Part shown: piece after piece, positions 1 to 64,000 of the stretch
Layout: every line of letters starts with the position of its first letter
Numbering within the stretch: position 1 is the first letter of the stretch
Program-made: the position numbers and the translations under genes
From: Candidatus Woesebacteria bacterium GW2011_GWB1_33_38
GTDB lineage: Bacteria; Patescibacteriota; Microgenomatia; UBA8517
Assembly (NCBI GenBank): GCA_000990005.1
Contig: LBPF01000006.1
Location: 33,615-97,614 of the forward strand
Reading direction: 5' to 3'
Length of the DNA stretch: 64,000 nucleotides
Notes under the pieces: generated by a model
Databases searched by the model: none
The model's input: only the letters and a program-made list of their open reading frames with translations
What the model was told of the DNA's origin: nothing

Positions 1-695
1 CTTTTTCAAATTTAGAAAATCCAATTACTGAAAACTGTAAAAGACATGTAGGGGGTTTTACTTTTTGCACGACACCAGAAATTGCCAAGGGACTCAAATT
101 TGCAGGTATTGATGTTGTAACTCTTGCCAATAATCATTCAGAAAATTACGGAAAAGAAGGTTTGGAAGAAACAAAATCTCAACTAACTACATTAGGGATT
201 AAATCAGTTGGATATGGCAACCTAGAAAAATTTCAAAAAAATGAAATTAAATTTGGCTTTTTAGGATTTAACTACACTTTTAACACAACTAACTTAGGAA
301 ACGATCTGAAAGTTATAAAAGATTCAGATTCTAAAGTTGATATTTTAATTGTAGGTCCACATTGGGGAGATGAATACAAATCAATTGCTAATAATTTTCA
401 AGTAAAGGCGGCACACTCGATGATTGATTCTGGGGCAGATGTTGTTATTGGTCATCATCCTCATTGGGTGCAAAATTTTGAAGAAATAAACGGCAAACCT
501 GTTTATTATTCACTTGGGAATTTTATTTTTGATCAGATGTGGAGTGAGGAAACTAAAAAGGGCTTGATTGTTAAAATGACATTTGACACACCTGAAGGTG
601 AGGCTGATGTAAAATTAGTCAAAAGGGAAGAATTTAAAACCTATATCTCCAAAATCGGCCAGCCCGAAATTGTAGAACAAAATATATCAGACTAG
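1..695 (+). CDS. CapA/PgsA-family metallophosphatase (poly-gamma-glutamate synthesis CapA-like), 5' end outside window
   Basis: Frame is open from the window edge (…PITENCKRHVGGFTFCTTPEIAKGLKFAGIDVVTLANNHSENYGKEG…) into the listed ORF; HWGDEY and GHHPHW metallophosphatase motifs. Confidence 0.7.
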   Translation, partial: FSNLENPITENCKRHVGGFTFCTTPEIAKGLKFAGIDVVTLANNHSENYGKEGLEETKSQLTTLGIKSVGYGNLEKFQKNEIKFGFLGFNYTFNTTNLGNDLKVIKDSDSKVDILIVGPHWGDEYKSIANNFQVKAAHSMIDSGADVVIGHHPHWVQNFEEINGKPVYYSLGNFIFDQMWSEETKKGLIVKMTFDTPEGEADVKLVKREEFKTYISKIGQPEIVEQNISD

Positions 696-703
696 ATCGA
701 TTG

Positions 704-786
704 TGCCAAGGCTAGGATTCGAACCTAGGTATCCTTTCGGAGCGAGTTCTACAGACTCGTGTAATTGACCACTCTACCACCTTGGC
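704..786 (-). tRNA. tRNA-Tyr (anticodon GTA), type II with long variable arm
   Basis: The reverse complement folds as a cloverleaf: acceptor GCCAAGG/CCTTGGC, anticodon stem CGAGT/ACTCG with loop CTGTAGA, 14-nt variable arm, T-arm CTAGG-TTCGAAT-CCTAG, discriminator A; CCA is not encoded. Confidence 0.8.
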
Positions 787-807
787 TAACAAAATATTGT
801 ACGACTG

Positions 808-879
808 AGCCTGAGGCGAGAGTCGGACTCGCGACCTTAACTTTACAAAAGTTCTGCTCTACCACTGAGCTACCCAGGC
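808..879 (-). tRNA. tRNA-Thr (anticodon TGT)
   Basis: The reverse complement is GCCTGGG-TA-GCTCAGTGGTAGAGC-A-GAACT-TTTGTAA-AGTTA-AGGTC-GCGAG-TCCGACT-CTCGC-CTCAGGC-T. It has a classic D-arm and a 7-bp acceptor stem with one G-U pair; the anticodon stem has one mismatch. Confidence 0.7.
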
Positions 880-1077
880 TAATTTAACTCAAAGTGAATT
901 ATATCAAATTTTTTGTTAAAAATTGGTCCCGTCAGAAAAGAGCCTCGGTGAATTTCCTGAATTACTCCAGGTGGGTGAACTATCTAAAATCATTATAATC
1001 CTAGAAACTGTCCTCCCAATTCAACGATTTAGTCAGGAAAATCTGACCTCAACCCTAATCAAACAGGACCAAATATA

Positions 1078-1701
1078 TTATATCAAATTTGGAAGCAATA
1101 TTTTCAAGAACAAATTAATAGCAGGAGAAATAATGGAGGAAACAAGAGAGGATCCACCAAACGAAGGTAAAATTAAAAAAATCAAAATAATTGTCCCAAA
1201 TCTACTCAAAAAGGATTCGGCTTGGTATGCATACTGCTTTGGAAGAATACCTACTAATATTTTTCCTCCGTCTAAAGGATGAATTGGAATTAGGTTAAAA
1301 ATTGCCAAAGAAACATTTAAAATAACAAAAGGCACTGCAATTATTGCAAAAATTGGTACAAATCGAGCTGTAATTGCAAATATTAAGGCAAGAATTAAAT
1401 TTGAAGCAGGACCTGCAAAAGAAATTATGGCAGAATCACGTCGTGGATTTTTTAAATTATATTGATCAATTTCTACAGGTTTTGCCCAACCAAAAGGAAT
1501 AACTGGAGCTCCAAGAGACCTCATTATTGAAAGAACCAAAAGTAGTGTTGTGCCTATTGGGTCATAATGAACCAGGGGATTTAAAGAAAGTCTTCCCATA
1601 AGTCTTGCTGTTGGATCCCCAAGTCTATCTGCCATGTAGGCATGACTAGCTTCATGAATAGTGATTGCTACAACAAAAGCTAAAATCCAAATTAAAGTCA
1701 T
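1078..1701 (-). CDS. Peptidase M50 / site-2 protease-family membrane metalloprotease
   Basis: HEASH (HExxH) lies in the first transmembrane segment; a second conserved LDGG-type motif (HPLDGGKIL) is present; multi-pass hydrophobic profile. Confidence 0.7.
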   Translation of the reverse strand: MTLIWILAFVVAITIHEASHAYMADRLGDPTARLMGRLSLNPLVHYDPIGTTLLLVLSIMRSLGAPVIPFGWAKPVEIDQYNLKNPRRDSAIISFAGPASNLILALIFAITARFVPIFAIIAVPFVILNVSLAIFNLIPIHPLDGGKILVGILPKQYAYQAESFLSRFGTIILIFLILPSFGGSSLVSSIISPAINLFLKILLPNLI

Positions 1702-1749
1702 AATTGTAACTTTACCATTTTATTAGTATAATTAGTATAATTTGCCACT

Positions 1750-1947
1750 ATGAGTATGATGTGTGAGAAATGCAACAAGGTAAAAGTCTTTGGATCTAGC
1801 CAATCCCATGGACGTGGTGTTGCTGGAAAAAGATGGAACAAAAGAGCGCAAGAAACTAAAAGATTGTTTTCTCCTAATCTTCAAATGTATAAAAGCCAAA
1901 AACTTTGTACAAGTTGTCTTAAAAAATTGAAGGGTACGAAGAAATAA
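1750..1947 (+). CDS. rpmB: 50S ribosomal protein L28
   Basis: 65 aa with the C-x2-C…SH…G.KR.W.PNLQ pattern typical of bL28. Confidence 0.8.
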   Translation: MSMMCEKCNKVKVFGSSQSHGRGVAGKRWNKRAQETKRLFSPNLQMYKSQKLCTSCLKKLKGTKK

Positions 1948-1957
1948 GCAAAGCTTG

Positions 1958-2779
1958 TCACTTCGCGATAAATTGTTTAAAACTTACAGGGTTTTTTCCT
2001 TCAAGTTGAACTTTATCTAAAACTAATTCACTATTTTCTAGGTGGCATTTCAAAACTTTTAGTCGCTTTGCTTGCCCTGATGAGTCTTGACGAAGAAGAG
2101 TCCAAATTCCTGGCCAAGGGTAATATGCTCTTAATTTCGCTTCAATTTGTTTTGGATCATCTTTTTCTAAATCTACAAATCCATCTTGTTTTTTTATTAT
2201 TTTGCAATAAGTTGCTTGAGTTTCGTCCTGCGGTTTCAATTTTATTTTGCCTTTAGAATAATTAGGTATTAGATTAATTAGAAATTCAGAAGCTAGTTCA
2301 AACAATCGGACACTTAGGGTTTCGAAAGTGTCAGTAAGCAGAATATCCGTTTTAAATGAAGATAATACAGGTCCATGATCCATTTTTTCATCCATTTTAA
2401 TTATGGATACACCCGTTGTTTTATCAAGATTTGTGATTGCCGATTGAATAGGCGAGGCACCTCTGTATTTAGGTAAGATTGATGGGTGGATATTTAATAT
2501 TCCATGTTTAAAATGATCAAGTGTAGTTTGTGGAATAATCATGCCAAATGCAGCACAAACTCCCAAGTGCGCCTGTGGAAATTTCTGTATATCTAATTCA
2601 CTTAATATCTTTATATCTTTTTTGTATGCCCATTTATCAACGGCAGAATATTCGATAGTTTTTTCCCTGCCAACAGGTTTTGGAGATTGCGTCACCACCG
2701 CGACAATTTCATGGTATTTATTCAAAAGATCTAAAACTGGTAAAACATAATCTGGTGTACCAAAAAAAACAATTTTCAT
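1958..2779 (-). CDS. fmt: Methionyl-tRNA formyltransferase
   Basis: MKIVFFGTPDY N-terminus, formyltransferase fold, followed by the Fmt C-terminal domain; lies next to def. Confidence 0.85.
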   Translation of the reverse strand: MKIVFFGTPDYVLPVLDLLNKYHEIVAVVTQSPKPVGREKTIEYSAVDKWAYKKDIKILSELDIQKFPQAHLGVCAAFGMIIPQTTLDHFKHGILNIHPSILPKYRGASPIQSAITNLDKTTGVSIIKMDEKMDHGPVLSSFKTDILLTDTFETLSVRLFELASEFLINLIPNYSKGKIKLKPQDETQATYCKIIKKQDGFVDLEKDDPKQIEAKLRAYYPWPGIWTLLRQDSSGQAKRLKVLKCHLENSELVLDKVQLEGKNPVSFKQFIAK

Positions 2780-2783
2780 ATAA

Positions 2784-3317
2784 TCAAATTTCTATTTCTT
2801 CCCACTCATCATTTTTGTCTAATTTGTAAAGTTTTTTCTTTTGTTCAAGAAGTCTATCTACAAATAATTTTCCATTCAAATGATCAATTTCATGCAAGAT
2901 TATTTGAGCATTAAATCCATTAAATTCCTCAATGATCTCTTTTTGGTTTTCGTCCAAATATTTTAGTTTTACTGTATCCTCTCTTTTTAATGGTCCGTAA
3001 TAATGGGGTAGTGATAGACAGCCCTCTAGTATCTCAGATTTAGCCTTTTTGTTACGGGTTACGGGTAACGAGTTATTAATTTCTAAAATCTTGGGATTAA
3101 CAACAACTCTTTTTAAGTTTTTGAAGTTGGTTACAAAAGCTCGTAAATTTATGCCTATCTGGGGTGCAGCAAGACCAACTCCTTCAGGATCATTTTGAAT
3201 TGCTAGCGTGTCTTTCAAGTTTTGAATTAAAGCTATTATCTTTTTGTCAAATTTATCTACGGGTTTACTAATCTCTCTTAGTTTTTTCTCTCCTGACTGG
3301 ATAATTTTTTGTATCAT
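2784..3317 (-). CDS. def: Peptide deformylase
   Basis: GLAAPQIG, EGCLS and HEIDHLNG motifs. Confidence 0.9.
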   Translation of the reverse strand: MIQKIIQSGEKKLREISKPVDKFDKKIIALIQNLKDTLAIQNDPEGVGLAAPQIGINLRAFVTNFKNLKRVVVNPKILEINNSLPVTRNKKAKSEILEGCLSLPHYYGPLKREDTVKLKYLDENQKEIIEEFNGFNAQIILHEIDHLNGKLFVDRLLEQKKKLYKLDKNDEWEEIEI

Positions 3318-3326
3318 GTGAAGCTA

Positions 3327-3533
3327 TTATATATCAATTTTGGCATCTTTGAGAATTGACATTGTAATACCACGACCCAAATCACTTCCTTTATGAACAG
3401 GGACACTCACAATAACTTTTTTGACTGAATGGTAAAAAATATTATGACTTCCTTCAGTTCTTGATAATCTGAATCCATCCTTCTTCAAAATTTTAATTAA
3501 CTTTCTCGCATTAAAAACTGCCATTTTAGGCAT
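3327..3533 (-). CDS. hicA: HicA-like mRNA interferase toxin
   Basis: 68 aa, KK…GF……GSH…H pattern of the HicA/YcfA family; overlaps the upstream hicB-like gene. Confidence 0.65.
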   Translation of the reverse strand: MPKMAVFNARKLIKILKKDGFRLSRTEGSHNIFYHSVKKVIVSVPVHKGSDLGRGITMSILKDAKIDI

Positions 3534-3792
3534 AAGAAAAACTTTGATTTTTAGTGAAAATTTTACTCAGATCAAATGTTTCCACACTTTCTAAACCTTC
3601 ATCTTTAGTTATTGTTTGATTTTCACTTTGTAAAACTTTTAAATACCCAGTAATTGCTTCTCTGATGTTGCTTTTAGCTTCTTCAATTGTTTTACCTTGC
3701 GAATGGCAACCAACAAGAGAAGGTACGTATGCATGATAATATTTCCCATCCCTTTTTATAATAATTCTATATGTAAGAATATTTGTGTCCAT
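3526..3792 (-). CDS. hicB: HicB-like antitoxin (UPF0150)
   Basis: 88 aa; YHAYVPSLVGCHSQGKTIEEA matches the HicB N-terminal RNase-H-like fold; its stop overlaps the hicA start by 8 nt. Confidence 0.65.
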   Translation of the reverse strand: MDTNILTYRIIIKRDGKYYHAYVPSLVGCHSQGKTIEEAKSNIREAITGYLKVLQSENQTITKDEGLESVETFDLSKIFTKNQSFSYA

Positions 3793-3814
3793 GTTTGAAT
3801 TATATCATATCAAA

Positions 3815-5590
3815 TTATTGAATCTCACCCAAATACTTTTTTGTTAATTCGTCTTTAGGGTCTATTTTTTCTAAGATATATTTTAACTCATTTTCAGCCT
3901 TTTCAAACTCATGAAGATCAATAAAGGTAAGTCCTAATGCAAACCTTGCATCTTTGTAATTTGGTTTTAATTCTACTGATTTTGTAAAATAAACGGCTGC
4001 GTTGTTTAAATCATTTATTTTTAAGTAATAAATACCAATTTGATAATAATTCTTTGGATCATTGGGGACATTTTTGCTGGCATCTTTTAAAGTGTCAATA
4101 GCTTCTTGATATTTAGCGTTTCTAGAGTAAATACTTGATAGTGATCTTCTGAGGTTTATATTATAGGAAGAAAGTGAGACTGCCTTTTTAGCTAAATCGA
4201 TATTCCCTTGAGATACCGCAAGTTCATTGATATATAGGGCTTCGTTAGGAGAATACTTTAAAGATTTCAAAATTTCTTGTTTAGCCATTGGTAAATTTCC
4301 TGATTTATTAAAGAGTTTGGCTTTATTGTAGTGAATGTCAGCCAGCCAATATCTAGAGATCATAAGTAATAAGTAATAAGTAATAAATATAACTCCAACA
4401 ATAAAAACCCATTGCATTATGTTTGATTGCTTCAGTTTTTGCCATTCTACATCCTGCTTACTACTTACTACTGCCATAGCTGGGAACAAAAAGAACAAAA
4501 GTGAAACTGGAACAACTGAAAAGCCAAAGAAATTTGTTATTAATATTCCAACATATCCTGTTAAAAATTCATATCTTTTGGATTTTAGTAAAACGTAAAG
4601 AGTAAAAGTAATAATTACTAAGTAACTTAAAAATCCTAATATTCCAGTATTTGCCAAATAATTTAAAAATTCATTGTGTGCCTTGTTATATATAAAGTCC
4701 CACTCAGAAGTTAAGTTGTGTTCCATGGGTTTATAGACTGGAAAGGAAAATGCAAAAGTTTCAGGACCAGTTCCTAGAATTGGATGAGATCTAAAAACAT
4801 TGAAGGCACCCAGCCAAACATACTTTCGAATGGTTCCTGACTCTGTACCACCAACCTCAAGGGCTGGACCGCTTGAAACAGTAATCAGTGAACGGTAATC
4901 AGTGAACGGTGAAGAAAAAATAAAAAATAAAATTAAGAAAGAAAAATTAAGAATTAAGAATCCTTTTACAAACTTAAATTTATTTTTATAAAATATAAAT
5001 CCCCAGAAAATTATAAATTCAATACCAAAAGACAAAAGACCAGATCTTGATCCTGTAAATAATAATGTAACAAAAAATAAAATAGAAAACAGGCTATAGG
5101 CTATATGTTTCATGCTATATGCCCAAGTAATTGGAATTAATGCAACCAATATTGCAGCAAGCCAATTGGGTTGCCCAAGGGTTGAAAAAACTCTGGTTTG
5201 TACATCTTGTACCCAACAAGATTCTGTCCATCCCAAATTCATTAATCCGCAAGTTATAAACAGGCCAAAATGTTCGAGGATCGCAAGTATGCTTGCTATA
5301 AAAGTAGAAAGTAGTACGTAGTATGTAGTATGTAAAGCTTGCCTTTTGCTTAAATTGCTGACGAAGGCCCAATATAATAGGACGTAGCAGATTTGAGAAA
5401 TTAGGCCTCCATTAAAGCGTGAATAGTAGCCTAAAATTGAAGTTCGTGGGTCAATGGAAAAAAGTGTACTAAGTAAAAAGAAAAAAAGATATAAAGTGAG
5501 TGGAATATCTAGTATTGTGCGACGAAAGATAAGTTTCTTTTGGAGTATTGATTGATAGGACCAAGTAGTTACAATTAATGTGGTCATCAT
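3815..5590 (-). CDS. Polytopic membrane protein with O-antigen-ligase (Wzy_C)-like core and C-terminal TPR repeats
   Basis: Many transmembrane segments; a TPR-like C-terminus (YYQIGIYYLKINDLNNAAVYFTKSVELKPNY). The start is ambiguous: the longest ORF runs to 5782 (GTG) but would overlap divergent mreB by more than 90 nt; Met codons at 5590/5587 avoid the overlap. Confidence 0.55.
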   Translation of the reverse strand: MMTTLIVTTWSYQSILQKKLIFRRTILDIPLTLYLFFFLLSTLFSIDPRTSILGYYSRFNGGLISQICYVLLYWAFVSNLSKRQALHTTYYVLLSTFIASILAILEHFGLFITCGLMNLGWTESCWVQDVQTRVFSTLGQPNWLAAILVALIPITWAYSMKHIAYSLFSILFFVTLLFTGSRSGLLSFGIEFIIFWGFIFYKNKFKFVKGFLILNFSFLILFFIFSSPFTDYRSLITVSSGPALEVGGTESGTIRKYVWLGAFNVFRSHPILGTGPETFAFSFPVYKPMEHNLTSEWDFIYNKAHNEFLNYLANTGILGFLSYLVIITFTLYVLLKSKRYEFLTGYVGILITNFFGFSVVPVSLLFFLFPAMAVVSSKQDVEWQKLKQSNIMQWVFIVGVIFITYYLLLMISRYWLADIHYNKAKLFNKSGNLPMAKQEILKSLKYSPNEALYINELAVSQGNIDLAKKAVSLSSYNINLRRSLSSIYSRNAKYQEAIDTLKDASKNVPNDPKNYYQIGIYYLKINDLNNAAVYFTKSVELKPNYKDARFALGLTFIDLHEFEKAENELKYILEKIDPKDELTKKYLGEIQ

Positions 5591-5690
5591 GTAAAGGAAA
5601 ACTATTTTGTTAAATTCAAAAAGTTCTGATGTTGTTTTAAAGAAAAGAAGTGGAATAAAGGCGAATAATATGTTAAAAAGTACAGGAATC

Positions 5691-6761
5691 ATGTCTATTT
5701 TTAAAAGTATACCAAATCCAGTAAATTTAATCCTAGGGTTTTTCTCAACTGACTTAGGAATTGATCTAGGAACAGCAAACACACTTGTTTATATTAAAGG
5801 TAAAGGTGTTTCTGTTCGTGAACCATCAGTGGTTGCCAGAAACAAAAAGACCAAGGAGATTTTGGCAATTGGATCAAGTGCTAAAAAGATGTTAGGTCGA
5901 GCTCCAATTTCTATTGAAGTAATCAGGCCTTTGAAAGATGGAGTTGTTGCTGACTTTGATGCAACCGCCTCAATTCTTCTTCATTATATTAAAAAAGTTC
6001 ATGAAACTGGAGGAAACATACCTAAAATTCCTAGGCCTCATGTTATAGTTGGAATTCCGTCGGGAGTTACAGACGTTGAACGAAGAGCTGTTGCTGACGC
6101 TTGTATGGATGCAGGATGCAGGCGAGTTGATTTAGTTGAAGAACCAATGGCTGCTGCAATTGGAGCCAATTTAGAGGTTAATTCTCCTGAGGGTAATTTC
6201 ATAGTGGATATTGGTGGTGGAACCTCTGAAATTGCTGTTATCTCTTTGGGTGGGACAGTAATTGGAAAATCTTTACGTGTTGCGGGGGATGAAATGGATG
6301 AGGCCATTATTAACTACGTTAAACTTAAATATTCACTTCTGTTGGGTCAACCATCTGCAGAAGCGGTGAAAATTGCAATTGGTTCGGCAATAAGTTTAGA
6401 GAAGGAAAAATCTCATGTTATAAGAGGAAGAGATTTGGAAAACGGGCTTCCTAGGTCAATAAAAATAACAGACAGTGAGATTAGAGAAGCATTAGGGCCT
6501 ATTATTCACGAAGTAATCACAGCTATATCAGATGTGTTAGAAGAAACTCCACCTGAACTTGTGAGTGACATAATGGAAAGAGGGATTTATTTAGCAGGTG
6601 GTGGCGCAATGATTCATGGAATTGATAAAGCAATTTCTGATGCAACCAAAATGCCAGTATATATTGCAGAAGATCCTCTAACCTGTGTAGTTCGAGGTTG
6701 TGGAATGCTTTTGGAAAACCCAACACTTCTTAATAGAATTAGAATTACAAAAGGACTATAA
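5691..6761 (+). CDS. mreB: Rod shape-determining protein MreB
   Basis: The listed ORF starts at 5607; the start is taken at M29 (ATG 5691, AGGA 3 nt upstream) to avoid overlap with the divergent membrane-protein gene; the sequence from DLGIDLGTANT onward matches MreB. Confidence 0.85.
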   Translation: MSIFKSIPNPVNLILGFFSTDLGIDLGTANTLVYIKGKGVSVREPSVVARNKKTKEILAIGSSAKKMLGRAPISIEVIRPLKDGVVADFDATASILLHYIKKVHETGGNIPKIPRPHVIVGIPSGVTDVERRAVADACMDAGCRRVDLVEEPMAAAIGANLEVNSPEGNFIVDIGGGTSEIAVISLGGTVIGKSLRVAGDEMDEAIINYVKLKYSLLLGQPSAEAVKIAIGSAISLEKEKSHVIRGRDLENGLPRSIKITDSEIREALGPIIHEVITAISDVLEETPPELVSDIMERGIYLAGGGAMIHGIDKAISDATKMPVYIAEDPLTCVVRGCGMLLENPTLLNRIRITKGL

Positions 6762-6780
6762 CAAGTAGTATTATAGATTC

Positions 6781-8271
6781 ATGCAGACATATGCTTCAAC
6801 TAAGCAAAATCAATCTTGGTTTTCGTGGTTTTTACGAGGCGTTTTAATTTTGGGGTTTTTAATTTTAGTAGGCAGGCTTGTTGAACTTCAAATAATAAAG
6901 GGTAATTTTTATAGAAACTTATCTGAAGGAAATAGAATTGAAAGAATTAAAATACCAGCTCAAAGGGGAAAGATTTTGGCTCGTGGTGGGGAAGTTTTGA
7001 CAGGATCTGATTTTTCTCATATCACGGGTTATTTAGCAGAAACTAATGAAAACGAAGTGGGTAAAATTGATCCTAATTGTATAGAAAAAGGCCCTTTTAA
7101 ATTAGGTCAGATTGTTGGTCGAGGAGGATTACAAGAAAGATATAATTGTATTTTGTCTGGCATAGATGGAGAAGAACTAATTGAAGTTAATAGTCTGGGA
7201 GAAAAAATAAGAGAGATTGGTATTAAAAAGCCCGTCACAGGAAGCGACGTAAAAACTAATATTGATTACAATTTACAAAAAACTATTGCAAAAGAAATGG
7301 AAGGAAAACTTGGATCAGTTGTGGCAACAGACAAAAAAGGGCATGTTTTGTCTTTATTTTCATCTCCAACTTTTGATCCAAATGACATACAAAAGGCACT
7401 TACCGATTCACAATTACCGCTTTTTAATAGAGCAATTGGAGGCTTGTATCACCCTGGTTCTATCTTTAAGCCTTTAGTTGCAATTGTAGCCCTTGAAGAT
7501 AAAAAGATAGATGCCGATTTTAGGTTTAACGACACAGGGGTAGTAACAGTTGAATCAATTTATGGAAACTATTCATATACTAATTGGTACTATACCCAGT
7601 ATGGTGGAATGGAGGGGGAAGTTGATGTAACCCGTGCTCTTGCCAGATCAACTGACACTTTTTTTTATACGATCGGAGAGCGTGTGGGCATTAATTTACT
7701 TGTTGATTGGATGAAAAAATTTGGGTTAACAAAATTAACGGATATTGATTTAAATGGCGAAGTTTTATCTTTAATCCCTTCACCAGACTGGAAAGAAAAA
7801 GTAAAAAAAGAAAAATGGTTTTTGGGAAATACATATCACTTTTCAATTGGTCAGGGGGATTTGGCTACGACTCCAGTTGGAATCCATAGAGCAGATTTGA
7901 CTGTTTTAAATGGCGGTAAACTTTGTAATTTGAAAATTGTTGGAGATACGACTTGCATAAATTTAACGACGAAGTCGGTTACTTTAATTAAAAATTTAAA
8001 ATTGGTAGAAGAAGGAATGAAAATGGTGTGTCAGACTGGGGGTACTGGTTATACTTTTTTTGACTGGGAAACCAAACATAATGGTCAAAATGTACTTTGT
8101 AAAACAGGTACTGCAGAAACAAATGAGGATAATAAAACTCATGCTTGGTTTATTGCATCCTTAGATGATTTAGTCTTAACTGTAATGGTGGAGAAATCGG
8201 GAGAAGGTAGTAAAGTTGCTGGACCTATCGCTAGAAGTATTTTTGATGATTATTTTAAGGTCCGACCTTGA
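6781..8271 (+). CDS. mrdA: Penicillin-binding protein 2 (class B transpeptidase)
   Basis: N-terminal transmembrane segment, SIFK (SxxK), SxN-like and KTGTAE (KTG) motifs. Confidence 0.8.
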   Translation: MQTYASTKQNQSWFSWFLRGVLILGFLILVGRLVELQIIKGNFYRNLSEGNRIERIKIPAQRGKILARGGEVLTGSDFSHITGYLAETNENEVGKIDPNCIEKGPFKLGQIVGRGGLQERYNCILSGIDGEELIEVNSLGEKIREIGIKKPVTGSDVKTNIDYNLQKTIAKEMEGKLGSVVATDKKGHVLSLFSSPTFDPNDIQKALTDSQLPLFNRAIGGLYHPGSIFKPLVAIVALEDKKIDADFRFNDTGVVTVESIYGNYSYTNWYYTQYGGMEGEVDVTRALARSTDTFFYTIGERVGINLLVDWMKKFGLTKLTDIDLNGEVLSLIPSPDWKEKVKKEKWFLGNTYHFSIGQGDLATTPVGIHRADLTVLNGGKLCNLKIVGDTTCINLTTKSVTLIKNLKLVEEGMKMVCQTGGTGYTFFDWETKHNGQNVLCKTGTAETNEDNKTHAWFIASLDDLVLTVMVEKSGEGSKVAGPIARSIFDDYFKVRP

Positions 8272-8300
8272 AAGTTAAATCAGTATAAAGGTCGGACCTT
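8257..8300. repeat. Paired 13-bp palindromes AAGGTCCGACCTT…(17 nt)…AAGGTCGGACCTT, copy 1 of 3
   Basis: Seen directly; the first arm overlaps the mrdA stop codon (…aag gtc cga cct TGA); the element ends 11 nt before the dprA ATG. Confidence 0.8.
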
Positions 8301-8311
8301 GTTAGAAAAAT

Positions 8312-8872
8312 ATGAATTTGTATATTTTGGGGAAATTAAAAAAAGAAGATAAGAGGGCGGTGGCAATTGTGGGAACTAGACTACCTACTGAAAGAGGAAA
8401 AAAATTAACAGAAGAATTTGTTAAAGAACTTGTTAAAAACGAAATAACAATTGTTTCAGGGTTGGCGCGCGGAATTGACACAATTGCGCATCTTGCAGCA
8501 CTAAATTGTGGAGGCAGAACAATTGCAGTAATCGGCTCAGGTCTTAATGTTATTTATCCTCCTGAGAATAAAAAGCTGGCAGAGGAAATTTCAAAAAATG
8601 GAGCTTTGGTATCAGGTTTTCCATATGGCACAAAACCTGAGGGTAAAAACTTTCTGGCCAGAAATCAGTTGATTGTAAAATTATCAAAAGCAGTTTTAGT
8701 TATTGAAGGTAAAGCACGATCTGGTACAATCTCCACCGCTAATCATGCAGCTAACGATGGAGTAGAGGTCTTTGCAATCCCAGGCTCTGAAGCAACTGAT
8801 TATTTAATTGAAAATGGAGCAACACCTGTACAAAAGGCATTCGAGATAGTAGATTATTTAGATACATTATGA
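8312..8872 (+). CDS. dprA: DNA-processing protein DprA (Rossmann-fold core only)
   Basis: GLARGIDTIAH…AVIGSGLNVIYPPEN…FLARNQLIV…SGTISTANHAANDGVEVFAIPGS. Confidence 0.8.
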   Translation: MNLYILGKLKKEDKRAVAIVGTRLPTERGKKLTEEFVKELVKNEITIVSGLARGIDTIAHLAALNCGGRTIAVIGSGLNVIYPPENKKLAEEISKNGALVSGFPYGTKPEGKNFLARNQLIVKLSKAVLVIEGKARSGTISTANHAANDGVEVFAIPGSEATDYLIENGATPVQKAFEIVDYLDTL

Positions 8873-10821
8873 AATTAATAATTGTTGAATCACCGACTAA
8901 AGCTTCTACATTATCCAAGTTTTTGGGTAGCGACTATGAAGTGGATTCGACTCGTGGCCACATTAAAGACCTGCCCAAGAGCAAGTTAAGTATTGATATA
9001 GAACATAACTTCAAACCTGATTATCAAGAAATAGAAAAGAAAAAGTCAGTAATTAAAGACTTGAAGTCAAAGGCAAAAAATGCCAGTGAAGTTTATATTG
9101 CGACAGACCCTGACAGAGAAGGAGAAGCAATCGCTTCACACGTGCAGCAGATATTAAGTGACAAAGATATAAAGTTAAAAGTGGAAACACATAGAATTTC
9201 ATTTCATGAAATTACTCAAAAAGCAGTTGAGGATGCAATATTCAATCCTTCCAAAGTAAATAGAAACCTTGTTGATGCACAGATTGCAAGGAGAGTTTTG
9301 GATAGACTGGTTGGTTATAAACTTTCCCCGCTTCTTTGGAAAAAAGTAAGACGTGGCTTATCAGCTGGAAGAGTGCAATCAGTTGCTGTAAGGCTTATTG
9401 TTGACCGCGAAATGGAAATAAAAGCTTTTAAACCAGAAGAGTACTGGGAAATTTTTGCAAAATTTACTAAATTTACAGCACAGTTAATTAAGCAAGAGAT
9501 ACATAATAAAACTACTGCTGATAAAATTCTTTCTGATTTAGAAAAAGCTACATATAAAGTTTCTGATGTAAAGAAAAGACAAATTACAAAACACCCTTAT
9601 CCACCTTTTACCACTTCAACACTAACACAAGCTGGATCAAGGCTTTTTGGCTGGAGCGCTAAAAAGACAATGAGTGTAGCTCAAAAATTATATGAAGAGG
9701 GTTTAATTACCTATCATAGAACTGATTCCTTAAACCTCTCGGCTGATGCTGTGAACCTTGCTCGAGGATTTATTGAAAAAGAATATGGAAAAGAATATTT
9801 ACCAGAAAAGCCACATTTCTATAAGACGCATAGTAAATCTGCACAAGAGGCGCATGAGGCCATCCGTGTAACGGATGTGAGCCGTGAATCGTCAACAGTG
9901 AACAATGAACAAGGGGAACAAAAACTTTATGATTTGATAAGAAGAAGGTTTTTAGCAAGTCAAATGAATCCTGCCGTTTACGATGAAACTACAATAAATG
10001 TGTTGGCAAGTTCGCGAGTTGTGAGTTACAAGTTAAGAGCTTCAGGACAGATAATGAAATTTGATGGTTGGAGAAAATTGTTTCCAGTCAATCCCACATC
10101 GGGAGTGGGCTTTGACTCTCCAGATGTGAATTTATTACCTGAGGTTGTAAAAGATGAATCTTTGGACAAAGAAAAGGTCTGGGCAGATCAAAAATTCACT
10201 TTAGCTCCTCCACGATATAATGAAGCTTCACTAATTAAAACACTTGAAAAACTGGGGATTGGAAGGCCTTCCACTTATGCACCAATTATTACAACAATTC
10301 AAGTTAGAAGTTATGTGGAAAAAGTTGATAAAGTATTCATTCCCACAACAATTGGTTTTGCTGTAACAGAATTTTTGGTTAAAAATTTTCCAACAGAACT
10401 AGATTTTGGTTTTACAGCGGAAATGGAGGAAGATTTGGATAGGATTGCAGAAGGAAAAATAAAATGGGAAACTGAGATGAAAAAGTTTTGGACTCCCTTT
10501 GAAAAGAAATTAAAATCTGTTGAAAAAACAGCAGAAAGGGTAAAAATAGAAACAGAAAAGTTGAACATTAAGTGTCCAGATTGTAAGGATGGGGAGCTTG
10601 TCATAAGAGTTGGAAGATTTGGAAAGTTTATCAGTTGTTCTAGATTTCCAGACTGTAAGCATACTGAAAAGTTTTTAGAAAAAGTAGGGATTAAATGTCC
10701 TGACTGTAAAGAAGGTGACATAATTGTAAAAAAGAGTAGAAAAGGAAAGTTTTATGGCTGCTCAAGATATCCTGAATGTAAATTCGCTTCTTGGAAACTG
10801 CCAAAAAAAGAGGAAAAGTAG
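8869..10821 (+). CDS. topA: DNA topoisomerase I
   Basis: MKLIIVESPTKA Toprim N-terminus; C-terminal C4 zinc-ribbon repeats (CPDCKDGELV, CPDCKEGDII). Confidence 0.9.
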   Translation: MKLIIVESPTKASTLSKFLGSDYEVDSTRGHIKDLPKSKLSIDIEHNFKPDYQEIEKKKSVIKDLKSKAKNASEVYIATDPDREGEAIASHVQQILSDKDIKLKVETHRISFHEITQKAVEDAIFNPSKVNRNLVDAQIARRVLDRLVGYKLSPLLWKKVRRGLSAGRVQSVAVRLIVDREMEIKAFKPEEYWEIFAKFTKFTAQLIKQEIHNKTTADKILSDLEKATYKVSDVKKRQITKHPYPPFTTSTLTQAGSRLFGWSAKKTMSVAQKLYEEGLITYHRTDSLNLSADAVNLARGFIEKEYGKEYLPEKPHFYKTHSKSAQEAHEAIRVTDVSRESSTVNNEQGEQKLYDLIRRRFLASQMNPAVYDETTINVLASSRVVSYKLRASGQIMKFDGWRKLFPVNPTSGVGFDSPDVNLLPEVVKDESLDKEKVWADQKFTLAPPRYNEASLIKTLEKLGIGRPSTYAPIITTIQVRSYVEKVDKVFIPTTIGFAVTEFLVKNFPTELDFGFTAEMEEDLDRIAEGKIKWETEMKKFWTPFEKKLKSVEKTAERVKIETEKLNIKCPDCKDGELVIRVGRFGKFISCSRFPDCKHTEKFLEKVGIKCPDCKEGDIIVKKSRKGKFYGCSRYPECKFASWKLPKKEEK

Positions 10822-10834
10822 TATCATTAATTTA

Positions 10835-11173
10835 ATGTTTATTGTTGAGTTTTATAAATCTCCAAATGGAAAAGAAGTTGTAAAGAAAACATATTTCGAG
10901 TATTCAGACAAACAAAGAGCTAAGATTGCAAAGTCAATGGCAAATCTTAAAGAATACGGAATAAACCAAGCCATTGCAAACTTAAGGAAGTTGTTAGGAA
11001 CGCACCTTTGGGAATATAGAATTCTTGGTAAGGACAATATTCGGATTATTTGTGTGTCTTTACCAAGTAACAGAATAATGGTTCTGCATATCTTTACCAA
11101 AAAGTCACAGAAAACTTCAACAAAAGATTTAAAAACCTCAATTGAACGGTATAAACTTGTACTTGACAAATGA
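10835..11173 (+). CDS. RelE/ParE-superfamily toxin, HigB/Gp49-like
   Basis: …LWEYRILGKDNIRIICVSLPSNRIMVLHIFTKKSQKTSTKDL… matches the Gp49/HigB-type toxin pattern; the start is moved to ATG 10835 to clear topA. Confidence 0.6.
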   Translation: MFIVEFYKSPNGKEVVKKTYFEYSDKQRAKIAKSMANLKEYGINQAIANLRKLLGTHLWEYRILGKDNIRIICVSLPSNRIMVLHIFTKKSQKTSTKDLKTSIERYKLVLDK

Positions 11174-11198
11174 TATCCGATCGAATATCATACATTTT

Positions 11199-11480
11199 AT
11201 GTTAAAAGGAACTAATTTTGATGACATCTTAAAAGAGGAGCTAAAAAATCCTAAATTTAATAAAGAATGGGATAAATTAGAGCCTGCTTATCAGGCACAA
11301 AGGATTTTGATTCAATCAAGAATCAAGGCAAAAATGTCTCAACGGCAATTGGCTAAAAAGGCAAAAACAACTCAAGCAATAATTTCACGTATTGAAAACA
11401 TGACAATAAATCCTTCAATTGGTCTTCTTCAAAAATTAGCCACAGCTTTTGGAAAAAGATTAGAGATTAATTTTAGTTAG
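11199..11480 (+). CDS. XRE-family HTH antitoxin (HigA-like)
   Basis: MSQRQLAKKAKTTQAIISRIENMTINPSIGLLQKLATAFGKRL is a Cro/C1-type HTH; it lies immediately downstream of the toxin. Confidence 0.6.
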   Translation: MLKGTNFDDILKEELKNPKFNKEWDKLEPAYQAQRILIQSRIKAKMSQRQLAKKAKTTQAIISRIENMTINPSIGLLQKLATAFGKRLEINFS

Positions 11481-11545
11481 TAAAGTCGACCTTACTAGAT
11501 TGTTTTAAATTTCTTAAATATACTCGCGTTTAACTTGCCCAAATT

Positions 11546-12232
11546 ATGAATAACTATATTTGGGATAAATTGTTTAAAAAATACGAACAAAGCGTAAAAA
11601 AAGATGAAAATGCAGATTTTGCATATGAAAGTTTAGTTAATACTTTATCCATATTAAGTTTATGTGACAACTTAGGTGTTGCCTTAGATTTAGGTTGTGG
11701 AGATGGAAGGTTTACAAAAGAACTTGAAGTAAGGTGCCAAAAAACCTTTGCAGTTGACCTATCAGATTCAATGTTAAAGCAAGCGAAAAAAGTTTGTCTT
11801 AACACAACTTTTTTAAAAGTAGATCTGGAAAATAAATTTCCAAAATTTAATACAAAGTTTGATTTAATTACCTGTAAGTTGGTGTTAATGTATCTAACAA
11901 ATATTGAAAATTTAGCTTGTGAGACATATAAGATACTTAACAAAAACGGCGCTTTAGTTGTGTCTGTAACGCACCCTATGAAATGGATGGATAAAACATC
12001 ATATCTTAAGGAGGATGTTGTCCCTGGTGAGATTGCAAATGATAAAAATCTTAAGGTGACCTTTAAATCTAGAACGATTCAAACTTATATTAATACCTTC
12101 ACAAAATATGGGTTTCATCTTGAGGTAGTTCTGGAAACTGGGGTTCCTGATTCGTTCGTGATAAAATACCCTGATTATTTAGCATTTCAAAAAAAGCCGT
12201 ACAGATTAAATTTAAAATTTGTTAAAAAATAA
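11546..12232 (+). CDS. Class I SAM-dependent methyltransferase
   Basis: Motif I LDLGCGDGRFT. Confidence 0.7.
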   Translation: MNNYIWDKLFKKYEQSVKKDENADFAYESLVNTLSILSLCDNLGVALDLGCGDGRFTKELEVRCQKTFAVDLSDSMLKQAKKVCLNTTFLKVDLENKFPKFNTKFDLITCKLVLMYLTNIENLACETYKILNKNGALVVSVTHPMKWMDKTSYLKEDVVPGEIANDKNLKVTFKSRTIQTYINTFTKYGFHLEVVLETGVPDSFVIKYPDYLAFQKKPYRLNLKFVKK

Positions 12233-12233
12233 G

Positions 12234-12329
12234 AAGCAGAGCTTGTTAGAATATCATAAGCAGAGCTTGTTAGAATATCATAAGCAGAGCTTGTTAGAAT
12301 ATCATAAGCAGAGCTTGTTAAAATATCAT
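12234..12329. repeat. Four tandem copies of the 24-bp unit AAGCAGAGCTTGTTAGAATATCAT (last copy TTAAAATATCAT) running into the ATG of the HTH-NUDIX gene
   Basis: Seen directly; this is the source of the listed artefactual 62-aa ORF 12219..12407 (QSLLEYHK x4). Confidence 0.9.
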
Positions 12330-13005
12330 GAAAGACTTTCATCCATTACAATTAAAAATACTTCAAAAATTGTTGTACTCAGATGGTTTAAGATACTCAA
12401 AGATTAAACCCACAAAAATAGAGGGTAGTAAATTTGCATTTCATTTAGATCAACTACTCAAACTTAAATTTGTTAACAAAATTGGAACTATCTATAAACT
12501 GACACTTCTTGGTAAAGAATTGGCAAACAGAATGGATTTGGGAGATAAGAAAATAGAAACTCAAGCTAAAGTTTCTGTTTTAATGGTTTGTATTAAAAAA
12601 GATAAAATACTTCTTTATACGAGATTAAAATCACCCTTCTTTGGATATCAAGGTTTTCCTACAGGGAAAGTTAAACATGGGGAAAATATATTAAAAGCAG
12701 CAAAAAGAGAATTAAAAGAAGAGACGGGTTTAATTGGTACCCCAAAACTATTTGCAGTTAGGCATTATAAAATTTATGATTTATCAAAGAATCTGTTGGA
12801 AGATAAAATCTTTTTTGCCTGCAAATTCATCGACCCTAAAGGGGTCTTAAGAAATAATCCAGAAGGCACATATAAATGGATTCATAAAAACAAAGTTTGG
12901 GACTATCTTAAAAAACCTGTAGATGAAGTCAAAGAAATTCTTGATTCTATTGAAAACAGCGAAATTACGTTTTTAGAAAAAGAATACTCTACCAGGGGAT
13001 TTTAA
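12328..13005 (+). CDS. NUDIX hydrolase with N-terminal winged-helix domain
   Basis: Nudix box GKVKHGENILKAAKRELKEETGL; an N-terminal 90 aa segment looks helix-turn-helix-like. Confidence 0.7.
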   Translation: MKDFHPLQLKILQKLLYSDGLRYSKIKPTKIEGSKFAFHLDQLLKLKFVNKIGTIYKLTLLGKELANRMDLGDKKIETQAKVSVLMVCIKKDKILLYTRLKSPFFGYQGFPTGKVKHGENILKAAKRELKEETGLIGTPKLFAVRHYKIYDLSKNLLEDKIFFACKFIDPKGVLRNNPEGTYKWIHKNKVWDYLKKPVDEVKEILDSIENSEITFLEKEYSTRGF

Positions 13006-13009
13006 TTTT

Positions 13010-13495
13010 TTATTTGTACTTTACTGTTTCAGTGGAGATAAACTCTAATTTAATTTTCGCTTTTTTAAACATGCTTTCTGATTCTTGTCCTGCATGGTAT
13101 TTATTTGCAGCTACAACTCTTAGAATGCCAGTATTAATGAGTAACATTGCACAAGTTCTACAGGGAGTCATGTTTACGTAAACTGTAGAACCTTCAAGTG
13201 AAACACCTCTTTTAGCAGCTTGGCAAATAGCATTTTGTTCCGCATGAACTGTTCTTACACAATGTTCAGTAATGGTTCCGTCCTCGTGAATTATCTTTTT
13301 TAATTGATGTCCAACTTCATCACAATGTGGAAAACCAACAGGTGAACCTGCATAGCCAGTTACTAAGATTTGTTTTTCTTTGACAAAGACACAAGAAGCA
13401 TGGCCTCTATCACAAGTTCCTCGCTTGGATACGGTTTGCATTATTTCCAAAAAGTATTTATCCCATGATGGGCGGACATTTTTCAATTTCTTCAT
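13010..13495 (-). CDS. dCMP/cytidine deaminase family (ComEB-like)
   Basis: HAEQNAI and PCRTCA zinc-binding motifs. Confidence 0.8.
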   Translation of the reverse strand: MKKLKNVRPSWDKYFLEIMQTVSKRGTCDRGHASCVFVKEKQILVTGYAGSPVGFPHCDEVGHQLKKIIHEDGTITEHCVRTVHAEQNAICQAAKRGVSLEGSTVYVNMTPCRTCAMLLINTGILRVVAANKYHAGQESESMFKKAKIKLEFISTETVKYK

Positions 13496-14009
13496 ATAAC
13501 CTTTCTAAACTACCATCATTATTAAATAAATGATCGCTCATTTCAATACACTTTGGAAGGTTTTGTGCATTGGGATCAGTATTTTGCATCTCTCTTTCTT
13601 CTTGTTTTGTGAATTCATCAAAAGTTACAGAGTCTTTTTCAGATTGCCTTTTTTGAATTCTTTCATATCTTGTTTTTTGATCAGCAGTAATTGCAAACAT
13701 AATTCCGCCATGTGATTTAATAAACTCAGCCTCTTTTGGGTTTCTGATACTTTCAATGATTGAATTCTCTTTCTTTTTGCTTGCCTGGTTAAACAGCTGT
13801 TGTGTAATGTAGTCTGGTCCAAACTTTTCGCGCAGTGCATTGCCGACATCCTGAAGGTTGGCTCGGTTTATTTCTAACCCACGCTTTATTAATTCTTCTT
13901 TTAGAAAACCACTCACGGAATAGTGTATGAAGCCTTTGTTTTTAACTAAATATTCAACAATAGTTCCTTTCCCAGCTCCCAAAGTTCCAGTAATACCAAT
14001 TATTTGCAT
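13458..14009 (-). CDS. P-loop nucleotide kinase (adenylate/cytidylate/dephospho-CoA kinase-like)
   Basis: GITGTLGAGKGT Walker A at residues 5-16; small-kinase size; overlaps the deaminase start by 38 nt. Confidence 0.5.
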   Translation of the reverse strand: MQIIGITGTLGAGKGTIVEYLVKNKGFIHYSVSGFLKEELIKRGLEINRANLQDVGNALREKFGPDYITQQLFNQASKKKENSIIESIRNPKEAEFIKSHGGIMFAITADQKTRYERIQKRQSEKDSVTFDEFTKQEEREMQNTDPNAQNLPKCIEMSDHLFNNDGSLERLYEEIEKCPPIMG

Positions 14010-14061
14010 TTTATATTTTTAACAGTTAATAAACAAAAATTAAAGTGTTAAAATTAAATTT

Positions 14062-14391
14062 ATGGATTTTGATGAATACCAGAAAGAAGCAAACAAAACA
14101 GCAATTTATCCCGTACTTGGAGCTAAATTTGTATATCCTACATTAGGCTTAGCAGATGAGGCGGGTGAAGTGGTAGGTAAAATTAAAAAAGTAATGAGAG
14201 ATGATGGGGGAGTTTTAACAGAAGAAAAAAAGATTGAAATTAAAAAAGAGCTAGGCGATGTTTTGTGGTACTTAGCTCAGTTGTCTACTGACTTAGGAAT
14301 TAAGCTTTCAGAGGTAGCCAAGGCTAATGTCGAAAAACTTGCATCGAGAATGGAAAGAAATGTACTTCATGGTAGTGGGGACAACAGATAG
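14062..14391 (+). CDS. MazG-like nucleotide pyrophosphohydrolase (small all-alpha NTP-PPase)
   Basis: EVGEL-type and LGDVLWYL motifs of the MazG/HisE superfamily. Confidence 0.65.
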   Translation: MDFDEYQKEANKTAIYPVLGAKFVYPTLGLADEAGEVVGKIKKVMRDDGGVLTEEKKIEIKKELGDVLWYLAQLSTDLGIKLSEVAKANVEKLASRMERNVLHGSGDNR

Positions 14392-14399
14392 TAAATCAA

Positions 14400-14558
14400 A
14401 TGATTAATAAAACTTATACAGTTAAAGTAACAAATGGACGATTTACAATCCCAGTTGAAATAAGACGAAAATTTGGATTTTTAGGAAAGAAGATTCAATT
14501 AGATGCAATGCTCCAAAATAGTGGATTACTTGTAGACTTTAAAAAAATCAAAAAGTAG
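14400..14558 (+). CDS. AbrB/MazE/SpoVT-family small DNA-binding protein (52 aa), not in ORF track
   Basis: ATG 14400 to TAG 14556-14558: MINKTYTVKVTNGRFTIPVEIRRKFGFLGKKIQLDAMLQNSGLLVDFKKIKK, a swapped-hairpin pattern (V..NGR.TIP.EIR..LG). Confidence 0.5.
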   Translation: MINKTYTVKVTNGRFTIPVEIRRKFGFLGKKIQLDAMLQNSGLLVDFKKIKK

Positions 14559-14636
14559 ATAAGCAAAGCTTGCCATTTGGTGGTAAAAAATTTTCTCAAT
14601 TGACAAATATACACCATATATAGTAATGTATATAAT

Positions 14637-14900
14637 ATGACAAGATATCAAGTTTATTTAAATTCAGGATCGGTTGCTGTTGTTGATGAAGTTGAAGAAT
14701 ATTTAGGTATTTCAAGATCACAAATTATTCGCGATCTTGTTGATCGTTATGCTCAAAACATATTACAAATCTTTTCGGTTACAAGAACAACACCTTTCAA
14801 AAAATCTTCCTTAGAAGCATTAATTGGAATTATTAATGTAGATGGTCAAAAAGGGACAAATTATGCAATGAAAGACGATAATAAATATTTGATTGATTAA
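14637..14900 (+). CDS. VapB-type antitoxin
   Basis: 87 aa; its stop overlaps the vapC ATG (TAATG); a classic coupled arrangement. Confidence 0.55.
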   Translation: MTRYQVYLNSGSVAVVDEVEEYLGISRSQIIRDLVDRYAQNILQIFSVTRTTPFKKSSLEALIGIINVDGQKGTNYAMKDDNKYLID

Positions 14901-15316
14901 TGCAAAAAGTTTTTATAGACACAAGTTGTTATTTGGCACTTTTTATAGGAAGTGATATTAAACATTCAATTGTAGCTAAAACATTCAAAAAATATATTCA
15001 AGGGAGATATCAATTTTTTACATCATATTATGTTTTGAATGAACTTTATACACGATTGGTTTATGATTTTGGAAAAATAGAACTTAAAAAAGTTGTTGCA
15101 CAAATAAATAAAGTGGTAAAGAATAACGAATTAAAAATGCTTGACGTGGATGAAGTTTTATTTAATAAATCAGCTGAAACTATGACTAAATTTGCAGAGC
15201 ATAAATTGTCTTTTGTTGACGCATCAATTTATAATTTAGTTAAAGATTATAAACTTGACGAGGTTTTTACTCTTGATTCTGATTTTAAAAAAGTAGGCCT
15301 CAAAACATCTTTTTAA
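14900..15316 (+). CDS. vapC: PIN-domain toxin VapC
   Basis: VFIDTS (Asp at position 7), NE, DASIY and TLDSDF acidic residues of the PIN fold. Confidence 0.75.
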   Translation: MQKVFIDTSCYLALFIGSDIKHSIVAKTFKKYIQGRYQFFTSYYVLNELYTRLVYDFGKIELKKVVAQINKVVKNNELKMLDVDEVLFNKSAETMTKFAEHKLSFVDASIYNLVKDYKLDEVFTLDSDFKKVGLKTSF

Positions 15317-15375
15317 AATTAAAATATTTTCCCACCTTGAAGTTTTATCTACAATAGGGTATCTTGCGCCTAGAT

Positions 15376-16050
15376 ATGCAAAAGTTAAATGATGGGTTTT
15401 TAATAAATCTTGAGGGGGGGGAAGGTTGTGGAAAAACTACCCATGTTCCGTATCTTGTAGAGTATTTAAGAGAGAAAGGTTTTACTGTTTATCCAACCCG
15501 TGAACCTGGTGGAACTTCTATTGGAGAGCAAATACGAGATGTAATTCATGACCTTAAAAATGTTGACATACATCCTCGGACCGAAACACTTTTATATCAA
15601 GCTGCAAGATCTCAAATAGTGGAACAAGTAATAAGACCCAAACTTTTGGAGGGCCAGATTATAATTTGTGATCGTTTTTATGATTCAACAATAGCTTACC
15701 AAGGTTTTGGACATCAGCAAGATATTAAAGCAGTTCATCGGCTGGTTGATTATGCAACGGGCGGTTTAACTCCCGATTTAACTATTTTACTAGATGTAGA
15801 TGTAGAAGTGGGCCAGCGTCGTAAAGAAAGTAGTGATGAGTGGAACCGAATGGACGCAATGGACAAAGAATTTCATGAGCGGGTTAGAAAAGGTTATTTA
15901 AAAATGGCAGAGGTTGACGCACGCTGGATAGTTATAAATGCCAATAACGGAATTCAAGAAGTTCGTAGAGATTTACTTGAAGGTGTAAATAAAAGGTTAG
16001 AATTATTTCTAAATTTAGTAGAGGGTGTGAAGAAAAGCGCAGAAAGATAA
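15376..16050 (+). CDS. tmk: Thymidylate kinase
   Basis: LEGGEGCGKTT P-loop, DRF motif; the start is taken at ATG 15376 (the listed ORF begins at TTG 15364). Confidence 0.85.
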   Translation: MQKLNDGFLINLEGGEGCGKTTHVPYLVEYLREKGFTVYPTREPGGTSIGEQIRDVIHDLKNVDIHPRTETLLYQAARSQIVEQVIRPKLLEGQIIICDRFYDSTIAYQGFGHQQDIKAVHRLVDYATGGLTPDLTILLDVDVEVGQRRKESSDEWNRMDAMDKEFHERVRKGYLKMAEVDARWIVINANNGIQEVRRDLLEGVNKRLELFLNLVEGVKKSAER

Positions 16051-16065
16051 TATATAATACAAATT

Positions 16066-16941
16066 ATGCAAAAGATTGTAGAGTGTGTGCCGAATTTTTC
16101 GGAAGGCAAGAATTTGAAAGTTATCAATGCGATTTTTGATGTGTCTCAAACTGGTAAGGTCAAATCCTTTGAACTTGAATATAACGTTTCTCACAATCGA
16201 ATGCTATTTACCATTGTAGGTTCTCCTGAGGATGTTCTAAATTCAGTTTTTGAATCTATAAAAATTGCAACTAAATTAATTGACATGAATAAGCACACTG
16301 GAGAACATCCCAGAATTGGTGCTACTGACGTCGTTCCATTTGTTCCTGTTTCGGGTGTTTCAATGGAAGAATGTGTAGAACTTAGTAATAAACTTGCTAA
16401 AAAAGTTGCAGATGAACTTAACTTACCTGTTTTTATGTATGAAGCCTCGGCCAAAAAAGAGGAATATAGAAATTTGGCAGATGTCAGAGTTGGTGAATAT
16501 GAAGGATTAAAGAAAAGTATGAGAAAGCCTGATTATGGTCCCTTAAAAACTCATCCAACAGCTGGAGCTATGGTAATTGGAGCTAGAAAATACTTAATTG
16601 CCTATAATGTTGATCTGGACACTACAGATGTTAATGTTGCAAAACAGATTGCTAAAAAGATAAGAGAAAAAGACGGGGGACTTAAGGCGGTTAAAGCATT
16701 AGGTTTTGAAGTTGATGGGATGGCTCAGGTCTCTATGAATTTAGTTGATTATGAAATTACAAACTTTGACGAGGCATATAGAGAAATTGAAAAAGAGGCT
16801 AAAAACTTAGGAGTTGGGATTAAAAATTCTGAAATATATGGTATGATTCCGCTTGAAGCTTTAGTCAGAGCAGTCAAAACTACCTTTAAAGGTACAATCT
16901 TTAGAAGTGATCAGATTTTAGAAAAAAAATTATGGGAGTAA
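16066..16941 (+). CDS. Glutamate formimidoyltransferase (FtcD N-terminal domain homolog)
   Basis: MQKIVECVPNFSEGKN N-terminus and the overall formiminotransferase fold signature. Confidence 0.75.
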   Translation: MQKIVECVPNFSEGKNLKVINAIFDVSQTGKVKSFELEYNVSHNRMLFTIVGSPEDVLNSVFESIKIATKLIDMNKHTGEHPRIGATDVVPFVPVSGVSMEECVELSNKLAKKVADELNLPVFMYEASAKKEEYRNLADVRVGEYEGLKKSMRKPDYGPLKTHPTAGAMVIGARKYLIAYNVDLDTTDVNVAKQIAKKIREKDGGLKAVKALGFEVDGMAQVSMNLVDYEITNFDEAYREIEKEAKNLGVGIKNSEIYGMIPLEALVRAVKTTFKGTIFRSDQILEKKLWE

Positions 16942-17468
16942 TTAATTCCAAAACCTTAAAACAATTTCAAAAAGAATTGGGGAGTAAAAATCCAACACCT
17001 GGAGGAGGAGTTGTGGCTGCACTTTCTGGAGCCTTTGCTGCATCTTTAATTGAAATGGTTTGTAATTTAACTCTTGGTAAAGAAAAATATGAAAAAAATA
17101 AAAAAGATGTTATTAAAATTCATAAAGATGTGCTTGAACTAAAGGAAAAACTAACTAAATTGGCTGAGGAGGATAAAAAAGCATATGATAAGGTGCTTAT
17201 AGCTTATAGACTACAGCCTGAAAACAAAAAACGAAAACAAGAAATAATAAAAGCACTAAGATATGCTATTGCAGTTCCAATGGAAGTTAGAAAAATTAGC
17301 CAAGAGGTTGAAAGATTAGCTTACAGGATTAGCAAGATTGGCAATAAAAACGCTCTAAGCGATGCCAAAACTGCAATTTATTTAGCCCATGCTTCTGGAA
17401 AATCTGCACTGGAGAATATTAAAATAAACAAAAAGTCACTGGCAGATCTATCAAGGTCCGACCTTTGA
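16932..17468 (+). CDS. Formiminotetrahydrofolate cyclodeaminase / methenyl-THF cyclohydrolase family (FtcD C-terminal domain homolog)
   Basis: PTPGGGVVAALSGAFAASL signature; a separate gene overlapping the upstream ORF by 10 nt. Confidence 0.7.
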   Translation: MGVINSKTLKQFQKELGSKNPTPGGGVVAALSGAFAASLIEMVCNLTLGKEKYEKNKKDVIKIHKDVLELKEKLTKLAEEDKKAYDKVLIAYRLQPENKKRKQEIIKALRYAIAVPMEVRKISQEVERLAYRISKIGNKNALSDAKTAIYLAHASGKSALENIKINKKSLADLSRSDL

Positions 17469-17496
17469 AGACAAATCTGTAATAAGGTCGGACCTT
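17453..17496. repeat. Paired 13-bp palindromes AAGGTCCGACCTT…(18 nt)…AAGGTCGGACCTT, copy 2 of 3
   Basis: The first arm overlaps the stop of the cyclodeaminase gene (…agg tcc gac ctt TGA); the second arm ends 14 nt before the -35 of the rpsB promoter. Confidence 0.8.
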
Positions 17497-17510
17497 AACA
17501 GAACATCTAC

Positions 17511-17539
17511 TTGTCAACTTTCTTTTTCTAAAATATAAT
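17511..17539 (+). promoter_or_regulatory. Sigma-70-type promoter for rpsB-tsf-frr (TTGTCA-17 nt-TATAAT)
   Basis: Near-consensus hexamers with a 17-nt spacer, 80 nt upstream of rpsB. Confidence 0.55.
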
Positions 17540-17618
17540 ACTCCATAAGCACACAGATTTTAGTTTCCTGAAGCTTACGAAATCTGTGGAAGGTTAAGGA
17601 AACAAATAATTAATATAT

Positions 17619-18329
17619 ATGGCTGTTAAAATATCACTTGAAGATTTACTTGAAAGCGGGGCTCATTTTGGTCACCAGGTTAGACGTTGGAATCCAAAGG
17701 TAAAAGAATTTGTATATGGTGAACAAGATGGCGTTCATATTTTTGATTTGGTTAAAACAAAGGAATCTCTCGAAATTGCTTTGGCTGAAATTACAAAAAA
17801 TATTAAAGAAGGTAAAACTATCTTACTTCTTGCTACTAAAAAACAAGCCAAAGACAAAGCTTTGGAAATTTTAAATGAAACAGGAATCTCAGTTGTTACT
17901 GAAAGATGGCTTGGTGGAACAATTACCAATTTTAATCAAATTAAAAAGTCACTTGACAAGCTTGTAGATATGAAAGAAAAACTTGTAAATGGGTACTATG
18001 CAAAATACACAAAGAAAGAAAGAGTATTAATAGAAAGAGAAAAAGATAGACTTGAGAGATTTTTCGGAGGTATTACGAACTTAAAAGCAATACCAGATTT
18101 ATTAATTGTTGTCGATATTAGAAAAGAGATAACTGCAATTCACGAAGCTAATAGAAAAGGAATTAAGGTTGTAGGAATTGTGGACACTAACTCAGATCCT
18201 AACATGGTAGATTTCCCCATACCAATGAATGATGATGCCACAAAAGCACTTCACTTGGTATTGGAATATATTAAATTAGCTATTCTTGAGGGTCAAAAAG
18301 TACCAAAAACTTCAAAAGTAAAAAAATGA
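17619..18329 (+). CDS. rpsB: 30S ribosomal protein S2
   Basis: LLESGAHFGHQVRRWNPK N-terminus. Confidence 0.9.
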   Translation: MAVKISLEDLLESGAHFGHQVRRWNPKVKEFVYGEQDGVHIFDLVKTKESLEIALAEITKNIKEGKTILLLATKKQAKDKALEILNETGISVVTERWLGGTITNFNQIKKSLDKLVDMKEKLVNGYYAKYTKKERVLIEREKDRLERFFGGITNLKAIPDLLIVVDIRKEITAIHEANRKGIKVVGIVDTNSDPNMVDFPIPMNDDATKALHLVLEYIKLAILEGQKVPKTSKVKK

Positions 18330-18778
18330 AAATAAATGCGGAGTTAATAAAAAAGTTAAGAGAAGAGACAGGGGCTGGAGTTATGAGGGTTAAACAAGTC
18401 TTGGAACAGACAAATGGGAAAAAGCCAGAGGCTCTTGAGATACTCAAAAAAGAGGGTTTTGAAAAAGTAGCTAAGAGATCGGAAAGAGAGACAAAACAAG
18501 GTAAAATATTTACTTACGCACATCATACTGGAAAAGTTGGAGTATTGGTTGAATTATTTGCTGAAACTGATTTTGTAGCTAGAAATGAACTTTTTGAAAG
18601 TTTGGGTAAAGATATTGCACTTCAGGTTGCTTCGATGGGTGAAAAAGATATTGAAAAACAAGAATTCATTAAAGATCCAAGTAAAACAATCTTAGATTTA
18701 ATTAAAGAGGTTATTGCAAAAACTGGTGAAAATATTAAACTTGGTAGAGTAGTTCGAATAGAACTGGGCAAAGAATGA
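18326..18778 (+). CDS. tsf: Elongation factor Ts (short form)
   Basis: LREETGAGVM…, TDFVARNELF. Confidence 0.85.
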   Translation: MKINAELIKKLREETGAGVMRVKQVLEQTNGKKPEALEILKKEGFEKVAKRSERETKQGKIFTYAHHTGKVGVLVELFAETDFVARNELFESLGKDIALQVASMGEKDIEKQEFIKDPSKTILDLIKEVIAKTGENIKLGRVVRIELGKE

Positions 18779-19329
18779 TAGATCCTTCAATAACTCAAAA
18801 ATTTCAAAAAGTTGTAGATCTTGTGGCCGTTGATATTTCAGGAATTAGAACGGGAAGAGCAACTTCAGCAATGGTTGAAAATATTGTTTGCCCCGCTTAC
18901 GGTGGCACACAATTTTTAAAAGTGATGGAATTGGCTTCTATTACTGTAAGTGATCCTACTCAAATTGTAATTTCACCTTGGGATAAATCAATAATTGGAG
19001 ATATTAGAAAAGGACTTTTAGAAGCAAACATGGGTTTTAACCCTTCAATTGATGGGGAAGTAATTAGAATTTCAATTCCTCCAATGACGACAGAGGATAG
19101 AGAAAAATATGTCAAGCTCCTCTCTTCTAAACTTGAAAACGGTAAGGTAATGATGAGGCAGGTTAGAGCTGATGAAATGCACGAAATAAAGAAGAAGTTT
19201 GAAGGAAAAGAAATAACTGAAGATGAAAAATTTGCAGATGAAAAATCCTTGCAAGATTTAACCGATTCTCATATTACAAAAATTGAAAGTTTAGGAGAAA
19301 CCAAAAAAGCAGATTTACTTCAAATATGA
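18775..19329 (+). CDS. frr: Ribosome recycling factor
   Basis: 184 aa RRF pattern (…VDISGIRTGRA…PPMTTEDRE…). Confidence 0.85.
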   Translation: MIDPSITQKFQKVVDLVAVDISGIRTGRATSAMVENIVCPAYGGTQFLKVMELASITVSDPTQIVISPWDKSIIGDIRKGLLEANMGFNPSIDGEVIRISIPPMTTEDREKYVKLLSSKLENGKVMMRQVRADEMHEIKKKFEGKEITEDEKFADEKSLQDLTDSHITKIESLGETKKADLLQI

Positions 19330-20441
19330 TTTGGTCAATTTTGATTTTCTTTTTGGTTTTATCTATTTTAGTCATTGTTCACGAGTTTGGTCATTACATT
19401 GTAGCCAAGAAAAATGGAATTTTGGTTGAAGAGTTTGGATTTGGCTTGCCACCTAGAATCTTTGGTAAAAAAATAGGTGAGACACTTTGGTCTATAAACC
19501 TTTTACCTTTTGGTGGTTTTGTGAAACTTCATGGTGAATTAACTGATCCGCCCGAGGCGGACAAGTCTTTAAATAAACGGGCCTTTCTTTATAAATCAAA
19601 AAAGATAAAAATTGCCGTTATTGTTGCAGGAGTTGTCATGAATATTATTTTAGCAATTGTTGCTTTTGCTATTGTCTATTCTCATTATGGTATTCCAAAA
19701 GAACAGGGATTTGTTGAAGTTGTTGGGGTACTACCTGATTCACCAGCATCTATTTCCAAAATAGTAGTTGGGGAGAGAATATATGCAATCAATGGTAAAG
19801 AGGTTTCTAAAAAAGCTGAAGTGACAGACATTTCAAGTAAAGGAGGGAAGCATATTCTATTAGTTGGCACTAAAGATTCAGATTCCAAAGACTTACGAAA
19901 AGTTACAATAAACACAGAATTCAGTGAAGAAGACAAAAGATGGTATATGGGTTTTCTTCTAAGTTCAGAAAGTGTTTATTTTCCACCAGTCTGGCAAAGA
20001 CCGTTTTACGGTGTTTATTATGGAGTTAAAAATTCATTTCTAATTACAAAAGGGATCGTTACAAGTTTGGCTGGTATTTTTGTAAAAGAAACAAGAACTG
20101 AACTTGTTCAAGGGACCACGGGACCTGTTGGACTTTTAGCACTTGTTGATAATATTAGAAAACAGGGAATTTATCCATTAATTGATTTCATGGGTTTAAT
20201 ATCTATAAATTTGGCAGTTATAAATATTTTACCTTTCCCAGCACTTGATGGGGGAAGACTTCTTTTTGTGTTAATAGAAAAAGTAATAGGTAAAAAAGTA
20301 ATTCCCAAAGTGGAGGCCGCTATTCATTCTGTTGGTATGATAATACTTTTGGGATTAATTCTGGCAATAACCATCAAAGATATAAGAGGTCTAATCTCCG
20401 CTGGCTCCATTTCAGGCTTTCTTGAGAACATGATGAAGTGA
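19326..20441 (+). CDS. rseP: RIP zinc metalloprotease RseP
   Basis: HEFGHY in TM1, a PDZ segment and a C-terminal LDGG motif. Confidence 0.8.
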   Translation: MIWSILIFFLVLSILVIVHEFGHYIVAKKNGILVEEFGFGLPPRIFGKKIGETLWSINLLPFGGFVKLHGELTDPPEADKSLNKRAFLYKSKKIKIAVIVAGVVMNIILAIVAFAIVYSHYGIPKEQGFVEVVGVLPDSPASISKIVVGERIYAINGKEVSKKAEVTDISSKGGKHILLVGTKDSDSKDLRKVTINTEFSEEDKRWYMGFLLSSESVYFPPVWQRPFYGVYYGVKNSFLITKGIVTSLAGIFVKETRTELVQGTTGPVGLLALVDNIRKQGIYPLIDFMGLISINLAVINILPFPALDGGRLLFVLIEKVIGKKVIPKVEAAIHSVGMIILLGLILAITIKDIRGLISAGSISGFLENMMK

Positions 20442-20455
20442 TACAATAACTGCAT

Positions 20456-21676
20456 ATGAAGTTGACTGATAGTTTTGTAACAACATTAAGAGATGCGCCA
20501 AAGGATGCATTAACAATTAATCATCAGCTTTTGGTTAGAGCAGGGTTCGTTAGGCAACTAATGGCTGGGGTTTATACATATCTTCCATTGGGTTTAAAAG
20601 TTCTAAATAAAATTAGTCAAATTGTTAGAGAAGAAATGAATGAAATTGGTTCAACTGAGGTTTTGATGCCGATTCTCCATCCTGCAATAAATTGGAAAAT
20701 AACAGGTGGATGGGATAAGATTGATGTTTTGTTTAAAGTGAAATCAAGAACAAAAAGAGATTACGCATTGGCTCAAAGTAATGAAGAAACAGTAACCCCA
20801 TTAACTTCCGAGTTCATCCACACTTACAAAGATTTACCTTTGTCTATCTATCATATTAATTGGAAATTTAGGGATGAGTTAAGGAGTAAATCAGGAATTC
20901 TAAGGGGTCGTGAGTTTTTAATGAAAGACCTTTACTCTTTTCATATTGATCAGGAAGATTTTGACAAATATTATCAAACTGCCAAGAAAGCATACTTGAG
21001 AGTTTTTGAAAGATTAGGGTTGGTTGCCAAAGTTACAGAAGCTTCAGGTGGAGGATTTAGTGAAAAAGTTTCATATGAATTTGAAGTTTTGACTTCGGCT
21101 GGTGAAGCAAATATCTTGTACTGCAACAATTGCGAATATTGTGTAAATATTGATGACATTAAAAAATATAATGAAGGGGATAATTGTCCACTTTGCAAAA
21201 AAGCGAAATTAAAAGCATCACTTGCTTCTGAAGTTGGTAATGTTTTTGATTTAGGTCAAAAATATACCAAGGCATTTGGATTAACAGCCGTAAACGAGAA
21301 AGGAACAAAAGTCTATCCTATCATGGGTTGTTATGGAATTGGAATTTCTAGAACCATGGGAGTTATTGTTGAAAAGTTCCACGATGATAAAGGTATAATT
21401 TGGCCAAGGGAAGTAGCACCTTTTGACGTTCATTTGGTAGGACTTAATGGAAAGGGTGAAGATTTATACAAGAAACTTAAAGAAAATCATATTGACGTTT
21501 TGTTTGATGACAGAGATCTTCCTGCGGGACAGAAGTTTAATGACGCTGATCTTATAGGAATTCCTGTAAGACTTGTAGTTTCAGAGAAAACCTGTGAGAA
21601 AATTGAGTTTAAAGAACGAACTTCAGATAAAACAGAATTGTTAAGTTTTGATGAAATAATTAAGAAATTAAAGTAA
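20456..21676 (+). CDS. proS: Proline--tRNA ligase (short form without editing insertion)
   Basis: Class II aaRS motifs; N-terminus and length (406 aa) match compact ProRS. Confidence 0.8.
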   Translation: MKLTDSFVTTLRDAPKDALTINHQLLVRAGFVRQLMAGVYTYLPLGLKVLNKISQIVREEMNEIGSTEVLMPILHPAINWKITGGWDKIDVLFKVKSRTKRDYALAQSNEETVTPLTSEFIHTYKDLPLSIYHINWKFRDELRSKSGILRGREFLMKDLYSFHIDQEDFDKYYQTAKKAYLRVFERLGLVAKVTEASGGGFSEKVSYEFEVLTSAGEANILYCNNCEYCVNIDDIKKYNEGDNCPLCKKAKLKASLASEVGNVFDLGQKYTKAFGLTAVNEKGTKVYPIMGCYGIGISRTMGVIVEKFHDDKGIIWPREVAPFDVHLVGLNGKGEDLYKKLKENHIDVLFDDRDLPAGQKFNDADLIGIPVRLVVSEKTCEKIEFKERTSDKTELLSFDEIIKKLK

Positions 21677-21692
21677 AGTTGTGGAAAAGAAT

Positions 21693-21902
21693 TTAATTTT
21701 CGTCATCTTTTGCTCCGAGATTTTTAGCAATATTTTTAAATAATGTTGAATTTGCTAATTTATCAACTTGTGGCCCTAGTGCTTGTTGAAATATATCTGG
21801 TTCGCCCTCAGACGCTTTAATTAAATGTTGGGGTAATTTATACCAATCAATTGCTCCCCCCCCTAAATCTTTTAGCTTTCTAACAAGCTCACCAAATTCC
21901 AT
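21693..21902 (-). CDS. Hypothetical small protein (69 aa)
   Basis: The listed 132-aa ORF is trimmed to M64 (MEFGELVRKL…) because its upstream part overlaps the HIT gene on the opposite strand. Confidence 0.35.
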   Translation of the reverse strand: MEFGELVRKLKDLGGGAIDWYKLPQHLIKASEGEPDIFQQALGPQVDKLANSTLFKNIAKNLGAKDDEN

Positions 21903-21960
21903 ATTATGGGATATTTTATCCCTCTTGTTCTCAAAAGTCAAAAAAACTATACTTAAGTCT

Positions 21961-22266
21961 ATGGATGATTGTATTTTTTGTAAGATTGTAAAAAGGGAAA
22001 TTAAAGCTGAGATTAAAAAAGAAACTGATAATTTTATTGTAATTCCAGATATCAAGCCGTCCGCAAAAACGCATTTATTAATTATTACCAAAAATCACGT
22101 GTCGGATTTAAAATTCGCTGAAGATAATTTGTTGGTTGAAGCAAAAAACCTTGCTTTGGACTTACAAAATGAATTAAGTTTAGATGAATTCCAGTTTAGA
22201 GTAAACTGGGGTAAACTTTTGGAAGTTAACCATTTGCATTTTCATTTTATGGCTAATTTTAATTAA
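21961..22266 (+). CDS. HIT-family hydrolase
   Basis: CIFCKI N-terminus and the histidine triad HLHFHFM; the start is taken at MDDCIFCKI. Confidence 0.8.
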   Translation: MDDCIFCKIVKREIKAEIKKETDNFIVIPDIKPSAKTHLLIITKNHVSDLKFAEDNLLVEAKNLALDLQNELSLDEFQFRVNWGKLLEVNHLHFHFMANFN

Positions 22267-22267
22267 T

Positions 22268-22705
22268 ATGATTTCGCAAAATATTACTAAATTAATAGGG
22301 GAGGCTATGAAAGCTCATGATGGTGTTCGACTTTCTACACTCCGTATGCTTTCTTCAGAATTTAACTATGAAAAGATAAGATTACAGAAGGAATTAGAAG
22401 AAAGTGATGAAGAAAAAGTAATTAGGAAAGAGGTCAGAAAAAGAAAAGATGCAATAGAGGCTTTTGCGAAAGCTGGTGCAGTAGATCGAGTTGAATTAGA
22501 AACCAAAGAGCTTAACATATTGCAAGAATTCCTCCCACCTGGTGTTTCTCCCGAAGAGGTCATTAAACTGATTGAAGATTCAATTAAAGAAATTGATGCA
22601 AAATCAATTGCAGATATGGGTAAGGTAATAGCTTTAGTTAAATCTAAATCCTCAGGCGTTGATGGAGCTACAGTAGCTCAAATTGTTAGAGAGAAGTTAG
22701 GTTAA
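22268..22705 (+). CDS. GatB/YqeY-domain protein
   Basis: Matches the YqeY family over its full length. Confidence 0.75.
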   Translation: MISQNITKLIGEAMKAHDGVRLSTLRMLSSEFNYEKIRLQKELEESDEEKVIRKEVRKRKDAIEAFAKAGAVDRVELETKELNILQEFLPPGVSPEEVIKLIEDSIKEIDAKSIADMGKVIALVKSKSSGVDGATVAQIVREKLG

Positions 22706-22706
22706 T

Positions 22707-23114
22707 ATGATTAAGATTAACGTGTCCAAACAAACAAATTATCCAATAAGTACAGTAAATTTAAAAAACTTTTTACAAAAGTTTTTTTTAGAAAAGGGCA
22801 TAGTGTCTGACGCTGAAGTTTTTGTTTCATTTGTAAACGAGGCAAAAATGAAGGACATCGGGAAGAAATATTATAGGCGAAGCTTGGCTAGCTCCGCTGG
22901 TAAAAATGACTTAAGAATTCACAATGTATTTTCTTTTGTTGATTCGGAATCAATGAAGTTTCCTGGTGATAAAATTAATTTGGGTGAAATTGTTGTTTGC
23001 TTTCCAATTGTTGTTAAAGAGGCAAACACTGAAGGGAAGTTAATTGAAGAAAAAGTATTGGAACTTATTGAACACTCCGCATTGCATTTATTGGGAATTC
23101 ATCACGAAGAATGA
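22707..23114 (+). CDS. ybeY: Endoribonuclease YbeY
   Basis: HSALHLLGIHHEE zinc-binding motif. Confidence 0.8.
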   Translation: MIKINVSKQTNYPISTVNLKNFLQKFFLEKGIVSDAEVFVSFVNEAKMKDIGKKYYRRSLASSAGKNDLRIHNVFSFVDSESMKFPGDKINLGEIVVCFPIVVKEANTEGKLIEEKVLELIEHSALHLLGIHHEE

Positions 23115-24076
23115 CATACTATTTAAAATATCGACCACAAACTATTGAAGAACTTGATATGCAATCTGTCAGAGAATCTTTAACTAATATTGTTAAATCA
23201 GGTAATATCCCTCACGCATTTTTATTTGCAGGTCCCAAGGGAACTGGAAAAACTTCAGTGGCAAGAATTCTTGCAAAAATAATTAATTGTGAGTCCAAAA
23301 ACCCCCCGTGCAATAAATGTGAACAGTGCTTGTCTATAACAAATGGAAATAATATTGACATTATTGAAATGGACGCTGCTAGTAATCGTGGAATTGATGA
23401 TATTAGGGCACTAAAAGATACAATTCGTCTTACCCCATCTAAAGCTAAAGCCAAAATCTATATTTTAGACGAGGCCCATATGTTAACTATAGAAGCTAGC
23501 AACGCCCTTTTAAAGACCCTAGAAGAGCCGCCAAGCCATGTTTATTTTATTCTAGCTACTACTAACCCAGAAAAGCTAATTGAGACTGTAAAAAGTAGAA
23601 CAGTACTTATTAGTTTTACAAAGGCAACACCCGAGGAAACTAAAAGATCACTAGCTAGAATAATTAAGAAAGAAGAATTAAAAATTAAAAACGAGGAGTT
23701 GAATGAGATTATAAAAATGTCAAAAGGTTCATTTAGGGATGCAGTTAAACTCTTAGAGCAGTTTTCTAAAGATAGTAATTTTCTAAAAAGTATTAAGTTG
23801 TTTGACGTTCAGGATTTTTTAGAAGTGTTACTTGCCAAAAATCTTAAGGAAGCAATTATAAAAATAGAAAATGCTCTAAGAAGTGGTTGTACTATTGTTA
23901 ACACTACTGAAGAAATTTTAGAAAAACTACAATCAAAACTTATTGAAACAGAGGATAGGAATTTAGTTACTTTAATAGAATATATTTTAGAAGCTCAAGA
24001 ATTTAATAAAGTTACACCTATTGAAGAATTGCCACTTGAAGTGGCAATAGTTAAGTGGTGTAAACTAGATAAATAA
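23111..24076 (+). CDS. dnaX: DNA polymerase III subunit gamma/tau (domains I-III only)
   Basis: AAA+ P-loop GPKGTGKTS, zinc module CNKCEQC, SRT sensor motif. Confidence 0.85.
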   Translation: MTYYLKYRPQTIEELDMQSVRESLTNIVKSGNIPHAFLFAGPKGTGKTSVARILAKIINCESKNPPCNKCEQCLSITNGNNIDIIEMDAASNRGIDDIRALKDTIRLTPSKAKAKIYILDEAHMLTIEASNALLKTLEEPPSHVYFILATTNPEKLIETVKSRTVLISFTKATPEETKRSLARIIKKEELKIKNEELNEIIKMSKGSFRDAVKLLEQFSKDSNFLKSIKLFDVQDFLEVLLAKNLKEAIIKIENALRSGCTIVNTTEEILEKLQSKLIETEDRNLVTLIEYILEAQEFNKVTPIEELPLEVAIVKWCKLDK

Positions 24077-24387
24077 TGGACGAAGCTGTTTGGAGCAAAA
24101 TACTTAATAATATTAAGCCAGTTAGTCCATCAATTGAAGCCTTACTTCGCTCTTCACAACTCAAAAATTTAGATGGTAATAAATTAAAACTGGTTGTTTA
24201 CTATAAGTTTCATAAGGATAAATTAGAGGAAAATAAAAACAAAAAATTAATTGAGGATTCGATTTTAAGTATTCTTTCAAAACAAATAACACTTGAGATT
24301 GGATTAGTAGATGCTCCTGTAAAGTCCGAGTTGACTGGGGTAACAAATCAAAATATAATGACAGCAGCAGAAGAAATTTTTAGTTAA
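24076..24387 (+). CDS. Hypothetical protein, possibly a detached DnaX C-terminal-like domain
   Basis: Position between dnaX and ybaB only; no motif recognised. Confidence 0.4.
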   Translation: MDEAVWSKILNNIKPVSPSIEALLRSSQLKNLDGNKLKLVVYYKFHKDKLEENKNKKLIEDSILSILSKQITLEIGLVDAPVKSELTGVTNQNIMTAAEEIFS

Positions 24388-24389
24388 CT

Positions 24390-24677
24390 ATGTTTGACAA
24401 ATTTAAACAACTAGGCGAGTTTAATAAAATGCGACAACAAGCAAATGCCTTACAAAAAGAGCTTGAGAAAATTATTGAAACAATTGAGAAAAGAGGTTGG
24501 ACAGTTTCTGTAACTGGAGATCAAAAAGTTAGGTATATTAAGCGTGGTGAAGAAGATTTTGCCGAACTTGTTGAGCTAATAAATGAAGCCATGAAGAACG
24601 TTCAGAAAGAATCTGCTAAGAAAATGATGGAAATGGGCGGTGGACTCTCCGGACTTTTGGGTGGACTTGGAAAGTAG
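24390..24677 (+). CDS. ybaB: Nucleoid-associated protein YbaB/EbfC
   Basis: 95 aa, typical YbaB sequence and the dnaX-ybaB-recR context. Confidence 0.85.
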   Translation: MFDKFKQLGEFNKMRQQANALQKELEKIIETIEKRGWTVSVTGDQKVRYIKRGEEDFAELVELINEAMKNVQKESAKKMMEMGGGLSGLLGGLGK

Positions 24678-24683
24678 CTTTTT

Positions 24684-25298
24684 ATGAAGATCCCCAAGGC
24701 AATTTCTTCTCTAATAGAGTCTTTTGAAAAACTTCCTGGAATTGGACCAAAATCGGCACAGCGCTTAACTTATTATCTTTTACATGTCCCACAAAGAGAA
24801 CTTGATGACTTTGCTGAAAATCTTACAAACCTTAAAAAAAATACCATGCTTTGCTCAGTTTGTAAAAATGTGGGTGAAACCGATCCATGTAACATTTGTT
24901 CTGACACACTTCGTGACAAAGCGACTGTGTTGGTAGTTGAACAACCACTTGACTTAATTGCCTTCGAAAGAAGTGGTAAATATCATGGGCTTTATCATGT
25001 TTTGCATGGCGCTATTAACCCGCTTGATAATATTGGACCAGATGAAATCTATATTGCGGACTTGTTAAAACGTGTGACGGGTGACGAGTTACGAGTTATA
25101 ACAGAAATTATTATTGCAACCAACCCAACCATGGAAGGGGAGGCAACTGCAATGTATATGGCGAAAAAACTCAAAACTGAAAAAAATCAAAACTTAAAAA
25201 TAACCAGACTCGGGATGGGAATTCCAACTGGGGCTGACTTGGAGTATGCAGATGATGTAACATTAACTCAAGCCCTCGAAGGGCGAAGAGAATTATGA
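24684..25298 (+). CDS. recR: Recombination protein RecR
   Basis: HhH N-terminus, C4 zinc finger CSVCKN…CNIC, Toprim domain. Confidence 0.9.
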   Translation: MKIPKAISSLIESFEKLPGIGPKSAQRLTYYLLHVPQRELDDFAENLTNLKKNTMLCSVCKNVGETDPCNICSDTLRDKATVLVVEQPLDLIAFERSGKYHGLYHVLHGAINPLDNIGPDEIYIADLLKRVTGDELRVITEIIIATNPTMEGEATAMYMAKKLKTEKNQNLKITRLGMGIPTGADLEYADDVTLTQALEGRREL

Positions 25299-25822
25299 AT
25301 ACTGCTACTGCCCAAGTAAAACAAGCTATTAAGAAATCTGCAAAAACTTTTGCTGATGAGCCATTGGAACTTCTGAAATCTGCAAGAAAGCAAATAACGG
25401 GAGAGGAAATGAACTCAGGCCCTGAGATTCCTCAGAATGGTCAAAAGTCAGATCCTGATACGCATCAGGATTTACAAAAAGAAGAAGTTTATAAACAACA
25501 AAAAGCTGAGAGTGAAGGTAGAACTTTGCAAGCTCTTGAATCAGAACTTAAAGATATTAGACGACAAAAATTATTTAATGACTTAATGGCTAGAATCCAA
25601 AACGGTGAAAATATTCCCTTGGAGGAATTTAGTGAACTTTCATATGAACAAAAGGATGTCTTAAAAGCCCAAATTGAAGCTGTTCGCGCCCGTAACTCGC
25701 AACCCGTAACTGATCAATTAATTGAACCTGGTGCCAAAAAAGGCAGACAAATGTTTGGACAAAAACAGTCAGCCCAAAAACAAACTACCCGTGTCGAAAA
25801 ACCAGTACCCCCTAGTGGTTGA
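25295..25822 (+). CDS. Hypothetical charged low-complexity protein
   Basis: ORF only; Glu/Lys/Gln-rich. Confidence 0.4.
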   Translation: MNTATAQVKQAIKKSAKTFADEPLELLKSARKQITGEEMNSGPEIPQNGQKSDPDTHQDLQKEEVYKQQKAESEGRTLQALESELKDIRRQKLFNDLMARIQNGENIPLEEFSELSYEQKDVLKAQIEAVRARNSQPVTDQLIEPGAKKGRQMFGQKQSAQKQTTRVEKPVPPSG

Positions 25823-25853
25823 TTTTGGCACAAGTTTGATTTAGTATATAAAC

Positions 25854-25997
25854 ATGGAAATATTTTACGCAACAGTTTCAAGATCGGGAAGTATAATTAT
25901 TCCAGTTAAATTACGAAAAGAGTCAGGGATTGTTGGAAGTACGGTGGTCTCTTTAACTGTAGAAGGCAATTCAATCGTGTTGAGGATTGTAAAATAA
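25854..25997 (+). CDS. AbrB/SpoVT-family small protein (47 aa), not in ORF track
   Basis: MEIFYATVSRSGSIIIPVKLRKESGIVGSTVVSLTVEGNSIVLRIVK; replaces the listed antisense ORF 25865..26095. Confidence 0.5.
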   Translation: MEIFYATVSRSGSIIIPVKLRKESGIVGSTVVSLTVEGNSIVLRIVK

Positions 25998-26109
25998 ATA
26001 TATGAAATTAAATATAAAGTTTGTTTGTTGTAGCTTCCTTTTGTAGGGAGCTTTTTGCATTTTATTTTAAGCTCCCGACATCGAAAGATGTTCATAAGGG
26101 GGTTTTTTT

Positions 26110-26304
26110 ATGATTAAAAAATATTTTATATATAAGGCAAGGTATAAAGCTGTTGATGAAACAGGTATGATAATTTGGCTTAATATTGATTATTGGAATA
26201 ATAAGTTCGGCTTGAGTGTAAGTAATATTGATTTAGAGAATTTTGCTCGAAAACTGTTAAAGAAAAAACATAAAGTAAATTTGGTACATAAAATGCTACA
26301 ATAA
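26110..26304 (+). CDS. Hypothetical protein (64 aa)
   Basis: AAGGGGG ribosome-binding site 8 nt upstream of the ATG; no recognisable domain. Confidence 0.4.
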   Translation: MIKKYFIYKARYKAVDETGMIIWLNIDYWNNKFGLSVSNIDLENFARKLLKKKHKVNLVHKMLQ

Positions 26305-26308
26305 AAAT

Positions 26309-27556
26309 ATGGATTTATATTTATACAACTCGTTTAGTAGACAGAAAGAGTTGTTTACACCAATAAATCCCACATCGGGAGTGGGATTATATACTTGTGG
26401 ACCAACTGTCTATGATTATGCACACATTGGACATGGTCGAAAATTTTTGATGGATGATATTTTAAGAAGAACTTTGGAATTTAATGGTTACAAGGTTAAT
26501 CATGTTCAAAATATTACAGATGTAGGGCATTTAGTATCTGATGCTGATGATGGTGAGGATAAATTAGAAAAAGGTGCCAAGAAACAAAATAAAACTGTTT
26601 GGGAGGTTGCAGAGTATTTTACAAAAAGCTTTTATGAATCTATGGACGCACTTAATTTTCTACGCCCAACTACAATTTGTAAGGCCACCGACCATATCAA
26701 AGAACAGATAGAATTAATAGAGAAACTTTTTAAAAATAGTTATGCCTACGATACAGTTGAAGCGGTTTATTTTGATACTGCAAAATTTGCCGATTATGGA
26801 AAATTGTTTGGACAACCACTTTCTGAGAAGAAAGTGGGTGTTAGGAATGAAGTAAAAATTGATGCAAACAAGAAAAATCCACAGGATTTTGCACTATGGT
26901 TTAAGAGAGTCGGAAATTTTGCCGATCACGTAATGCATTGGGATAGCCCTTGGGGGGATGGTTTTCCAGGTTGGCATATAGAGTGTTCTGCAATGAGTAT
27001 GAAGTATTTAGGTGAGCAGATAGATATACATACTGGGGGGGAAGATCATTTGTCAATTCATCATCCTAATGAAATTGCCCAAAGTGAAGGTGCAACAGGT
27101 AAGAAGCCCTTTAGTAAATTTTGGATACATTCTGCGTTTTTAACTGTAGATGGCACTAAAATGAGTAAATCTTTGGGTAATTATTTCACGATTGAAGATA
27201 TTATTGCTAAAGGTTATAACCCAATTGCCTTAAGATATTTATATCTTGGGGCACATTACAAAAAGCCAATGAACTTTACTTGGCAAGCATTAGACGGCGC
27301 CTTAAAAGGCTTGAAGCGACTACAGCAAACAGTCAACAATCTACAAATTTCGGCCAGAACAATACTTTCAGAAGAAAAAAATCAAAAAATGGAAGATTAT
27401 AGAATTAAGTTTAATCTAGCAATTAACGACGATTTAAACACAAGTAAAGCTATGGCGGTAATGTTTGAAATGTTAAAATCAAATATTCCAAATCCTGATA
27501 AATATGATTTAGCAATTTTTTTTGATGAAGTTTTAGGGTTAAGACTTAAAGTTTAA
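26309..27556 (+). CDS. cysS: Cysteine--tRNA ligase
   Basis: HIGHGR and KMSKS motifs. Confidence 0.9.
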
Positions 27557-27884
27557 TCTTTTTAATTAAAAACATTGACTCTTTTTTGGTTACCACTCCA
27601 ATATAATCAATTAAGGGATATGTTTTTCTAACCTCAGTCCAAAATTTTTCTGATAGGTTAGTTGAATAATTACCAAAACCCGCCTTTTCTGTTTGAGAGC
27701 AAAGTTTGTTTTCCCATTCCCTAATAATCTTAAGTATTTCTTTACCTTCAGCGTTGTATTTTTCTTGAAGACCATCTTGGTTTTTAATGTATTCGTTATA
27801 CAACTTATTAAATTCATCAAACTTATACTTATCAGTTGATATCATCCTGTCAAAGTAGTCTTTATATTTTGTAGCCATACCCAT
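27546..27884 (-). CDS. Hypothetical protein
   Basis: ORF only. Confidence 0.4.
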   Translation of the reverse strand: MGMATKYKDYFDRMISTDKYKFDEFNKLYNEYIKNQDGLQEKYNAEGKEILKIIREWENKLCSQTEKAGFGNYSTNLSEKFWTEVRKTYPLIDYIGVVTKKESMFLIKKIKL

Positions 27885-27942
27885 ATCATTTAATAGATTT
27901 AGACACTTGATTTCAAGACCTAAAATATGACATTATTAATCT

Positions 27943-29277
27943 ATGACAGAAGGGGACATTAAAGTTGTGGGTTTGTCTTCAAGTAAAAAGGGCGGTCAAA
28001 CAAACTGGAAGATAATTGGTGCAATTATCGGGATTATTGTTTTGGCTCTAGGTATTGTTGCTGGTATCCTTCTCGTTAAACAGCAACAGGATATTAGGGA
28101 AAAGGCTGAAATTGTTTCTTGTGTTGACCCAACTGTTGAACAGTGTCCTGTAGCTGGTAAACCTGATGTTTTAAGAAATTGCCATCCGCCTCAATCTGAC
28201 AACTCCCCCGTTGAAAGTATTTGCAATGAAGAAGGAAAAATCTCTTTTTGTGGCAATAAGAATTATTGTTGCCCATCAGTAGGTGGATCTTGGACAACTG
28301 ATATGAGCGTTTGTACTTTAGATGTATTTCCTAAAGTAGATTTAATTCCCGCGGAAGCCGAAGTTTCTTGTGCTCAAGGTTTTACGGATTCTTTTGATAC
28401 CATCGATTTGACCAAATGGAACAAAGAAGGTGATGTGAATGTAAATGGTGGAGTACTGGAAGTTAAAAGGGATGAGCCAGGTACGACAAGTTATGATGGT
28501 TTATATACAAAGAATTCCTTTACAGATGATTTTACAGTCGAAGTTGATGTACCTGAAGTTAATAAATCAGGTGATGGTGGTGGTGGTGCTACAATCTTAT
28601 TTACTACAGATACAACAGAGGGTTTGTCGGTTGTTCGACAAAGAAAGAATAACAGGGGCGGTGCTGGTGTTTGGCAAATTACTTCAAGATTGAATGTAGG
28701 TACTAACTTTGATAATGGATTGAAAACATTAGCACAAGGGGCAGTTTCATTTAAAGTAGAACGAAAAGCGGGAAAATTTAAGATTTTTTACAAAACTGGA
28801 GCTAATTATATACTTCTTGATGAACCAACATTAACATTAACAAAGCCAATTCAAAAAATTCATTTATCTGCTATGAACACAGAATATATCGCTTCTGAAT
28901 ATACACTTGTTAAATATGATAACTTTAAAATTTCTTGTTCTGGTAATATTGCTACAACGACTCCAACAGCTACAGCAAGTGCAACTAGCACACCTACTTC
29001 TAGTCCAACACGAACACCTACAACAACACCAACTGCAACAGGGGTCGGAACAGCAACACCAACAGCAACTGGGCAGAGGACTGCAACAGCCACGGCAACA
29101 GTTACTTCAACATCAACATCATCAACAAGTGCGACAAAAACTCCAACAGCTAGAGCCACCGCAACATCAACGTCATCGTCAGCGCCTATTCCAGTAACTG
29201 GAATGAACTTACCAACAATGATTGGTGCAGGTTTTGGTATTCTTATGATTCTGATTTCCCTTGCCCTAGCTTTATAA
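27943..29277 (+). CDS. Cell-surface protein: N-terminal signal anchor, Cys-rich and beta-rich domains, Thr/Pro/Ala/Ser linker, C-terminal hydrophobic anchor
   Basis: The TTTPTATASATSTPTSSPTRTPTT… low-complexity tract is followed by PIPVTGMNLPTMIGAGFGILMILISLALAL. Confidence 0.6.
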   Translation: MTEGDIKVVGLSSSKKGGQTNWKIIGAIIGIIVLALGIVAGILLVKQQQDIREKAEIVSCVDPTVEQCPVAGKPDVLRNCHPPQSDNSPVESICNEEGKISFCGNKNYCCPSVGGSWTTDMSVCTLDVFPKVDLIPAEAEVSCAQGFTDSFDTIDLTKWNKEGDVNVNGGVLEVKRDEPGTTSYDGLYTKNSFTDDFTVEVDVPEVNKSGDGGGGATILFTTDTTEGLSVVRQRKNNRGGAGVWQITSRLNVGTNFDNGLKTLAQGAVSFKVERKAGKFKIFYKTGANYILLDEPTLTLTKPIQKIHLSAMNTEYIASEYTLVKYDNFKISCSGNIATTTPTATASATSTPTSSPTRTPTTTPTATGVGTATPTATGQRTATATATVTSTSTSSTSATKTPTARATATSTSSSAPIPVTGMNLPTMIGAGFGILMILISLALAL

Positions 29278-29281
29278 TTAC

Positions 29282-29611
29282 ATGAAAAAAGAGCTTAATA
29301 TTGGCTTGCCTGCAGGCAGGCAGGGGTTTATTCAGGCTTTGGGTGTTACCATTTACTGTGGTCTTGTTGGTTTGATTATGTGGAATGGTGATCAAATTTT
29401 TGGCAAAGTAGATACTTTTATAGCTCCAATAACTGCTTTATTGATGTTCTCAGTTTCTGCACTTGTTTGTGGCTTGTTAGTATTTTATAAACCATATTTA
29501 TTATTTTTTCAAAACAAAAAAGAAGAAGCTGTTAAGGTTGTTGTTGCAACTGCTGTCTCTTTGTTTACCATCATCCTCATCCTCTTTGAAGTAATGTATT
29601 TTGTGAAATAA
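29282..29611 (+). CDS. Small integral membrane protein
   Basis: Three hydrophobic segments; the 5' end contains the GC-rich palindrome (LPAGRQG). Confidence 0.45.
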   Translation: MKKELNIGLPAGRQGFIQALGVTIYCGLVGLIMWNGDQIFGKVDTFIAPITALLMFSVSALVCGLLVFYKPYLLFFQNKKEEAVKVVVATAVSLFTIILILFEVMYFVK

Positions 29612-29648
29612 CACTTGACAGATTGTATGGTTATTGTATAATTATTGT

Positions 29649-29882
29649 ATGACTACAATTAATATATCTTTACCAATTCAATTAAAGTCTGATGCAGAGC
29701 TTTTAGTAGAGAACGGGCTCTATGTGTCTTTTAGTGATTTGGTACGAGATTCAATTAGAAAATTAATCTCCGATGCTAAATATGACCTTTTATATTTACG
29801 AACCAAAAGAGATTATAAGAACGGTAAGGCGACTGTGTTAAAAACACAAAAAGACATTGACGATTATTTCAAAAAACTTTAA
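29649..29882 (+). CDS. Ribbon-helix-helix antitoxin (ParD/DinJ-like)
   Basis: INISLPIQLKSDAELLVENGLYVSFSDLVRDSIRKLI matches the ParD pattern. Confidence 0.6.
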   Translation: MTTINISLPIQLKSDAELLVENGLYVSFSDLVRDSIRKLISDAKYDLLYLRTKRDYKNGKATVLKTQKDIDDYFKKL

Positions 29883-29887
29883 ACTAA

Positions 29888-30151
29888 TTGAAAGTGTACA
29901 AATTAGTATTTTCAAATAAATTTGAAAAAAGATTAAAAAAATTAACATTTTCAAATAAACCCTTAAAATTTCAGGCTAAAAAGACAGTTGAATTGATATA
30001 CTCTGATATTGACCATCCCTCACTTAGAATGCACAAACTAAGTAATCAAAAATGGTCAGTCTCTGTTAATAAAAGTATTAGAATGATTTTAAAAATTCAT
30101 GATAATGAAATATTTATTTTAGATATCGGAACCCATAACGATGTTTATTAG
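29888..30151 (+). CDS. RelE/YafQ-family mRNA interferase toxin
   Basis: …HKLSNQKWSVSVNKSIRMILKIHDNEIFILDIGTHNDVY matches the YafQ signature. Confidence 0.65.
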   Translation: MKVYKLVFSNKFEKRLKKLTFSNKPLKFQAKKTVELIYSDIDHPSLRMHKLSNQKWSVSVNKSIRMILKIHDNEIFILDIGTHNDVY

Positions 30152-30169
30152 TTGTATAATTGAAAATAT

Positions 30170-30784
30170 ATGGATATCGAATGGGAAGCAAAGTTTTTAA
30201 ATGTAAATAGGGATGAACTTCGAGAAAAACTTAAATCAACTGGAGCTAAATTAATCAAACCTGAAACACTTTTCAAAAGAGCAGTTTTTTATTTACCAAA
30301 AGGACACGAGATTGAAGGCGGTTGGCTTAGAGTTAGAGATGAAGGAGATAGGATAACAATGAGTTTAAAAGCTACTGTTAATGGAAGTATCGATAATCAA
30401 AAAGAAACAATGGTGATCGTAGATAATTACGATAACGCAAGACAGTTGCTAAAAGATATTGGCTGTATAGAAAAAGCATATCAAGAAACAAAGCGAGAAA
30501 CCTGGAAATTAAATGATGTAGAAATAACAATTGATGAATGGCCATATTTAGAACCTTACACAGAAATTGAGGGATCTTCAGAAGAAGAAATTAAAAAAGT
30601 AGCTGAACTGTTAGGTTTTGATTATTCCCAAGCAGTTTTTGGCTCTGCTGACCAAATAATCGGAAAAAAATATAGTATTCCAGAAGATGCAGTAAATAAT
30701 GAAATTCCAAGAATTGTTTTTAATGAACCTAATCCATATTTAGCTTGGATAGAGAAAAACAAAATTTACTTCATAAATTTTTAA
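30170..30784 (+). CDS. CYTH-domain protein (triphosphate tunnel metalloenzyme)
   Basis: N-terminal IEWEAKFL (ExExK) and downstream acidic strands. Confidence 0.6.
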   Translation: MDIEWEAKFLNVNRDELREKLKSTGAKLIKPETLFKRAVFYLPKGHEIEGGWLRVRDEGDRITMSLKATVNGSIDNQKETMVIVDNYDNARQLLKDIGCIEKAYQETKRETWKLNDVEITIDEWPYLEPYTEIEGSSEEEIKKVAELLGFDYSQAVFGSADQIIGKKYSIPEDAVNNEIPRIVFNEPNPYLAWIEKNKIYFINF

Positions 30785-30951
30785 GCTTCTTTTTAATATT
30801 TAGGATTTAAACTTCTTTGTTATTGCTTGGTGTAGGTTTAGGTTTTGCGGATTGAAGGCAACGTATATGATATTACAAATAAGCCTGGCTCGCAAAATGC
30901 TTCAAGATTTGAGGCTAGGCAGTTTATCTAATTGATGCTACAATTTTTCTG

Positions 30952-31701
30952 ATGAATGAAGTTTTAAACCTCTTTCTTTTGGCTCTTTTAGGTAGTGTAA
31001 TTGCTTTGTTTGGCGGAGTTGTTTTTTTGTACAACAGATCATTGTCGTCAACTTTAGAAAAGTATTCTGTTCCTTTTGCTGCAGGAGTTTTAGTCACAGT
31101 TTCACTTTTAGGTTTAATTCCAGAATCTGAACATGAAATAGGGGAAATATCACATTGGATAGTCTTGGGCTCTTTTTTAGGAGTTTACCTTTTTGAACAT
31201 TTGTTTTTTGGTATTCACCACCATGGTGACGGAGATGATCATCATGAGATTAAGGATTCTTCAATCGGACTTGTCATATTTGGTGACACAATTCATAATT
31301 TTATTGATGGTGTAGCAATAGGGGCAAGTTTTATGATTAACCCAAATTTAGGATTAATTACAGCCTTTTCAACATTCTTGCATGAGGTTCCTCATGAGAT
31401 AGGGGACTTTGGAATTTTATTAAAAGCGGGATGGAAAAATTCTAGGATTCTTTTAATTAATATTTTTTCATCATTAACTACAATAATTGGAGCTTTTCTA
31501 GTTTACCTCTTTAATAGTAACGATTATTTAAACGGTTCTTTAATGGCAGTTTCTGCTGGAGTTTTCTTGTATTTAGGAGCAAGTGACTTTTTGCCAAAAA
31601 TCAAAGAACAAAAACTTCATAAGCTTAAATCAATACTTCCATTAATTCTAGGTTCCGCAATTATTATTCTGACTTTACTATTAATCCCTCATGAACATTA
31701 A
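30952..31701 (+). CDS. ZIP-family metal cation transporter
   Basis: His-rich loop HHHGDGDDHHE and HEVPHEIGDF signature. Confidence 0.8.
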   Translation: MNEVLNLFLLALLGSVIALFGGVVFLYNRSLSSTLEKYSVPFAAGVLVTVSLLGLIPESEHEIGEISHWIVLGSFLGVYLFEHLFFGIHHHGDGDDHHEIKDSSIGLVIFGDTIHNFIDGVAIGASFMINPNLGLITAFSTFLHEVPHEIGDFGILLKAGWKNSRILLINIFSSLTTIIGAFLVYLFNSNDYLNGSLMAVSAGVFLYLGASDFLPKIKEQKLHKLKSILPLILGSAIIILTLLLIPHEH

Positions 31702-31721
31702 ATAATATATAATAGCAAACT

Positions 31722-33182
31722 ATGCTTCATGTAATTGACTTATCATTTGGCTTTGGAGAAAAACCTCTATACACTGGGGTCAATTTTCGTGTATCAAAAG
31801 GTCAAAAAGTTGGCTTAGTTGGACCAAATGGCTCAGGAAAGTCTACACTTTTTTCAATAATTAAAGGTGAAGAAAATGGGTTTACTGGAAGTGTAAAAAT
31901 TAATGCAACAGTTGGATTAGTTCCACAAGAAATAAAATATGACGCAATTATGGAAAATTCCAAAACGGTAAGAAATTATGTTGATTCTGAAAATAAACTT
32001 ATAGATTTTGAAATAATTAAAATGTTTAAAGGTTTGGAATTAAATATTAGCTTAGATCACAACCCAATAACTTTATCAGGTGGCCAAAAAACTAAACTAG
32101 CTCTTGCTCGAGCACTTTTTCAAAATCCAGATCTGTTACTTCTTGATGAACCAACCAATTTTATGGATAAGGAAGGAAAAGATTGGGTGATGAGATTTTT
32201 AGCAAATTATAAAGGTGCGATAATTGTAATCTCGCATGATTTGGAATTGATGGACCAATCAATAGATAAAATACTTGCAGTTACTCCTTATAACTCAACA
32301 ATAGTTGAATATAAAGGAACTTATTCAGATTATATCCGCCTTAAAAAACAGAAAGAAGAAAATTTAAGAAAAGAATTAGAAATTAAATCAAGACACTTAA
32401 AAAGAACTGAAGAAAGATATAATAATTCAAGGGCAGTAGCTACAAAATCAATACTTCGAAAGAAAATGGAAAGAGAAAGAGAAAATTTACCAGAGGTTCC
32501 ACCTGGAATTAGAAAGATATCAATTCGTCTGCCTGAACCAAAACGGATTGGAGAAGTACCATTAAAGACCTCATCAATAAAGAAAAGTTATGAAGATTTA
32601 GAAGTTTTAAAAGGAGTAGATTTTACAATTTTAAGAGGAGAAAAGATTGCCTTAATTGGTTCAAACGGAACAGGGAAGTCAACATTTATTAAAATTTTGA
32701 TGGATATAACCAAACCAGATGGTGGAGAAATATATAGAAATTCAGATCTATCAGTTGGCTATTATTCACAGGAATTTGAAACGTTTGATTTTAAAAATAG
32801 CGTAATTGAAGCCTTTACTGATTTTACTAAAATGAATGAAGGAATGGCTAGAGGTTTTTTAGCTAGATTTATGCTTTCTGGTCAGAAAGTATTTCAAAGA
32901 GTTGGAAGTTTATCAGGAGGAGAAAAAACAAGACTTTCAATTGCCTGTCTTACAGGAAAAGACAATAATTTACTTATTCTTGATGAACCAACAACTTATC
33001 TTGATGTGATGAGTCAAAGAATTATTTTAGAGTCCTTAAAAGAGTATAAAGGGACAATGATAATAGTTTCTCACTCGCCAGAATTCATGAAAGAACTAAA
33101 ACCTGATAAAGCATATCTATTCCCAGAGCATAGAATGGTTTATTGGGACAATGAACTTATAGATAGAATTGGAGAAGTGTAG
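31722..33182 (+). CDS. ABC-F family ATPase (two tandem ABC cassettes, no transmembrane domain)
   Basis: Two Walker A motifs (GPNGSGKST, GSNGTGKST) and two LSGG signatures. Confidence 0.8.
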   Translation: MLHVIDLSFGFGEKPLYTGVNFRVSKGQKVGLVGPNGSGKSTLFSIIKGEENGFTGSVKINATVGLVPQEIKYDAIMENSKTVRNYVDSENKLIDFEIIKMFKGLELNISLDHNPITLSGGQKTKLALARALFQNPDLLLLDEPTNFMDKEGKDWVMRFLANYKGAIIVISHDLELMDQSIDKILAVTPYNSTIVEYKGTYSDYIRLKKQKEENLRKELEIKSRHLKRTEERYNNSRAVATKSILRKKMERERENLPEVPPGIRKISIRLPEPKRIGEVPLKTSSIKKSYEDLEVLKGVDFTILRGEKIALIGSNGTGKSTFIKILMDITKPDGGEIYRNSDLSVGYYSQEFETFDFKNSVIEAFTDFTKMNEGMARGFLARFMLSGQKVFQRVGSLSGGEKTRLSIACLTGKDNNLLILDEPTTYLDVMSQRIILESLKEYKGTMIIVSHSPEFMKELKPDKAYLFPEHRMVYWDNELIDRIGEV

Positions 33183-33201
33183 AAAGTGTTAAAATAAATT
33201 T

Positions 33202-33447
33202 ATGGCCAATAAAAATAAAAGGGAAATTGTATATGCATTTATAGACAGCCAAAATTTAAATTTAGGTACAGGTAAAGATATTGTTAAGAATGGAAGGTTG
33301 GTATACAAAGGTTGGAAACTAGATTTTAAAAGATTTAAAAAGTATCTGACTGATAAATTTAGAGTTACTAAGGCATTTTTGTTTATTGTTTTTATCAAAA
33401 AACAAACTTATTTTGAACCAAAAAAAATCGGAGGGCGTTGCGAATAG
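33202..33447 (+). pseudogene. Truncated NYN/LabA-domain gene remnant
   Basis: REIVYAFIDSQNLNLG resembles the NYN N-terminal motif (compare KKTFLYIDGTNL in the intact paralog at 39885..40511); the ORF ends after about 60 domain residues amid poly-A runs. Confidence 0.35.
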
Positions 33448-33535
33448 ACACGTAGTCTAATGTTCGTATTCCTCCTAATGATTATGTAATTATAATTTAT
33501 ATGTATAACAAAAGTCAAGGAAATGGGGTTAAAAT

Positions 33536-34510
33536 ATGAGCCTATCAGTTGGGATAGTGGGGTTACCAAACGTGGGCAAGTCCACGTTGTTTAATGCTCT
33601 TTTAAAAAAGCAACAGGCATATGTTGCCAATTTTCCATTCGCTACAATAGAACCAAACATAGGAGTGGTTCCAGTTCCCGATGAAAGATTAAACAAATTA
33701 AGTCCCATATACAATAATGCTCCTATTGTTCCTGCAACTTGCGAATTTGTGGATATTGCAGGTTTAATTGAAGGAGCCAGCAAAGGTGAAGGTTTGGGAA
33801 ATAAATTCCTAAATCATATCAGACAAGTTGATGCTATTTGTTTTGTACTTCGAGCTTTTTCAGACCCTGACATAATCAAGCAAGGTGTAAAAGATCCAAA
33901 ATCAGATTTAGAGATATTACGATTAGAACTAGATCTTGCAGACGCAGAGATGGAAGAAAAACATTTAAAGAAAAAAAACGCAGATACTGAAAGTCTTCAG
34001 TATTTTAAGGACAAGCCCTTTTTGGTTGTTTTAAATGTTGATGAAACTGATGTTGCTAAAAGCGCAGAATTAGAGGAAAAGTATGCAAATGAACTTGGAG
34101 TGAATAGGGATCAAATAGTAGCCATTTGCGCCAAAGTAGAGTCAGAACTTGCAGATCTTTTACTCGAAGAACAAAAAGAATACTTAAAAGAAATTGGCGC
34201 CAGTTTAGGAGCTTTGGACAAATTGATTCAAAAAGCATTTAAGACATTGGGGTTAATAACATTTTTGACAGCAGGAGAAAAAGAAGTTAGAGCTTGGACA
34301 ATTAATGAGGGGATTACGGCACAAGACGCAAGCGGTGTAATTCATACTGATTTTATGAATAAATTTATAAAAGCTGATGTTTGTGATTTTAATGATTTTG
34401 TAAATAATGGTGGGTGGAAACAGAATAGGGAATTAGGTAAAGTTAGAAGTGAGGGAAGGGATTACATTGTAAAAGACGGAGATGTTATTGAATTTAAGAT
34501 TGGTTCTTAG
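33536..34510 (+). CDS. ychF: Ribosome-binding ATPase YchF
   Basis: GIVGLPNVGKSTLFNAL and a C-terminal TGS domain. Confidence 0.9.
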   Translation: MSLSVGIVGLPNVGKSTLFNALLKKQQAYVANFPFATIEPNIGVVPVPDERLNKLSPIYNNAPIVPATCEFVDIAGLIEGASKGEGLGNKFLNHIRQVDAICFVLRAFSDPDIIKQGVKDPKSDLEILRLELDLADAEMEEKHLKKKNADTESLQYFKDKPFLVVLNVDETDVAKSAELEEKYANELGVNRDQIVAICAKVESELADLLLEEQKEYLKEIGASLGALDKLIQKAFKTLGLITFLTAGEKEVRAWTINEGITAQDASGVIHTDFMNKFIKADVCDFNDFVNNGGWKQNRELGKVRSEGRDYIVKDGDVIEFKIGS

Positions 34511-34527
34511 TATACTAACCAAGTTAC

Positions 34528-34809
34528 ATGAAAAACTATGAATTAACACTAATTTTAGAGGGAAAAGCGACTTCTGCCAAGAAAAAGGCTGTTTTGGAAT
34601 CTTTGGAGAAGGTTGTCAAAATGTTTAAAGGTAAAATGGAGAAAGTTGAGGATTGGGGAGTAAAAGAAATGTTTCATGAAATAAAGAAAAATAAGGAAGG
34701 GACTTATTTACATATTCCTCTTGAATTTGAACCTAGTAGTTTAAAAAGTTTGGAAGTAAAATTGAAAGCTGAAGAAAATATATTAAGATATTTAATAGTA
34801 AAATCATGA
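34528..34809 (+). CDS. rpsF: 30S ribosomal protein S6
   Basis: MKNYELTLIL… typical bS6. Confidence 0.85.
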   Translation: MKNYELTLILEGKATSAKKKAVLESLEKVVKMFKGKMEKVEDWGVKEMFHEIKKNKEGTYLHIPLEFEPSSLKSLEVKLKAEENILRYLIVKS

Positions 34810-35258
34810 AATCATTAAACAAAGTACAATTAATTGGAAATTTAACCCGCGATCCAGAATTAAAATATACTCCAACCGGAACTGCCATCTGTAGTTTTAC
34901 CGTAGCAACAAACAGAAGTTGGACAACAGATACGGGAGAGAAAAAAGAAGAAGCTGATTTTACCAGAATTGTGGCATGGCAAAAATTAGCTGAGATTTGT
35001 GGAAACTTACTTAAAAAAGGAAGAAAAGTATATGTAGAAGGCAGGCTTTCAAATAGGAGTTATCAAGATAAAGATGGGGTAACAAAATATATTTCAGAAG
35101 TTGTAATTAATGATATGATTTTACTTGATTCAAAGCCAACAGGAGATAGTGACTTTAATGTTCCAGAACCAACTGAATCACCTGTAGCGGAAGAAGTAGA
35201 GAAAAAAGAAAAGGTAAAAGAAGAAGAAGAAGTAACAGCAGACGATATACCGTTCTAA
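34806..35258 (+). CDS. ssb: Single-stranded DNA-binding protein
   Basis: OB fold with an acidic DDIPF tail. Confidence 0.85.
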   Translation: MKSLNKVQLIGNLTRDPELKYTPTGTAICSFTVATNRSWTTDTGEKKEEADFTRIVAWQKLAEICGNLLKKGRKVYVEGRLSNRSYQDKDGVTKYISEVVINDMILLDSKPTGDSDFNVPEPTESPVAEEVEKKEKVKEEEEVTADDIPF

Positions 35259-35297
35259 ATTAATAGTTAAGAGTTAATAATTAATAATTGAAAAACC

Positions 35298-35537
35298 ATG
35301 GCAGCCAAGAAAAAATTTAAGAAACAAATAAGAAAAGAAAGACCACTTTCAACCAAGTGTCTTTTCTGTGAAGCTAAAAAAGATCCTGATTACAAAAATT
35401 ATGCTGATTTATCAAAATATTTGTCCGACCGAGGTAGAATCTTTTCAAGAGAAAGAAGTGGGGTTTGTTCAAAACATCAAAGAAAACTTGCATCAGAAGT
35501 AAAAAGAGCAAGGTTTTTGGCACTTCTCCCTTACTAA
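35298..35537 (+). CDS. rpsR: 30S ribosomal protein S18
   Basis: Typical bS18 core. Confidence 0.85.
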   Translation: MAAKKKFKKQIRKERPLSTKCLFCEAKKDPDYKNYADLSKYLSDRGRIFSRERSGVCSKHQRKLASEVKRARFLALLPY

Positions 35538-35562
35538 AATCTACAGTATTATTAATTCTTGT

Positions 35563-36807
35563 ATGAATTCTCTAAAAGTAAATTTTTCATTTGTTAGAAA
35601 GACAATTTTAATTACCCTTTTTGTTGGTATTATTTTTTCTTCTGGATATATATTTGGTCTTAATGGTTTTAAGCTTGAGACTGGTGGTTTTCCAAAGATT
35701 AAAATTTCAAGAGAAATCCCTAATAATCATGAGGACGTTGACTTTGCACTTTTTTGGAGAGTTTGGGATACTTTGGATTCTTCATACTATGACAAGTCTA
35801 AAATAAACGTATCAAAAATGGTCTATGGTGCAATTTCTGGTATGGTAGCGTCTTTGGGTGATCCTTACACAGCTTTTCTTCCTCCTGAAGAAAATAAAGT
35901 AGTTGAAGAAGATCTGTCTGGTTCGTTTGAAGGAGTGGGAATTCAAATAGGGTTTAAAGGTAAAAACCTAGCAGTTATCGCTCCACTTCCTGGTTCACCT
36001 GCAGAAAAAGCTGGAATTAAGGCAGGGGATTTTATTGTTGGCATTAAAGATGAAGTTAAAAAGATTGATACGGGAACTTCAGGAATTACACTTAGCGATG
36101 CTGTAAAAATAATTAGAGGTAAGGCAAACACTAAAGTAACACTACTTCTTTTAAGAGATGTGTCAAATGAGCCAATTACTGTTACTGTAGAAAGAGCCAA
36201 GCTTGATGTGCCTTCTGTTGCTGTTTCATTTGTAGAGAATGGGACTATAGTCCATATAAAATTACTTAAATTTGGTGCAGATACTGACACTGAGTGGAAC
36301 AAGGCTGTACAAGAAGTTATAAATCATAAACCAACGGTAATTGGAATTATTCTTGACCTTAGAAATAACCCAGGTGGTTATTTACAAGGCTCGGTTGATA
36401 TTGCAGGTGAATTTTTAGACAAAGGTTCAGTTGTTGTTATTGAAGACAGGGGAGTACTCAAAAATGATTTTAAAACAGATCGGATTGGGAGTTTTACAAA
36501 CAAAAATGTTATTATTTTAGTTAATGCTGGTAGTGCTTCAGCTTCTGAAATTCTAGCGGGAGCTTTGTCTGAAACTAAGGGTTATAAATTAATAGGGGAG
36601 ACTACTTTTGGCAAAGGAACAATTCAGGAACCTCTACAACTTGAAAAAGGAAGCAGTCTTCACATCACAACTGCAAAATGGTTAACACCAAAGGGTGTGT
36701 GGGTTAATGAAAAAGGGATTACTCCTGATTTAGTAATTGAAGATAATCCTGATACCATCATCGACGAGCAACTCCAAGAAGCTATAAAACAAGTAACTAG
36801 AAGTTAG
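35563..36807 (+). CDS. ctpA: C-terminal processing (S41) peptidase with PDZ domain
   Basis: N-terminal transmembrane segment, PDZ segment and S41 catalytic region. Confidence 0.75.
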   Translation: MNSLKVNFSFVRKTILITLFVGIIFSSGYIFGLNGFKLETGGFPKIKISREIPNNHEDVDFALFWRVWDTLDSSYYDKSKINVSKMVYGAISGMVASLGDPYTAFLPPEENKVVEEDLSGSFEGVGIQIGFKGKNLAVIAPLPGSPAEKAGIKAGDFIVGIKDEVKKIDTGTSGITLSDAVKIIRGKANTKVTLLLLRDVSNEPITVTVERAKLDVPSVAVSFVENGTIVHIKLLKFGADTDTEWNKAVQEVINHKPTVIGIILDLRNNPGGYLQGSVDIAGEFLDKGSVVVIEDRGVLKNDFKTDRIGSFTNKNVIILVNAGSASASEILAGALSETKGYKLIGETTFGKGTIQEPLQLEKGSSLHITTAKWLTPKGVWVNEKGITPDLVIEDNPDTIIDEQLQEAIKQVTRS

Positions 36808-37532
36808 GAATTAGAATTTAGATTTTTTGTAAGCTCAATTACTTTTTCTAAGTTTCCCTCTACAATTGATTCAAGGTTGCCCCAGGATTTTTTTAATCTA
36901 TGATCTGTAATTCTATCCTGTGGAAAATTATATGTTCTTATTTTTTCGCTTCTCTTGCCACTTCCAATTGCTGATCTATAACCTGTAATTTTAGTTAATT
37001 TTTCTTCTTCTTGTTTTTCCCAGAGCTTGGATCTTAAAAGTGACAATGCAATTATTCTATTTTGTTCTTGGAATCTTTCTTCTCTTGATTGGACCACAAT
37101 ACCTGTTGGGATATGCTTTAGTCTTACTGCAGTAGCTACCTTATTTACATTTTGTCCTCCATGACCTCCTGCTGTTGTAAACTGCCACTCCAACTCCTGT
37201 GAGTTAATTTGCACATCAGTTTCTTTAACTTCAGGTAATACTACTACTGTTGCGGTTGATGTGTGGATCCTTCCCCTTTTTTCTGTTGTTGGCACTCTTT
37301 GAACCCTATGAACTCCTGATTCATTTTTAAGATCGTCAAATACACCAAAACCTGTTATTTTTAAGGTCAGTTCATCAATTTGAGATTGTTTCCAATTTTT
37401 CTTAGTTGCAAATCTTCCGTACATGCGAAGTAGATCTTGTCCCCAGAGCTTGGCTTCATCTCCACCAGTAGCACCACGGATTTCTAAATATACTATTTGG
37501 TTATTTGGATACATGTTTACGAAGGGCTTCAA
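36804..37532 (-). CDS. prfA: Peptide chain release factor 1 lacking N-terminal domain 1
   Basis: PTT (PxT codon-recognition motif), GGQ, and RF1-type [16 protein letters not shown]; only 242 aa, beginning just before domain 2; there is no room upstream for domain 1. Confidence 0.7.
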
Positions 37533-37818
37533 GTGTGTCTGGTCTATTCATTTCTTCATTTATCTTCTTTTCTCTTTTTAACTTTCTCTTATCTGCCTTA
37601 CTGACATTTTTAGTGGATTTACCTGTCATTTTGGTTTTAAACTTTTCAACTCTACCTGCAGTATCTAAAAATTTCATTTGTCCAGTATAGAAAGGGTGGC
37701 ATTTACTACAGACATCAACACGAACTTCTTCAGTTGTAGCACCGACCGTAAAAGTATTTCCACAAGCACAAGTAACTTTTGCATCTTTAAACCATTTAGG
37801 ATGAATAGCTGTTTTCAT
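37501..37818 (-). CDS. rpmE: 50S ribosomal protein L31 with about 30-aa Lys-rich C-terminal extension
   Basis: MKTAIHPKW…CACG…[10 protein letters not shown]; overlaps the prfA start by 32 nt. Confidence 0.8.
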
Positions 37819-37819
37819 A

Positions 37820-38728
37820 TCAGATATTGTATCGTTTTTTCTTGATTTCGGCAATGCCTACTCCAACAATTGCAATTACTCCACCAATTATAAGTTGTGA
37901 GGTTATTTTATCGCCCAACAAGAGTAAAGCAAATACAGCTGAAATTGCAGGATGAATATAGGAGAAAAGCGCAGCTTCTGAAAGTTCAATTGTTTTTTGC
38001 GCTTTTGCATTCAAATAATATGCTAAAGTTCCAGAAACAAAAGCCATGTATACCACCCCCAGGTGGTAAGGAAATGGGGTATAGCGAATAGCGTATAGGG
38101 TTTCGGATATAGAAGAATTAAACAAAACAAAAGGCAAAGTAGTTAAAAAACCAACGACAAATGACAGGTTAATCAAGAAAAATGGCTCATGCCCCTTTTT
38201 TAACAATGTTTTAGTCAAAAGTCCCGACATTGCTCCACAAAGAAGTGATCCTAGTATTAATATATTTCCTATCAATCGGTCAGGGCCATGGTCATTTGAA
38301 GTTATAGGTTCAACTGCAATAACAAGAGAACCAAAGAAAGCAATTAATATGCCTATTTTTTCGCGTTTTGTAACATGGTCGTGTAAGAAAAAATAACCAA
38401 ACAAAATCATTAAAATTGGTCCTAAAAGAGAAAGTAAGCTCATGTCAAGAAGTGTTGTTTTGTCTGTTCCCAAAAAGAGAAGTCCAAGTGTGGCTGTAGA
38501 ATTTAAGAAACCATAAAGTAGAAGTAACCAAAAATTCTTTTTAAGGTTATATAGTTTGGGAAGTAAAAAGGGTAGTGCAAAGATTGAAGCTATTAAAAAT
38601 CTATAAGTTATAAATAAAAGTGGGGGAATACCGTTTAGGGTTAATTTAATAACAGGACCTGCAATTCCCCAAATTAGGGCAACTCCAAGGAGCATCAAAT
38701 AGGCCTTTACTCTAGGAGTAATTTGCAT
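37820..38728 (-). CDS. DMT-superfamily (EamA) transporter
   Basis: Ten predicted transmembrane segments, duplicated EamA halves. Confidence 0.7.
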
Positions 38729-38875
38729 ACTTCATCAATTGTAACTTTCTTTTGTTCTTTTGTCTGCAAGTTTTTTAGAGTAACAATTTTATTTTCTACC
38801 TCGTTTTGACCAATAATAATTACGTACGGAATACCTTTTTTATCTGCATATTTTAGTTGTTTATCAAGCTTAGTG
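38707..38875 (-). other. hisS: HisRS anticodon-binding domain coding segment in a shifted frame (no start codon)
   Basis: Manual translation: …[56 protein letters not shown]…. Confidence 0.6.
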
Positions 38876-38881
38876 TTAGGA

Positions 38882-39853
38882 TCAGGGTAAATTTCCGAGT
38901 TTATTTACTAAAACTTTAGTATTAACTTTATCTACCTTGATTAATCCTAATTCATCGGCTGCCTCAACGGTTCTATCAAAACCAAAAGCAATTCCTGTTG
39001 CTGGCATATCAAGGCCTGTTAATCTTTTCATCATCCCGTCGTAGCGTTCACCACCACCAACAGAACCTACTTTGTAATCCTCGATGACGATTTCCCATAT
39101 TGGACCTTCCGAATATGAAAATGATCTGGCAAGGGTAGGTTCGAAACGATAAAACTCACGACTAAAACCTGACTTCTCTAAATATGCAATAATTATTTTT
39201 ATAGTTTCATCTGGTTTTATTTGAGAGACAAATTTTAAGTATTCCTTAGCTTTTGAATTAGAAATTCCTTTTTTGATCATGTCTGTTATTACCCCTTCTG
39301 GACCTATCTTTTTCAACTTATCTATGGCAACTATTGCTTCGTAGGAGACACCTTTCATAAGATCACGATTATTAAATATGATTACAGGTTTTTTAAAACC
39401 TATGGAAAGATAAGTATCAATATTTTCTGCAATAACTTCTGCGTCAGCAGTAGGGCCAGCAACACCAAAAATATCAAGATCAAATTGTGTGAACTCTCTA
39501 TATCTTCCCTTTTGAGTATTTTCTGCTCTAAATACAGATTGAAATTGATAACGTTTGAAAGGAAAAACCAAACTGTTTTGATTGTTTGCAACAAACCTGC
39601 ATGTTGGAACTGTTTGATCATAACGAAGCATTACTTCACGATCTCCCAGATCCTTGAACTTATAAAACATTTTTTCATCTTCACCAACTTCACCTTTGAA
39701 TAGTGAATATGACTCAAGTGTTGGAGTTTCAATTGGTTCATAACCCCACCTTTCTGCGGTTTTGATCATAATATCTTTAACCCAGTTTCGTTTATAAACT
39801 TCACTGGGCAAAAAGTCCCTAAATCCTTTTAATGTTTGTATTTTACTTGACAT
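38882..39853 (-). CDS. hisS: Histidine--tRNA ligase, catalytic domain ORF; the anticodon-binding domain continues in another frame
   Basis: GFRDFLP, RYDQTVP and GGGERYDG class II motifs; the ORF stops at 38882 while the C-terminal domain is encoded in the +1 frame downstream. Confidence 0.75.
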   Translation of the reverse strand: MSSKIQTLKGFRDFLPSEVYKRNWVKDIMIKTAERWGYEPIETPTLESYSLFKGEVGEDEKMFYKFKDLGDREVMLRYDQTVPTCRFVANNQNSLVFPFKRYQFQSVFRAENTQKGRYREFTQFDLDIFGVAGPTADAEVIAENIDTYLSIGFKKPVIIFNNRDLMKGVSYEAIVAIDKLKKIGPEGVITDMIKKGISNSKAKEYLKFVSQIKPDETIKIIIAYLEKSGFSREFYRFEPTLARSFSYSEGPIWEIVIEDYKVGSVGGGERYDGMMKRLTGLDMPATGIAFGFDRTVEAADELGLIKVDKVNTKVLVNKLGNLP

Positions 39854-39884
39854 ATATCTATTTCTATATTATTATATCAATAAC

Positions 39885-40511
39885 CTACCTCGTTCGGTTA
39901 CGAACGAGGATTTTTTTGACTATTTCCAGATTTAAATCTTTTAACTTAGCTTTTGCTTTATAACTTTTGAAAAACGTTTCTTTATAATCAATAATTTTAG
40001 CGAAATTTGATTGATATGCAATTGCAATTGAAAATCTATTAGGTATAAAAATAGAATAAACTTTATATTTTAATTTTCTAACAATCTCAACTGAATACGC
40101 GAAATCAGCATCTCCTGAGACAATAATCGCAGTTTTAAATTTCTTTTGAAAAGCGTCTTTTGTTAGATCAACTGCTAAATGTACATCTACACCCTTTTCT
40201 TTTCCTGAAGTTGGTGATCTGTAGCCTTTGTAAAACACTAAATTGGGAGTTTTTAACACATCGTTAAAAAAGACCAATTCTTCTTTAATTTGTCTTTTTA
40301 TTTTCAAAACCTTTAAATTCTTAGCTGTTGATGGTGTATATGAAGCATAAAAATATATTTTGTCAAATTTATAAAGTTCTCTGAAATCACTTACGATCGA
40401 TTTAAAACTGGGTACTTTATCAAATCCAAAAATATCAATCAGCCCAGCAAGTAGATTTGTTCCGTCAATATATAAAAATGTTTTTTTATTATTTTTTCTT
40501 TTTGTAGACAT
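39885..40511 (-). CDS. NYN-domain (LabA-like) predicted RNase
   Basis: KKTFLYIDGTNL N-terminus and GKEKGVDVHLAVDL…AIIVSGDADF acidic motifs. Confidence 0.7.
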   Translation of the reverse strand: MSTKRKNNKKTFLYIDGTNLLAGLIDIFGFDKVPSFKSIVSDFRELYKFDKIYFYASYTPSTAKNLKVLKIKRQIKEELVFFNDVLKTPNLVFYKGYRSPTSGKEKGVDVHLAVDLTKDAFQKKFKTAIIVSGDADFAYSVEIVRKLKYKVYSIFIPNRFSIAIAYQSNFAKIIDYKETFFKSYKAKAKLKDLNLEIVKKILVRNRTR

Positions 40512-40529
40512 GGATTTATATTATCATCT

Positions 40530-41837
40530 TTAAGTTCCTTTTTGAACGAGTTTACGATTCCAATTTTCGGCAGCCTTTAAAATATATAAAACTGGTGGAA
40601 AGTTTTCTCTTGAACTTTTGCCTATTGTATAGTTTACATCTCTTTCTCGACGTTCTGTACTAATAAGAATTGTATTTTGATCTAATGTTCCCAAAATTAC
40701 CCCTTGAGCAGCATTACATGCCCAAATACTTCTTGTTAACTCAAGTGTCTTTTGCCTGATTTCATTTTCGGCAAATATCTTTCGTTTGGTTTGACTTTCA
40801 AATCGTCTTTCAACATCATCCTCAAATTTTTGATACCACTCTCTTGCAAAATCGTAATCTTTAAAGTTTTTAACTTTTTCTAAAATTTCCAATTTTACTT
40901 TTTGATAAACAGGATTTTCATTTGTAAGTTCCGAAATTGGTTTAATTACTATCCCTCGTGAATTTTGTAGATATTGCTTTACATTCACAATGTAATCTTT
41001 TATGTTTTGAAGATTTTTTAAATTAACTGGTCCAAATTCTCCAATTTCTGAATAATCTGTATCAGCAATATAAATTGTTAAGTTAGATTGAATCCCGTAA
41101 TATTCAAAAAAATTGGGAATAAGTAACATCTCATCAATGATAAGTGGTATGGCCTCAAGTTTTGGATTGTCAAGATAAGCATTCAGGTTCGGATTTGAAG
41201 TGTATCCACCTTTGTAATCAAATTCGTTTATAAGACAAAGCACCGTTATTAAGTTGATTTTTCCACCTTCTAATCCATTAAAAATAATTTGTTCAAATCT
41301 ATTCGAGCCCCAAATATTGTCTGTTTTTATTCTATTAATTTCATATTGAATTGAGGTTAATGTTAGTCCTTTTTCTTCATCTCCCATATCCTCGATGTAT
41401 TTAAGAAGCGATCTTTTTAGCTGACTTATCCTTTGGTTATATAAAGTGGTGTTTAAATATTTTTCAATATCTTGATCTGTAATTTTATTTTCTATATCTT
41501 TTTTAATAACTTTTTCTGCATCAGGCAAACTTAGATCAAGTTTGTCGGCAGTTTGACAAACCAATCTATTAAAATTATCTCCGTATGAATCGTTTGAGGG
41601 CGTTTGTTTTAGGTAATTAATTTTGGAATCCAAAGCTTCCCTTTTGAGTCTTTCGTATTCGTTGTCGTTAGTATTGATCCATTTTAGAATTCTTTTTGTT
41701 TCGAACTTTAAATTATCTAAAATCCATTTTTCACCTTCGTTAAGATTCTTTTTTGGTTTGCTTAGGCTCTTTGAAAATTCCGGAATTGAGGAATCTTCGA
41801 GAACCAAAAATGGTCCAAGTATTTTATGTAGTTCCAA
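40530..41837 (-). CDS. Hypothetical 435-aa protein (no recognisable domain); the only start is TTG with an in-frame stop immediately upstream
   Basis: ORF only; probably continuous with the upstream 103-aa ORF through a frameshift. Confidence 0.45.
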   Translation of the reverse strand: MELHKILGPFLVLEDSSIPEFSKSLSKPKKNLNEGEKWILDNLKFETKRILKWINTNDNEYERLKREALDSKINYLKQTPSNDSYGDNFNRLVCQTADKLDLSLPDAEKVIKKDIENKITDQDIEKYLNTTLYNQRISQLKRSLLKYIEDMGDEEKGLTLTSIQYEINRIKTDNIWGSNRFEQIIFNGLEGGKINLITVLCLINEFDYKGGYTSNPNLNAYLDNPKLEAIPLIIDEMLLIPNFFEYYGIQSNLTIYIADTDYSEIGEFGPVNLKNLQNIKDYIVNVKQYLQNSRGIVIKPISELTNENPVYQKVKLEILEKVKNFKDYDFAREWYQKFEDDVERRFESQTKRKIFAENEIRQKTLELTRSIWACNAAQGVILGTLDQNTILISTERRERDVNYTIGKSSRENFPPVLYILKAAENWNRKLVQKGT

Positions 41838-42073
41838 CTTTCAGCCCGACTTCTTATTTTTTCAATAATCTGTTTTGCAACTACAGACTTATTTTGATTT
41901 AAACGCAGAATTGTTGAATCTACTTCTAACTGAATATCTGATTTAATTGACTCTGCTAGTGATACAATTTGATTTGACCACGGAAAAAGCTGACGATCTA
42001 AAAATCGTCCAAATAACAGTTCAATATTTATGTTTTTGTTATCTTTTATTCTTTCCATTTTTATAAATTTCAT
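41762..42073 (-). CDS. Hypothetical 103-aa ORF, probably the N-terminal part of the downstream 435-aa gene
   Basis: The listed ORF 41762..42118 is trimmed to MKFIK… because its first 15 codons overlap tRNA-His; 76-nt same-strand overlap with the next ORF. Confidence 0.35.
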   Translation of the reverse strand: MKFIKMERIKDNKNINIELLFGRFLDRQLFPWSNQIVSLAESIKSDIQLEVDSTILRLNQNKSVVAKQIIEKIRSRAESWNYIKYLDHFWFSKIPQFRNFQRA

Positions 42074-42074
42074 T

Positions 42075-42150
42075 TGGGGTGGGGGAGGGGGAATGATCCC
42101 CTGATTTCGGCTCCACAAGCCGACGTGTTTCCGACTACACTACCTCCACC
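42075..42150 (-). tRNA. tRNA-His (anticodon GTG) with encoded G-1 and 3' CCA
   Basis: The reverse complement is G-GTGGAGG-TA-GTGT-AGTCGGAA-ACAC-G-TCGGC-TTGTGGA-GCCGA-AATC-AGGGG-ATCATTC-CCCCT-CCCCCAC-C-CCA; G-1 pairs with C73 as in bacterial tRNA-His. Confidence 0.7.
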
Positions 42151-42192
42151 AAACAAAAAGTCCCGTTTGTCAAAACAAACGAGATGTTCTAT

Positions 42193-42220
42193 AAAAACAA
42201 AAAGACCGCTAACCGCGGTC
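42193..42220 (-). terminator. Rho-independent terminator (GACCGC-GGTTA-GCGGTC followed by TTTTTGTTTTT)
   Basis: Perfect 6-bp GC-rich stem plus a U-tract on the minus strand. Confidence 0.6.
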
Positions 42221-42352
42221 AAAATATTTTTTATTTCCATCTCTACTTTGCGGTGACAATGGTTGACTAATTTTTACAGTTTGTCTTCTGTCTAGCATTT
42301 TGGCTAGCTCCTCCCGAATCGTGACTTCGGTAAAACGGATTTGTTAAAATGT
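42209..42352 (-). ncRNA. Candidate small structured RNA (about 160 nt from promoter to terminator), possibly encoding a 29-aa peptide (42209..42298)
   Basis: Bounded by a consensus promoter and a terminator; internal hairpins (CCGAA-GTCACGA-TTCGG; GACAA…TTGTC); a GGGAGGAG motif 11 nt upstream of an ATG. Confidence 0.4.
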
Positions 42353-42359
42353 ATTTTGT

Positions 42360-42387
42360 ATTATATCAAGAAATTCAGCCCTGTCAA
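42360..42387 (-). promoter_or_regulatory. Consensus sigma-70 promoter (TTGACA-16 nt-TATAAT)
   Basis: Both hexamers are perfect on the minus strand. Confidence 0.6.
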
Positions 42388-42401
42388 ATTTAGCTTCTGT
42401 T

Positions 42402-42426
42402 AAGGTCTGACCTTACAAGGTCGGGG
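42402..42426. repeat. Palindrome element copy 3 of 3 (AAGGTCTGACCTT-ACA-AGGTCGGGG)
   Basis: Overlaps the stop of minus-strand gene 42413..43237 and sits 15 nt upstream of the -35 of the small-RNA promoter. Confidence 0.7.
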
Positions 42427-43237
42427 CAAAGATACTTCGTAAAGAAAAAATGTCATTTTCTGCTTTTCCTGTAACAATTATTTCTTGTCCAATTTCCAAA
42501 TCTTTAACATTTGGGCCAATCCACTTTTTAGGTAGTATTATATCGTTTATTTTTGTTTTTGATATAGTTTCAATTACAATTTTCTTGGCTTCAAATTTGT
42601 TTTCTTCCATTGGAGAAGTTATTAAAATTCGTTTGGTTTTCAAAACTTTGTTTCCATTAATAAATCCCATTGCTACTATGTAATCTCCAATTGCCAAATC
42701 TGTTGATTTGACTTCCACATTTTTTTTCAAAATGTTTATATATTTTGTATCTTTTTCTGTTGAAGCCTGCTTAATCTCACCTTGAGGATCTTTAATTTGA
42801 ATTGTTTCAGCTGTTATATCTGTAACCGTCCCAACATATGAGGTAGCACCTTTTTCTGGAAACTCAGATGAAAATACTAAGTTTATTTTTGTATTATTAA
42901 TTTTAACTTCACTTAAACCTGATGGAAAAGTAACAGTAATTTCAAAAGAACCATCTTCTTTTGCTTTGCTTAAAAAATCTTTTTCTTCAGTTATTACTAA
43001 AACATTTGAATTGGGATTGGTTAATCCCGTGAGTGTGTATTCTTCATCTATTATTACATCAAAATTGGTTAGTTTATCTAAGGATACAAATAGATTTGTT
43101 TTTAGTACAGGAGTGGGTCTGGAAGTTAAAATAGGTACATCTCTTTTTATATTTTTAATAAGTCTCCAGCTTCCAAAAGCAAAAATTAGACCAATTGAAA
43201 TACCTGCAAATATGGCAAGAATTGTTTCTTTTCTCAT
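42413..43237 (-). CDS. Hypothetical membrane-anchored protein (N-terminal transmembrane segment, beta-rich ectodomain)
   Basis: ORF only. Confidence 0.45.
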   Translation of the reverse strand: MRKETILAIFAGISIGLIFAFGSWRLIKNIKRDVPILTSRPTPVLKTNLFVSLDKLTNFDVIIDEEYTLTGLTNPNSNVLVITEEKDFLSKAKEDGSFEITVTFPSGLSEVKINNTKINLVFSSEFPEKGATSYVGTVTDITAETIQIKDPQGEIKQASTEKDTKYINILKKNVEVKSTDLAIGDYIVAMGFINGNKVLKTKRILITSPMEENKFEAKKIVIETISKTKINDIILPKKWIGPNVKDLEIGQEIIVTGKAENDIFSLRSIFAPTL

Positions 43238-43316
43238 GCGTTTGCTAATATACGGTTAAAAGTGCCCCCTTGTCAACATTTCAGTTTTAAGATATAAAGT
43301 AAAGAGCAGATAAAGT

Positions 43317-43808
43317 ATGGAGATAACAATTAAAAATAACGAATTTAGAGTTAAGGGAAAGACTGGAGTTTTGTACTCTAAACCAAATGGTGTGTTGATA
43401 GAAACACCAGATGGTATAGCCTCAAAAGAGCTTCTGGGGGCAGGGGAATATGAAGTTTCTGGAATTTCTGTAATTGGAATACAAGCTGAAGAAAAAGAAA
43501 TAATTTTTGTATATGAAGTTGATGGACTTAGAATTTGTAACTTAAACAATCTAACTAAAAAACTTACTGATTCAAAAGTTTCAGCAGTTGGAGATGTTGA
43601 TATTTTACTTCTTCCTGTTGGAGCAAGTTCAATTGAAATGATGCAGCAATTAGAAAGTTATTATGTAATTCCATTTGGACAAAAATCAGAGGAGGAACTG
43701 GAAAAGTTCTTGAAAGAAAGTGGCTTAGTCACACAAAGAATATCTAAATTTGTCCTTAAAAAAGAGGAAATAATAGAGGATCAAACCACTGAAATAATAG
43801 TTATTTAA
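43317..43808 (+). CDS. Hypothetical protein
   Basis: ORF only. Confidence 0.4.
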   Translation: MEITIKNNEFRVKGKTGVLYSKPNGVLIETPDGIASKELLGAGEYEVSGISVIGIQAEEKEIIFVYEVDGLRICNLNNLTKKLTDSKVSAVGDVDILLLPVGASSIEMMQQLESYYVIPFGQKSEEELEKFLKESGLVTQRISKFVLKKEEIIEDQTTEIIVI

Positions 43809-43827
43809 ACTGCCCCGAGTTTAAATT

Positions 43828-45150
43828 ATGGCTGATAATAATCAAATTAGAGTACCACCGCATAGTATTGAAGCTGAACAAAGTGTCTTGGGGGCACTAC
43901 TCCTTGATAAAGATGCAGTTATTGCTGTTGCTGAATTTTTACTTGCAGAGGACTTCTATGATGAACGTCATAATGAAATATATGAAGCCATTTTAACTCT
44001 TTATGAAGAAAGATCACCTGTTGACGTTTTAACAGTTGCAGAAAAGTTAAAGAAAAACAAAAATTTAAAAAAAATAGGGGGAGCATCATACTTAACTAAT
44101 ATTGTCAATAAAGTTCCAACTGCAGCTCACGTTGAACATTACGGGAAGATTGTCAAGGATTTGGCCGTAAAAAGAGCTTTAATGAAAGCTGCTTCAAGAC
44201 TTGTAGACTTTTCAACCGATGAAGGTATTTCTTCTGCTGAACTATTAGATAAAGCAGAAGCTGAAGTTTTTTCCTTAACCCAAAAACATTTAACTAAAGC
44301 TTTTACATCAGTCAGGGATACTTTGGCTGAAAGTTTTGATAGATTAGATGAACTTCATAAACAAGGTGAAGGTTTAAGAGGAATTTCAACGGGATTTGAA
44401 AGTTTGGATAATGCACTGGCCGGATTACAAAAAAGTAATTTAATAATACTTGCGGCGCGCCCTGGTATTGGTAAAACCTCTTTTGCATTAGGAATTGCTC
44501 AAAATGCAGCCGTCAAAAATAAAAAAAATGTTGGCTTTTTCTCTCTTGAAATGAGCAAGGAAGAGCTTGTCGATAGACTTCTTGTTGCCCAAGCAGATAT
44601 TGATGCCTGGAGGTTAAAAACAGGTAAGTTAACCGAGGATGACTTTACTAAACTTTCAAATGCCATGGGAGTTTTGGCAGAAGCTTCTCTTTATATTGAT
44701 GATACACCAGCTCTTTCAATACTTGAAATGAGAACAAAAGCAAGAAGGCTCCAAGTAGAACATGGTTTGGATTTAATAGTTGTTGATTATTTACAACTTG
44801 CAAGAAGTAGAAACTTGGAAAATAGGGTACAAGAGGTAAGTGAAATTTCTCAAGGACTTAAAAATCTCGCCCGTGAACTTAAAGTTCCTGTAATTGGTAT
44901 ATCTCAACTGTCACGCGGAGTTGAACAAAGGGGGACAAGAAAGCCCCAACTTTCGGACCTTCGTGAGTCTGGATCAATTGAACAAGATGCTGACGTTGTA
45001 ATGTTTTTATGGCGTGAAAATGAGGATGATTTTGAAAATATAATGCTTGATATTGCCAAACACAGAAACGGACCCCTTGCTTCAGTTCCATTATTCTTCA
45101 AGGGAGATAGAATCAAGTTTTTCCCGAGAGATACAAAACATACAAAATAG
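43828..45150 (+). CDS. dnaB: Replicative DNA helicase DnaB
   Basis: Walker A GIGKTS, FFSLEMS, RecA-like C-terminal domain. Confidence 0.9.
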   Translation: MADNNQIRVPPHSIEAEQSVLGALLLDKDAVIAVAEFLLAEDFYDERHNEIYEAILTLYEERSPVDVLTVAEKLKKNKNLKKIGGASYLTNIVNKVPTAAHVEHYGKIVKDLAVKRALMKAASRLVDFSTDEGISSAELLDKAEAEVFSLTQKHLTKAFTSVRDTLAESFDRLDELHKQGEGLRGISTGFESLDNALAGLQKSNLIILAARPGIGKTSFALGIAQNAAVKNKKNVGFFSLEMSKEELVDRLLVAQADIDAWRLKTGKLTEDDFTKLSNAMGVLAEASLYIDDTPALSILEMRTKARRLQVEHGLDLIVVDYLQLARSRNLENRVQEVSEISQGLKNLARELKVPVIGISQLSRGVEQRGTRKPQLSDLRESGSIEQDADVVMFLWRENEDDFENIMLDIAKHRNGPLASVPLFFKGDRIKFFPRDTKHTK

Positions 45151-45160
45151 ATATAATAAA

Positions 45161-45370
45161 TTAGGGAACATTTGTTATCTTTGTGCCATGTCGGTTTGGA
45201 ACTTGGTATCGTTTGAGGCCTTTTCCAGCTACCGCTGGGGAAACCGTAACATCATAGGTTGCTAAATTACGTTCTTTTACTAAAATTTGAACTCTATCCC
45301 AAGCTTGATTAGGTTTATCATTAGCTTCTTCAACAATAATTGTAAACTCGTTTATTTGTTGCTCATACAT
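45161..45370 (-). CDS. Hypothetical small protein (69 aa)
   Basis: GGGAGGTGA ribosome-binding site 6 nt upstream of the ATG. Confidence 0.45.
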   Translation of the reverse strand: MYEQQINEFTIIVEEANDKPNQAWDRVQILVKERNLATYDVTVSPAVAGKGLKRYQVPNRHGTKITNVP

Positions 45371-45459
45371 AATTGTTCACCTCCCACTTCAAATAAGTAA
45401 GTTTTTGAATTATAACATGATATTTGATAATGTCAAGATTGTGGGTTATTATTTATGTA

Positions 45460-46353
45460 ATGGATAAACTTCAAATAATTGATCAATTGGCAGAAAACTA
45501 TCAACTAACAGACAATCAAAAATCAATTTTAAAATTTTTAACTAGTAGAGATTCCAACGCTGAGGAAATTTTAAAAGCAACTAGAATTTCATCAGGCAGA
45601 ATTTATAAAATTTTAAGAGAACTTGAAGAATTTGGAATTATTAATAAATCTTTTAAAAAACCCAGTATAAAACCCAGTATTTATAGTATGCAAAATTTTT
45701 CTCAAAACATTAGAAATTTTGTGGATAGAAAATTAAAGCAAAGTTTGTCTTCTCAAAGTGCCATAATTTCCAATCTGGAGATGCTTGGGGACGAGGAAAG
45801 AATAGGTATTTTAACAGGTAATAAAAAAGAATCTGATATCCATATTATAAATATGTTTGAACAAGCAAAGTGGATTAGGATTTTGCATAAAAATGTTAGT
45901 TTACCTTGGTTTTTATATGTATTTTTTGATGAAAAGAAATTTTTGCAAATTAGGGAAAGGATTGCTAAACAAAGAGTAATTGGATCTTCTCCAAATAAAT
46001 TTGACCTACTAAATAAAAGAGAGGCTTATTTAAATTTATATAACACTAAAAATGTAGATCAAGTAATGAGCAGAGATGCCTTGTTAAAATATAAAAGTTT
46101 TCTTAAGAGCGATGAAATTGAAGTTATAAAGAAAAACCTATCCAAATGTCCAAACATAAAAATTCATGTTTTAGATCATTTGATTACACCTTTTTCTGTT
46201 TATTTATCTGATAATCTAGTTTTAATGCCAGTTTTTAACAAGTCAAATGAAAGTAAAATAATTAAAATGAAGGGAAGTGAATATGTTGATATTTATAATG
46301 AATATATCTCCTCGTTTATTACCAAATCACAGGATATGGTAGATATTCTTTGA
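45460..46353 (+). CDS. Winged-helix transcriptional regulator (TrmB/MarR-like N-terminus)
   Basis: N-terminal LTDNQKSILKFL…GRIYKILRELEEFGII wHTH; the start is taken at MDKLQ. Confidence 0.5.
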   Translation: MDKLQIIDQLAENYQLTDNQKSILKFLTSRDSNAEEILKATRISSGRIYKILRELEEFGIINKSFKKPSIKPSIYSMQNFSQNIRNFVDRKLKQSLSSQSAIISNLEMLGDEERIGILTGNKKESDIHIINMFEQAKWIRILHKNVSLPWFLYVFFDEKKFLQIRERIAKQRVIGSSPNKFDLLNKREAYLNLYNTKNVDQVMSRDALLKYKSFLKSDEIEVIKKNLSKCPNIKIHVLDHLITPFSVYLSDNLVLMPVFNKSNESKIIKMKGSEYVDIYNEYISSFITKSQDMVDIL

Positions 46354-46359
46354 ATCTTG

Positions 46360-46444
46360 TGGCTGGGGAGGGAGTCGAACCCTCACGAGGTGTTATCCTC
46401 ACAGGTTTTTGAGACCTGTGCGTCTGCCATTCCGCCACCCAGCC
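46360..46444 (-). tRNA. tRNA-Leu (anticodon CAA), type II
   Basis: Reverse complement: GGCTGGG-TG-GCGGAATGGCAGACGC-A-CAGGT-CTCAAAA-ACCTG-long variable arm-GAGGG-TTCGACT-CCCTC-CCCAGCC-A. Confidence 0.8.
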
Positions 46445-46674
46445 AATTCATGTATTATCTCACGACCAAACCCGGATTTAAAGAATCTTTCTAAATTTCT
46501 CGCCTCAAACCTATTTTTTGTTAATTCTACGTGAACTAATTGAAATGGAAGTTTATTTTTTGTAGTTCGGACGTTACCGACTTCGTGATCTTTTAGTCTT
46601 TTATTTAAGTCTTGTGTTTGACCTTTATAAAAAGCTTTATTATTTAATTTTAATATGTAGTTATAGTACATTAT
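46399..46674 (-). CDS. GIY-YIG nuclease-family protein (UPF0213/YhbQ-like); 3' end reads 46 nt into tRNA-Leu
   Basis: MYYNYILKLNNKAFYKGQTQDLNKRLKDHE…ARNLERFFKSGFGREII; the listed ORF is trimmed because its first 39 codons derive from a tRNA-fragment copy. Confidence 0.65.
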   Translation of the reverse strand: MMYYNYILKLNNKAFYKGQTQDLNKRLKDHEVGNVRTTKNKLPFQLVHVELTKNRFEARNLERFFKSGFGREIIHELAGWRNGRRTGLKNL

Positions 46675-46680
46675 GTCTGC

Positions 46681-46722
46681 CATTCCCTGCCTGCCGGCAG
46701 GCAGGCGCCACCCAGCCAATGA
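46681..46722. repeat. Duplicated 5' segment of tRNA-Leu (positions 1-23) interrupted by the GC-rich palindrome CCTGCCTGCCGGCAGGCAGG
   Basis: GTCTGCCATTCC[…]GCCACCCAGCCAAT versus the tRNA 5' end GTCTGCCATTCCGCCACCCAGCCAAT at 46423-46448. Confidence 0.8.
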
Positions 46723-46825
46723 CAGTATTTTACCACGTAGTGGCAAGCTGTGTTTATCATTTTTGTTTGCATTTATACTAGAAAGATTCAATTGACAAAA
46801 AAGTTAAAGAAATTAATATAAACAT

Positions 46826-46981
46826 ATGGGATTTAGATATGTTTGTGATATTTGTAATAAAGAGGCCAAAGAACATATTTCTGTAGGACGAAGCAACACT
46901 TTATTTTGTAAAAAATGTTGGATGGATAAAAAGAATTGGGAAAAAATTCATAAAGATGCAGTGAAAAACTCCAAATATTAG
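46826..46981 (+). CDS. Small zinc-ribbon protein (51 aa, CxxC…CxxC), not in ORF track
   Basis: MGFRYVCDICNKEAKEHISVGRSNTLFCKKCWMDKKNW…; TTGACA / TATAAA promoter-like hexamers upstream. Confidence 0.4.
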   Translation: MGFRYVCDICNKEAKEHISVGRSNTLFCKKCWMDKKNWEKIHKDAVKNSKY

Positions 46982-46998
46982 GTTATAATATCCACAAC

Positions 46999-47568
46999 AT
47001 GGCAAATGTTAATGCAACTGATTTAAGAGCTGGGATTGCCTTTTTGTATGAAGGTAAGCCTTTTAAAGTTACCAAATATAATCTAATTAAAATGGGTAGG
47101 GGAGGAGCAACCGTTAGAGTTAATTGTATTAATCTTGAAAATGGAGCCAATATTGAACATGCATTTTCAAGTAATTTAAGTTTTGAAAAGATAGAACTTC
47201 AAAAGAAAAGTTTGCAATTTTTATATAAAGATACTAAAGTCGCTACCTTCATGGATTCTAGATCATATGACCAAGTTGAAGTCCCACTAGCAATACTTGG
47301 ATCAGATATATTTTATGTCAAAGAGGGAGAAGAGGTTAATATTCTCTTTTGGTCTGACAGGGCCATGTCTGTTGACCTTCCCCCTAAGGTAACCTTAAAA
47401 GTTATTGATTGCGATCCTGGTGTAAAAGGAAACTCTGCCAGTAATTTTTTAAAATCAGCAAAATTGGAAAATGGACTTGATGTTAAGGTTCCGCTGTTTA
47501 TAGAAATAGGAGAGAAAATTAGAGTGGACACAAGAAGTGGAGAATATGTAGAGCGTGCAAAGGACTAG
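46999..47568 (+). CDS. efp: Elongation factor P
   Basis: Full-length EF-P with the KPGKG-loop region. Confidence 0.9.
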   Translation: MANVNATDLRAGIAFLYEGKPFKVTKYNLIKMGRGGATVRVNCINLENGANIEHAFSSNLSFEKIELQKKSLQFLYKDTKVATFMDSRSYDQVEVPLAILGSDIFYVKEGEEVNILFWSDRAMSVDLPPKVTLKVIDCDPGVKGNSASNFLKSAKLENGLDVKVPLFIEIGEKIRVDTRSGEYVERAKD

Positions 47569-48026
47569 TTAAAAATCCAAAACAAAGAAGCAACAACAAC
47601 ACATATCTGAGTTACAATTCCCCAAAACGGTTTGATTTCAATTTGAATTTTTCTTTCAAAATCTACCCATTTTTTAATTAATCCAAATCTTATATTATAA
47701 AAAAAGTAGGGAATTTTAATTTGATCAGGAAGTACTGATAAAGTTGAACAAACAAGGATAAGAAATGACTTATTAACATCGGGCATAAATTTATATGCCA
47801 AAAACAAAGTAAGAGCGATTGCAATCACCTCATCCGCAATTGCAATATAAGTACTTATTTTTTTAGGTTGTCCAAATTTTTGAGTTTCTGAATAAAAATG
47901 AGGATTCCAGTGGGGGACCTTGTCAAGTAAAAAATGACTTGCAAGAGATAATGGTATTGCGACCCAAGGATTTCCTGATTTGACTGCAATTGCAATCCCT
48001 AGTGCCACGTGTGGTGTTTCTAACAT
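47565..48026 (-). CDS. Membrane protein, possibly YdjM-like membrane-bound metal-dependent hydrolase
   Basis: His-rich hydrophobic N-terminus (H…HFLLDKVPHWNPH). Confidence 0.4.
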   Translation of the reverse strand: MLETPHVALGIAIAVKSGNPWVAIPLSLASHFLLDKVPHWNPHFYSETQKFGQPKKISTYIAIADEVIAIALTLFLAYKFMPDVNKSFLILVCSTLSVLPDQIKIPYFFYNIRFGLIKKWVDFERKIQIEIKPFWGIVTQICVVVASLFWIFN

Positions 48027-48619
48027 GCAAGCTATATGATATTATCTTTACGATGTTAATTGCAAATATTTTAGGAATTTTTGTCTTTTTCTATTTGTAC
48101 TGGAAGAGGTTGAAGGAAGATTATTCAAGTGAAAGAATTTTTAATGCAGGTTTTATTATAATTATTGGAGCTTGTCTTGGCTTAATTGTTGCTAAATATA
48201 ACTTTCCAAGTTTCTGGCTTTGGATAATTATTTTGTCGTTTTTAATCTCTGAAGGAATAATAGTTATCAAGCTCAAATTGAAATTCTTTGAAAGTCTTGA
48301 TGCTTTGGTTATTTCAATCTTACCTTGGTTATCCTTTTTTTATTTAACAGATTCAGTAGTTAACACAAGTCTTGCCTCATTTTTAATTTTTTGGGTTAGT
48401 TTAACTTGTATATTTATGTTTTTTCTGTTTGATCATTTCTATAGAACCTTTACTTGGTATAAATCTGGTAGGGTAGGTTTTTCTGGGCTTGCTACTTTGG
48501 GGATATTTTTTTTGATAAAGATATTGTTTCCCTCATTGTTCGTTGAAAAAATTATTTCTGGGACTATTGCTTTTATTAGTTTTTTGTTATTATTTAACCT
48601 GTCAAGACAAGATGGCTAA
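47990..48619 (+). CDS. Hypothetical polytopic membrane protein
   Basis: ORF only, six hydrophobic segments. Confidence 0.45.
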   Translation: MQSLVPRVVFLTCKLYDIIFTMLIANILGIFVFFYLYWKRLKEDYSSERIFNAGFIIIIGACLGLIVAKYNFPSFWLWIIILSFLISEGIIVIKLKLKFFESLDALVISILPWLSFFYLTDSVVNTSLASFLIFWVSLTCIFMFFLFDHFYRTFTWYKSGRVGFSGLATLGIFFLIKILFPSLFVEKIISGTIAFISFLLLFNLSRQDG

Positions 48620-48983
48620 ACAACTTACATTTCCAACTAATTTATTAAAACCAGTGGGCGACTTTTTAAAGGCTAGACTTGCTTCTTTAAAAATAAACAA
48701 AAAGAAAATTTCATCCGAAGATCCATTCAATGATAAAACAAGAGATCTTGATAATGCTGCAACTGATACAGAAGCTGAAGAACAATTTGGCCATGCACGA
48801 GTGACGGCTATTAAAGAAGAACTTAATAGAAAGTCAGCTCAAATTAAAAAAGCTCTTGCAAGAGTTAAGATTGGTAAATATGGAATTTGTGAAGATTGTG
48901 GAAAAATGATTGATACAGACCGTTTAGCAGTTTTTCCTGAGGCTACAATGTGCATAAATTGTGAGAAGAAAAGAGAAAAGTAA
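48612..48983 (+). CDS. DksA/TraR-family C4 zinc-finger protein
   Basis: CEDCGKMIDTDRLAVFPEATMCINCE. Confidence 0.7.
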   Translation: MAKQLTFPTNLLKPVGDFLKARLASLKINKKKISSEDPFNDKTRDLDNAATDTEAEEQFGHARVTAIKEELNRKSAQIKKALARVKIGKYGICEDCGKMIDTDRLAVFPEATMCINCEKKREK

Positions 48984-49001
48984 ATATAGTATAATTTCTT
49001 C

Positions 49002-49973
49002 ATGGCTTTTTTTCAGGTTTTATCTTTGATATTTTTTTCATTAGTATTGATCAAGGCTGCTGAGTGGGTAATACTATCTTTAAGAAGAATTGCTAGAAAA
49101 AGTAAAATTGGAGTTTTTGCAATTTCAGCAGTTATCTTGGCTGTTGGAACATCACTCCCTGAACTATTTGTAAGTATTACCTCTGCAATTGAAGGTACAC
49201 CCAACATTGCTCTTGGTGTTGTTTTAGGTAGTAACATTGCAAATACGGCTCTAATAACTGGGATGGTAGCTTTGATCTTAGGCAAAATTAATGTTCACGG
49301 AGAATATCTTAAAAGGGACGTATTCATGGCTCTTGTTGCCGGATTATTACCCCTTGCTTTAATGGCTGATGGGATATTGGGTAGAGTTGATGGTCTGGTT
49401 TTACTTTTTGTATATGCTTCCTATACTGCTAGTTTTTTTAAAGATAAGATTAATGAAATAACCAATGAACATAGTAGTGAAAGTTTTTTTTATAAGTTCT
49501 TTAGAGAAATAAACCATATCGATTTTGATATAAGTAAAGAGTACGGAAAACTGTTTTTAAGCCTTGCTTTAATGCTTTTTTCTTCCCAGGTGATAATTTC
49601 TACTTCTGAAAAACTATCAATTTTAATGGGAATACCAGTTTTTGTGGTTAGTTTAACTATTTTAGCTATTGGCACATCACTACCTGAACTTGTTTTTTCT
49701 TTAAGAAGTATTAAGGGGGGAGAGCCAAAAATGTTTTTTGGAAATTTGTTGGGTTCAACAATTGCAAATTCAACTTTAATAGTAGGTTTGGCTGCAGTTA
49801 TCAGCCCAATTACTATAGTATCTTTTGGAGATTATAGAAATGCCATTATTGCATTTATAACCATTTTTATTACTTTTTGGTTCTTTATTCGTAGTAAGCA
49901 TAGGTTGGACAGATTTGAAGCTTTAATTTTAGTTTTGATGTATATTATTTTTATAATTTTAGAAATTACTTAA
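49002..49973 (+). CDS. Ca2+/cation antiporter (CaCA family)
   Basis: Duplicated alpha repeats GTSLPELFVS / GTSLPELVFS. Confidence 0.8.
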   Translation: MAFFQVLSLIFFSLVLIKAAEWVILSLRRIARKSKIGVFAISAVILAVGTSLPELFVSITSAIEGTPNIALGVVLGSNIANTALITGMVALILGKINVHGEYLKRDVFMALVAGLLPLALMADGILGRVDGLVLLFVYASYTASFFKDKINEITNEHSSESFFYKFFREINHIDFDISKEYGKLFLSLALMLFSSQVIISTSEKLSILMGIPVFVVSLTILAIGTSLPELVFSLRSIKGGEPKMFFGNLLGSTIANSTLIVGLAAVISPITIVSFGDYRNAIIAFITIFITFWFFIRSKHRLDRFEALILVLMYIIFIILEIT

Positions 49974-49975
49974 AT

Positions 49976-50689
49976 ATGCAAAATCCAAAAATAATTTTTG
50001 AGGACGATAGTCTTTTTGTCCTTGAAAAACCCGCCGGATGGATATCCAACGATGCTGATACAACAACAAATCAGCCAGTTATCCAGAAATGGGTTAGAGA
50101 TAATTTTGAATATCCTCTAAAGGAAAATCGTGAGTTAAGAGATGGAATAGTTCATAGGTTGGATAAAGAAACATCGGGAATACTGCTCGTTGCTAAGACC
50201 CAGTTAGCATTTGAGGACCTTCAGAGACAATTTAAAGAGAGACTTATTAGTAAAACATACATTGCCTTAGTTCATGGTCACGTTAAAGGAAGTGGAGAAA
50301 TAAACGCAGAAGTTGGTAGACTTCCTTGGAGACGTGATCGTTTTGGAGTACTTCCTGGTGGTAGGAAAGCAGTTACAAGATATAAAGTGATTGGATATAG
50401 AGTGAATAGTAATAACGAAAAATATACTCTTCTTGAAATTAAACCTGAAACAGGTAGAACTCATCAAATCAGAATCCACTTAAAACATATTGGTTTTCCA
50501 ATTGTAGCCGATGAATTTTATGCGGGCAGAAAAACAGCTAGAAATGATAGAAAATGGTGTAGCAGACTTTTTTTACATGCAGGTGGAATATCTTTTAATC
50601 ATCCAAAAACTCAAAAAAAAATAAATTTTGAAATAGACTTACCACAAGATCTTCGTGAAACCCTAGCAAAGTTATCTAAATTAACATAA
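49976..50689 (+). CDS. RluA-family pseudouridine synthase
   Basis: HRLDKETSGILLVAK catalytic Asp motif. Confidence 0.8.
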   Translation: MQNPKIIFEDDSLFVLEKPAGWISNDADTTTNQPVIQKWVRDNFEYPLKENRELRDGIVHRLDKETSGILLVAKTQLAFEDLQRQFKERLISKTYIALVHGHVKGSGEINAEVGRLPWRRDRFGVLPGGRKAVTRYKVIGYRVNSNNEKYTLLEIKPETGRTHQIRIHLKHIGFPIVADEFYAGRKTARNDRKWCSRLFLHAGGISFNHPKTQKKINFEIDLPQDLRETLAKLSKLT

Positions 50690-50703
50690 GATTAATATTA
50701 GAA

Positions 50704-52377
50704 ATGGAAAATTCTTTCACGCTAGGACTTTTTTTAGTTACTGTTTTTGCACTTTTAGGTGGTTATGTTGCAAAAAAACTTAAAGCTCCAGCAATTGTCG
50801 GATATATTTTAGCCGGAGTAGTTGCGGGTGCAATTTTTCCAATTGAGAACTATGGTTTAGAAAAATTGGCTGAACTAGGTTCTATACTACTTTTGTTCTC
50901 AATAGGATTAGAGTTTTCAATTAATAAATTTAAAGGTTTATTAAAGAGAATTTTCGCCGCATCTATCTTACAAATGGTAATTGTTACGATAGTTTTATAT
51001 TTTCTACTAAAACTTTTTGGAGTTGATAATATATCATCACTGGTTTTATCAATTGGCTTTTCAATGTCGTCTACAGCTGTAATTATTAAGATGCTCTTTG
51101 ACAGGGGTGAAAGTGATAGTGTTCATGGAAAACTAATGGTAGGCTGGCTTCTTATTCAAGACTTGTCCGTTATTCCGGTAATGATTTTATTACCCCTTTT
51201 AATTGGTGGCGAAGAAGCAATTCTTCTACCTGGAATTTTAGCCTTTGCAAAGTCAGTTCTTTTAATTTTTGTAGCCGTTATTTTGGGTAAGAATGTAGTC
51301 CCTTTTATTATTCATAAAATAGCAGTACTTAATTCAAGAGAACTTTTACTTTTAACCTCTGTTTCATTAGCAGTTGGAACTGCTATGTTAGCAACTTTTT
51401 TTGGAATTTCGCCAGCATTGGGCGCTTTTATAGCGGGCTTTGTAATCTCTGAATCACAAGAAAATCATGCTGTTTTTGCTGAAACAAGACCACTTAAAAA
51501 CTTATTTGTTGCCCTGTTTTTTGTGACATTGGGATTTTTTGTTACACCTCAAGTGGTTTTTGAGAATTTGGGGATGATCATTGCAATATCAATTCTTATT
51601 ATTTTAGTTAAGTTTGTTGTAATTCTATTTATTAATTATATTTTCAAATTTAATGGTAAAACTATGATACTAACTGCCTTGGGACTTTCTCAAGTAGGAG
51701 AGTTTGCATTTATAATTTTTGGATCCAGTGCATTACTAAATTTAATTTCAAAAGAAACTTCTTCAATGGGAGTAGCGGTTGGTTTAGTTACCCTTTTACT
51801 TTCTCCGCTCATCTATGCCAACGCATTTAAATTATGGCGATTTTTAAAGAACAGATTTAAAGTATTTTCGTCTCTTGAAAGAAATTCAAATACTGAAAAT
51901 GATCTTAAAGATCACATCATCATTTTAGGTTTTGGTAGAGTGGGGGGTTGGGTAGGTAAGGCATTAAGTGATAATGGGATTGGTTTTATAGTTGTTGATT
52001 ACGATCAAGAAACAGTTGCAAGCTGTTTACAAAAAGGAATTAAAGCAATTTATGGAGATCCTGTTGAAAAAGAAGTTCTAGAAATGGCTAATGTAGCATC
52101 TGCTAAAGCAGTTATTATTGCAATACCAGATAGAATCTCTCAGGAATCAATTATTACTCATGTTCAAAACTTAGCTCCAAATGCAAAGATTATTTCAAGA
52201 GTTCATTTAGATGAAGACTGGGAAAAATTAAAACTTCTAAGGGTAGATAAATTAGTCCAACCAGAATTTGAAGCGGCTACCTCAATAATTAAAAATATTT
52301 TGAGTAGTATGGGCAAGAGTAAAGAGGAAGTTAACAAAAATATTAAAAGTGTAAGGCTCTCTCATGCGAAGATCTAG
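50704..52377 (+). CDS. Monovalent cation:proton antiporter (CPA2/Kef-type) with C-terminal RCK/TrkA-N domain
   Basis: Twelve transmembrane segments plus Rossmann GFGRVGG. Confidence 0.8.
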   Translation: MENSFTLGLFLVTVFALLGGYVAKKLKAPAIVGYILAGVVAGAIFPIENYGLEKLAELGSILLLFSIGLEFSINKFKGLLKRIFAASILQMVIVTIVLYFLLKLFGVDNISSLVLSIGFSMSSTAVIIKMLFDRGESDSVHGKLMVGWLLIQDLSVIPVMILLPLLIGGEEAILLPGILAFAKSVLLIFVAVILGKNVVPFIIHKIAVLNSRELLLLTSVSLAVGTAMLATFFGISPALGAFIAGFVISESQENHAVFAETRPLKNLFVALFFVTLGFFVTPQVVFENLGMIIAISILIILVKFVVILFINYIFKFNGKTMILTALGLSQVGEFAFIIFGSSALLNLISKETSSMGVAVGLVTLLLSPLIYANAFKLWRFLKNRFKVFSSLERNSNTENDLKDHIIILGFGRVGGWVGKALSDNGIGFIVVDYDQETVASCLQKGIKAIYGDPVEKEVLEMANVASAKAVIIAIPDRISQESIITHVQNLAPNAKIISRVHLDEDWEKLKLLRVDKLVQPEFEAATSIIKNILSSMGKSKEEVNKNIKSVRLSHAKI

Positions 52378-53146
52378 ATATTTAAAACATAAATCAAAAA
52401 ATACAAAATTTAAGCCATATAAATTGGTTGTAGTTTCTATATTTATTTTTTTAATAGTAATTTTTTGCTTCATAAGTTACAAAGTTTCTTCTCTTGAGAA
52501 ATTTAGTTATGTAAACAATAAAGATGGAAACGCCGAAATAATCGTTGTGGATCCTCAAAAAGACAAGATTGTAAAAATACTAATAGATAAGGATTTTCAA
52601 CTTGAGTCGTCTAGAAGTTTAGGTGAATATAGATTGTCAAGTCTTTGGGTGCTTGGTCAAAAAGAAAAGTATAAGGGGAAGCTTGTATCTGAATCAATTG
52701 TTAAAAACTTCGGTATCCCAATTTATCTTTGGAAAGACGGTGATTTAACAAACTTAAATTTATACCAGAGAGTAAAAGTTTTACTGTTAAATACAAGAAA
52801 TTATAACGATGATTATTTACTAAACTCGAAAACTCCTAAAGACTCAATTCTTATTAATTTTGTCCATCCTTACGTAGCTTTAAATTTACCAAAAATGAGA
52901 ATAGAGGATTTAACAGGCAAAAAAGGTGTTACAGAAACGGTTTCGAAAATTTTAGAGACTGTAGGTTTTAAGACTGTTGATTATTCAAGGGGGTACGACG
53001 ATAAACTGGACTGTGAAGTGGTTGGTAAAAATAAAAAATACAATGATATTGTATCTAAAATCTTTGATTGTACTAATATCTTAGACTTAAATTTGTATAT
53101 CGATTTAAAGATCCGAATCGGAAAAAGTTTCAGTGATAGATTCTAA
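52364..53146 (+). CDS. Hypothetical membrane-anchored protein
   Basis: ORF only, single N-terminal transmembrane segment. Confidence 0.4.
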   Translation: MRRSRYLKHKSKNTKFKPYKLVVVSIFIFLIVIFCFISYKVSSLEKFSYVNNKDGNAEIIVVDPQKDKIVKILIDKDFQLESSRSLGEYRLSSLWVLGQKEKYKGKLVSESIVKNFGIPIYLWKDGDLTNLNLYQRVKVLLLNTRNYNDDYLLNSKTPKDSILINFVHPYVALNLPKMRIEDLTGKKGVTETVSKILETVGFKTVDYSRGYDDKLDCEVVGKNKKYNDIVSKIFDCTNILDLNLYIDLKIRIGKSFSDRF

Positions 53147-53755
53147 AGATTCTCGTGGAAAAGATTGAACATTTTTAAATTCCTCGCCTCGACGCGCTTC
53201 CTTGATTAAAACTTTAACGTCTTTACCTTCAACAGATTTTACATAAGCCTTGTATTCGTTCCCCCCCTTAATTAGATTTCTTAATTTTGCCGAAAGATCA
53301 TCTGGAAGTCTTCCTATATACCTTCCTTCGCAATCTATTAATGACACCTTGTGGGTATGGGTGGTTAGAATAACTTCATCACCTGAATTAAGACAGGCGC
53401 AGGTAGAACTTGAGCCAACATTAATTAGGTTGATTAGTTTTGTTTTACCTGGCTCTTCAATAAAAATTGATGTATCAATATTCTTCGTATGGTTAATCTT
53501 TTTAACTTTTGACTGTTTGTATTTTTTTACAGCTTTTAGAGCAATGTTATTAGTGGAATCTATTTTTAGTACATTGAGAGAAGTCTTTTTAGCTTTAGTC
53601 AAATCGCCGTTTTCATAATATGACCTTGATAATCTATTTAAAGTATCAATGTCACTTGGATTTATTTTTAGAATTTTTAAATTTGTTTTGATGGCTTCAG
53701 ACCAATCACATTTTAAGGCTAAGTTAATTGCTTTTTGGGTCAGTGTATCATCCAT
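53105..53755 (-). CDS. TPR-repeat protein
   Basis: N-terminal TPR-like repeats. Confidence 0.45.
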   Translation of the reverse strand: MDDTLTQKAINLALKCDWSEAIKTNLKILKINPSDIDTLNRLSRSYYENGDLTKAKKTSLNVLKIDSTNNIALKAVKKYKQSKVKKINHTKNIDTSIFIEEPGKTKLINLINVGSSSTCACLNSGDEVILTTHTHKVSLIDCEGRYIGRLPDDLSAKLRNLIKGGNEYKAYVKSVEGKDVKVLIKEARRGEEFKNVQSFPRESLESITETFSDSDL

Positions 53756-53784
53756 AAATTTTTATAGTATAATTGACATATAGT

Positions 53785-54495
53785 ATGTCAGGACACTCAC
53801 ATTTTGCAACCATTAAAAGACAGAAAGGTTTAAAGGATGCAGCCAAAAGCAATATTTTTGGCAAACTTTCCAAAATGATTACTATTGCAGTTAAGTCTGG
53901 TGGAGGTCCAAATCCTGATATGAACTTCAAATTAAGAGTAGCTATTGATAAAGCCAGAGAAAGTAATATGCCTAAGGAGAATATTGATAGAATTCTAAAA
54001 AGTGCTTCAGAGAAAGCTAATAATTATGAAGAAATAAGATACGAAGGTTTTGGGCCTTTTGGCATTGCGGTAATTGTTGATTGTGCAACAGACAATAAAA
54101 ACAGAACTGCACAAGAATTAAAAAATTTGTTTGAAAAGGGTGGGGGATCATTAGGAGGGCCCAACTCGGTTGCTTACAATTTTACCGACAAGGGATTTTT
54201 GTTGGTTGAAAAAAATAACGACGTAGAAACACAGACATTATCCCTAATTGATTTAGGGGTCGAAGATATACAGGAAAGAGAAGATGGTCTAGAAGTCTTT
54301 GTAGCACCAGACCATTTGAAAGAAATAAGTGAAAAAGTTTCCAATATCGGTTTTAAGATTCTAAAAACTGAGCTAACTATGGTTCCAAAAACATACGCTG
54401 ATATTACTGATGACAACCAAATCGCTAAAATAACAAATTTTTTAGTAAGTTTCGATGATCATGAAGATGTCCAAAGAGTTTATTCCAACGTTTAG
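53785..54495 (+). CDS. yebC: YebC/PmpR-family transcriptional regulatory protein
   Basis: MSGHSHFATIKRQKG… canonical N-terminus. Confidence 0.85.
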   Translation: MSGHSHFATIKRQKGLKDAAKSNIFGKLSKMITIAVKSGGGPNPDMNFKLRVAIDKARESNMPKENIDRILKSASEKANNYEEIRYEGFGPFGIAVIVDCATDNKNRTAQELKNLFEKGGGSLGGPNSVAYNFTDKGFLLVEKNNDVETQTLSLIDLGVEDIQEREDGLEVFVAPDHLKEISEKVSNIGFKILKTELTMVPKTYADITDDNQIAKITNFLVSFDDHEDVQRVYSNV

Positions 54496-54498
54496 AAT

Positions 54499-55272
54499 AT
54501 GTCTAAAAAACTTCGTTTCTTAATTAGTTCAATAATCTTATCAGCTGGTTTTGTATTGGTACAGTTTCTTGAAGGAAAATTTAAATTTCCTGCTGTCTCA
54601 CTTTTAGTTATTTTGACGGGTGCATTTTCTGCTTGGTCATTTCATGAAGGTTTAGGTAAAAATATGACTTGGGTTTCACTTATTTTGCCCATGCTATTTA
54701 CACTTAGCATTGGACTTTTTTGGTTTTTATTACCGACTAATATTTTTACGAGAATCCCCATTGTTATTTTTTTTGGCCTAGGTGTATATGTGCTTTTTTC
54801 GACGATGAATATATATACAGTGTCTTCATCTTTAAGAACAATTGGTCTTTTAAGAGCAGCAAGGGGTGTTGGATTTGTCCTGACGCTTATAATTAGTTTT
54901 TTAATTTTTGATGCTATTTTTTCAATTAAACAATCAGTTTTTATAAATGCTCCACTAAGTTTTGTCTTATCTTTTCTTCTCTTCATCCAAGGATTTTGGT
55001 CAATTAACTTAGAGAAAACGCTTGAAAAGAATATCTTAGTTTTGTCTTTGACCTCAGGTCTTATAATTTCAGAACTTGTAGTGTTAATTTTCTTCTGGCC
55101 AGTAACAGTTGTTGTAGGATCACTTTTTTTAACCAGTGGGGTATACCTCTTGCTTGGGTTAGGTCAAGCTAAACTTGAAGATAGATTATTTCCATCAATC
55201 ACTAGAGAGTACTTAACATTAGGATTGATTGTGCTTATTGGTATGTTTTTTGCCACTAGATGGGGCGGGTAG
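54499..55272 (+). CDS. Hypothetical polytopic membrane protein
   Basis: ORF only. Confidence 0.45.
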   Translation: MSKKLRFLISSIILSAGFVLVQFLEGKFKFPAVSLLVILTGAFSAWSFHEGLGKNMTWVSLILPMLFTLSIGLFWFLLPTNIFTRIPIVIFFGLGVYVLFSTMNIYTVSSSLRTIGLLRAARGVGFVLTLIISFLIFDAIFSIKQSVFINAPLSFVLSFLLFIQGFWSINLEKTLEKNILVLSLTSGLIISELVVLIFFWPVTVVVGSLFLTSGVYLLLGLGQAKLEDRLFPSITREYLTLGLIVLIGMFFATRWGG

Positions 55273-56040
55273 TGGGGAAGTGGGGTATTAAACCCCTATA
55301 ATATTATAGGGTGTTTTCACGGGAGTGATTGTAATTTTCACGGATGATATAGTTTGATACACAATGTGGATAAGTCAAATGGCTAGCTACAGGTGACTAG
55401 ATGTTAATAACAAGAATAATAACAACAAAATACTTCACCCAATATTCTTAAGTACGGCATGTGTAGTTCTCTTAACTATTAACTGTTAATTATTAACTTT
55501 AATATCATGTCGTACAATAATACTTTTACGACGTATAGTAAATTGTTGAGTGTAGTGTAGTAAATTAATTAATAATTAAAAGTTAAGAATTAATAATTAT
55601 TTTTATGATACTGCAATAAGGTTTTTCTTGCTGTTTTACTGCTATATATGTCTTACTACTAGTGTCTAATTTCTAGCTTCTAGTTACTTATCCAACTCCC
55701 CTAAATTTTATAAAACAGAGAAGTGTCTAGTTAGCCCTAGGGTTTACGTCTTTTATCCCTGAGGCCTTTTAAAATCGATTTGGTGAGGTCATATTTGTGG
55801 CCAATTTCTAATTTCTAATTACTCTAATTATTCTAAATTTTTTCACTATAGAGCAAATATTTAAAGTAAAAATCAATAATTAATTTTTAAATGTAAATTA
55901 AGTCTATTTCTGTCAATACTATTTGTTAACTATTAATTCTTAATTTTTAATTCCCAGCGGGGGACTCTCCCCTATTTTCCCATCTCTCGTGAAAATCGTG
56001 AAAATTTTGACAATTTAATTATTTTCTGTATTATCCAAAC
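55273..56040. repeat. 770-bp ORF-free AT-rich region dense in short direct and inverted repeats
   Basis: TTTTCACGG x2 at the left edge and its inverse CGTGAAAAT x2 at the right edge; AATTTCTA tandem motifs; the ATGTCGTACAAT motif recurs at 56645. Confidence 0.6.
55282..55318 (+). terminator. Terminator-like structure: GGGGT-ATTAA-ACCCC, then the perfect palindrome CCCTATAAT|ATTATAGGG, then a T-run
   Basis: Seen directly after the stop of 54499..55272. Confidence 0.45.
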
Positions 56041-56613
56041 ATGACTGCAGAAAGACCTCACATTTTTATAGAAACCTTGTCAAATAAGCAGATAGTGTTA
56101 CTTCGTGATCTTTTCGAATTTAGAATTCGAAAAATAACATGGGACCTTGATGAAATACTAGCCGATACTCAAACTCCAGTTAAACAAGAATTTTATAATA
56201 AAACAGGTTTTGATTTTCAAGATAGACGAATCGATCAGTGGCTTGCACTGGCTCATTGGGCAAAAGCAAAAGGAGCAAATTTTGAAGAGGCTTCAAAAGA
56301 ACTTGCTGATGTTACTATACGCTGGCTAGATAATAATTATCCATGGATAGATGTAAAAAATATCTTTATTCGTTCCAATGTGCTTATGAATGGTGATGTT
56401 TTCAAGGGTCATGTAGCATGCCAGAATTGTTCAATGTTACATTTTGATGACTCCGTCTTATCCGCGACAGAAGTACTCAAACAGTCTGATGCTAATTTAA
56501 TGATTTTTCCTCGAGCTTTAGAAATGGGCAATTTTAAAAGTAACGGTAGAGTTATTGAATTTCCAGATATGAATTTGTGGTCTAGGTTATTTGGATTACA
56601 TCAAGATCATTAA
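56041..56613 (+). CDS. Hypothetical protein, possibly HAD-superfamily 5'(3')-deoxyribonucleotidase-like
   Basis: An early WDLDEILADT (DxD) motif. Confidence 0.35.
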   Translation: MTAERPHIFIETLSNKQIVLLRDLFEFRIRKITWDLDEILADTQTPVKQEFYNKTGFDFQDRRIDQWLALAHWAKAKGANFEEASKELADVTIRWLDNNYPWIDVKNIFIRSNVLMNGDVFKGHVACQNCSMLHFDDSVLSATEVLKQSDANLMIFPRALEMGNFKSNGRVIEFPDMNLWSRLFGLHQDH

Positions 56614-56652
56614 AGCTTGCAGGGTTTCACCCTGCAATGTCGTACAATGTTA

Positions 56653-56682
56653 TTGACATCTCGCCTCGATTACATGTAAACT
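56653..56682 (+). promoter_or_regulatory. Putative promoter of xer gene (TTGACA-18 nt-TAAACT), overlapped by the ATGTCGTACAAT motif
   Basis: Hexamer match only. Confidence 0.3.
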
Positions 56683-56693
56683 GATTTTAGACA

Positions 56694-57623
56694 ATGCCCA
56701 GTCAAAATAAAACTTCAGAAATTGCAAAAAAAATTGATGAATTCTTGGACTATTTAAGTGTTGAAAAGGGATCCTCTCCCCTAACGATTAGAAATTACAA
56801 ACATTACCTAACTAGGCTTATAAAATGGCTAAATGCTAAAAAGATAAATGCTAAATTAGAAAATATAAATCAAGAAGTTGTTCATGATTATCGCATATAT
56901 TTATCAAAACTTGGCTTGGGCAGAAAAACTCAAGGATACCATGCAATAGCACTTCGCTCATTTTTAAAGTGGCTTATAAGAAACGATTATCAAGTCTTAG
57001 CACCTGACAAAATTGATCTTCCAAAAATTCCTGAAAGGCAAGTCAAATTTTTGTCAGGTGAACAAATAGATAGGCTTCTTAATGCTCCTACACTTTCCAG
57101 TATTCAAGGGATTAGAGACAAAGCAATTCTTGAAGTTTTATTTTCAACAGGTCTTCGTGTATCTGAACTAACAAACCTTAATATTGAAAAAATTGATTTT
57201 GAGAGGCGTGAATTTGGAATTACAGGTAAGGGTGGTAGGGCCAGGGTTGTTTTTCTTTCATCTCGATCTGCTGATTACTTAAAAAAATATTTAAATGAGA
57301 GAAAAGATCATTTTAAACCGCTTTTTATCCGTCATAAAGGTTCAGTTGATCCAACAACTCCCGATGAAAAAATGCGCTTGACTCCCCGATCAGTGGAACG
57401 ATTGGTTAAAAAATATGTACACAAGATGAAGCTTCCTATTGAAGCTACACCCCATAGTATTCGTCACTCGTACGCGACCGATCTACTTATAGCAGGGGCT
57501 GACATTAGGTCAGTCCAGGAAATGTTGGGGCATAAAAACATTTCAACTACCCAGATTTATACACATGTCACCAATAAACAGCTTCATGAAATTCATGAAC
57601 AATTTCACGGGAGGGGTAAATAG
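56694..57623 (+). CDS. xerC: Tyrosine recombinase XerC/XerD family
   Basis: R…HxxR…Y catalytic residues (GLRVSEL, HSIRHSYAT, IYTHV) and a Xer-type N-terminal core-binding domain. Confidence 0.8.
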   Translation: MPSQNKTSEIAKKIDEFLDYLSVEKGSSPLTIRNYKHYLTRLIKWLNAKKINAKLENINQEVVHDYRIYLSKLGLGRKTQGYHAIALRSFLKWLIRNDYQVLAPDKIDLPKIPERQVKFLSGEQIDRLLNAPTLSSIQGIRDKAILEVLFSTGLRVSELTNLNIEKIDFERREFGITGKGGRARVVFLSSRSADYLKKYLNERKDHFKPLFIRHKGSVDPTTPDEKMRLTPRSVERLVKKYVHKMKLPIEATPHSIRHSYATDLLIAGADIRSVQEMLGHKNISTTQIYTHVTNKQLHEIHEQFHGRGK

Positions 57624-57625
57624 AA

Positions 57626-58639
57626 TTAGTTGAGTCTAAAATAATTATCAAGAGCGAATTTTAATTGATCGGTAAACATTTTTTTGAGATAAAAAAGATT
57701 GTTTTGCTCGTAAAATAGTAAAAGTGATCTTCGATATTCATTTACATCGACATTTCTATATGAAAGTGGAAAATAATCATATGCTAATAAAATTGCATTA
57801 GCTAGTGTTCTGGCGGTTCTTTTATTTCCATCGGCAAATGGTTGTAAATAGGCAATCATAGATGAAGCAATTAGTGCTTTTTCAGGAGGGAAAGCAGTTT
57901 TATTTATTACATCAATTATTTTCTTAAGATTATTTCCAAGTTCGATATTTTGTGATCTAATTCCGCTTGAAATTAAATTTTTTGTTAGTACTCCATGAAG
58001 CTGTATTACATCCGTAAAATTTAGTTCTTTGAAACTCTCTTTATTTTTTAAAATCGTATCAAATGCTTTCTTGTGATTTATAAGCATAACTGCTTCTTCA
58101 TGAGAATGACCTTTTGCCTCTATGTTTTGTGTAAACAATGTCTCAGTTTCCAAGAGATCATACGTATTTCCTTCAATTTGGGCGGATTTCCAGGAAAATT
58201 CAATAACAAATCGTTCCAGTTCTCTTTTATATATGCTTTTATCTAAATTTGTGATTCTGAATTTAAATTCTTTTGAAGAATCATTCCAAAACACAATTTC
58301 TTTATTTAAAAATAAATTTGTTAAATTTTTAAAAACATCGTTATCAAAACTAGGTTTGGCGTTTCTATTATCCATGTCGTTTTTAAAATAATTTTCGATA
58401 TCGATAAATTTTAAAAGTGGATTAGTTTTTTCCAATGAATATACTTTTGCTCTCGCAGAACCTGCCTGCATTATTAGGTTTTGATCAATCAGGTTATTAA
58501 GGTCACGAATTGCTGTGATTCTTGAAATTAACTTTTTTCCTGAGAGCAATTTTGTAATTTCAAGACGTGATAGACTACCTTTTCCTTCTAGGATATTAAG
58601 CATTTGTTTTTGTCTATCGTTTAATATCGTATCATTCAT
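57626..58639 (-). CDS. Fic-family protein with N-terminal winged-helix
   Basis: Fic motif QPFADGNKRTAR. Confidence 0.75.
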   Translation of the reverse strand: MNDTILNDRQKQMLNILEGKGSLSRLEITKLLSGKKLISRITAIRDLNNLIDQNLIMQAGSARAKVYSLEKTNPLLKFIDIENYFKNDMDNRNAKPSFDNDVFKNLTNLFLNKEIVFWNDSSKEFKFRITNLDKSIYKRELERFVIEFSWKSAQIEGNTYDLLETETLFTQNIEAKGHSHEEAVMLINHKKAFDTILKNKESFKELNFTDVIQLHGVLTKNLISSGIRSQNIELGNNLKKIIDVINKTAFPPEKALIASSMIAYLQPFADGNKRTARTLANAILLAYDYFPLSYRNVDVNEYRRSLLLFYEQNNLFYLKKMFTDQLKFALDNYFRLN

Positions 58640-58746
58640 GTTGTATAAATCGTATCATTTTTATTAAAGTTTAGCAACTTGAGGCTAAGTATCGTTTTAT
58701 TTTGATGCGTTTTTCGTATCATTTGTTAATTTGTTATACTTAATTT

Positions 58747-59733
58747 ATGAAAAAATTATTACAAAGTCCTAATTTTGTATTTCTTTTAGTTCTTCCAGTT
58801 TTTTTAATTGGTATGTATCTTGGTACTTATGGCTATTCTAAGTTTGTAAAGACTTCTTTTGATACAAAAACAACTAAGGTTGAGACTAACTATCCCCTAC
58901 CCGAAATAGTAGAAGAAAATAGAGTTACTACAAAAAATGCTAAATTTTTAAATGTTTTACTAACTGGTCATGGAGGTGTTGGTCATTCTGGTGGAGGTTT
59001 AATGGATGCTATTATGGTTGTGTCGGTTAATGTGACTGATAAAAAAGCAAGTATAATATCTTTTCCTCGTGATTTTTGGTTTTCAGGTCATAAAATAAAC
59101 GCTGACCCATCACTTAAAGATGCTCTTGTTGGGGTTACTGGACTTTCCATATCTAACTTTATATCTATAGACTTTATATCTTTCGTTAATATGATTAATT
59201 CTATAGGTGGAATAACAGTGGATGTTAAAAAAGCATATACTGACAATTTTTACCCCGTCAGGGGCAAGGAAAATGAATTATGTGGAATGAGTAACGAAAA
59301 AATTGCCGAGGTCCATAAACTCTATACAAACTTTGAACTAGAGAAACAGTTTACTTGTAGATATGAGACCATTTCATATAAAGTTGGTTTGAATAATATG
59401 AGCGGTGAAGAGGCATTAAAATATGTTAGAAGTAGACATGGTGGTAATGATTTTGAAAGAAGTAGGCACCAATTTGAAGCACTAAAAGCAATACTTCAAA
59501 AAGCCAACATAGCTTCAGTTTCAGAAGCCTTCAGTTTTGTAACAACAGATTTTACAATTGATAGTGTTAATAAAATGATTACTGAAATCGGAAACCCTTT
59601 GGAATATTCGATTTTCTATCTTGGTCTATCTGAGGAAAATGTTTTAGTTTCAGCTAAAAGTTCAGGGGGAGCTTACATTTTACAAACAAGAGAGGGACAA
59701 AATATCAAAGAATATATAAAAAACATCATCTAA
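58747..59733 (+). CDS. LytR-CpsA-Psr (LCP) family protein
   Basis: N-terminal transmembrane segment and LLTGHGGVGHSGGGLMDAIMVVSVN. Confidence 0.7.
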   Translation: MKKLLQSPNFVFLLVLPVFLIGMYLGTYGYSKFVKTSFDTKTTKVETNYPLPEIVEENRVTTKNAKFLNVLLTGHGGVGHSGGGLMDAIMVVSVNVTDKKASIISFPRDFWFSGHKINADPSLKDALVGVTGLSISNFISIDFISFVNMINSIGGITVDVKKAYTDNFYPVRGKENELCGMSNEKIAEVHKLYTNFELEKQFTCRYETISYKVGLNNMSGEEALKYVRSRHGGNDFERSRHQFEALKAILQKANIASVSEAFSFVTTDFTIDSVNKMITEIGNPLEYSIFYLGLSEENVLVSAKSSGGAYILQTREGQNIKEYIKNII

Positions 59734-59746
59734 GGATGTAAGAAAT

Positions 59747-60475
59747 CTATCTAACTTCGTAGAAAAGAGTAACTGTTACCTCAATTTCAGTTTCCCCTGG
59801 AGTAATGTTAGCTTCCGTTACGGGTTCGGAACCTGAAATTGCTTTGTCATACATTAAAATTGGTCTTGGTTCAAATCCTCCAGATTCACTAACATTAATT
59901 ATTTTACCTAGAGTAATTCCTGCTGATTTTGCTAAACCTTCCGCTTTTGTTTTTGCTTTTTCTACAGCTTCATCTCGAGCTTTACTAGTTAACTCTTCCT
60001 TAGTTTTGTCATTTACCTCAAAACTAATGTTTCCGATTATATTTGCACCAATCGAAGTAGCAACTGTTAAAACTTCATTAACTACTTCAAAATCAGTTAT
60101 TTTTATTTCATAACTGACAGATACTCTGTAACCATTTATTTTGTAAGAGCTATTTTGATAATCAAATTCAGGATATACGTTATAATTTATCGTTTTAATG
60201 TTCTTTTCATCAATTCCTAATTTTTTCAATTCATCAGTTAGTTTTTTTGATTTTGTGTTGACATTGTTTTGAACTTGTTTTAAGGTTGGACCTTGTTCTT
60301 CGATTCCAATTGTAACTTTGGCTATGTCAGGAGTAACCGCAACTTTTCCTGTTTCAGTTACCGTTAAAGGTTCGCCCTTTTGTTGAGAAAGGACTGAGAA
60401 TGGAATACTTGGCCCCCATTTGGAGTAAACAAAGAGAAGTACAAAAAATAAAAATACGCTTCCAATTTTCTTCAT
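59747..60475 (-). CDS. SIMPL/DUF541-domain secreted protein
   Basis: Signal-like N-terminus and SIMPL pattern. Confidence 0.6.
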   Translation of the reverse strand: MKKIGSVFLFFVLLFVYSKWGPSIPFSVLSQQKGEPLTVTETGKVAVTPDIAKVTIGIEEQGPTLKQVQNNVNTKSKKLTDELKKLGIDEKNIKTINYNVYPEFDYQNSSYKINGYRVSVSYEIKITDFEVVNEVLTVATSIGANIIGNISFEVNDKTKEELTSKARDEAVEKAKTKAEGLAKSAGITLGKIINVSESGGFEPRPILMYDKAISGSEPVTEANITPGETEIEVTVTLFYEVR

Positions 60476-60536
60476 AATATTAACTATATCAGAAAAATTT
60501 GACAAAAAGAAGTAAGAAGAGGTAAAATACCCCCAA

Positions 60537-60737
60537 ATGTTTGAAACAATTACAATTAAGAAAAATGTTTTAGATTTTAAACCACCTCAATTAACTTCGG
60601 AACAACTTGAAGAAGCAAGGGTTCGACTTCAAGTTTTAAATCAAATTAGTTTGAATCATGGTGCTGTGCCTGTTCAAGCACAAGTTGGTAAAGACGGTAA
60701 GATAATATCAATTACTGTTGAAGAAAAGAAAAAATAA
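60537..60737 (+). CDS. Hypothetical small protein
   Basis: ORF only. Confidence 0.35.
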   Translation: MFETITIKKNVLDFKPPQLTSEQLEEARVRLQVLNQISLNHGAVPVQAQVGKDGKIISITVEEKKK

Positions 60738-60738
60738 T

Positions 60739-63360
60739 TTAACTTTCTTCTTCCTCATCCCCTGTTTTTTCAAGGACTGTGGCGGCGGCTATTGAATCTT
60801 CCTTGTCTGCAAATCGCATGATAATTACTCCTTGTGTTGCTCTGCCTAATTGTGGAATGTTTTTAACAGGAAGTTTTATAACTTGGCCTTTTTTGCTAGT
60901 TATGACTAATTGATCTGATTTTTCAGTAACTAAACAGGCTACTGCCAAATCCCCAGTCTTTACTGAAACCACACACACCTTAACCCCTTTTCCTGCCCTT
61001 TTTTGAATCGGGAAAAGATCAAATCTCGTTCGTTTCCCAAGTCCGTGAAATGAAAGTGTCAAAATATCGCGAAAGACCTTTTTTCTTTTGTCTTCAAGAA
61101 TATCCAATTTTTCAGGAAATACTTCCATACCAATTATTTTGTCCCCACTTGCCATTTTAACTCCTGTTACCCCAGTTGTAGCCCTACCCATTGGTCTAAC
61201 GTTTCCTTCAGGGAATCTAATGGACATACCTTTTTGAGTTAAAAGCATAATATTGTCACTGCCGTATGTTAAATGAGCTGAAATGAGCATGTCCGTACCT
61301 TGTAATTTAATTGCAATAAGTCCATTTGTCCTTAAGTTTTCAAATTGTTTAAGTTCTGTCTTTTTGATAACTCCTGATGAGGTTGCTAGTATTAAATGCT
61401 TAGCCCCCGCTTCTTTATCCATTGGTAAAATAGATTTTATTTCTTCCCCTTGCTCAAGGTTTAAAAAATTAACAAGTGCTTGACCTTTTGCCTGTCTTGA
61501 GGATTCTGGTATTTCATATGCTTTTGCACCAAAGACACGGCCTTTATTAGTAAAGAATAATATCTGATCATGGGTTGAGGCGGTAACTAAATGATCAATT
61601 TCATCTTCTTCTTTGGTAGTCATTCCAATAACACCTTTTCCTCCCCTTCTTTGGGCCTTATAGGCGTTTCTGGAAACTCTTTTAATGTAACCAGTTCTTG
61701 TAACAGTTACTAAAACATCTTCTTTGGCAACTAAGTCTTCTTCAGAGAACTCCCCGATTTTACTTTTGTAAATTTTTGTTTTTCGGCTATCACCAAATTT
61801 GGCCTTTAGTTCACTAAGTTCATTACTGATAATTTCTAATATTCTTTGTGGGTCTTTTAATATAGCAATAAGTGAGTCAATTAACTTTTTAATTTCGTCA
61901 TATTCTTTTTCTATCTTTTCTCTTTCCAAAGCTGCCAATCTTCGAAGTTGCATATCAAGAATTGCGATTGACTGAATCTCAGAAAGTTTAAAGCGTTTCA
62001 TCAAGTTTTCTTTTGCTTCCTCTTGAGTTTTACTTTCTCTAATTGTTTTTACAACCTCGTCGAGGTTGTCAAGTGCAATTTTTAAGCCTTCTAAAATATG
62101 AGCTCTTCTTTTGGCCTCAGTTAGTTCAAAAATTGTTCTTCTAACTACTACTTTTTGTCTATGTTTTATATACTCTGTCAAAATCTGTTTTAAATTTAAG
62201 GTATGGGGAGTACCATCAACTAAAGCAACAAAGTTTGCAGGGAATGTTGTTTGAAGCCTGGTGTGTTTATAAATATTATTAAGAACTGATTTTGGTTTGG
62301 CATCTCTTTTTAAGTCAATTGCTACTCTCATTCCATCTTTGTCTGATTCATCTCGAAGATCAGCAATACCTATTAACTTTTTATCTTTTACAAGTTCTGC
62401 AATTTTGGCAACCATTTCCGCTTTATTAACTTGATATGGAATTTCAGAAATTATTATTTGAGTTTTTCCACTTTTATTTTCTTGAATTTCTGCAATTCCA
62501 CGAACAACAATTCTTCCCCTACCTGTTGCATAAACTTCCTTTAGAGAGTTTGCGTCATAGATTGCTCCTCCTGTTGGAAAATCAGGACCAGGTAGGATTT
62601 CACAAATTTCATCAATTGTTGTATCAGTCTCAAAAGAGATTGATTTAGGATCAACTTCTTCTTGTGTAAAACTTTTTTCTCCCCCTGATGCTATTAGATT
62701 TATCTTTTTAATAACAAATTCATTTTCTGAAGCATGGACTGTTTCATCCTCAATTGTAACTCTTCCCTTTTTAATCATCATAGTAATTGCATCAATTACT
62801 TCAGTTAAATTGTGTGGTGGAATTTTAGTAGCCATTCCAACAGCAATTCCTTCAGAACCCATAAGTAAAAGGTTAGGAAGAAGTGCTGGCATGAAAATAG
62901 GTTCTTTTAAAGTTGCATCAAAGTTGTCGATGTAATCAACTGTATCTTTTTCAATATCCATGAGTAAATATTCACTAATTGAGGATAATTTTACCTCAGT
63001 ATATCTCATGGCTGCGGCTGAGTCACCATCTACTGAACCAAAGTTACCCTGACCTCTAACAAGTGGATATCTCATTGAAAAATCTTGGGCCAAACGAACC
63101 ATGGTGTCATAAACAGCAGTATCTCCATGAGGATGATATTTACCTAAAACTTCTCCAACTACTTTAGCTGATTTAGTAAATGGTCCTGAATGTTTAAGTC
63201 CCATTTGAGCCATGGCGTAAAGAATTCTTCTGTGAACTGGTTTTAATCCATCTTTAACATCAGGGAGAGCGCGGGCAACAATAACACTCATGGCATAATC
63301 AACGTAAGATTTTGAAAGTTCTGCAGTTATTTCGGAGTTTATTATTTTACCTATGTCCAT
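60739..63360 (-). CDS. gyrA: DNA gyrase subunit A
   Basis: Active-site region, GyrA box and C-terminal beta-pinwheel repeats; the start is taken at MDIGKIIN. Confidence 0.9.
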
Positions 63361-63418
63361 ATATGTAATACACGGACACAAGCTTTGCTTATGTCCATAG
63401 CTTCAACATTGTAGCTGA

Positions 63419-63646
63419 TTACTTTTGGCCTGACAAGTAGCTTAATATGTAGTATGCAGGGTTGGTGTCGTCATAGTCTAAACTGTCTAATGAACTCGGA
63501 CAAAGAGCTTTTGCTTTAGCTTCACCTTCTCTTCGATACTTATCTGCCATCTCTTGTCTTGATAGATTTTCTGAAAATTGTATTCCAGCTAGTAAGTGTT
63601 CTCTTTTTTCTCGTTGTGCACGAATCCTTGGATGTTCAAATTCCAC
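63419..63646 (-). CDS. Hypothetical small protein
   Basis: ORF only. Confidence 0.3.
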   Translation of the reverse strand: MEFEHPRIRAQREKREHLLAGIQFSENLSRQEMADKYRREGEAKAKALCPSSLDSLDYDDTNPAYYILSYLSGQK

Positions 63647-63725
63647 CCTTGAAAGGTACTAAAAAATATCTACTATCTACAACTGGCAAAATTTTGATAA
63701 AATAATAATATCCCCCGCTAATAAT

Positions 63726-64000
63726 TTAACGAATTGCTGAAGAGACTGCTTTTACTACTCCTTTTTCAAATGGGCTGGGGATGATTTTTTTAGCTGTTGG
63801 GGTTTTAACTAATTTAGAAAGATTAATAGCAGCAGAAATTAACATCTTATTTGTTATCTTTTTAACTTTGTTATCAAGTGCACCTCTAAAAATTCCCGGA
63901 AAAGCTAGGACATTATTAATCTGATTGTTAAAATCACTTCTTCCTGTTGCAATAACTTTTGCTCCACCTAATTTTGCTTCATCAGGCATTATTTCTGGAG
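63726..64000 (-). CDS. NAD(P)-dependent malic enzyme, C-terminal part (gene continues beyond window)
   Basis: VIATGRSDFNNQINNVLAFPGIFRGALD matches the malic enzyme NAD-binding domain. Confidence 0.7.
   Translation of the reverse strand, partial: PEIMPDEAKLGGAKVIATGRSDFNNQINNVLAFPGIFRGALDNKVKKITNKMLISAAINLSKLVKTPTAKKIIPSPFEKGVVKAVSSAIR

Follow-up and report, generated by a model that had tools for sequence, protein, structure and literature searches.

The element that lies on the minus strand directly 5' of tRNA-His in the 64,000-nucleotide stretch of DNA analyzed here (the window) is probably a divergent, His-specific T-box-type leader, which would gate transcription into an operon containing tRNA-His and hisS in a Woesebacteria (CPR) genome. 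On the same comparative evidence, we consider it probable that this type of leader is specific to the Woesebacteria/Microgenomates lineage and descends from a histidine-specific T-box riboswitch. The initial annotation, made from the window alone, was correct that a strong promoter drives a structured, noncoding transcript that stops at an intrinsic terminator, and this transcript is conserved. Its proposal of a stand-alone novel small RNA was not sustained because the element carries T-box leader parts and occupies a cis position 5' of tRNA-His/hisS. In annotation, the term cis-regulatory leader should be used for the element in place of small RNA or small ORF. The promoter and the genes that follow the leader are as follows.

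42360..42387, minus strand: sigma-70-type promoter with an extended -10, consisting of TTGACA (42387..42382), a 16-nt spacer, and TGaTATAAT (42368..42360)
42075..42150, minus strand: tRNA-His(GUG) with an encoded G-1, discriminator C73, and CCA (ARAGORN and Rfam)
38882..42073, minus strand: co-oriented downstream genes, namely a 103-aa ORF, a 435-aa ORF, an NYN-domain protein, and a HisRS catalytic-core protein (39853..38882) (ORFs and Pfam)

The perfect minus-strand TTGACA-16-TATAAT promoter that had been reported was confirmed: it scores 12/12 and has, in addition, an extended -10, and perfect TTGACA-N16-18-TATAAT sites occur three times in the 64-kb window compared with 0.07 expected by chance. 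The homologs retain TTGAC(A/T)-N16-17-TA(G/T/A)AAT at an unchanged distance to a downstream ACAUUU. We infer a transcription start at ∼42353, which gives a leader transcript of 161 nt (∼42353 to 42193), and a discrete RNA of ∼160 nt is probably detectable by RNA-seq. Of the description of this transcript as GC-enriched and hairpin-rich, the second half holds, as the leader folds better than its shuffles (z = -2.5 for 165 nt and z = -4.0 with the next hairpin added), but the GC enrichment is mild (37% compared with 33% for the window). The GC hairpin and U tract noted at 42193-42220 do form a terminator (T1, 42220..42193), and the location upstream of tRNA-His was likewise upheld, with tRNA-His(GUG) at 42149..42075 and its G-1 at 42150. 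No promoter-like site scoring at least 9/12 was found on the minus strand from 42360 to 42150. A separate promoter for tRNA-His was considered and rejected because no site of at least 9/12 lies between T1 and the tRNA, and a TTGACA in the loop of the second terminator, T2, has no -10 partner. Judged from the sequence, tRNA-His would be the first regulated gene, starting directly after the T2 U tract, and the co-oriented genes at 38882..42073 are likely the rest of the regulated operon. The initial annotation had itself allowed that the promoter might simply be that of tRNA-His with a processed leader; the actual outcome is close to that.

The same RNA was found in about 24 related Woesebacteria/Microgenomates loci, always 5' of tRNA-His(GUG) and/or hisS. 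Loci found by synteny have the leader after a gene of 274 aa (L001, L005, L007, L009, L011, and L047), further copies came from 17 distinct metagenome loci, and the genome-contig scan yielded at least two loci. The metagenome search returned 34 matches, of which 11 fell by chance in coding DNA and were set aside; its pattern would miss decayed copies. Downstream of the leader lies tRNA-His in 18 loci and a HisRS homolog in 15. The 5' end of tRNA-His follows the terminator U tract by no more than 15 nt in the window and in at least 10 other loci. In L005, an M20 peptidase-hisS operon follows, its Shine-Dalgarno sequence and ATG lying within ∼20 nt of the T1 U tract, and in L009 ∼50 nt separate the end of the leader from the ATG of hisS. 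Several loci leave no space for a separate tRNA-His/hisS promoter. All family members found have His specificity, and searches of the window and of ∼230 kb from related loci with a covariance model of the core and with a regular expression for the T-box sequence gave no additional copy.

The conserved 5' portion of the leader forms a putative decoding core with the following parts.

42309..42339, minus strand: ultrashort Stem I, with a base helix of UCC (42339..42337) and GGA (42311..42309) and K-turn-like unpaired strands
42330..42326 with 42318..42314, minus strand: Stem I upper helix, CCGAA paired with UUCGG
42325..42319, minus strand: 7-nt terminal loop of Stem I, GUCACGA, with the His codon CAC at 42323..42321
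42292..42307, minus strand: Stem II, a 5-bp hairpin (CUAGC/GCUAG) with the conserved loop CAAAAU
42265..42291, minus strand: Stem IIA hairpin ACAG/CUGU (42291..42276) and F-box-like CUGUAAAAA, from the Rfam alignment to Stem IIA/B
42285..42283 with 42267..42265, minus strand: pseudoknot IIB, loop GAC paired with GUC, from covariation

Across 23 distinct sequences, 97.1% of the cells of the core are paired, and both-side changes occur at 16 of its 20 pairs, pseudoknot included. The covariation score of 0.696 was not reached by any of 500 shuffles (0.188 ± 0.019), and slid partners gave at most 0.152. Both-side changes affect all five pairs of the Stem I upper helix, all five pairs of Stem II (99% of cells paired), two of the four pairs of Stem IIA, and all three of pseudoknot IIB (GAC/GUC, GCC/GGC, GUC/GAC, and AGA/UCU), and the base helix of Stem I shows one C-G to U-A exchange. 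The GUCACG of the Stem I loop is invariant (23/23 sequences) on a supporting stem that has at least seven different sequences. Its CAC is the presumed Specifier, with complementarity to the GUG anticodon of the adjacent tRNA-His, and tRNA-His(GUG) and HisRS are the genes downstream. The long Stem I of a T-box is absent; in its place stand a 3-bp base helix, unpaired strands, a 5-bp helix, and a terminal loop of 7-8 nt, and the Rfam T-box alignment equates this hairpin with the base of the model Stem I, where 76 model positions are reduced to 7 nt. The tandem G-A of a K-turn is found in some homologs (L012 and L017), with UA opposite GA in the window instead. Stem II corresponds to Stem II of the Rfam T-box model, with no S-turn; next comes a Stem IIA/B pseudoknot with an F-box, the F-box position after Stem IIA being occupied by (G/U)GUAAA. 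RNAfold proposed a P1 helix, UCCGUUUU:GAGAUGGA, that would close a multiloop; the C-G to U-A double change in L001 and L031 disfavors P1 in this role and favors the UCC:GGA base helix of Stem I, and P1 may be an alternative state.

The T-box character of the family is plainest in 14 relatives (type A), in which the core is followed by AAGAAUGGGACCGCGG. Here, AAG(A/G)AUGGGACCGCG agrees at 12-13 of 14 positions with the published T-box consensus AGGGUGGNACCGCG (PMC11297988). The bulge UGGGACC is invariant (14/14), and the N of its UGGN is G, which matches C73 of all tRNA-His genes, UGGG being complementary to the C73-CCA end. Pairing reaches 96% in helix A1, where an A-U to G-C exchange is consistent in 14/14 sequences; helix A2 is 95% paired, with CUCGU-U(U/C)CUU common to the A1/A2 antiterminator and T2; and six of the eight pairs of Stem III covary. 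UGGG also belongs to the T1 stem, and helix A2 contains an insertion of 30-40 nt, made up of the T1 3' strand, its U tract, and a small hairpin. By these sequence features, the covarying antiterminator/terminator pair included, the type A relatives are T-boxes. With the Rfam T-box model RF00230, one of them, L014, aligned over the full length (1-219) with 37.3 bits (E = 6e-7 in a 361-nt search), and Stem I, II, IIA/B, III, and the T-box antiterminator were assigned; L034 scored 27.2 bits. Both scores are far below the gathering threshold of 93 bits, and RF00230 misses most type A relatives (L022 gave no match). The window element had no match to RF00230 at E ≤ 10 and carries no Rfam annotation. 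The initial annotation had seen no hallmarks of tmRNA, SRP RNA, RNase P, or 6S RNA, and Rfam at gathering score finds tRNAs only; PyrR, L10 leader, Trp leader, and others, obtained in a relaxed search at 13-23 bits and E ∼0.1-10, were treated as chance matches. The window core is nonetheless near-identical to type A cores, such as that of L013. The type A leader L022 and the leader L045, which has the 3' half seen in the window (type B), share an identical 121-nt core, and L013 (type A) and L038 (type B) occur together in one genome, each on its own operon.

The type B 3' half of the window leader contains the following features.

42236..42264, minus strand: 29-nt linker AACCAUUGUCACCGCAAAGUAGAGAUGGA, which is conserved and inserted with respect to the Rfam T-box model
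42222..42236, minus strand: residual Stem III, an all-A-U hairpin (AAAUA-AAAAA-UAUUU), weak alone
42193..42221, minus strand: degenerate T-box sequence fused to terminator T1, UUUUGACCGCGG in place of AAUGGGACCGCGG
42220..42204, minus strand: T1 hairpin GACCGC-GGUUA-GCGGUC, with the U tract UUUUUGUUUUU at 42203..42193
42151..42186, minus strand: terminator T2, UCUCGUUUGU-UUUG-ACAAACGGGA (42184..42161), then the U tract CUUUUUGUUU, from the terminator scan
42259..42238 (5' strand, in the linker) with 42186..42167 (3' strand), minus strand: Px, a proposed alternative antiterminator

As aligned with its relatives, the window copy has lost the usual tRNA-charging motif: the T-box sequence with its UGGN bulge, present in the 14 type A relatives, is absent, and AUAUUUUGACCGCG retains ACCGCG with UGG replaced by UUU. 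The window has UUUG at the bases homologous to UGGN, where other type B loci have UAAG, UUAG, AAGG, or UUGG. Comparison with type A relatives makes the T-box homology of the T1 region visible. In the same way, CUCGUUU in the T2 region of the window is homologous to the type A strand common to antiterminator and terminator, and the residual Stem III occupies the position of the covarying Stem III of type A (AAAUUAA/UUAAUUU and similar in type B relatives). The T1 hairpin has an energy of -11.5 kcal/mol, and the terminator scan flags the site. T2, which the initial annotation missed, is a second terminator-like hairpin between T1 and tRNA-His, and its U tract runs directly into the tRNA-His 5' end. 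In L005 and L024, T1 is present and T2 is absent.

The canonical strand-sharing antiterminator helix A1 is absent in the window, where Px would instead compete with T2, as indicated by energy and conservation; Px and T2 are mutually exclusive. In type B loci, the duplex between the linker and the T2 region has -15.6 to -22.5 kcal/mol, with z down to -3.8, and the T2 hairpin alone is weaker (-9 to -14.5 kcal/mol). When full leaders were folded, Px was the minimum-free-energy conformer in five of seven type B loci, and the Px and T2 conformers lay 0-8 kcal/mol apart. In the window leader, Px is part of the minimum-free-energy structure (-52.0 kcal/mol with Px compared with -48.4 with T2, a gap of 3.6 kcal/mol). 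The linker is identical in five of the six loci that synteny alone had found, and the conservation of linker and Px among the metagenome copies has to be read with the search pattern in mind, as this required AACCATTGTC and GAGATGGA. Because the linker is invariant, thermodynamics and conservation support Px without covariation. In type A, pairing between linker and T2 is not significant (z ∼0), which leaves linker conservation there unexplained by Px. No conserved competitor of T1 was found in type B, where blocking either strand costs 7-11 kcal/mol and no partner recurs. Pairing of the linker CACCGC with GCGGU was rejected as a T1 antiterminator, being possible only where T1 is GACCGC/GCGGUC and not in the GACGC/GCGUC loci.

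Conservation, covariation, synteny, and the alternative pairings are what was observed; from them, we infer tRNA binding, the direction of its effect, and whether the leader would still respond to charging, and the following sequence of events would be consistent with them. Transcription from the near-consensus promoter would begin near 42353, and the leader would fold into a decoding module of ultrashort Stem I, short Stem II, and the pseudoknot of Stem IIA/B, the CAC of the Stem I loop pairing with the GUG anticodon of tRNA-His. Two serial intrinsic terminators would then be encountered, T1, which would yield the ∼160-nt RNA, and T2, adjoining the tRNA gene, and tRNA-His and the downstream HisRS-like gene would be produced only by read-through. 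In type A, the 3' half would serve as a complete T-box discriminator, with Stem III, the UGGGACC bulge for uncharged C73-CCA, and the A1/A2 antiterminator. In type B, the likeliest switch would be between the T2 hairpin and the long-range Px helix, biased by tRNA-His on the decoding module, with T1 as a leaky or otherwise controlled first gate. Tentatively, type B leaders could be T-boxes that have been re-wired, having abandoned the acceptor-end sensor; the presence of free tRNA-His would be read via the codon-anticodon loop-loop contact and relayed by the linker:T2-region antiterminator as opposed to a 5' UCCGU:AUGGA helix, and the tRNA-His gene and hisS would be autoregulated.

Other explanations of the element have to be weighed against a T-box-type leader, and one of them concerns the ORF in the leader.

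42209..42298, minus strand: 29-aa ORF, not a gene, which translates exactly to MLDRRQTVKISQPLSPQSRDGNKKYFDRG (ATG at 42298..42296)

That the locus is a gene for this small protein, or a dual-function RNA, as the initial annotation had suggested, has next to no chance of being true, even though the ATG stands 11 nt 3' of GGAGG and the ORF ends inside the terminator. The translation is exact, but the stop codon, said to lie in the terminator stem, is partly in the loop, UAG spanning the T1 loop and the first base of the 3' stem. The start, frame, and length are not conserved: 2 of 23 sequences have an ATG at the homologous position, and in homologs the frame is anywhere from 11 to 88 codons long. 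The ATG consists of the last two bases of the Stem II loop and the first base of its 3' stem; that base is G in the same 2/23 sequences, and the others have AUA or AUC, as dictated by the Stem II pair. What looks like a Shine-Dalgarno sequence, GGAGGAG, belongs to the base of Stem I as its 3' strand, stem substitutions are compensatory in the RNA and nonsynonymous in the ORF frame, and the conserved "QPLSPQSRDG" merely mirrors the invariant linker. Conservation in relatives is strong for the RNA structure, by covariation, but not for the ORF. A His leader peptide was also rejected, as His codons are missing from the 29-aa frame, which the homologs do not conserve.

An independent, trans-acting small RNA of ∼160 nt that ends at T1, with the adjacency to tRNA-His a coincidence, would fit the consensus promoter, the strong hairpin and U-tract terminator, and the highly conserved core. 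It would also have a precedent in the Listeria SAM riboswitches SreA and SreB, terminated riboswitch leaders that act in trans. We consider it improbable, as its position would be independent of flanking genes, whereas the element is always co-oriented with and directly 5' of tRNA-His or hisS, in several loci without room for another promoter, and the full T-box antiterminator of type A makes sense in cis only. A protein-binding operator in place of a tRNA-binding RNA, for instance for autoregulation by HisRS in the manner of the Escherichia coli thrS leader, an example of synthetase autoregulation, is suggested by the hisS gene downstream and the conserved, anticodon-loop-like 7-nt hairpin loop. 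This is very improbable, given that the loop holds the codon CAC and not the anticodon GUG, and so complements tRNA rather than mimicking it; moreover, the HisRS-like protein of the window has no anticodon-binding domain, and the T-box features of the relatives account for the conservation. Of more weight, though still unlikely, is a T-box-derived relic that no longer responds to tRNA, in which T1 and T2 are a constitutive attenuator damping a very strong promoter. The lost UGG of the T-box bulge, the variation at the homologous positions among type B loci, the missing conserved competitor of T1, and the two loci with T1 only would all agree with decay. Yet the decoding core and CAC loop are intact in 11/11 type B loci, with varied but fully paired Stem I and Stem II, a count to be read with the caveat that the search pattern is blind to decayed copies. 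In addition, type A and type B leaders coexist in one genome on different operons, and T2 has evolved extended complementarity to the linker, as a switch would need. A His-specific T-box-type leader acting in cis is, on balance, the reading that we prefer.

T-box riboswitches are generally seen as belonging mainly to Gram-positive bacteria, and among the papers covered by full-text search, none was returned for T-box combined with Candidate Phyla Radiation or Patescibacteria. The leader described here suggests that CPR bacteria with tiny genomes retain a putative tRNA-sensing leader for histidine, that a terminator-based T-box is compatible with an ultrashort Stem I, and that a regulated unit can open with the ligand's own tRNA gene, which would create a feedback loop on tRNA-His supply. 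The pairs of type A and type B leaders (L022/L045 and L013/L038) constitute a natural experiment on the contribution of UGGN and on the rewiring of a T-box after its loss. If the re-wired reading of type B is true, then the family would be the first transcription-terminating T-box working without a tRNA-elbow platform, and type A would be the first with an acceptor-binding UGGG inside a terminator stem.

Like canonical transcriptional T-boxes (RF00230; Bacillus subtilis tyrS and glyQS), the element precedes an aminoacyl-tRNA synthetase operon as its 5' leader, displays a matching codon in Stem I, and has Stem II, a Stem IIA/B pseudoknot with an F-box-like sequence, Stem III, and an intrinsic terminator as output. 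The type A relatives also share the T-box sequence, the discriminator-matched UGGN bulge, and an antiterminator that shares a strand with the terminator. Unlike canonical T-boxes, Stem I here has 5 bp and a loop of 7-8 nt with no distal elbow platform, Stem II has no S-turn, a 29-nt linker is inserted, two terminators stand in series, the first made from the T-box sequence, the tRNA gene of the ligand itself comes first among the regulated genes, and the window copy has no UGGN. Transcriptional T-boxes generally need a long Stem I with a tRNA-elbow platform (PMC7583486); with that platform absent, the element runs counter to this generalization. The actinobacterial ileS translational T-boxes are described as having an "ultrashort" Stem I (Sherwood et al. 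2015, as cited in PMC7583486); T-boxes with such a Stem I are "class II" in TBDB, where class II was searched only in Actinobacteria (PMC7778990). The element resembles the ileS T-boxes in its truncated Stem I, in having no elbow platform, in its reliance on Stem II and the Stem IIA/B pseudoknot, and in discriminator (helix A2) insertions (PMC7583486). The ileS T-boxes control translation by Shine-Dalgarno sequestration and keep UGGN, whereas hairpin and U-tract terminators are found here, in CPR bacteria, with His specificity and 5' of a tRNA gene. Finally, the staphylococcal glyS T-box has a "stem Sa" insertion in its antiterminator/terminator domain (PMC4574755 and PMC9177973), and the type A relatives likewise have a lineage-specific insertion within antiterminator helix A2. 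Stem Sa is not described as a terminator, whereas the insertion here is a complete extra terminator, the 5' strand of which is the acceptor-binding bulge.

The initial annotation had described a perfect promoter, a GC-enriched, structured transcript of about 160 nt and an intrinsic terminator immediately upstream of tRNA-His, and all of these were recovered in our analysis at the positions below (all on the minus strand).

42387..42360, promoter: TTGACA (42387..42382), 16-nt spacer, extended -10 TGaTATAAT (to 42360)
42354..42236, conserved core of the structured RNA
42298..42209, 29-aa ORF
42264..42236, 29-nt linker AACCAUUGUCACCGCAAAGUAGAGAUGGA
42220..42204, first terminator hairpin (T1), GACCGC-GGUUA-GCGGUC, then UUUUUGUUUUU to 42193
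42184..42161, second terminator-like hairpin (T2), then a U tract
42150..42075, tRNA-His

The promoter agrees with the consensus at 12 of 12 positions, and perfect TTGACA-N16–18-TATAAT sites occur three times in the 64-kb window compared with 0.07 expected from shuffles. The other two lie at 29615-29642 (plus strand) and at 45409-45436 (minus strand), the latter upstream of a 69-aa ORF (45370..45161) that lacks a Pfam match and carries the ribosome-binding site GGGAGGTG. Transcription, inferred to start near 42353, would give a 161-nt RNA ending at 42193, with 37% GC (33% in the window) and folding better than shuffled sequences (z = -2.5; z = -4.0 with the next hairpin). T2 had been missed earlier, and its U tract leads straight into G-1 of tRNA-His. 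No promoter-like sites were found between the consensus promoter and tRNA-His, and Rfam at gathering score returned nothing from the window except its four tRNAs. Upstream, the previously noted "palindrome element" (42401-42422, minus strand) consists of overlapping inverted repeats, GACCTT-GT-AAGGTC-A-GACCTTA, that surround the 274-aa ORF's stop codon; the element may serve that gene as a terminator or as a hairpin for RNA stability, and its version in the related locus L001 is longer (AAGGTGAGACCTT...AAGGTCTCACCTT).

The 274-aa protein has a match with 100% identity in Candidatus Woesebacteria bacterium GW2011_GWA1_33_30, and the gene order DnaB, metallo-beta-lactamase-fold protein, 274-aa protein, variable insert and hisS is conserved in the group. 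By synteny, the same RNA was found in loci L001, L005, L007, L009, L011 and L047; it is absent from L003, L008, L010, L046 and L048, in which a short hisS (267-293-aa HisRS) abuts the 274-aa gene. A metagenome scan whose pattern put no constraint on the loop of the first hairpin returned 34 loci: 23 with the element, four of which duplicate or nearly duplicate L001, L005 and L011, and 11 chance matches in coding DNA. We also observed an intein (Intein_splicing, LAGLIDADG) in dnaB of L003, L005 and L010, which the window dnaB (43828-45150) lacks; a non-coding stretch 5' of hisS (L047:6206-6570) resembling a frame-disrupted C-terminal remnant of the 435-aa protein of the window (40530-41837); and a GIY-YIG-domain ORF (46791..46399, minus strand) overlapping the 5' part of tRNA-Leu(CAA) (46444..46359).

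A covariance model of the core, built from 22 sequences, detected exactly one copy in the window (132.8 bits). When 23 distinct sequences were aligned on the model, standard pairs filled 97.1% of cells, 16 of 20 pairs had changes on both sides, and the covariation score was 0.696 (shuffles, 0.188 ± 0.019, with none of 500 reaching the observed value; slid partners, at most 0.152). Fitting the alignment to the model biases it toward the structure, and the compensatory exchanges are also plain in the raw sequences. The elements of the core are as follows.

Base helix: 3 bp, UCC:GGA, one C-G to U-A exchange; supported by covariation
First hairpin: 5 bp, 7-8-nt loop; supported by covariation
Second hairpin: 5 bp, loop CAAAAU; supported by covariation
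Third hairpin: 4 bp; supported by covariation
Pseudoknot: 3 bp, loop of the third hairpin with the three bases before AACC; GAC/GUC, GCC/GGC, GUC/GAC, AGA/UCU and others; supported by covariation

GUCACG occurs without exception in the loop of the first hairpin. The linker, between the pseudoknot and a further hairpin (Stem III), is an insertion relative to the Rfam T-box model; because it is identical in 5 of the 6 loci found by synteny alone, its conservation is not merely a product of the search pattern. In L005, a hairpin-forming 30-nt insertion (3838-3868) follows the 5' base strand of Stem I and precedes the Specifier hairpin.

The identity of the element emerged from 14 relatives (type A) that retain a complete T-box 3' half. 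At a relaxed threshold, the Rfam T-box model aligned with one of them, L014, over its whole length (37.3 bits, E = 6e-7 in a 361-nt search) and matched L034 more weakly (27 bits). In the L014 alignment, the first hairpin corresponds to the Stem I base, with a 7-nt loop in place of 76 model positions, the second to Stem II, the third to Stem IIA/B and the further hairpin to Stem III, and the antiterminator is AGGAUGGGACCGCGGGA...CUCGUUCCUU. All 14 contain AAG(A/G)AUGGGACCGCG, which agrees at 12-13 of 14 positions with the published consensus AGGGUGGNACCGCG (PMC11297988). The UGGGACC bulge does not vary among them, and the G at its fourth position fits discriminator C73 in each tRNA-His found. 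Two versions of helix A1 occur (UAAGAA:UUCUUA in ten and AAGGA:UCCUU in four), so that it covaries in 14 of 14; helix A2 is paired at 95%, and Stem III has both-side changes in 6 of 8 pairs. The 3' strands of A1 and A2 together form the 5' strand of a long T2 (-27 to -40 kcal/mol). Further, helix A2 carries a 30-40-nt insertion whose first part pairs with the bulge (GGGACC:GGUCUC or GGUUC), forming a first terminator of -7 to -12 kcal/mol followed by 5-9 U, so that an uncharged CCCA-3' end on UGGG would compete directly with this terminator. The CAC in the Stem I loop is invariant; it is a His codon, complementary to the GUG anticodon of the adjacent tRNA, and fits the hisS cargo. Type A leaders resemble T-boxes in sequence and structure except for the long Stem I, and score far below the Rfam threshold. 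On sequence and structural grounds, the elements are a predicted histidine T-box family with an "ultrashort" Stem I that presents the Specifier in a terminal, anticodon-loop-like loop.

The region had been proposed as a novel small RNA or a dual-function small ORF. Its genomic position replaces the former proposal with a cis leader: downstream of the element lie tRNA-His(GUG) in 18 loci and a HisRS homolog in 15. No more than 15 nt separate the last U tract from the start of tRNA-His in the window and at least 10 other loci. Within ∼20 nt downstream of the T1 U tract in L005 come a Shine-Dalgarno sequence and the ATG of an M20 peptidase gene, with hisS next, and in L009 the element ends ∼50 nt ahead of the hisS start. 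The remaining downstream genes vary (M20 peptidase, EamA transporter, HAD hydrolases, nucleoside hydrolase, AstE/AspA-like deacylase and proteins without Pfam match). The 29-aa ORF does translate as described; its start, frame and length are unconserved in 23 sequences, and it is not a gene. Its ATG comprises the last two bases of the Stem II loop and the first base of the Stem II 3' strand; this third base changes along with the base opposite it, and only 2 of 23 sequences carry G there (the others have AUA or AUC). Homologous frames end after 11 to 88 codons, the sole "conserved" peptide segment mirrors the invariant linker, and the upstream GGAGGAG belongs to the Stem I base as its 3' strand. 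Overall, the tRNA-His/hisS operon has a divergent leader of the His T-box type here, and the region is not a novel small RNA or small ORF. As for the synthetase itself, the HisRS-like protein of the window (38882-39853, minus strand; 323 aa) comprises the catalytic core only, without the anticodon-binding domain; full-length HisRS (about 400-426 aa) accompanies the leader in L001, L007, L009, L011 and L047, and L005 is an exception, with the leader present and HisRS short.

The window copy belongs to a second group (type B), whose 3' half is found in 11 loci (window, L001, L005, L007, L009, L024, L030, L032, L036, L045 and L047). Here the decoding cores are intact, Stem III has shrunk to an A-U hairpin, and UUUG, UAAG, UUAG, AAGG or UUGG stands in place of UGGG. 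T1 is strong and bulge-free, folds at -9 to -11.5 kcal/mol and runs into a long U tract. The short T2, missing from L005 and L024, has -9 to -14.5 kcal/mol. The Rfam T-box model at E ≤ 10 did not report the window element. Contig Ga0265292_1000015 (549 kb) carries both kinds, with type A in front of tRNA-His (L013) and, in front of M20 peptidase-hisS, a T1-only type B leader (L038, the same locus as L005). The 121-nt cores of L022:257-377 (type A) and L045:2839-2959 (type B) are identical and their 3' halves differ, which suggests that the expression platform was recently replaced or recombined.

How type B leaders might switch was addressed by folding. Their T2 region approximates the reverse complement of the linker (UUGUCA:UGACAA, GCAAA:UUUGU, AGAGAU:AUCUCU), and the resulting duplex, a putative alternative antiterminator (Px), has -15.6 to -22.5 kcal/mol (z down to -3.8) and is stronger than T2 itself. 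Of 7 full type B leaders, 5 have Px as their minimum-free-energy conformer, and Px lies 0-8 kcal/mol from the T2 conformer, in these models the balance expected of an expression platform. In T2 conformers, the linker GAGAUGGA tends to pair with the 5' UCCGUUUU, a pairing that the Stem I base helix would compete with; a tRNA bound to the decoding module could then release the linker for Px. The linker is equally conserved in type A and type B leaders, linker:T2 complementarity in type A leaders is not significant, and no conserved competitor structure for T1 was found in type B. We consider it very probable that the element is a T-box-derived cis leader and fairly likely that the window copy has kept its response to tRNA-His; Px as the specific mechanism is put forward as a tentative and rather doubtful model.

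Compared with canonical T-boxes, the window copy lacks two defining features, the acceptor-binding UGGN bulge and a platform-bearing long Stem I, and is thus a derived variant rather than a canonical member; its predicted function is that of a T-box, from which it has descended. Full-text literature searches combining T-box with Candidate Phyla Radiation or Patescibacteria found nothing, and none found a related report of a T-box upstream of a tRNA gene, although such absence is not proof of novelty; truncated-Stem-I T-boxes were searched by TBDB only in Actinobacteria (PMC7778990). An ultrashort Stem I is a feature of translational T-boxes, the platform being generally required in transcriptional ones (PMC7583486), yet this family has no distal Stem I platform and its output is an intrinsic terminator. 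The regulated operon usually opens with the gene for the ligand tRNA itself. Overall, the family extends a known principle to an unexpected lineage and has several testable features that are non-canonical. It shares an insertion in the antiterminator with staphylococcal glyS T-boxes, and its closest described relatives are the actinobacterial ileS T-boxes, which likewise have an ultrashort Stem I but are translational and keep UGGN.

Follow-up and report, generated by a model that had tools for sequence, protein, structure and literature searches.

A Slx1-like GIY-YIG nuclease gene between an intact tRNA-Leu gene and a hairpin-split copy of its 5′ end in a Woesebacteria genome

A tRNA-Leu gene, a split copy of its 5′ end and a nuclease gene

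The locus lies in a 64,000-nucleotide (nt) stretch of the genome of Candidatus Woesebacteria bacterium GW2011_GWB1_33_38 (hereafter, the window), and its genes are read from the minus strand. An intact tRNA-Leu(CAA), which we call the live copy (46359–46444, minus strand), is detected by ARAGORN and matches the Rfam tRNA family RF00005 at 46360–46444 (58.2 bits, E = 6e-12); its orthologue stands alone at the corresponding syntenic position of the related loci L136–L138 and L140. No second tRNA is found in the interval 46200–46900, where only tRNA-Leu(CAA) passes the Rfam tRNA threshold and ARAGORN likewise reports one. Upstream on the same strand, the first 23 nt of this tRNA, GGCTGGGTGGCGGAATGGCAGAC, are repeated in two pieces that together form a dead copy. 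The first piece (46717–46706, minus strand) comprises nt 1–12, the 5′ strands of the acceptor stem and D-stem, with 12/12 identity to the live tRNA; the second (46685–46675, minus strand) comprises nt 13–23, from the D-loop to the first base of the D-stem 3′ strand, with 11/11 identity, and contains an in-frame ATG.

The two pieces are held apart by a perfect 20-bp GC palindrome, CCTGCCTGCCGGCAGGCAGG (46686–46705, with no strand assigned), the longest perfect palindrome in the window and located in the most GC-rich stretch of its 33% GC sequence; dinucleotide-preserving shuffles predict zero copies by chance. The insertion is clean, with tRNA bases neither lost nor duplicated, and falls at the junction of D-stem and D-loop. 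Folded as DNA, the palindrome is computed to form an 8-bp stem capped by a 4-nt loop (−8 kcal/mol). As RNA, the 5′ leader folds no more stably than shuffled sequences do (z = −0.55), so that nothing points to a special structure in the leader other than the hairpin. An Rfam search of the upstream copy (E ≤ 10) returns a tmRNA match of 11 bits, far below threshold, and neither a tmRNA nor an intron was found there. A group I intron in the tRNA is ruled out, with no RF00028 match in 46200–46900 (E ≤ 10) and a contiguous tRNA. A second genuine tRNA gene is also ruled out: the copy ends at nt 23, and relatives carry either a lone tRNA or equally truncated copies.

The tRNA-copy repeats are just 273 nt apart, and the sole content between them is an open reading frame (ORF) of 90 codons (46399–46671, minus strand), with homologues P0001–P0007 and a match to Pfam PF01541 (39.3 bits against a cutoff of 22.6, E = 8e-10) that places it in the GIY-YIG superfamily. 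The conserved domain spans residues 1–76 (46671–46444), and the final 15 codons plus stop are supplied by tRNA nt 1–46, a 46-nt overlap in which the stop codon (46401–46399) falls within tRNA-Leu. A longer ORF of 130 aa is called at 46399–46791 (minus strand), with the Pfam match confined to its residues 42–107; homologues start at M(Y/F)Y.Y, equivalent to the ATG at 46671, and the first 40 codons of the longer call are therefore promoter region, tRNA fragment and palindrome. An alternative upstream ATG, at 46683, lies within the tRNA fragment. No other GIY-YIG copy was found in the window by tblastn, and no recombinase occurs in the neighbourhood of the locus.

The residues Y5, Y15, G17, R25 and H29 are invariant in alignment A1; over 88 loci, they and the HVE glutamate are invariant or conserved, as is the motif Y..L..Y.G..R..H..E..KSG.GR; in-frame stops are absent from all 88 ORFs. 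One relative (L239) has UGA codons at invariant Gly positions, as expected for its code-25 host, and the nuclease ORFs are intact and fitted to the genetic codes of their hosts. An AF2 model predicts a β-β-α-β-α-α topology (pLDDT 92.7), as expected of a GIY-YIG fold. In hmmsearch against the PDB, the best matches are 1zg2 (E = 9e-12) and 1ywl (E = 2.5e-11), followed by SLX1 (about 1e-3), with no match to UvrC or I-TevI; in Foldseek, the top ranks go to 1zg2, 1ywl and then three Slx1 entries, ahead of I-TevI and UvrC. These sequence and fold matches show that the protein is a minimal Slx1/UPF0213-type GIY-YIG domain without DNA-binding or auxiliary domain; its nuclease activity is inferred. A homing enzyme of the Seg/I-TevI type is ruled out, since the protein has only 76 aa, its tail is read from the tRNA, and TIGR01453 scores 16.4 bits against a cutoff of 56.

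Promoter-like sequences stand at equal distances before both tRNA copies, each supported by a consensus match only. P1 (TAAACA-18-TAAAAT with TG; 46727–46756, minus strand) ends 9 nt before nt 1 of the dead copy and is presumed, on that match, to drive the nuclease ORF; the lone tRNAs of L140 and L136 have native promoters of identical geometry, and a −10-like box lies 4–14 nt upstream of the fragment in 18 of 35 loci, compared with 8.8% of random positions. P2 (TTTAAA-17-GATAAT with TG; 46454–46482, minus strand) ends 9 nt before nt 1 of the live tRNA and overlaps the final codons of the nuclease ORF (G-R-E-I-I-H-E-L); its box occurs at the same distance in L002 and L049.

An initial annotation made from sequence alone had described the intact tRNA with a same-strand GIY-YIG ORF overlapping it by 46 nt, and this held to the base. 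Its further description of an upstream copy of the first 23 nt, split at the D-loop by a perfect 20-bp GC palindrome, also held, with the split now placed after nt 12, and its dismissal of the 130-aa call as an artefact is borne out by the Pfam span and the homologue starts.

Recurrence of the unit and empty sites in relatives

A scan of one genome per species found 231 relatives of the nuclease, 80 of which were kept. A same-strand tRNA starts −60 to +80 nt from the ORF end in 45 of the 80 loci, representing 12 amino-acid types; an adjacent tRNA is absent in about 30. All seven homologues retrieved by word index lie directly upstream of a tRNA, six of them with the palindrome in an upstream fragment of that same tRNA. 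An upstream copy of the adjoining tRNA is present in at least 31 of the 45 loci and documented for 10 of the 12 amino-acid types; such copies could be aligned in 35 loci, running from nt 1 to nt 20–50 and mostly 100% identical. Nearly every such fragment contains a hairpin with conserved ends (CCTGCC...GGCAGG), of which the 20 bp in the window is the minimal form; its position within the tRNA sequence ranges from nt 5 to nt 32, regularly 8–13 nt or so from the truncated end. A conserved-end hairpin lies within 140 nt upstream in 30 of the 45 tRNA-adjacent loci, against 5 of 4,000 control windows, and the exact palindrome is 24-fold denser within 400 nt of the ORF than in the rest of these loci.

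The unit is found in tandem at four loci (L057, L087, L076 and L190), and similarity between genomes can be limited to the unit itself (L073 and L121, 90% identical over −41 to +89; L066 and L074, 82%). Related loci also show 5′ together with 3′ remnants, mirror-image arrangements and remnants with several hairpins. Many tRNA species show this layout, in ultra-small bacteria and in other groups across several phyla, and the same unit stands in differing contexts and at differing targets, as expected of a mobile insertion. The nuclease branch numbers 2,683 cluster representatives at E ≤ 1e-10, and palindrome-encoded peptides appear in the called N-termini of 27 of the 150 best family representatives. 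One related locus, L043, adjoins a serine recombinase and also carries a group I intron-type element.

In the related Patescibacteria of L136–L138 and L140, the same neighbours flank a lone tRNA-Leu(CAA), and ORF, fragment and hairpin are all missing. Compared with these syntenic relatives, the cassette is therefore inserted DNA, satisfying the simple test of presence here and absence there. The empty-site relatives are fairly distant, with a flanking protein 54–57% identical. Nine same-species assemblies, from differing samples and assemblers, are all occupied and identical, so polymorphism within the species was not seen. At L051 and L063, the acceptor halves of the flanking 5′ and 3′ remnants pair with one another and mismatch the intact tRNA between them, so a resident tRNA was split and replaced. 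As regards the idea that the cassette may have introduced a foreign D-arm, the tRNA in the window differs from that of L140 at 9 of 17 D-arm positions, but its dead and live copies share their D-arm.

The proposal that a small nuclease-encoding mobile cassette caused an insertion or duplication is supported by the empty syntenic sites and by recurrence at 12 tRNA types. The arrangement that would have refuted it, a conserved, uninterrupted second tRNA gene in relatives, was sought and not found.

The hairpin and its partner

In the protein tree, sequences group according to tRNA type as well as hairpin type, with hairpins of 20 nt in the Leu, Asn and Lys clades, 35–42 nt in Glu and 28–30 nt in flavobacterial Met. 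The palindrome is accordingly refined from the earlier description to a conserved, clade-specific partner of the nuclease family rather than an accidental second hit. In a sister clade (L088, L093 and L126), the nuclease ORF lies between the hairpin arms, and L093 has two empty 47-nt hairpins and, after them, a 326-nt unit in which those arms surround the ORF. This is the pattern expected of a miniature element and its autonomous transposon (MITE-like); it is established for the hairpins of the sister clade and does not extend to the window's 20-mer. The hairpins of the tRNA-nested clades do not enclose the ORF, which is external to them; a search there for inverted-repeat ends around the ORF found half-sites never, and complete hairpins upstream and sometimes downstream.

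A search for further copies of the palindrome found the identical 20-mer within upstream tRNA fragments at no fewer than 27 related loci and a second, slightly diverged copy in the window (CTTGCCTGCAGGCAGGCAGG plus G; 29305–29325, no strand assigned). The latter sits inside a small membrane ORF (29282–29611) as a 21-nt in-frame insertion, and the seven residues it encodes, LPAGRQG, are absent from 12 homologues of that ORF. In palindrome-centred samples, the GIY-YIG family is the sole recurrent neighbour gene, no other gene family recurrently adjoining the palindrome. Nevertheless, in low-GC metagenome contigs about 88 of 98 copies lack a GIY-YIG homologue within 700 nt, as do nearly all copies in high-GC viral contigs; with some 90% of metagenome copies far from a detectable homologue, the hairpin may therefore move by other means.

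No strong target motif or target-site duplication was found at 201 distinct palindrome sites, whose flanks show only a weak bias (T rare at −1, A rare at +1). The fixed-length target-site duplication expected of a MITE and its autonomous transposon is likewise not seen at the loci themselves: the tRNA is colinear across the palindrome, with no duplicated base in the window or at most loci, and the copy at 29305 adds 21 nt. Computational removal of the palindrome at metagenome-contig sites never restored a tRNA detectable by ARAGORN, so its hosts are tRNA remnants and not complete tRNAs; the exception is L036, where the palindrome forms an extra arm on an otherwise intact tRNA-Met. At L175 and L192, it occurs in tRNA remnants with no ORF nearby.

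A probable selfish cassette in tRNA genes and rival explanations

The locus is probably best explained as a selfish nuclease-plus-hairpin element nested in a tRNA transcription unit, in which the tRNA is kept alive by partial duplication; its movement is inferred. It would be one copy of a widespread family of tiny cassettes with three parts: a nuclease gene of some 230 nt, encoding a bare GIY-YIG domain of Slx1/UPF0213 type; a promoter-proximal copy of the 5′ portion of the host tRNA, truncated at its 3′ side (nt 1–23 in the window); and a GC-rich, conserved-end hairpin that would always lie in the dead copy, with the live tRNA free of it (compare the palindrome arm of the L036 tRNA-Met). The dead copy would retain the tRNA promoter and so transcribe the ORF, and the live tRNA would be made by read-through and RNase P cleavage, in this lineage perhaps also from the second promoter in the final codons of the ORF. 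The partial duplication may arise by repair of a nuclease-provoked break or by local tandem duplication at the tRNA gene, and would permit disruption of the gene without death of the cell. Spread may be guided by homology, in a manner resembling homing or gene conversion, among tRNA genes with similar 5′ halves, and the hairpin may be the terminal or non-autonomous form of the element and a likely substrate structure of the nuclease.

This mechanism of mobility is entirely inferred, as cleavage, transposition and homing have not been observed, the only pattern seen being presence or absence between related genomes. Several points count against the cassette reading. The empty sites come from fairly distant relatives, with no polymorphism seen within the species; most exact copies of the palindrome in the metagenome sample are remote from any nuclease homologue; the ORF is external to the hairpin in the tRNA-nested clades; about 30 of the 80 relatives lack an adjacent tRNA; and the promoters rest on consensus matches. 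Moreover, it is not evident how a domain of 76 residues would recognise a specific sequence, and a model in which insertion destroys the homing site fails to explain immunity, because the live tRNA keeps the undisrupted sequence.

The strongest rival, which we consider unlikely, is that hairpin and nuclease are unrelated, the hairpin being a mobile palindrome like REP sequences or GC clusters that is tolerated in dead DNA, and the GIY-YIG gene merely sharing its havens. In its favour, most metagenome and viral copies of the palindrome are far from any GIY-YIG homologue, and the palindrome also occurs in coding sequence, in remnants without an ORF and as the tRNA-Met arm. Against it, hairpin type follows nuclease clade, the ORF of L093 is nested between arms beside empty copies, nearly all upstream fragments carry a hairpin at a regular distance from the truncated end, and no other gene family is a recurrent neighbour; action in trans, as for REP and RAYT, would equally yield many distant copies.

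It is very unlikely that the locus is a host operon, in which the nuclease would act on tRNA, or on DNA at tRNA genes, in repair or processing, and the truncated copy and hairpin would form a regulatory leader. The tight, conserved spacing and co-orientation of ORF and tRNA, purifying selection on the ORFs and the fusion of a prokaryotic Slx1-like domain to a tRNA methyltransferase (PMC1564403) favour such an operon. However, the cassette is missing from syntenic relatives that retain the tRNA, at least 12 tRNA types are associated and not one, and the family includes 5′ and 3′ remnants, mirror-image arrangements, tandem units and multi-hairpin remnants; moreover, the hairpin position varies from nt 5 to nt 32, unlike that of a conserved RNA leader.

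Less likely still is the decayed scar of an integrase-mediated island or prophage at a tRNA gene, with the 23-nt repeat as an att duplication. tRNA genes are classic integration sites that regenerate the tRNA end by duplication, and L043 does adjoin a serine recombinase. Against this reading, the 273-nt interval holds nothing besides the nuclease ORF, with no recombinase nearby; what is duplicated is the 5′ end, beginning at nt 1 and of varying length (20–50 nt); and dozens of loci share the layout without integrases. Chance, or an assembly artefact such as a mis-assembled repeat or adaptor-like palindrome, is all but excluded: an exact 20-mer common to very different assemblies could be technical sequence, but the locus is identical in nine independent assemblies, the tRNA is colinear across a palindrome of which shuffles predict 0 copies, and diverged and longer hairpin variants evolve in situ, the 29305 copy being mutated and kept in frame.

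The selfish-cassette reading can be set beside several known systems. SegB homologues are significantly co-localised with phage tRNAs, and SegB drives tandem amplification of a tRNA-plus-segB unit (PMC2330249; PMC13096335). As with T-even phage segB, a GIY-YIG gene here lies among or next to tRNA genes, and the four tandem loci resemble the amplified units. Unlike the bare 76-aa protein of the window, Seg proteins have about 200–250 aa and a C-terminal DNA-binding domain; the host here is a bacterial chromosome and not a phage; and a hairpin-marked partial tRNA duplication is not a Seg feature. Because the window protein consists of a minimal Slx1/UPF0213-type domain alone and lacks a DNA-binding domain, the likeness to seg genes drawn in the initial annotation held only in part, as an analogy of lifestyle and not of family. 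The UvrC/I-TevI lineage has a typical C-terminal Asn that is missing in UPF0213, YhbQ and Slx1-like proteins (PMC1564403), and the window protein, like UPF0213/YhbQ/prokaryotic Slx1-like proteins (PDB 1zg2 and 1ywl) and Slx1, is a minimal domain without it. Slx1 is a structure-specific nuclease for branched DNA. By analogy, such specificity would fit a hairpin or cruciform substrate for the window nuclease, whose cleavage is inferred. In the UPF0213/YhbQ/Slx1-like literature searched, the family is described as housekeeping or repair proteins of unknown role, with no tie to tRNA genes, partial tRNA duplications or cognate palindromes.

REP/REPIN sequences are scattered short GC-rich palindromes of clade-specific types, and their RAYT enzyme genes are flanked by cognate ones (PMC3116915, PMC2817692). 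The family described here similarly has one hairpin type per nuclease clade and, in the sister clade, an ORF flanked by its own hairpin arms. It differs in that RAYTs are HUH/Y1 transposases and the window enzyme is a GIY-YIG protein, in that the tags GTAG and CGTC are absent and the ends are CCTGCC/GGCAGG, and in its strong tie to tRNA genes and remnants, which is not a REP feature; GIY-YIG is not mentioned in the REP/RAYT literature searched. Yeast mitochondrial GC clusters and the tRNA-flanking palindromes of Neurospora mitochondria are mobile GC-rich hairpins of AT-rich genomes that are tRNA-associated, sometimes lie in frame in genes, and merge or nest; endonucleases have been proposed as their helpers (PMC4478555). 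The bacterial hairpins share their shortness, GC-richness, tRNA-gene association and occasional in-frame insertion. They are not organellar, however, and insert cleanly, whereas the yeast GC clusters have putative target-site duplications (AG); for the mitochondrial elements, no dedicated hairpin-nested nuclease gene is known.

The integrative elements that insert at tRNA genes by means of tyrosine or serine recombinases are kilobases long and usually duplicate the 3′ end; by duplicating the part that is disrupted, they leave the tRNA functional. The cassette shares this preservation of function and differs in its 273-nt size, its lack of a recombinase and its duplication of the 5′ end, starting at nt 1. 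The same Patescibacteria hosts also have, in the same target genes, group I introns that carry homing endonuclease genes; unlike these introns, the cassette has no intron RNA (Rfam reports tRNA only), and its ORF lies outside a contiguous tRNA. No published account of the nuclease, tRNA-copy and hairpin arrangement was found in the literature searched (for the palindrome sequence, the LPAGRQ peptide and GIY-YIG family contexts).

A bolder reading, possible but less likely than not, is that the cassette and the 20-bp palindrome are two forms of an undescribed class of bacterial mobile DNA, a GIY-YIG counterpart of REP/RAYT. Such elements would be hairpin-ended, make no target-site duplication and carry as their lone gene a 76-residue Slx1-like GIY-YIG nuclease; they would split tRNA genes while supplying or regenerating a working copy and taking over the tRNA promoter, and the exact 20-mer, as their minimal non-autonomous form, would have reached hundreds of unrelated sites in genomes of 29–68% GC.

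If the cassette reading is true, it would assign a role to the prokaryotic Slx1-like/UPF0213 GIY-YIG proteins, a large orphan family, and would explain an annotation problem, namely the many database entries that start with PAGRQA- or CLPAGR-type or tRNA-encoded peptides. It would connect GC-rich palindromes, a long-standing puzzle of AT-rich genomes, with a dedicated structure-specific nuclease, and it would mean that a minimal selfish gene survives inside the essential, highly expressed tRNA genes of genome-reduced bacteria without killing its host.

A nuclease gene between a tRNA and its truncated copy

On its minus strand the window carries a cassette comprised of a GIY-YIG ORF (46399–46671), a truncated copy of a tRNA 5′ end (hereafter, the dead copy) and a hairpin. 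The order is a promoter-like region, GGCTGGGTGGCG, CCTGCCTGCCGGCAGGCAGG, GAATGGCAGAC, ATA, the ORF starting ATG TAC TAT, and GGCTGGGTGGCGGAATGGCAGACGCACAGG with the remaining tRNA. The intact tRNA-Leu(CAA) (46359–46444, minus strand; hereafter, the live tRNA) is the sole ARAGORN call and scores 58.2 bits against the Rfam tRNA model. The dead copy matches nt 1–23 of this tRNA at 23/23 positions and is interrupted after nt 12 by a perfect 20-bp palindrome (46686–46705; the ‘20-mer’), which is the longest perfect palindrome of the window and falls where GC content, 33% for the window overall, is highest; no copies of it are expected from shuffled sequence. In the called 130-aa ORF, the Pfam GIY-YIG match begins only at residue 42; homologue N termini, M(Y/F)Y.Y, are equivalent to the ATG at 46671, and the stop codon lies 46 nt into the tRNA. 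An 18-bp AT-rich perfect palindrome, CCCTATAATATTATAGGG, is also present at 55294–55311.

The initial annotation had described this layout from sequence alone, including the split copy and the over-long ORF call, and all of its sequence statements held against ARAGORN, Rfam, Pfam and alignment of the two copies; the upstream copy, which it had called a fragment, gave no match to the Rfam tRNA model when both copies were searched. Its interpretation, a nuclease-encoding mobile cassette inserted or duplicated at a tRNA gene, is supported and much enlarged.

Recurrence and insertion at tRNA genes

A word-index search returned seven relatives of the window protein, on contigs with the same architecture as the window. 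Two of the seven have C-terminal peptides that are translated tRNA-Leu 5′ ends (AEVVEWQTH, AGVVEW), and three have N-terminal MVDLPAGRQA/G-type peptides that are translated palindrome. Among related loci compared with the window (designated ‘L’), the tRNA is tRNA-Leu(TAA) with the palindrome after nt 12 (L002), tRNA-Leu(CAG) with the palindrome after nt 22 (L004), tRNA-Leu(CAA) with a fragment extending to the anticodon loop (L006, L011) or tRNA-Asn(GTT) (L007); in L008–L010 the palindrome is absent and the fragment is reduced to a 9-nt vestige. With one genome scanned per species, 231 relatives were detected and 80 loci kept, mostly from Patescibacteria (Microgenomates groups, Saccharibacteria, Paceibacterota), with some from Flavobacteriaceae, Desulfobacterales and others; organisms are named as in the records, where many MAG entries carry unreliable taxon names.

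At 45 of the 80 loci, a same-strand tRNA starts −60 to +80 nt from the ORF end, and these tRNAs are specific for Leu (five anticodons), His, Glu, Asn, Thr, Met, Lys, Arg, Asp, Cys, Gly and Ile. For 35 loci (the window, three of the word-index set and 31 from the per-species scan), the upstream 170 nt aligns with the locus’s own adjacent tRNA from nt 1 to nt 20–50, mostly at 100% identity, with the duplication beginning at tRNA nt 1 in 30 of them. The dead copy is a partial duplicate of the local tRNA, on the side away from the live one. These copies contain a GC-rich insertion of 20–57 nt with conserved ends CCTGCC...GGCAGG, whose insertion points cluster at nt 9, 11–12, 16–17 and 22, the borders of the D stem; the hairpin lies about 8–13 nt from the truncated end of the remnant. 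The conserved-end pattern matches 30/45 tRNA-adjacent loci, compared with 5/4000 control windows, and the density of the exact 20-mer within 400 nt of the ORF is 24 times that elsewhere in the same loci.

Nine independent assemblies of the window species all contain an identical occupied locus. The gene order DnaB, small ORF, TrmB-like gene, tRNA, small ORF and EF-P is common to the window and related Patescibacteria, and comparison of related tRNA-Leu loci, as the initial annotation had proposed, revealed empty syntenic sites (L136–L138 and L140, with TrmB-like proteins 54% and 57% identical to that of the window, respectively). At each of them tRNA-Leu(CAA) stands alone under its own extended −10 promoter, and ORF, fragment and palindrome are all absent. 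The cassette is an insertion relative to these syntenic relatives, although the empty sites come from distant relatives only. The lone tRNA of L140 (1872–1957) differs from the live tRNA (46359–46444) at 9/17 D-arm positions, with compensating stem changes, and at a single position from nt 27 to the end. On a same-species scaffold with an N gap (L129:2684–3252), the cassette is joined to a different upstream sequence, and the shared 3′ half finds no pairing partner in the tRNA 5′ part, GGCCAGGTGCTGGAATGGTAGAC; either a strain variant or a mis-scaffold could account for this.

Other loci show further arrangements. In L051 and L063, the ORF and an intact tRNA are flanked by a 5′ remnant and a 3′ remnant, whose acceptor halves pair with each other and differ from the intact tRNA between them; the resident tRNA has therefore been split, and a different copy now serves. 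In L053, L061 and L119 the order is mirrored, with the intact tRNA first, the ORF next and a hairpin-bearing 3′ remnant last, and tandem units occur in L057, L087, L076 and L190. Nucleotide similarity between genomes ends at the unit borders, as in L073/L121 (90% identity from −41 to +89 around the ORF) and L066/L074 (82%). L043 (480–3014) has three kinds of selfish element at one tRNA gene: a cassette adjoins tRNA-Lys, a group I intron (Rfam, 86 bits) enclosing an HNH ORF splits the anticodon loop of the downstream tRNA copy, and beyond this is a serine recombinase gene.

Promoter-like sites accompany both tRNA copies. In each case the site ends 9 nt short of nt 1. That of the dead copy has an extended −10 box; that of the live tRNA (46454–46482, minus strand) lies within the last ORF codons, GGT CGT GAG ATA ATA CAT GAA TTG, which contain the extended −10 box TGaGATAAT. 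In L140 the lone orthologous tRNA has a native promoter that matches the string GTGAGATAATACA of this site exactly, and the native promoters in L140 and L136 share the geometry of the window sites. A −10-like box lies 4–14 nt before the dead copy in 18/35 loci, 11 with TG (8.8% and 2.2% at random positions), and before the live tRNA in 10/35. Relative to tRNA nt 1, the ORF end ranges from −26 to +46 across loci; cutting of a co-transcript by RNase P would be predicted to take off the ORF stop codon in the window.

Hairpins with and without the nuclease

The protein tree groups by tRNA type and hairpin type. The hairpin is the 20-mer in the Leu (Cys included), Asn and Lys clades, a 35–42-nt form in the Glu clade, and 28–30 nt in the flavobacterial Met clade, sometimes with two per fragment and once nested. 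Other clades, without adjacent tRNAs, have their own hairpins flanking the ORF on both sides. In three loci from Desulfobacterales-type MAGs (Desulfobacterales/Desulfatiglandales; L093:2366–2785, L088:2458–2785 and L126:1751–2078), the two arms of a related hairpin enclose the ORF (CCCGCCCGCCTCGCCTGAGCGAGC – ORF – GGCTCGCGATGGCGGGCAGG, about 327 nt in total). Directly before it in L093 the same hairpin occurs twice in tandem as empty 47-nt copies, which is the relation of miniature derivatives to an autonomous element. The dead copy contains a clade-specific hairpin, and in a sister clade the gene is nested in hairpin arms. In L219 (1–200), hairpin-type ends, CCCGCCTGCC...GGCGGGCAGG, bound a 108-nt element that encloses an intact tRNA-Val(GAC). 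A resident tRNA-Val carries this element in its anticodon loop, the 20-mer at nt 21/22 and, in the T arm, a third insertion.

The exact 20-mer is far more widespread than the nuclease, with 35 stretches in viral contigs, mostly high-GC, and at least 120 in metagenome contigs. Only about ten of 98 copies in contigs below 50% GC adjoin the nuclease or a tRNA, and no other gene family was found recurrently beside the copies examined. The flanks are mutually unrelated with weak base bias, and their comparison found no target-site duplication. A slightly mutated near-copy in the window, CTTGCCTGCAGGCAGGCAGG plus G (29305–29325), is a 21-nt in-frame insertion in an ORF (29282–29611, plus strand) that adds LPAGRQG to the N terminus of a small membrane protein and is absent from 12 homologues of the gene.

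Some sites differ in setting. In two high-GC viral contigs (L036:2239–2330, L013:~8570–8660), the exact 20-mer occupies the variable region of a tRNA-Met(CAT). The former is nonetheless an ARAGORN call (92 nt) and could possibly be a functional tRNA bearing an extra arm; the latter is not called. At sites other than tRNA remnants, the exact 20-mer is often central to arrays of short tandem repeats of about 7 nt (for example, L012, L020, L143, L183, L186, L200 and L214), in contigs of 29–68% GC with no recurrent neighbour gene. In L230 (5000–5538), two repeat copies that are not tRNA-derived, each with the exact 20-mer, lie 147 nt apart (start to start) after a more typical UPF0213-type GIY-YIG gene.

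The nuclease and a proposed mode of working

In the PDB, the best matches to the family profile are 1zg2 and 1ywl (UPF0213, E about 1e-11), followed by eukaryotic SLX1. An AlphaFold model of the window protein is a bare GIY-YIG domain (pLDDT 92.7), for which 1zg2, 1ywl and three Slx1 structures rank above the I-TevI catalytic domain and UvrC. These matches place the protein in the minimal, Slx1-like GIY-YIG branch described by Dunin-Horkawicz et al. (PMC1564403), and it is without the DNA-binding domain that gives Seg and I-TevI site specificity. The NCBIfam model for group I intron endonucleases scores far under its cutoff. The branch comprises 2,683 cluster representatives at E ≤ 1e-10; called N termini include palindrome-encoded peptides in 27 of the 150 best, and tRNA-encoded peptides in others. 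The nuclease genes are intact, with no in-frame stops in 88/88 ORFs examined and catalytic residues kept. L239 (572–1000) has two palindromes in a tRNA-Leu fragment and an ORF with five in-frame UGA codons, open only under genetic code 25 (UGA = Gly); all five fall on invariant glycines, and the gene is therefore translated in a host reading UGA as Gly.

The cassette works like SegB, a free-standing homing-endonuclease gene at tRNA genes, but lacks the DNA-binding domain defining that family. It resembles REP/RAYT in pairing enzyme clades with cognate palindromes, whereas enzyme class and repeat tags differ. Mitochondrial GC clusters and tRNA-flanking Neurospora palindromes (PMC4478555) have similar hairpins; those of the cassette are instead bacterial, with no target duplication and a dedicated nuclease gene. 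The literature that we searched, with incomplete coverage, contained no description of the tRNA-nested nuclease-plus-hairpin arrangement, and as far as that search goes the family is apparently undescribed.

The best-surviving alternative is that the hairpin is independent of the nuclease, as most 20-mer copies are distant from one; we consider this unlikely, because the hairpin co-varies with nuclease clade, is near-universal in the fragments and encloses the gene in L093. A host operon with a regulatory leader is less plausible still, given that syntenic sites are found empty, many tRNA types are involved, mirror forms exist and the hairpin position varies. An integrase scar is practically ruled out by the size of 273 nt without a recombinase, as is an artefact by nine identical independent assemblies.

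Our preferred reading remains a mobile nuclease cassette, one that would sit in the tRNA transcription unit and use the promoter retained by the dead copy, with partial duplication preserving tRNA function. Repair provoked by the nuclease, or tandem duplication, may be the source of the duplicated part; in phage T6, experiments have shown SegB driving tandem amplification of a tRNA-plus-segB unit (PMC13096335). Spread would be guided by similarity of tRNA 5′ halves, the Leu clade putatively hopping between five Leu anticodons and to Cys, which has a similar D arm, and the hairpin may be the substrate structure for this structure-specific type of nuclease. The window locus is a member of a widespread family of tRNA-nested nuclease-plus-hairpin cassettes, shown here as a recurrent layout, whose mechanism is inferred.

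Follow-up and report, generated by a model that had tools for sequence, protein, structure and literature searches.

A candidate Xer core site in the conserved spacer of the Woesebacteria xer locus

The spacer between the DUF5656 gene and the xer locus of this Woesebacteria contig contains a 28-bp dyad, here called H1, whose arm sequence varies together with the Xer recombinase encoded next to it. We favor, with moderate confidence, the reading of H1 as the cognate Xer core site within a transcribed regulatory leader. The dyad was located in the window, the whole 64-kb stretch of DNA analyzed here, and was followed through ten lineages (the window, L001, L011, L013, L016, L017, L018, L021, L026 and L027). 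Because the spacer recurs in all of them, including the complete genome CP011214.1, it is, as judged by sequence comparison, not the scar of a mobile element. It is probably a conserved, transcribed regulatory region of the xer locus.

Results

A sequence-only reading of the window had described an ORF-free, AT-rich region of about 770 bp. No ORF of at least 30 amino acids is present in the 768 bp scanned, and no small ORF in the spacer is conserved among relatives; the AT-richness is mild, with 28.9% GC in the spacer vs 33.0% in the window. Comparison of synteny with the relatives shows that the gene order YebC-DUF5656-spacer-xer-LytR-SIMPL-GyrA and the core of the spacer are kept in all ten lineages. 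The HAD-like gene is the variable part, present in most lineages but not all: it is absent in L027, a remnant in L026, and L016 and L021 carry other genes inserted at its position. Fic alone among the genes of the locus is specific to the window. The proposal that the region marks the boundary of a degraded element that brought in the HAD-like gene, the recombinase and Fic is contradicted by this shared gene order, and no whole-region presence/absence polymorphism with element hallmarks was found in the ten lineages. The features of the locus, and one outlying arm copy, are as follows.

55273-56040: ORF-free spacer (768 bp) between the DUF5656 gene and the xer locus
55294..55311, + strand: perfect 18-bp palindrome, CCCTATAAT joined to ATTATAGGG, then TGTTTT
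55314..55343, + strand: two TTTTCACGG boxes, 21 bp apart
55345..55353, + strand: extended -10-like promoter element TGATATAGT, pointing into the spacer
55365..55373, - strand: DnaA box TTATCCACA, a perfect match and the sole one in the 64-kb window
55507..55534, unstranded: dyad site H1, ATGTCGTACAA-TAATAC-TTTTACGACGT, 28 bp, arms symmetric at 9 of 11 positions
55733..55802, + strand: sequence-conserved block (..ACGTCTTTT..AGGCCT..TTAAAATCGATT..), ending in the hairpin GGTCAT-ATTT-GTGGCC
55803..55950, unstranded: length-variable AT-rich spacer with short AATTTCT and TTAATTC repeats
55959..55979, + strand: terminator-like hairpin GGGGGACTCTCCCC, then TATTTTCC
55988..56005, - strand: tandem pair of CGTGAAAAT boxes, read as TTTTCACG on the - strand, immediately adjoining the -35 of the promoter that follows
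56007..56043, + strand: promoter TTGACA-16-TATTAT, 6 nt to the ATG, predicted leaderless mRNA
56041-56613, + strand: HAD-fold gene, ATG at 56041
56637..56648, + strand: half-site ATGTCGTACAAT, which repeats the H1 left arm and ends 4 nt before the xer -35
56653..56682, + strand: xer promoter TTGACA-18-TAAACT, -35 TTGACA at 56653-56658
56694..57623, + strand: gene of Xer-1, a tyrosine recombinase (XerC/D/XerA-like)
796..805, - strand: a third exact occurrence of GTCGTACAAT, flanked by tRNA-Thr and tRNA-Tyr

Sites of the dif type are defined by inverted arms of about 11 bp around a central region of 6-8 bp (PMC5357621, PMC2958812). H1 has this form, with an 11-6-11 architecture in non-coding DNA conserved among relatives, and the search for a dif-like site with a 6-bp spacer that the sequence-only reading had proposed leads to these 28 bp. 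Across the ten lineages, 7-10 of the 11 arm positions are dyad-symmetric, and the arms pair in 83.8% of cells vs 26-45% in slid registers. Dyads of the same geometry with 9/11 symmetry occur at chance level (17 in the window vs 17.6 in shuffles), so the case for H1 rests on its conservation and its linkage to xer and not on the palindrome itself. Long AT-rich inverted repeats (55472-55496 and 55569-55593) flank the dyad and are kept in the closest relative only.

The left arm contributes the 12-mer ATGTCGTACAAT, with copies at 55507-55518 and 56637-56648 (0.24 expected). The recurrence of this 12-mer before xer had been recognized; the second copy, however, ends 4 nt before the -35 and does not lie over it, and it has no second arm. 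The 64-kb window contains a single full site, as does each 20-kb locus examined in the relatives; exact arm copies do not otherwise occur in those loci. The window has one further copy, the GTCGTACAAT at 796..805, and whether it belongs to the same system is uncertain. A type-2 counterpart of GTCGTACAAT (see below) would read CTGAGTATAAT. Two one-mismatch copies of the 10-mer were judged to be chance matches, one at 5514 inside a coding region and one at 29644, on the other strand, in a toxin-antitoxin promoter/operator.

The arms occur in two types. Six lineages (the window, L001, L016, L011, L018 and L021) have type-1 arms of the GTCGTACAA kind, and xer-1 lies next door wherever the downstream gene is visible. 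The motif GTCG(T/C)ACAAT adjoins the -35 of every xer-1 gene seen. The other four (L013, L017, L026 and L027) have type-2 sites, ACTGAGTATAA-N6-TTACACTCGGT, with CTGAGTATAA-type arms on both sides and xer-2 next door. A further copy of the motif, AAACTGAGTATAAT, is found at the start codon of xer-2 in L013, L017 and L026; L027 has the full site itself 68 nt upstream of the xer-2 start, directly after a TTGACA-17-ATTATT promoter. Arm type follows the neighboring xer paralog and not the phylogeny of the flanking gene, as DUF5656 shows: the L017 protein (type 2) shares 88% identity with its counterpart in the window (type 1) but 74-77% with those in L013 and L026 (type 2). One or two evolutionary events may account for the type-2 arms, and the co-variation therefore rests on few independent changes. 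The earlier suggestion that the region is a candidate dif or accessory site is thus upheld as to a dif-like 11-6-11 site at the first 12-mer copy, tied to xer by co-variation in ten lineages, but not as to any location at the terminus.

Xer-1 carries the catalytic residues R-K-H-R-H-Y, scores in profile searches as XerC/D/XerA, and is 100% identical to XerC of GW2011_GWA1_33_30 (Candidatus Woesebacteria). Assignment to XerS was rejected, since the XerS model NF003462 gives 130 bits vs a cut-off of 267 and the center of the site is 6 bp, not 11 bp. The gene is highly conserved and of housekeeping type (70-88% identical in over 100 clusters). It had been regarded as a single xer, which is correct within the window; Woesebacteria, however, have two conserved and widespread Xer paralog families, with Xer-2 showing 28-36% identity to Xer-1. 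The HAD-fold gene upstream of xer-1 was likewise named from the sequence alone. That label is supported at the level of the fold, as a structure predicted for the family (pLDDT 78) resembles those of HAD hydrolases and deoxyribonucleotidases, but not by Pfam or NCBIfam, where the protein has no match. The geometry of its promoter is kept in 7 relatives, and the gene with its predicted leaderless promoter is an addition in this lineage.

The inverted pairs of boxes noted earlier at both edges of the spacer were confirmed, two TTTTCACGG on the left and two CGTGAAAAT on the right; the left boxes, TTTTCACG(G) on the + strand, are at 55314 and 55335, and the right boxes, CGTGAAAA(T), are at 55988 and 55997. 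Four of the five TTTTCACG matches of the 64-kb window fall in the spacer (2.2 expected for the whole window). The left pair is kept in all ten lineages at a distance of 20-23 bp, with one box degenerate in several, and on the right, one or two boxes accompany the HAD-like gene in all lineages where it is or was present, with none in L027. TTTTCACG resembles a parS half-site only, and the 16-bp parS palindrome TGTTNCACGTGAAACA has no match in the window at up to 3 mismatches. The perfect palindrome of the first reading is present, directly 3' of the DUF5656 gene; it is terminator-like and reads TATAAT on both strands. In most relatives the symmetry is lost and CCTATAAT alone remains. The boxes and the palindrome were rejected as the dif-like site and belong to two promoter-like blocks. 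The TGATATAGT element is invariant in the ten lineages, and the same TGATATAAT/TGATATAGT form stands upstream of tRNA-Thr and hisS in the window. The DnaA box is perfect in 9/10 lineages, with 1 mismatch in L018; no DnaA-box cluster surrounds it, the density of near-matches being at background. A scan of IMG/VR with the left block gave no match.

In the right half of the spacer, the window copy of the conserved block lacks about 26 nt that relatives have, the block is not recognizable in the distant relative L027, and no compensatory changes were found within it in the alignment of relatives. The AATTTCT-type tandem motifs reported earlier exist (2.6 copies at 55803-55820) but lie in the length-variable stretch, which close relatives lack. 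This stretch is near zero in L001 and about 110-250 bp in other relatives, and several metagenome contigs break in it. The GGGGA..TCCCC stem and T-run of the terminator-like hairpin are kept in 8/9 lineages with a present or former HAD-like gene and are degenerate in L026. A cUUCGg-type hairpin precedes the terminator in L011.

The position of the replication terminus was addressed with third-codon GC skew split by gene strand, which replaced whole-sequence GC skew because the latter follows gene strand and is misleading. On either side of H1, + genes have a skew of +0.16 and - genes one of -0.06 to -0.10, without a switch from -55 kb to +18 kb, so that the + strand is the leading strand throughout and neither a terminus nor an origin is shown within that span. 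The right-hand part of this range, +18 kb, is about 2% of the 0.82-Mb genome. A terminus at this region is therefore not demonstrated, and the evidence leans against one. A peak of cumulative GC skew near 59.7 kb, at a point of gene convergence, was rejected as the mark of an origin or terminus, since it reflects a 10-kb block of minus-strand genes and + genes resume after holB. In CP011214.1, a genome with Xer-2, the site lies at about 556,031-556,058 of 819 kb, a position that is uninformative without that of the origin.

Discussion

We propose that the neighboring Xer would bind both arms of 55507-55534, probably as a homodimer, since the arms are near-identical. The same protein may also bind the isolated arm copy beside its own promoter, with autoregulation as the likely result. 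By analogy, the full site would act as a strand-exchange site for multimer resolution of the dif or res kind. On the left, the predicted surroundings are the TGATATAGT promoter amid TTTTCACG boxes, with the DnaA box just downstream of the predicted start. On the right would follow the conserved block, the variable AT-rich spacer, the terminator-like hairpin and the putative leaderless promoter of the HAD-fold gene. That the flanking blocks have an accessory role is a guess; sites for PepA, ArgR or ArcA were not identified at the locus.

An RNA function is the strongest of the alternatives, and we regard it as unlikely. The spacer would then encode a long non-coding RNA or a leader of about 0.5-0.75 kb that starts at the TGATATAGT promoter and ends at the GGGGA..TCCCC terminator, with the 28-bp element as its hairpin. 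Promoter-like and terminator-like blocks do frame the stretch on the + strand. The 3' arm could pair in cis with its 5' counterpart, or in trans with the identical motif of the xer mRNA, and so control xer at the RNA level. The hairpin is kept through 3 double changes with mismatches that are mostly U-G on the + strand, the repeated type-2 motif overlaps the ribosome-binding and start region of xer-2, the L027 element sits in the xer-2 5' leader, and L011 has its cUUCGg-type hairpin before the terminator. However, neither Rfam, at gathering thresholds and at E <= 10, nor ARAGORN gives a match in the spacer, and the double changes are confined to the 28-bp dyad. RNAalifold gives weak results over the whole spacer and over the 55733..55802 block, without compensatory pairs outside the dyad, and the folding of 150 nt around the element is non-significant against shuffles (z -0.3 to -2.2). 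What is conserved, the palindromic hexamers AGGCCT and ATCGAT included, is mainly primary sequence. Two further observations suggest that the site works as DNA and not as RNA: the xer-1 half-site precedes the -35 and is thus outside the transcript from that promoter, and in L021 one arm carries a T-to-C change that is uncompensated and, as a C-A mismatch, would break an RNA stem.

The repeated 10-15-mer could instead be a promoter element (a -10 of TACAAT/TATAAT with an upstream extension) serving the spacer RNA, xer and tRNA-Tyr, the dyad being incidental. The shared part does end at the 3' end of the -10-like hexamer, and the third exact copy stands 9 nt upstream of tRNA-Tyr. We consider this improbable, since no copy has a usable -35 or a TGn at the right distance, and the hexamer of L013, L017 and L026 touches or overlaps the first codon of xer-2, so that a transcript would begin inside the gene. 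It also leaves the step change of the second arm and the tracking of Xer by motif type unaccounted for. Slightly less probable still is an element boundary or att site, or an insertion that exploited Xer and comprises the segment from site to half-site with the spacer tail and the HAD-like gene. The H1 left arm and the half-site do form direct repeats 1130 bp apart that bracket this gene, whose patchy occurrence, with other genes in its place and Fic confined to the window, would fit such an event. Against it stand the conservation of spacer core and gene order in all ten lineages, the housekeeping character of xer, and the right-hand copy, which lacks the second arm expected of a simple integration product. 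A replication origin or terminus is very improbable. The nearly invariant perfect DnaA box, the AT-rich short repeats and the nearby gyrA, gyrB and dnaB would fit an origin, and the cumulative skew peak could mark either; the DnaA box is single, the peak comes from the minus-strand block, and the third-codon skew does not switch.

The Xer core site reading can be compared with known systems. [quoted passage not shown] They share with it an A-rich inner arm end (..TA(C/T)AA-N6-TT..) and a conserved, non-coding setting; the dif of Thermococcales also has conserved flanks (PMC2958812). The recombinase is of the same XerC/D/XerA family, and the near-perfect arm symmetry fits a single recombinase, as with XerA. 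Unlike dif, H1 has no GC-skew switch within -55/+18 kb, adjoins the xer locus (dif lies away from xer in E. coli and archaea), is accompanied by a separate half-site at the xer promoter, and has an arm specificity swapped between two Xer paralogs. In streptococci and lactococci, XerS and difSL are linked as one module of gene and site (PMC5357621), and L027, with the recombinase gene next to its site, is similar. In contrast, the 31-bp site with an 11-bp center is not found here, the recombinase is not XerS, xer in the window is 1.16 kb and one gene away from the site, and xerS/difSL is located at the terminus. Similar in layout are resolution sites of plasmids and transposons that carry accessory sequences, namely cer of ColE1 with the Pcer/Rcd RNA, res-tnpR of Tn3 and IRS-tnpI of Tn4430, in which a core site is set amid a few hundred bp of conserved non-coding DNA. 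As in the res and IRS arrangements, the site precedes the recombinase gene here, and autoregulation is likely. The promoter-like hexamer inside or next to the core recalls ColE1, where Pcer lies inside cer and is repressed by XerCD proximity (PMC4393325). Unlike these systems, the present locus lies on the chromosome, and its conservation spans a phylum-level clade.

A classical heterodimeric dif of the XerC/D type may exist elsewhere in these genomes, because both Xer paralogs are widespread. A literature search found no paper describing dif sites in CPR/Patescibacteria. That Woesebacteria, and perhaps other CPR, resolve dimers at an xer-linked site and not at the terminus is a rather doubtful extension of our reading. 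If true, local transcription and flanking accessory DNA, comprising the TTTTCACG boxes, the DnaA box and the 55733..55802 block, and not FtsK at the terminus, would give selectivity or coupling to the cell cycle, and the arms would be re-specified at each change of Xer paralog, in a chromosomal, position-independent module like cer or res. The locus is a testable candidate, with a 28-bp site, two paralogs, two predicted specificities and variants in which the swap has occurred naturally. Confirmation would reveal how recombinase and target evolve together and whether dimer resolution is uncoupled from the terminus in tiny genomes. The locus also marks a conserved regulatory region, with a promoter, a DnaA box and a putative factor for TTTTCACG, in organisms where little regulation is known.

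Organization and conservation of the spacer

The gene-free spacer between the DUF5656 gene and the xer locus (55273-56040) contains no ORF of at least 30 aa, and its GC content is 28.9%, compared with 33.0% for the window. The absence of ORFs had been noted in the sequence-only reading, and the boxes, palindrome, tandem repeat and duplicated 12-mer described there are all present. The locus is organized as follows:

Left flank: YebC and a DUF5656 membrane protein
55294-55311: palindrome
55314 and 55335: two TTTTCACG(G) boxes, spaced 20-23 bp in alignments of relatives, then the invariant GATGATATAGTTTGAT, which includes TGATATAGT
55365-55373: perfect DnaA box, twelve nt beyond GATGATATAGTTTGAT, the sole perfect one in the window
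55507-55534: 28-bp dyad site, with 11-bp arms around a 6-bp centre
55507 and 56637: the two copies of the 12-mer ATGTCGTACAAT (0.24 expected)
55733-55802: block 3, conserved in sequence in the alignments
Variable AT-rich part: near zero in length in relative L001, roughly 110-250 bp in others
55803: tandem AATTTCT, 2.6 copies
55959-55979: GGGGA..TCCCC hairpin with a T-run
55988 and 55997: CGTGAAAA(T) boxes (one or two per lineage) abutting TTGACA-16/17-TATTAT, with the ATG 6 nt past the -10
Right flank: 190-aa protein, Xer tyrosine recombinase, Fic (-), LytR, SIMPL (-), GyrA (-)

Four of the five matches to the box motifs in the window fall in the spacer. The inverted arrangement proposed for them is real, but the boxes are parts of two separate promoter-like blocks, and the right-hand set is confined to lineages in which the HAD-like gene is, or once was, present. 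The second copy of the 12-mer does not cover the xer -35, as had been supposed; it stops 4 nt short of it. We propose that GATGATATAGTTTGAT with its TGATATAGT is probably a promoter directed into the spacer, since the same extended -10 form, TGATATAAT/TGATATAGT, also precedes tRNA-Thr and hisS in the window. Lacking a clear -35, this form is found at 898-906, 39871-39879, 42360-42368, 55345-55353 and 60483-60491, upstream of tRNA and protein genes, and may be a common promoter form of this genome. Elsewhere in the window, a perfect TTGACA-16-TATAAT promoter holding three ATTGTAT repeats precedes 82-aa and 87-aa ORFs (29590-30151, +), a probable toxin-antitoxin pair.

The order DUF5656, spacer (0.48-0.98 kb), HAD-like gene where present, xer and, further on, GyrA is common to ten lineages (window/L024, L001 with near-identical copies, L011, L013, L016, L017, L018, L021, L026, which is the complete genome CP011214.1, and L027). 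The spacer of the metagenome contig L024 is identical to that of the window (768/768), and the DnaA box is perfect in 9 of 10 lineages; near-matches to it are not enriched, and the box stays single. Judged by this synteny, the spacer is a conserved region and not a scar. The alternative that a degraded integrated element brought in the HAD-like gene, the recombinase and the Fic gene is contradicted by an arrangement conserved in ten lineages in which only the Fic and HAD-like genes vary. The Fic-domain gene (57626-58639, -), between xer and LytR, occurs only in the window strain, including the same-strain contigs L024 and L025, and looks like a recent insertion. Several assemblies are interrupted within the variable AT-rich part. 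The contigs of L012, L014 and L015 start within it, 104-176 nt before the HAD-like gene; such independent breaks suggest population heterogeneity or low coverage there.

The 190-aa protein has no Pfam or NCBIfam match. It belongs to a small family (229-245 aa) whose model predicts a HAD fold, with deoxyribonucleotidase-like proteins and HAD hydrolases as top matches. The window allele (56041-56613) has lost about 43 aa in-frame, including the conserved VITTR strand, whereas the otherwise identical strain L024 carries a full-length 233-aa allele (16769-17470); the loss reflects either variation between strains or an assembly error. L027 lacks the gene and L026 retains only a remnant; in L016 and L021, other genes stand beside it or in its place. 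The promoter of the HAD-like gene, TTGACA-16/17-TATNNT, is separated from the ATG by only 6 nt, at 56007-56043 as well as at the corresponding positions of 7 relatives, and a Shine-Dalgarno sequence is absent, so that a leaderless mRNA appears to be a conserved design.

Co-variation of the dyad site with the recombinase

In the window the dyad site reads ATGTCGTACAA-TAATAC-TTTTACGACGT, with an arm symmetry of 9/11. This type-1 site is found in six lineages, with an identical TAATAC centre in all. The type-2 site reads ACTGAGTATAA-TAAACC-TTACACTCGGT in L013, L017 and L026, and ACTGAGTATAA-TATCTC-TTACACTCAGT in L027. The arms have changed jointly, with two-sided changes at three positions, and they pair in 83.8% of cells versus 26-45% in slid registers; 11-6-11 dyads of this quality are equally frequent in shuffled sequence. 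No further exact arm copies occur elsewhere in the 20-kb loci of relatives. A third exact GTCGTACAAT, against a chance expectation of about 0.13 copies, lies at 796-805 (-) of the window in the 20-nt gap that separates tRNA-Thr from tRNA-Tyr; it precedes the 5' end of tRNA-Tyr by 9 nt.

The arm type follows the recombinase. Wherever the gene downstream of type-1 arms is visible, it is xer-1, and type-2 arms occur exactly where xer-2 comes next. The two paralog families, 28-36% identical, are both widespread and highly conserved in Woesebacteria/Microgenomates. The arm copy at the recombinase gene switches in step with the spacer site: every xer-1 gene seen, the xer-1-like genes of type-2 genomes among them, has GTCG(T/C)ACAAT 1-4 nt before its -35, and AAACTGAGTATAAT abuts the xer-2 start codon in L013, L017 and L026. 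Arm type does not track the flanking genes: L017 is of type 2, yet its DUF5656 protein shares 88% identity with that of the type-1 window and only 74-77% with those of the other type-2 lineages. The type-2 state may go back to one or two events. The distant L027 lacks a separate half-site (lone arm copy near xer); its full site directly follows a TTGACA-17-ATTATT promoter, with the xer-2 start 68 nt downstream. This layout, with the site next to its recombinase, looks ancestral.

The window Xer is 100% identical to XerC of Candidatus Woesebacteria bacterium GW2011_GWA1_33_30, has the catalytic residues and scores as XerC/D/XerA, not XerS. Genomes with both paralogs carry a conserved 147-148-aa ORF without a Pfam match between xer-2 and the xer-1-like gene (L017 3030-3476, L026 10960-11403, L027 10963-11406), whose product might assist the recombinases as an accessory factor. 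LAGLIDADG inteins occur in Xer (736/730 aa), GyrA, DnaB and GyrB of various relatives (L001 10780-12990, L012 965-3157, L018 13996-18051 and 1-677, L026 19892-20963); Xer, GyrA and DnaB of the window are intein-free.

Strand asymmetry around the spacer

Plain GC skew tracks gene strand, and its cumulative peak near 59.7 kb reflects only the minus-strand genes from SIMPL to holB, which span 10 kb before the plus strand takes over again with pilus genes. We therefore used third-codon (GC3) skew on the coding strand, split by gene strand. Plus-strand genes gave +0.163 left of the spacer (n = 38) and +0.165 right of it (n = 4), and minus-strand genes -0.059 (n = 10) and -0.105 (n = 7), the right-hand values being pooled by hand; three relatives showed the same direction. 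The plus strand is G-rich at silent sites on both flanks, which makes it the leading strand over the range -55 kb to +18 kb. The GC-skew check proposed for a terminus at the spacer thus leans negative: neither origin nor terminus falls within this range, although a terminus may lie further to the right. The locus lies at about 556 of 819 kb in CP011214.1, a coordinate that would bear on the terminus only relative to the origin.

Function of the dyad site

A role of the dyad stretch at the RNA level is a live rival. The stretch lies between promoter-like and terminator-like blocks, mismatches in the stem are mostly G-U-compatible, and the motif and the start region of xer-2 overlap in type-2 genomes. 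However, there is no Rfam match, block 3 lacks compensatory changes, and 150 nt around the dyad fold no better than shuffles. In addition, the putative stem in L021 contains a C-A mismatch without compensation, and a transcript started at the xer promoter would not include the xer-1 half-site. Reading the motif purely as a -10 promoter element leaves the second arm unexplained and does not work for xer-2, where the hexamer abuts the start codon.

Sites of the res/IRS type lie upstream of resolvase genes, and the dyad site, embedded in conserved non-coding DNA, recalls them. Its genetic linkage with the recombinase is shared with XerS/difSL, although neither the protein nor the length of the centre is of that type. 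The internal -10-like hexamer and the conserved non-coding surroundings also bring to mind ColE1 cer and its Pcer/Rcd RNA (PMC4393325). In architecture, the site has the features by which dif is defined: 11-6-11, non-coding, conserved and with a cognate Xer (PMC5357621, PMC2958812). Descriptions of dif or Xer sites in CPR bacteria did not turn up in our literature search. The proposal of a dif region is thus supported in part: the site itself, which lies at the 12-mer, shares the architecture of chromosomal dif, but no terminus falls in the range examined. On sequence comparison, the dyad site is most likely a cognate Xer core site within a regulatory region, probably transcribed, at the xer locus.
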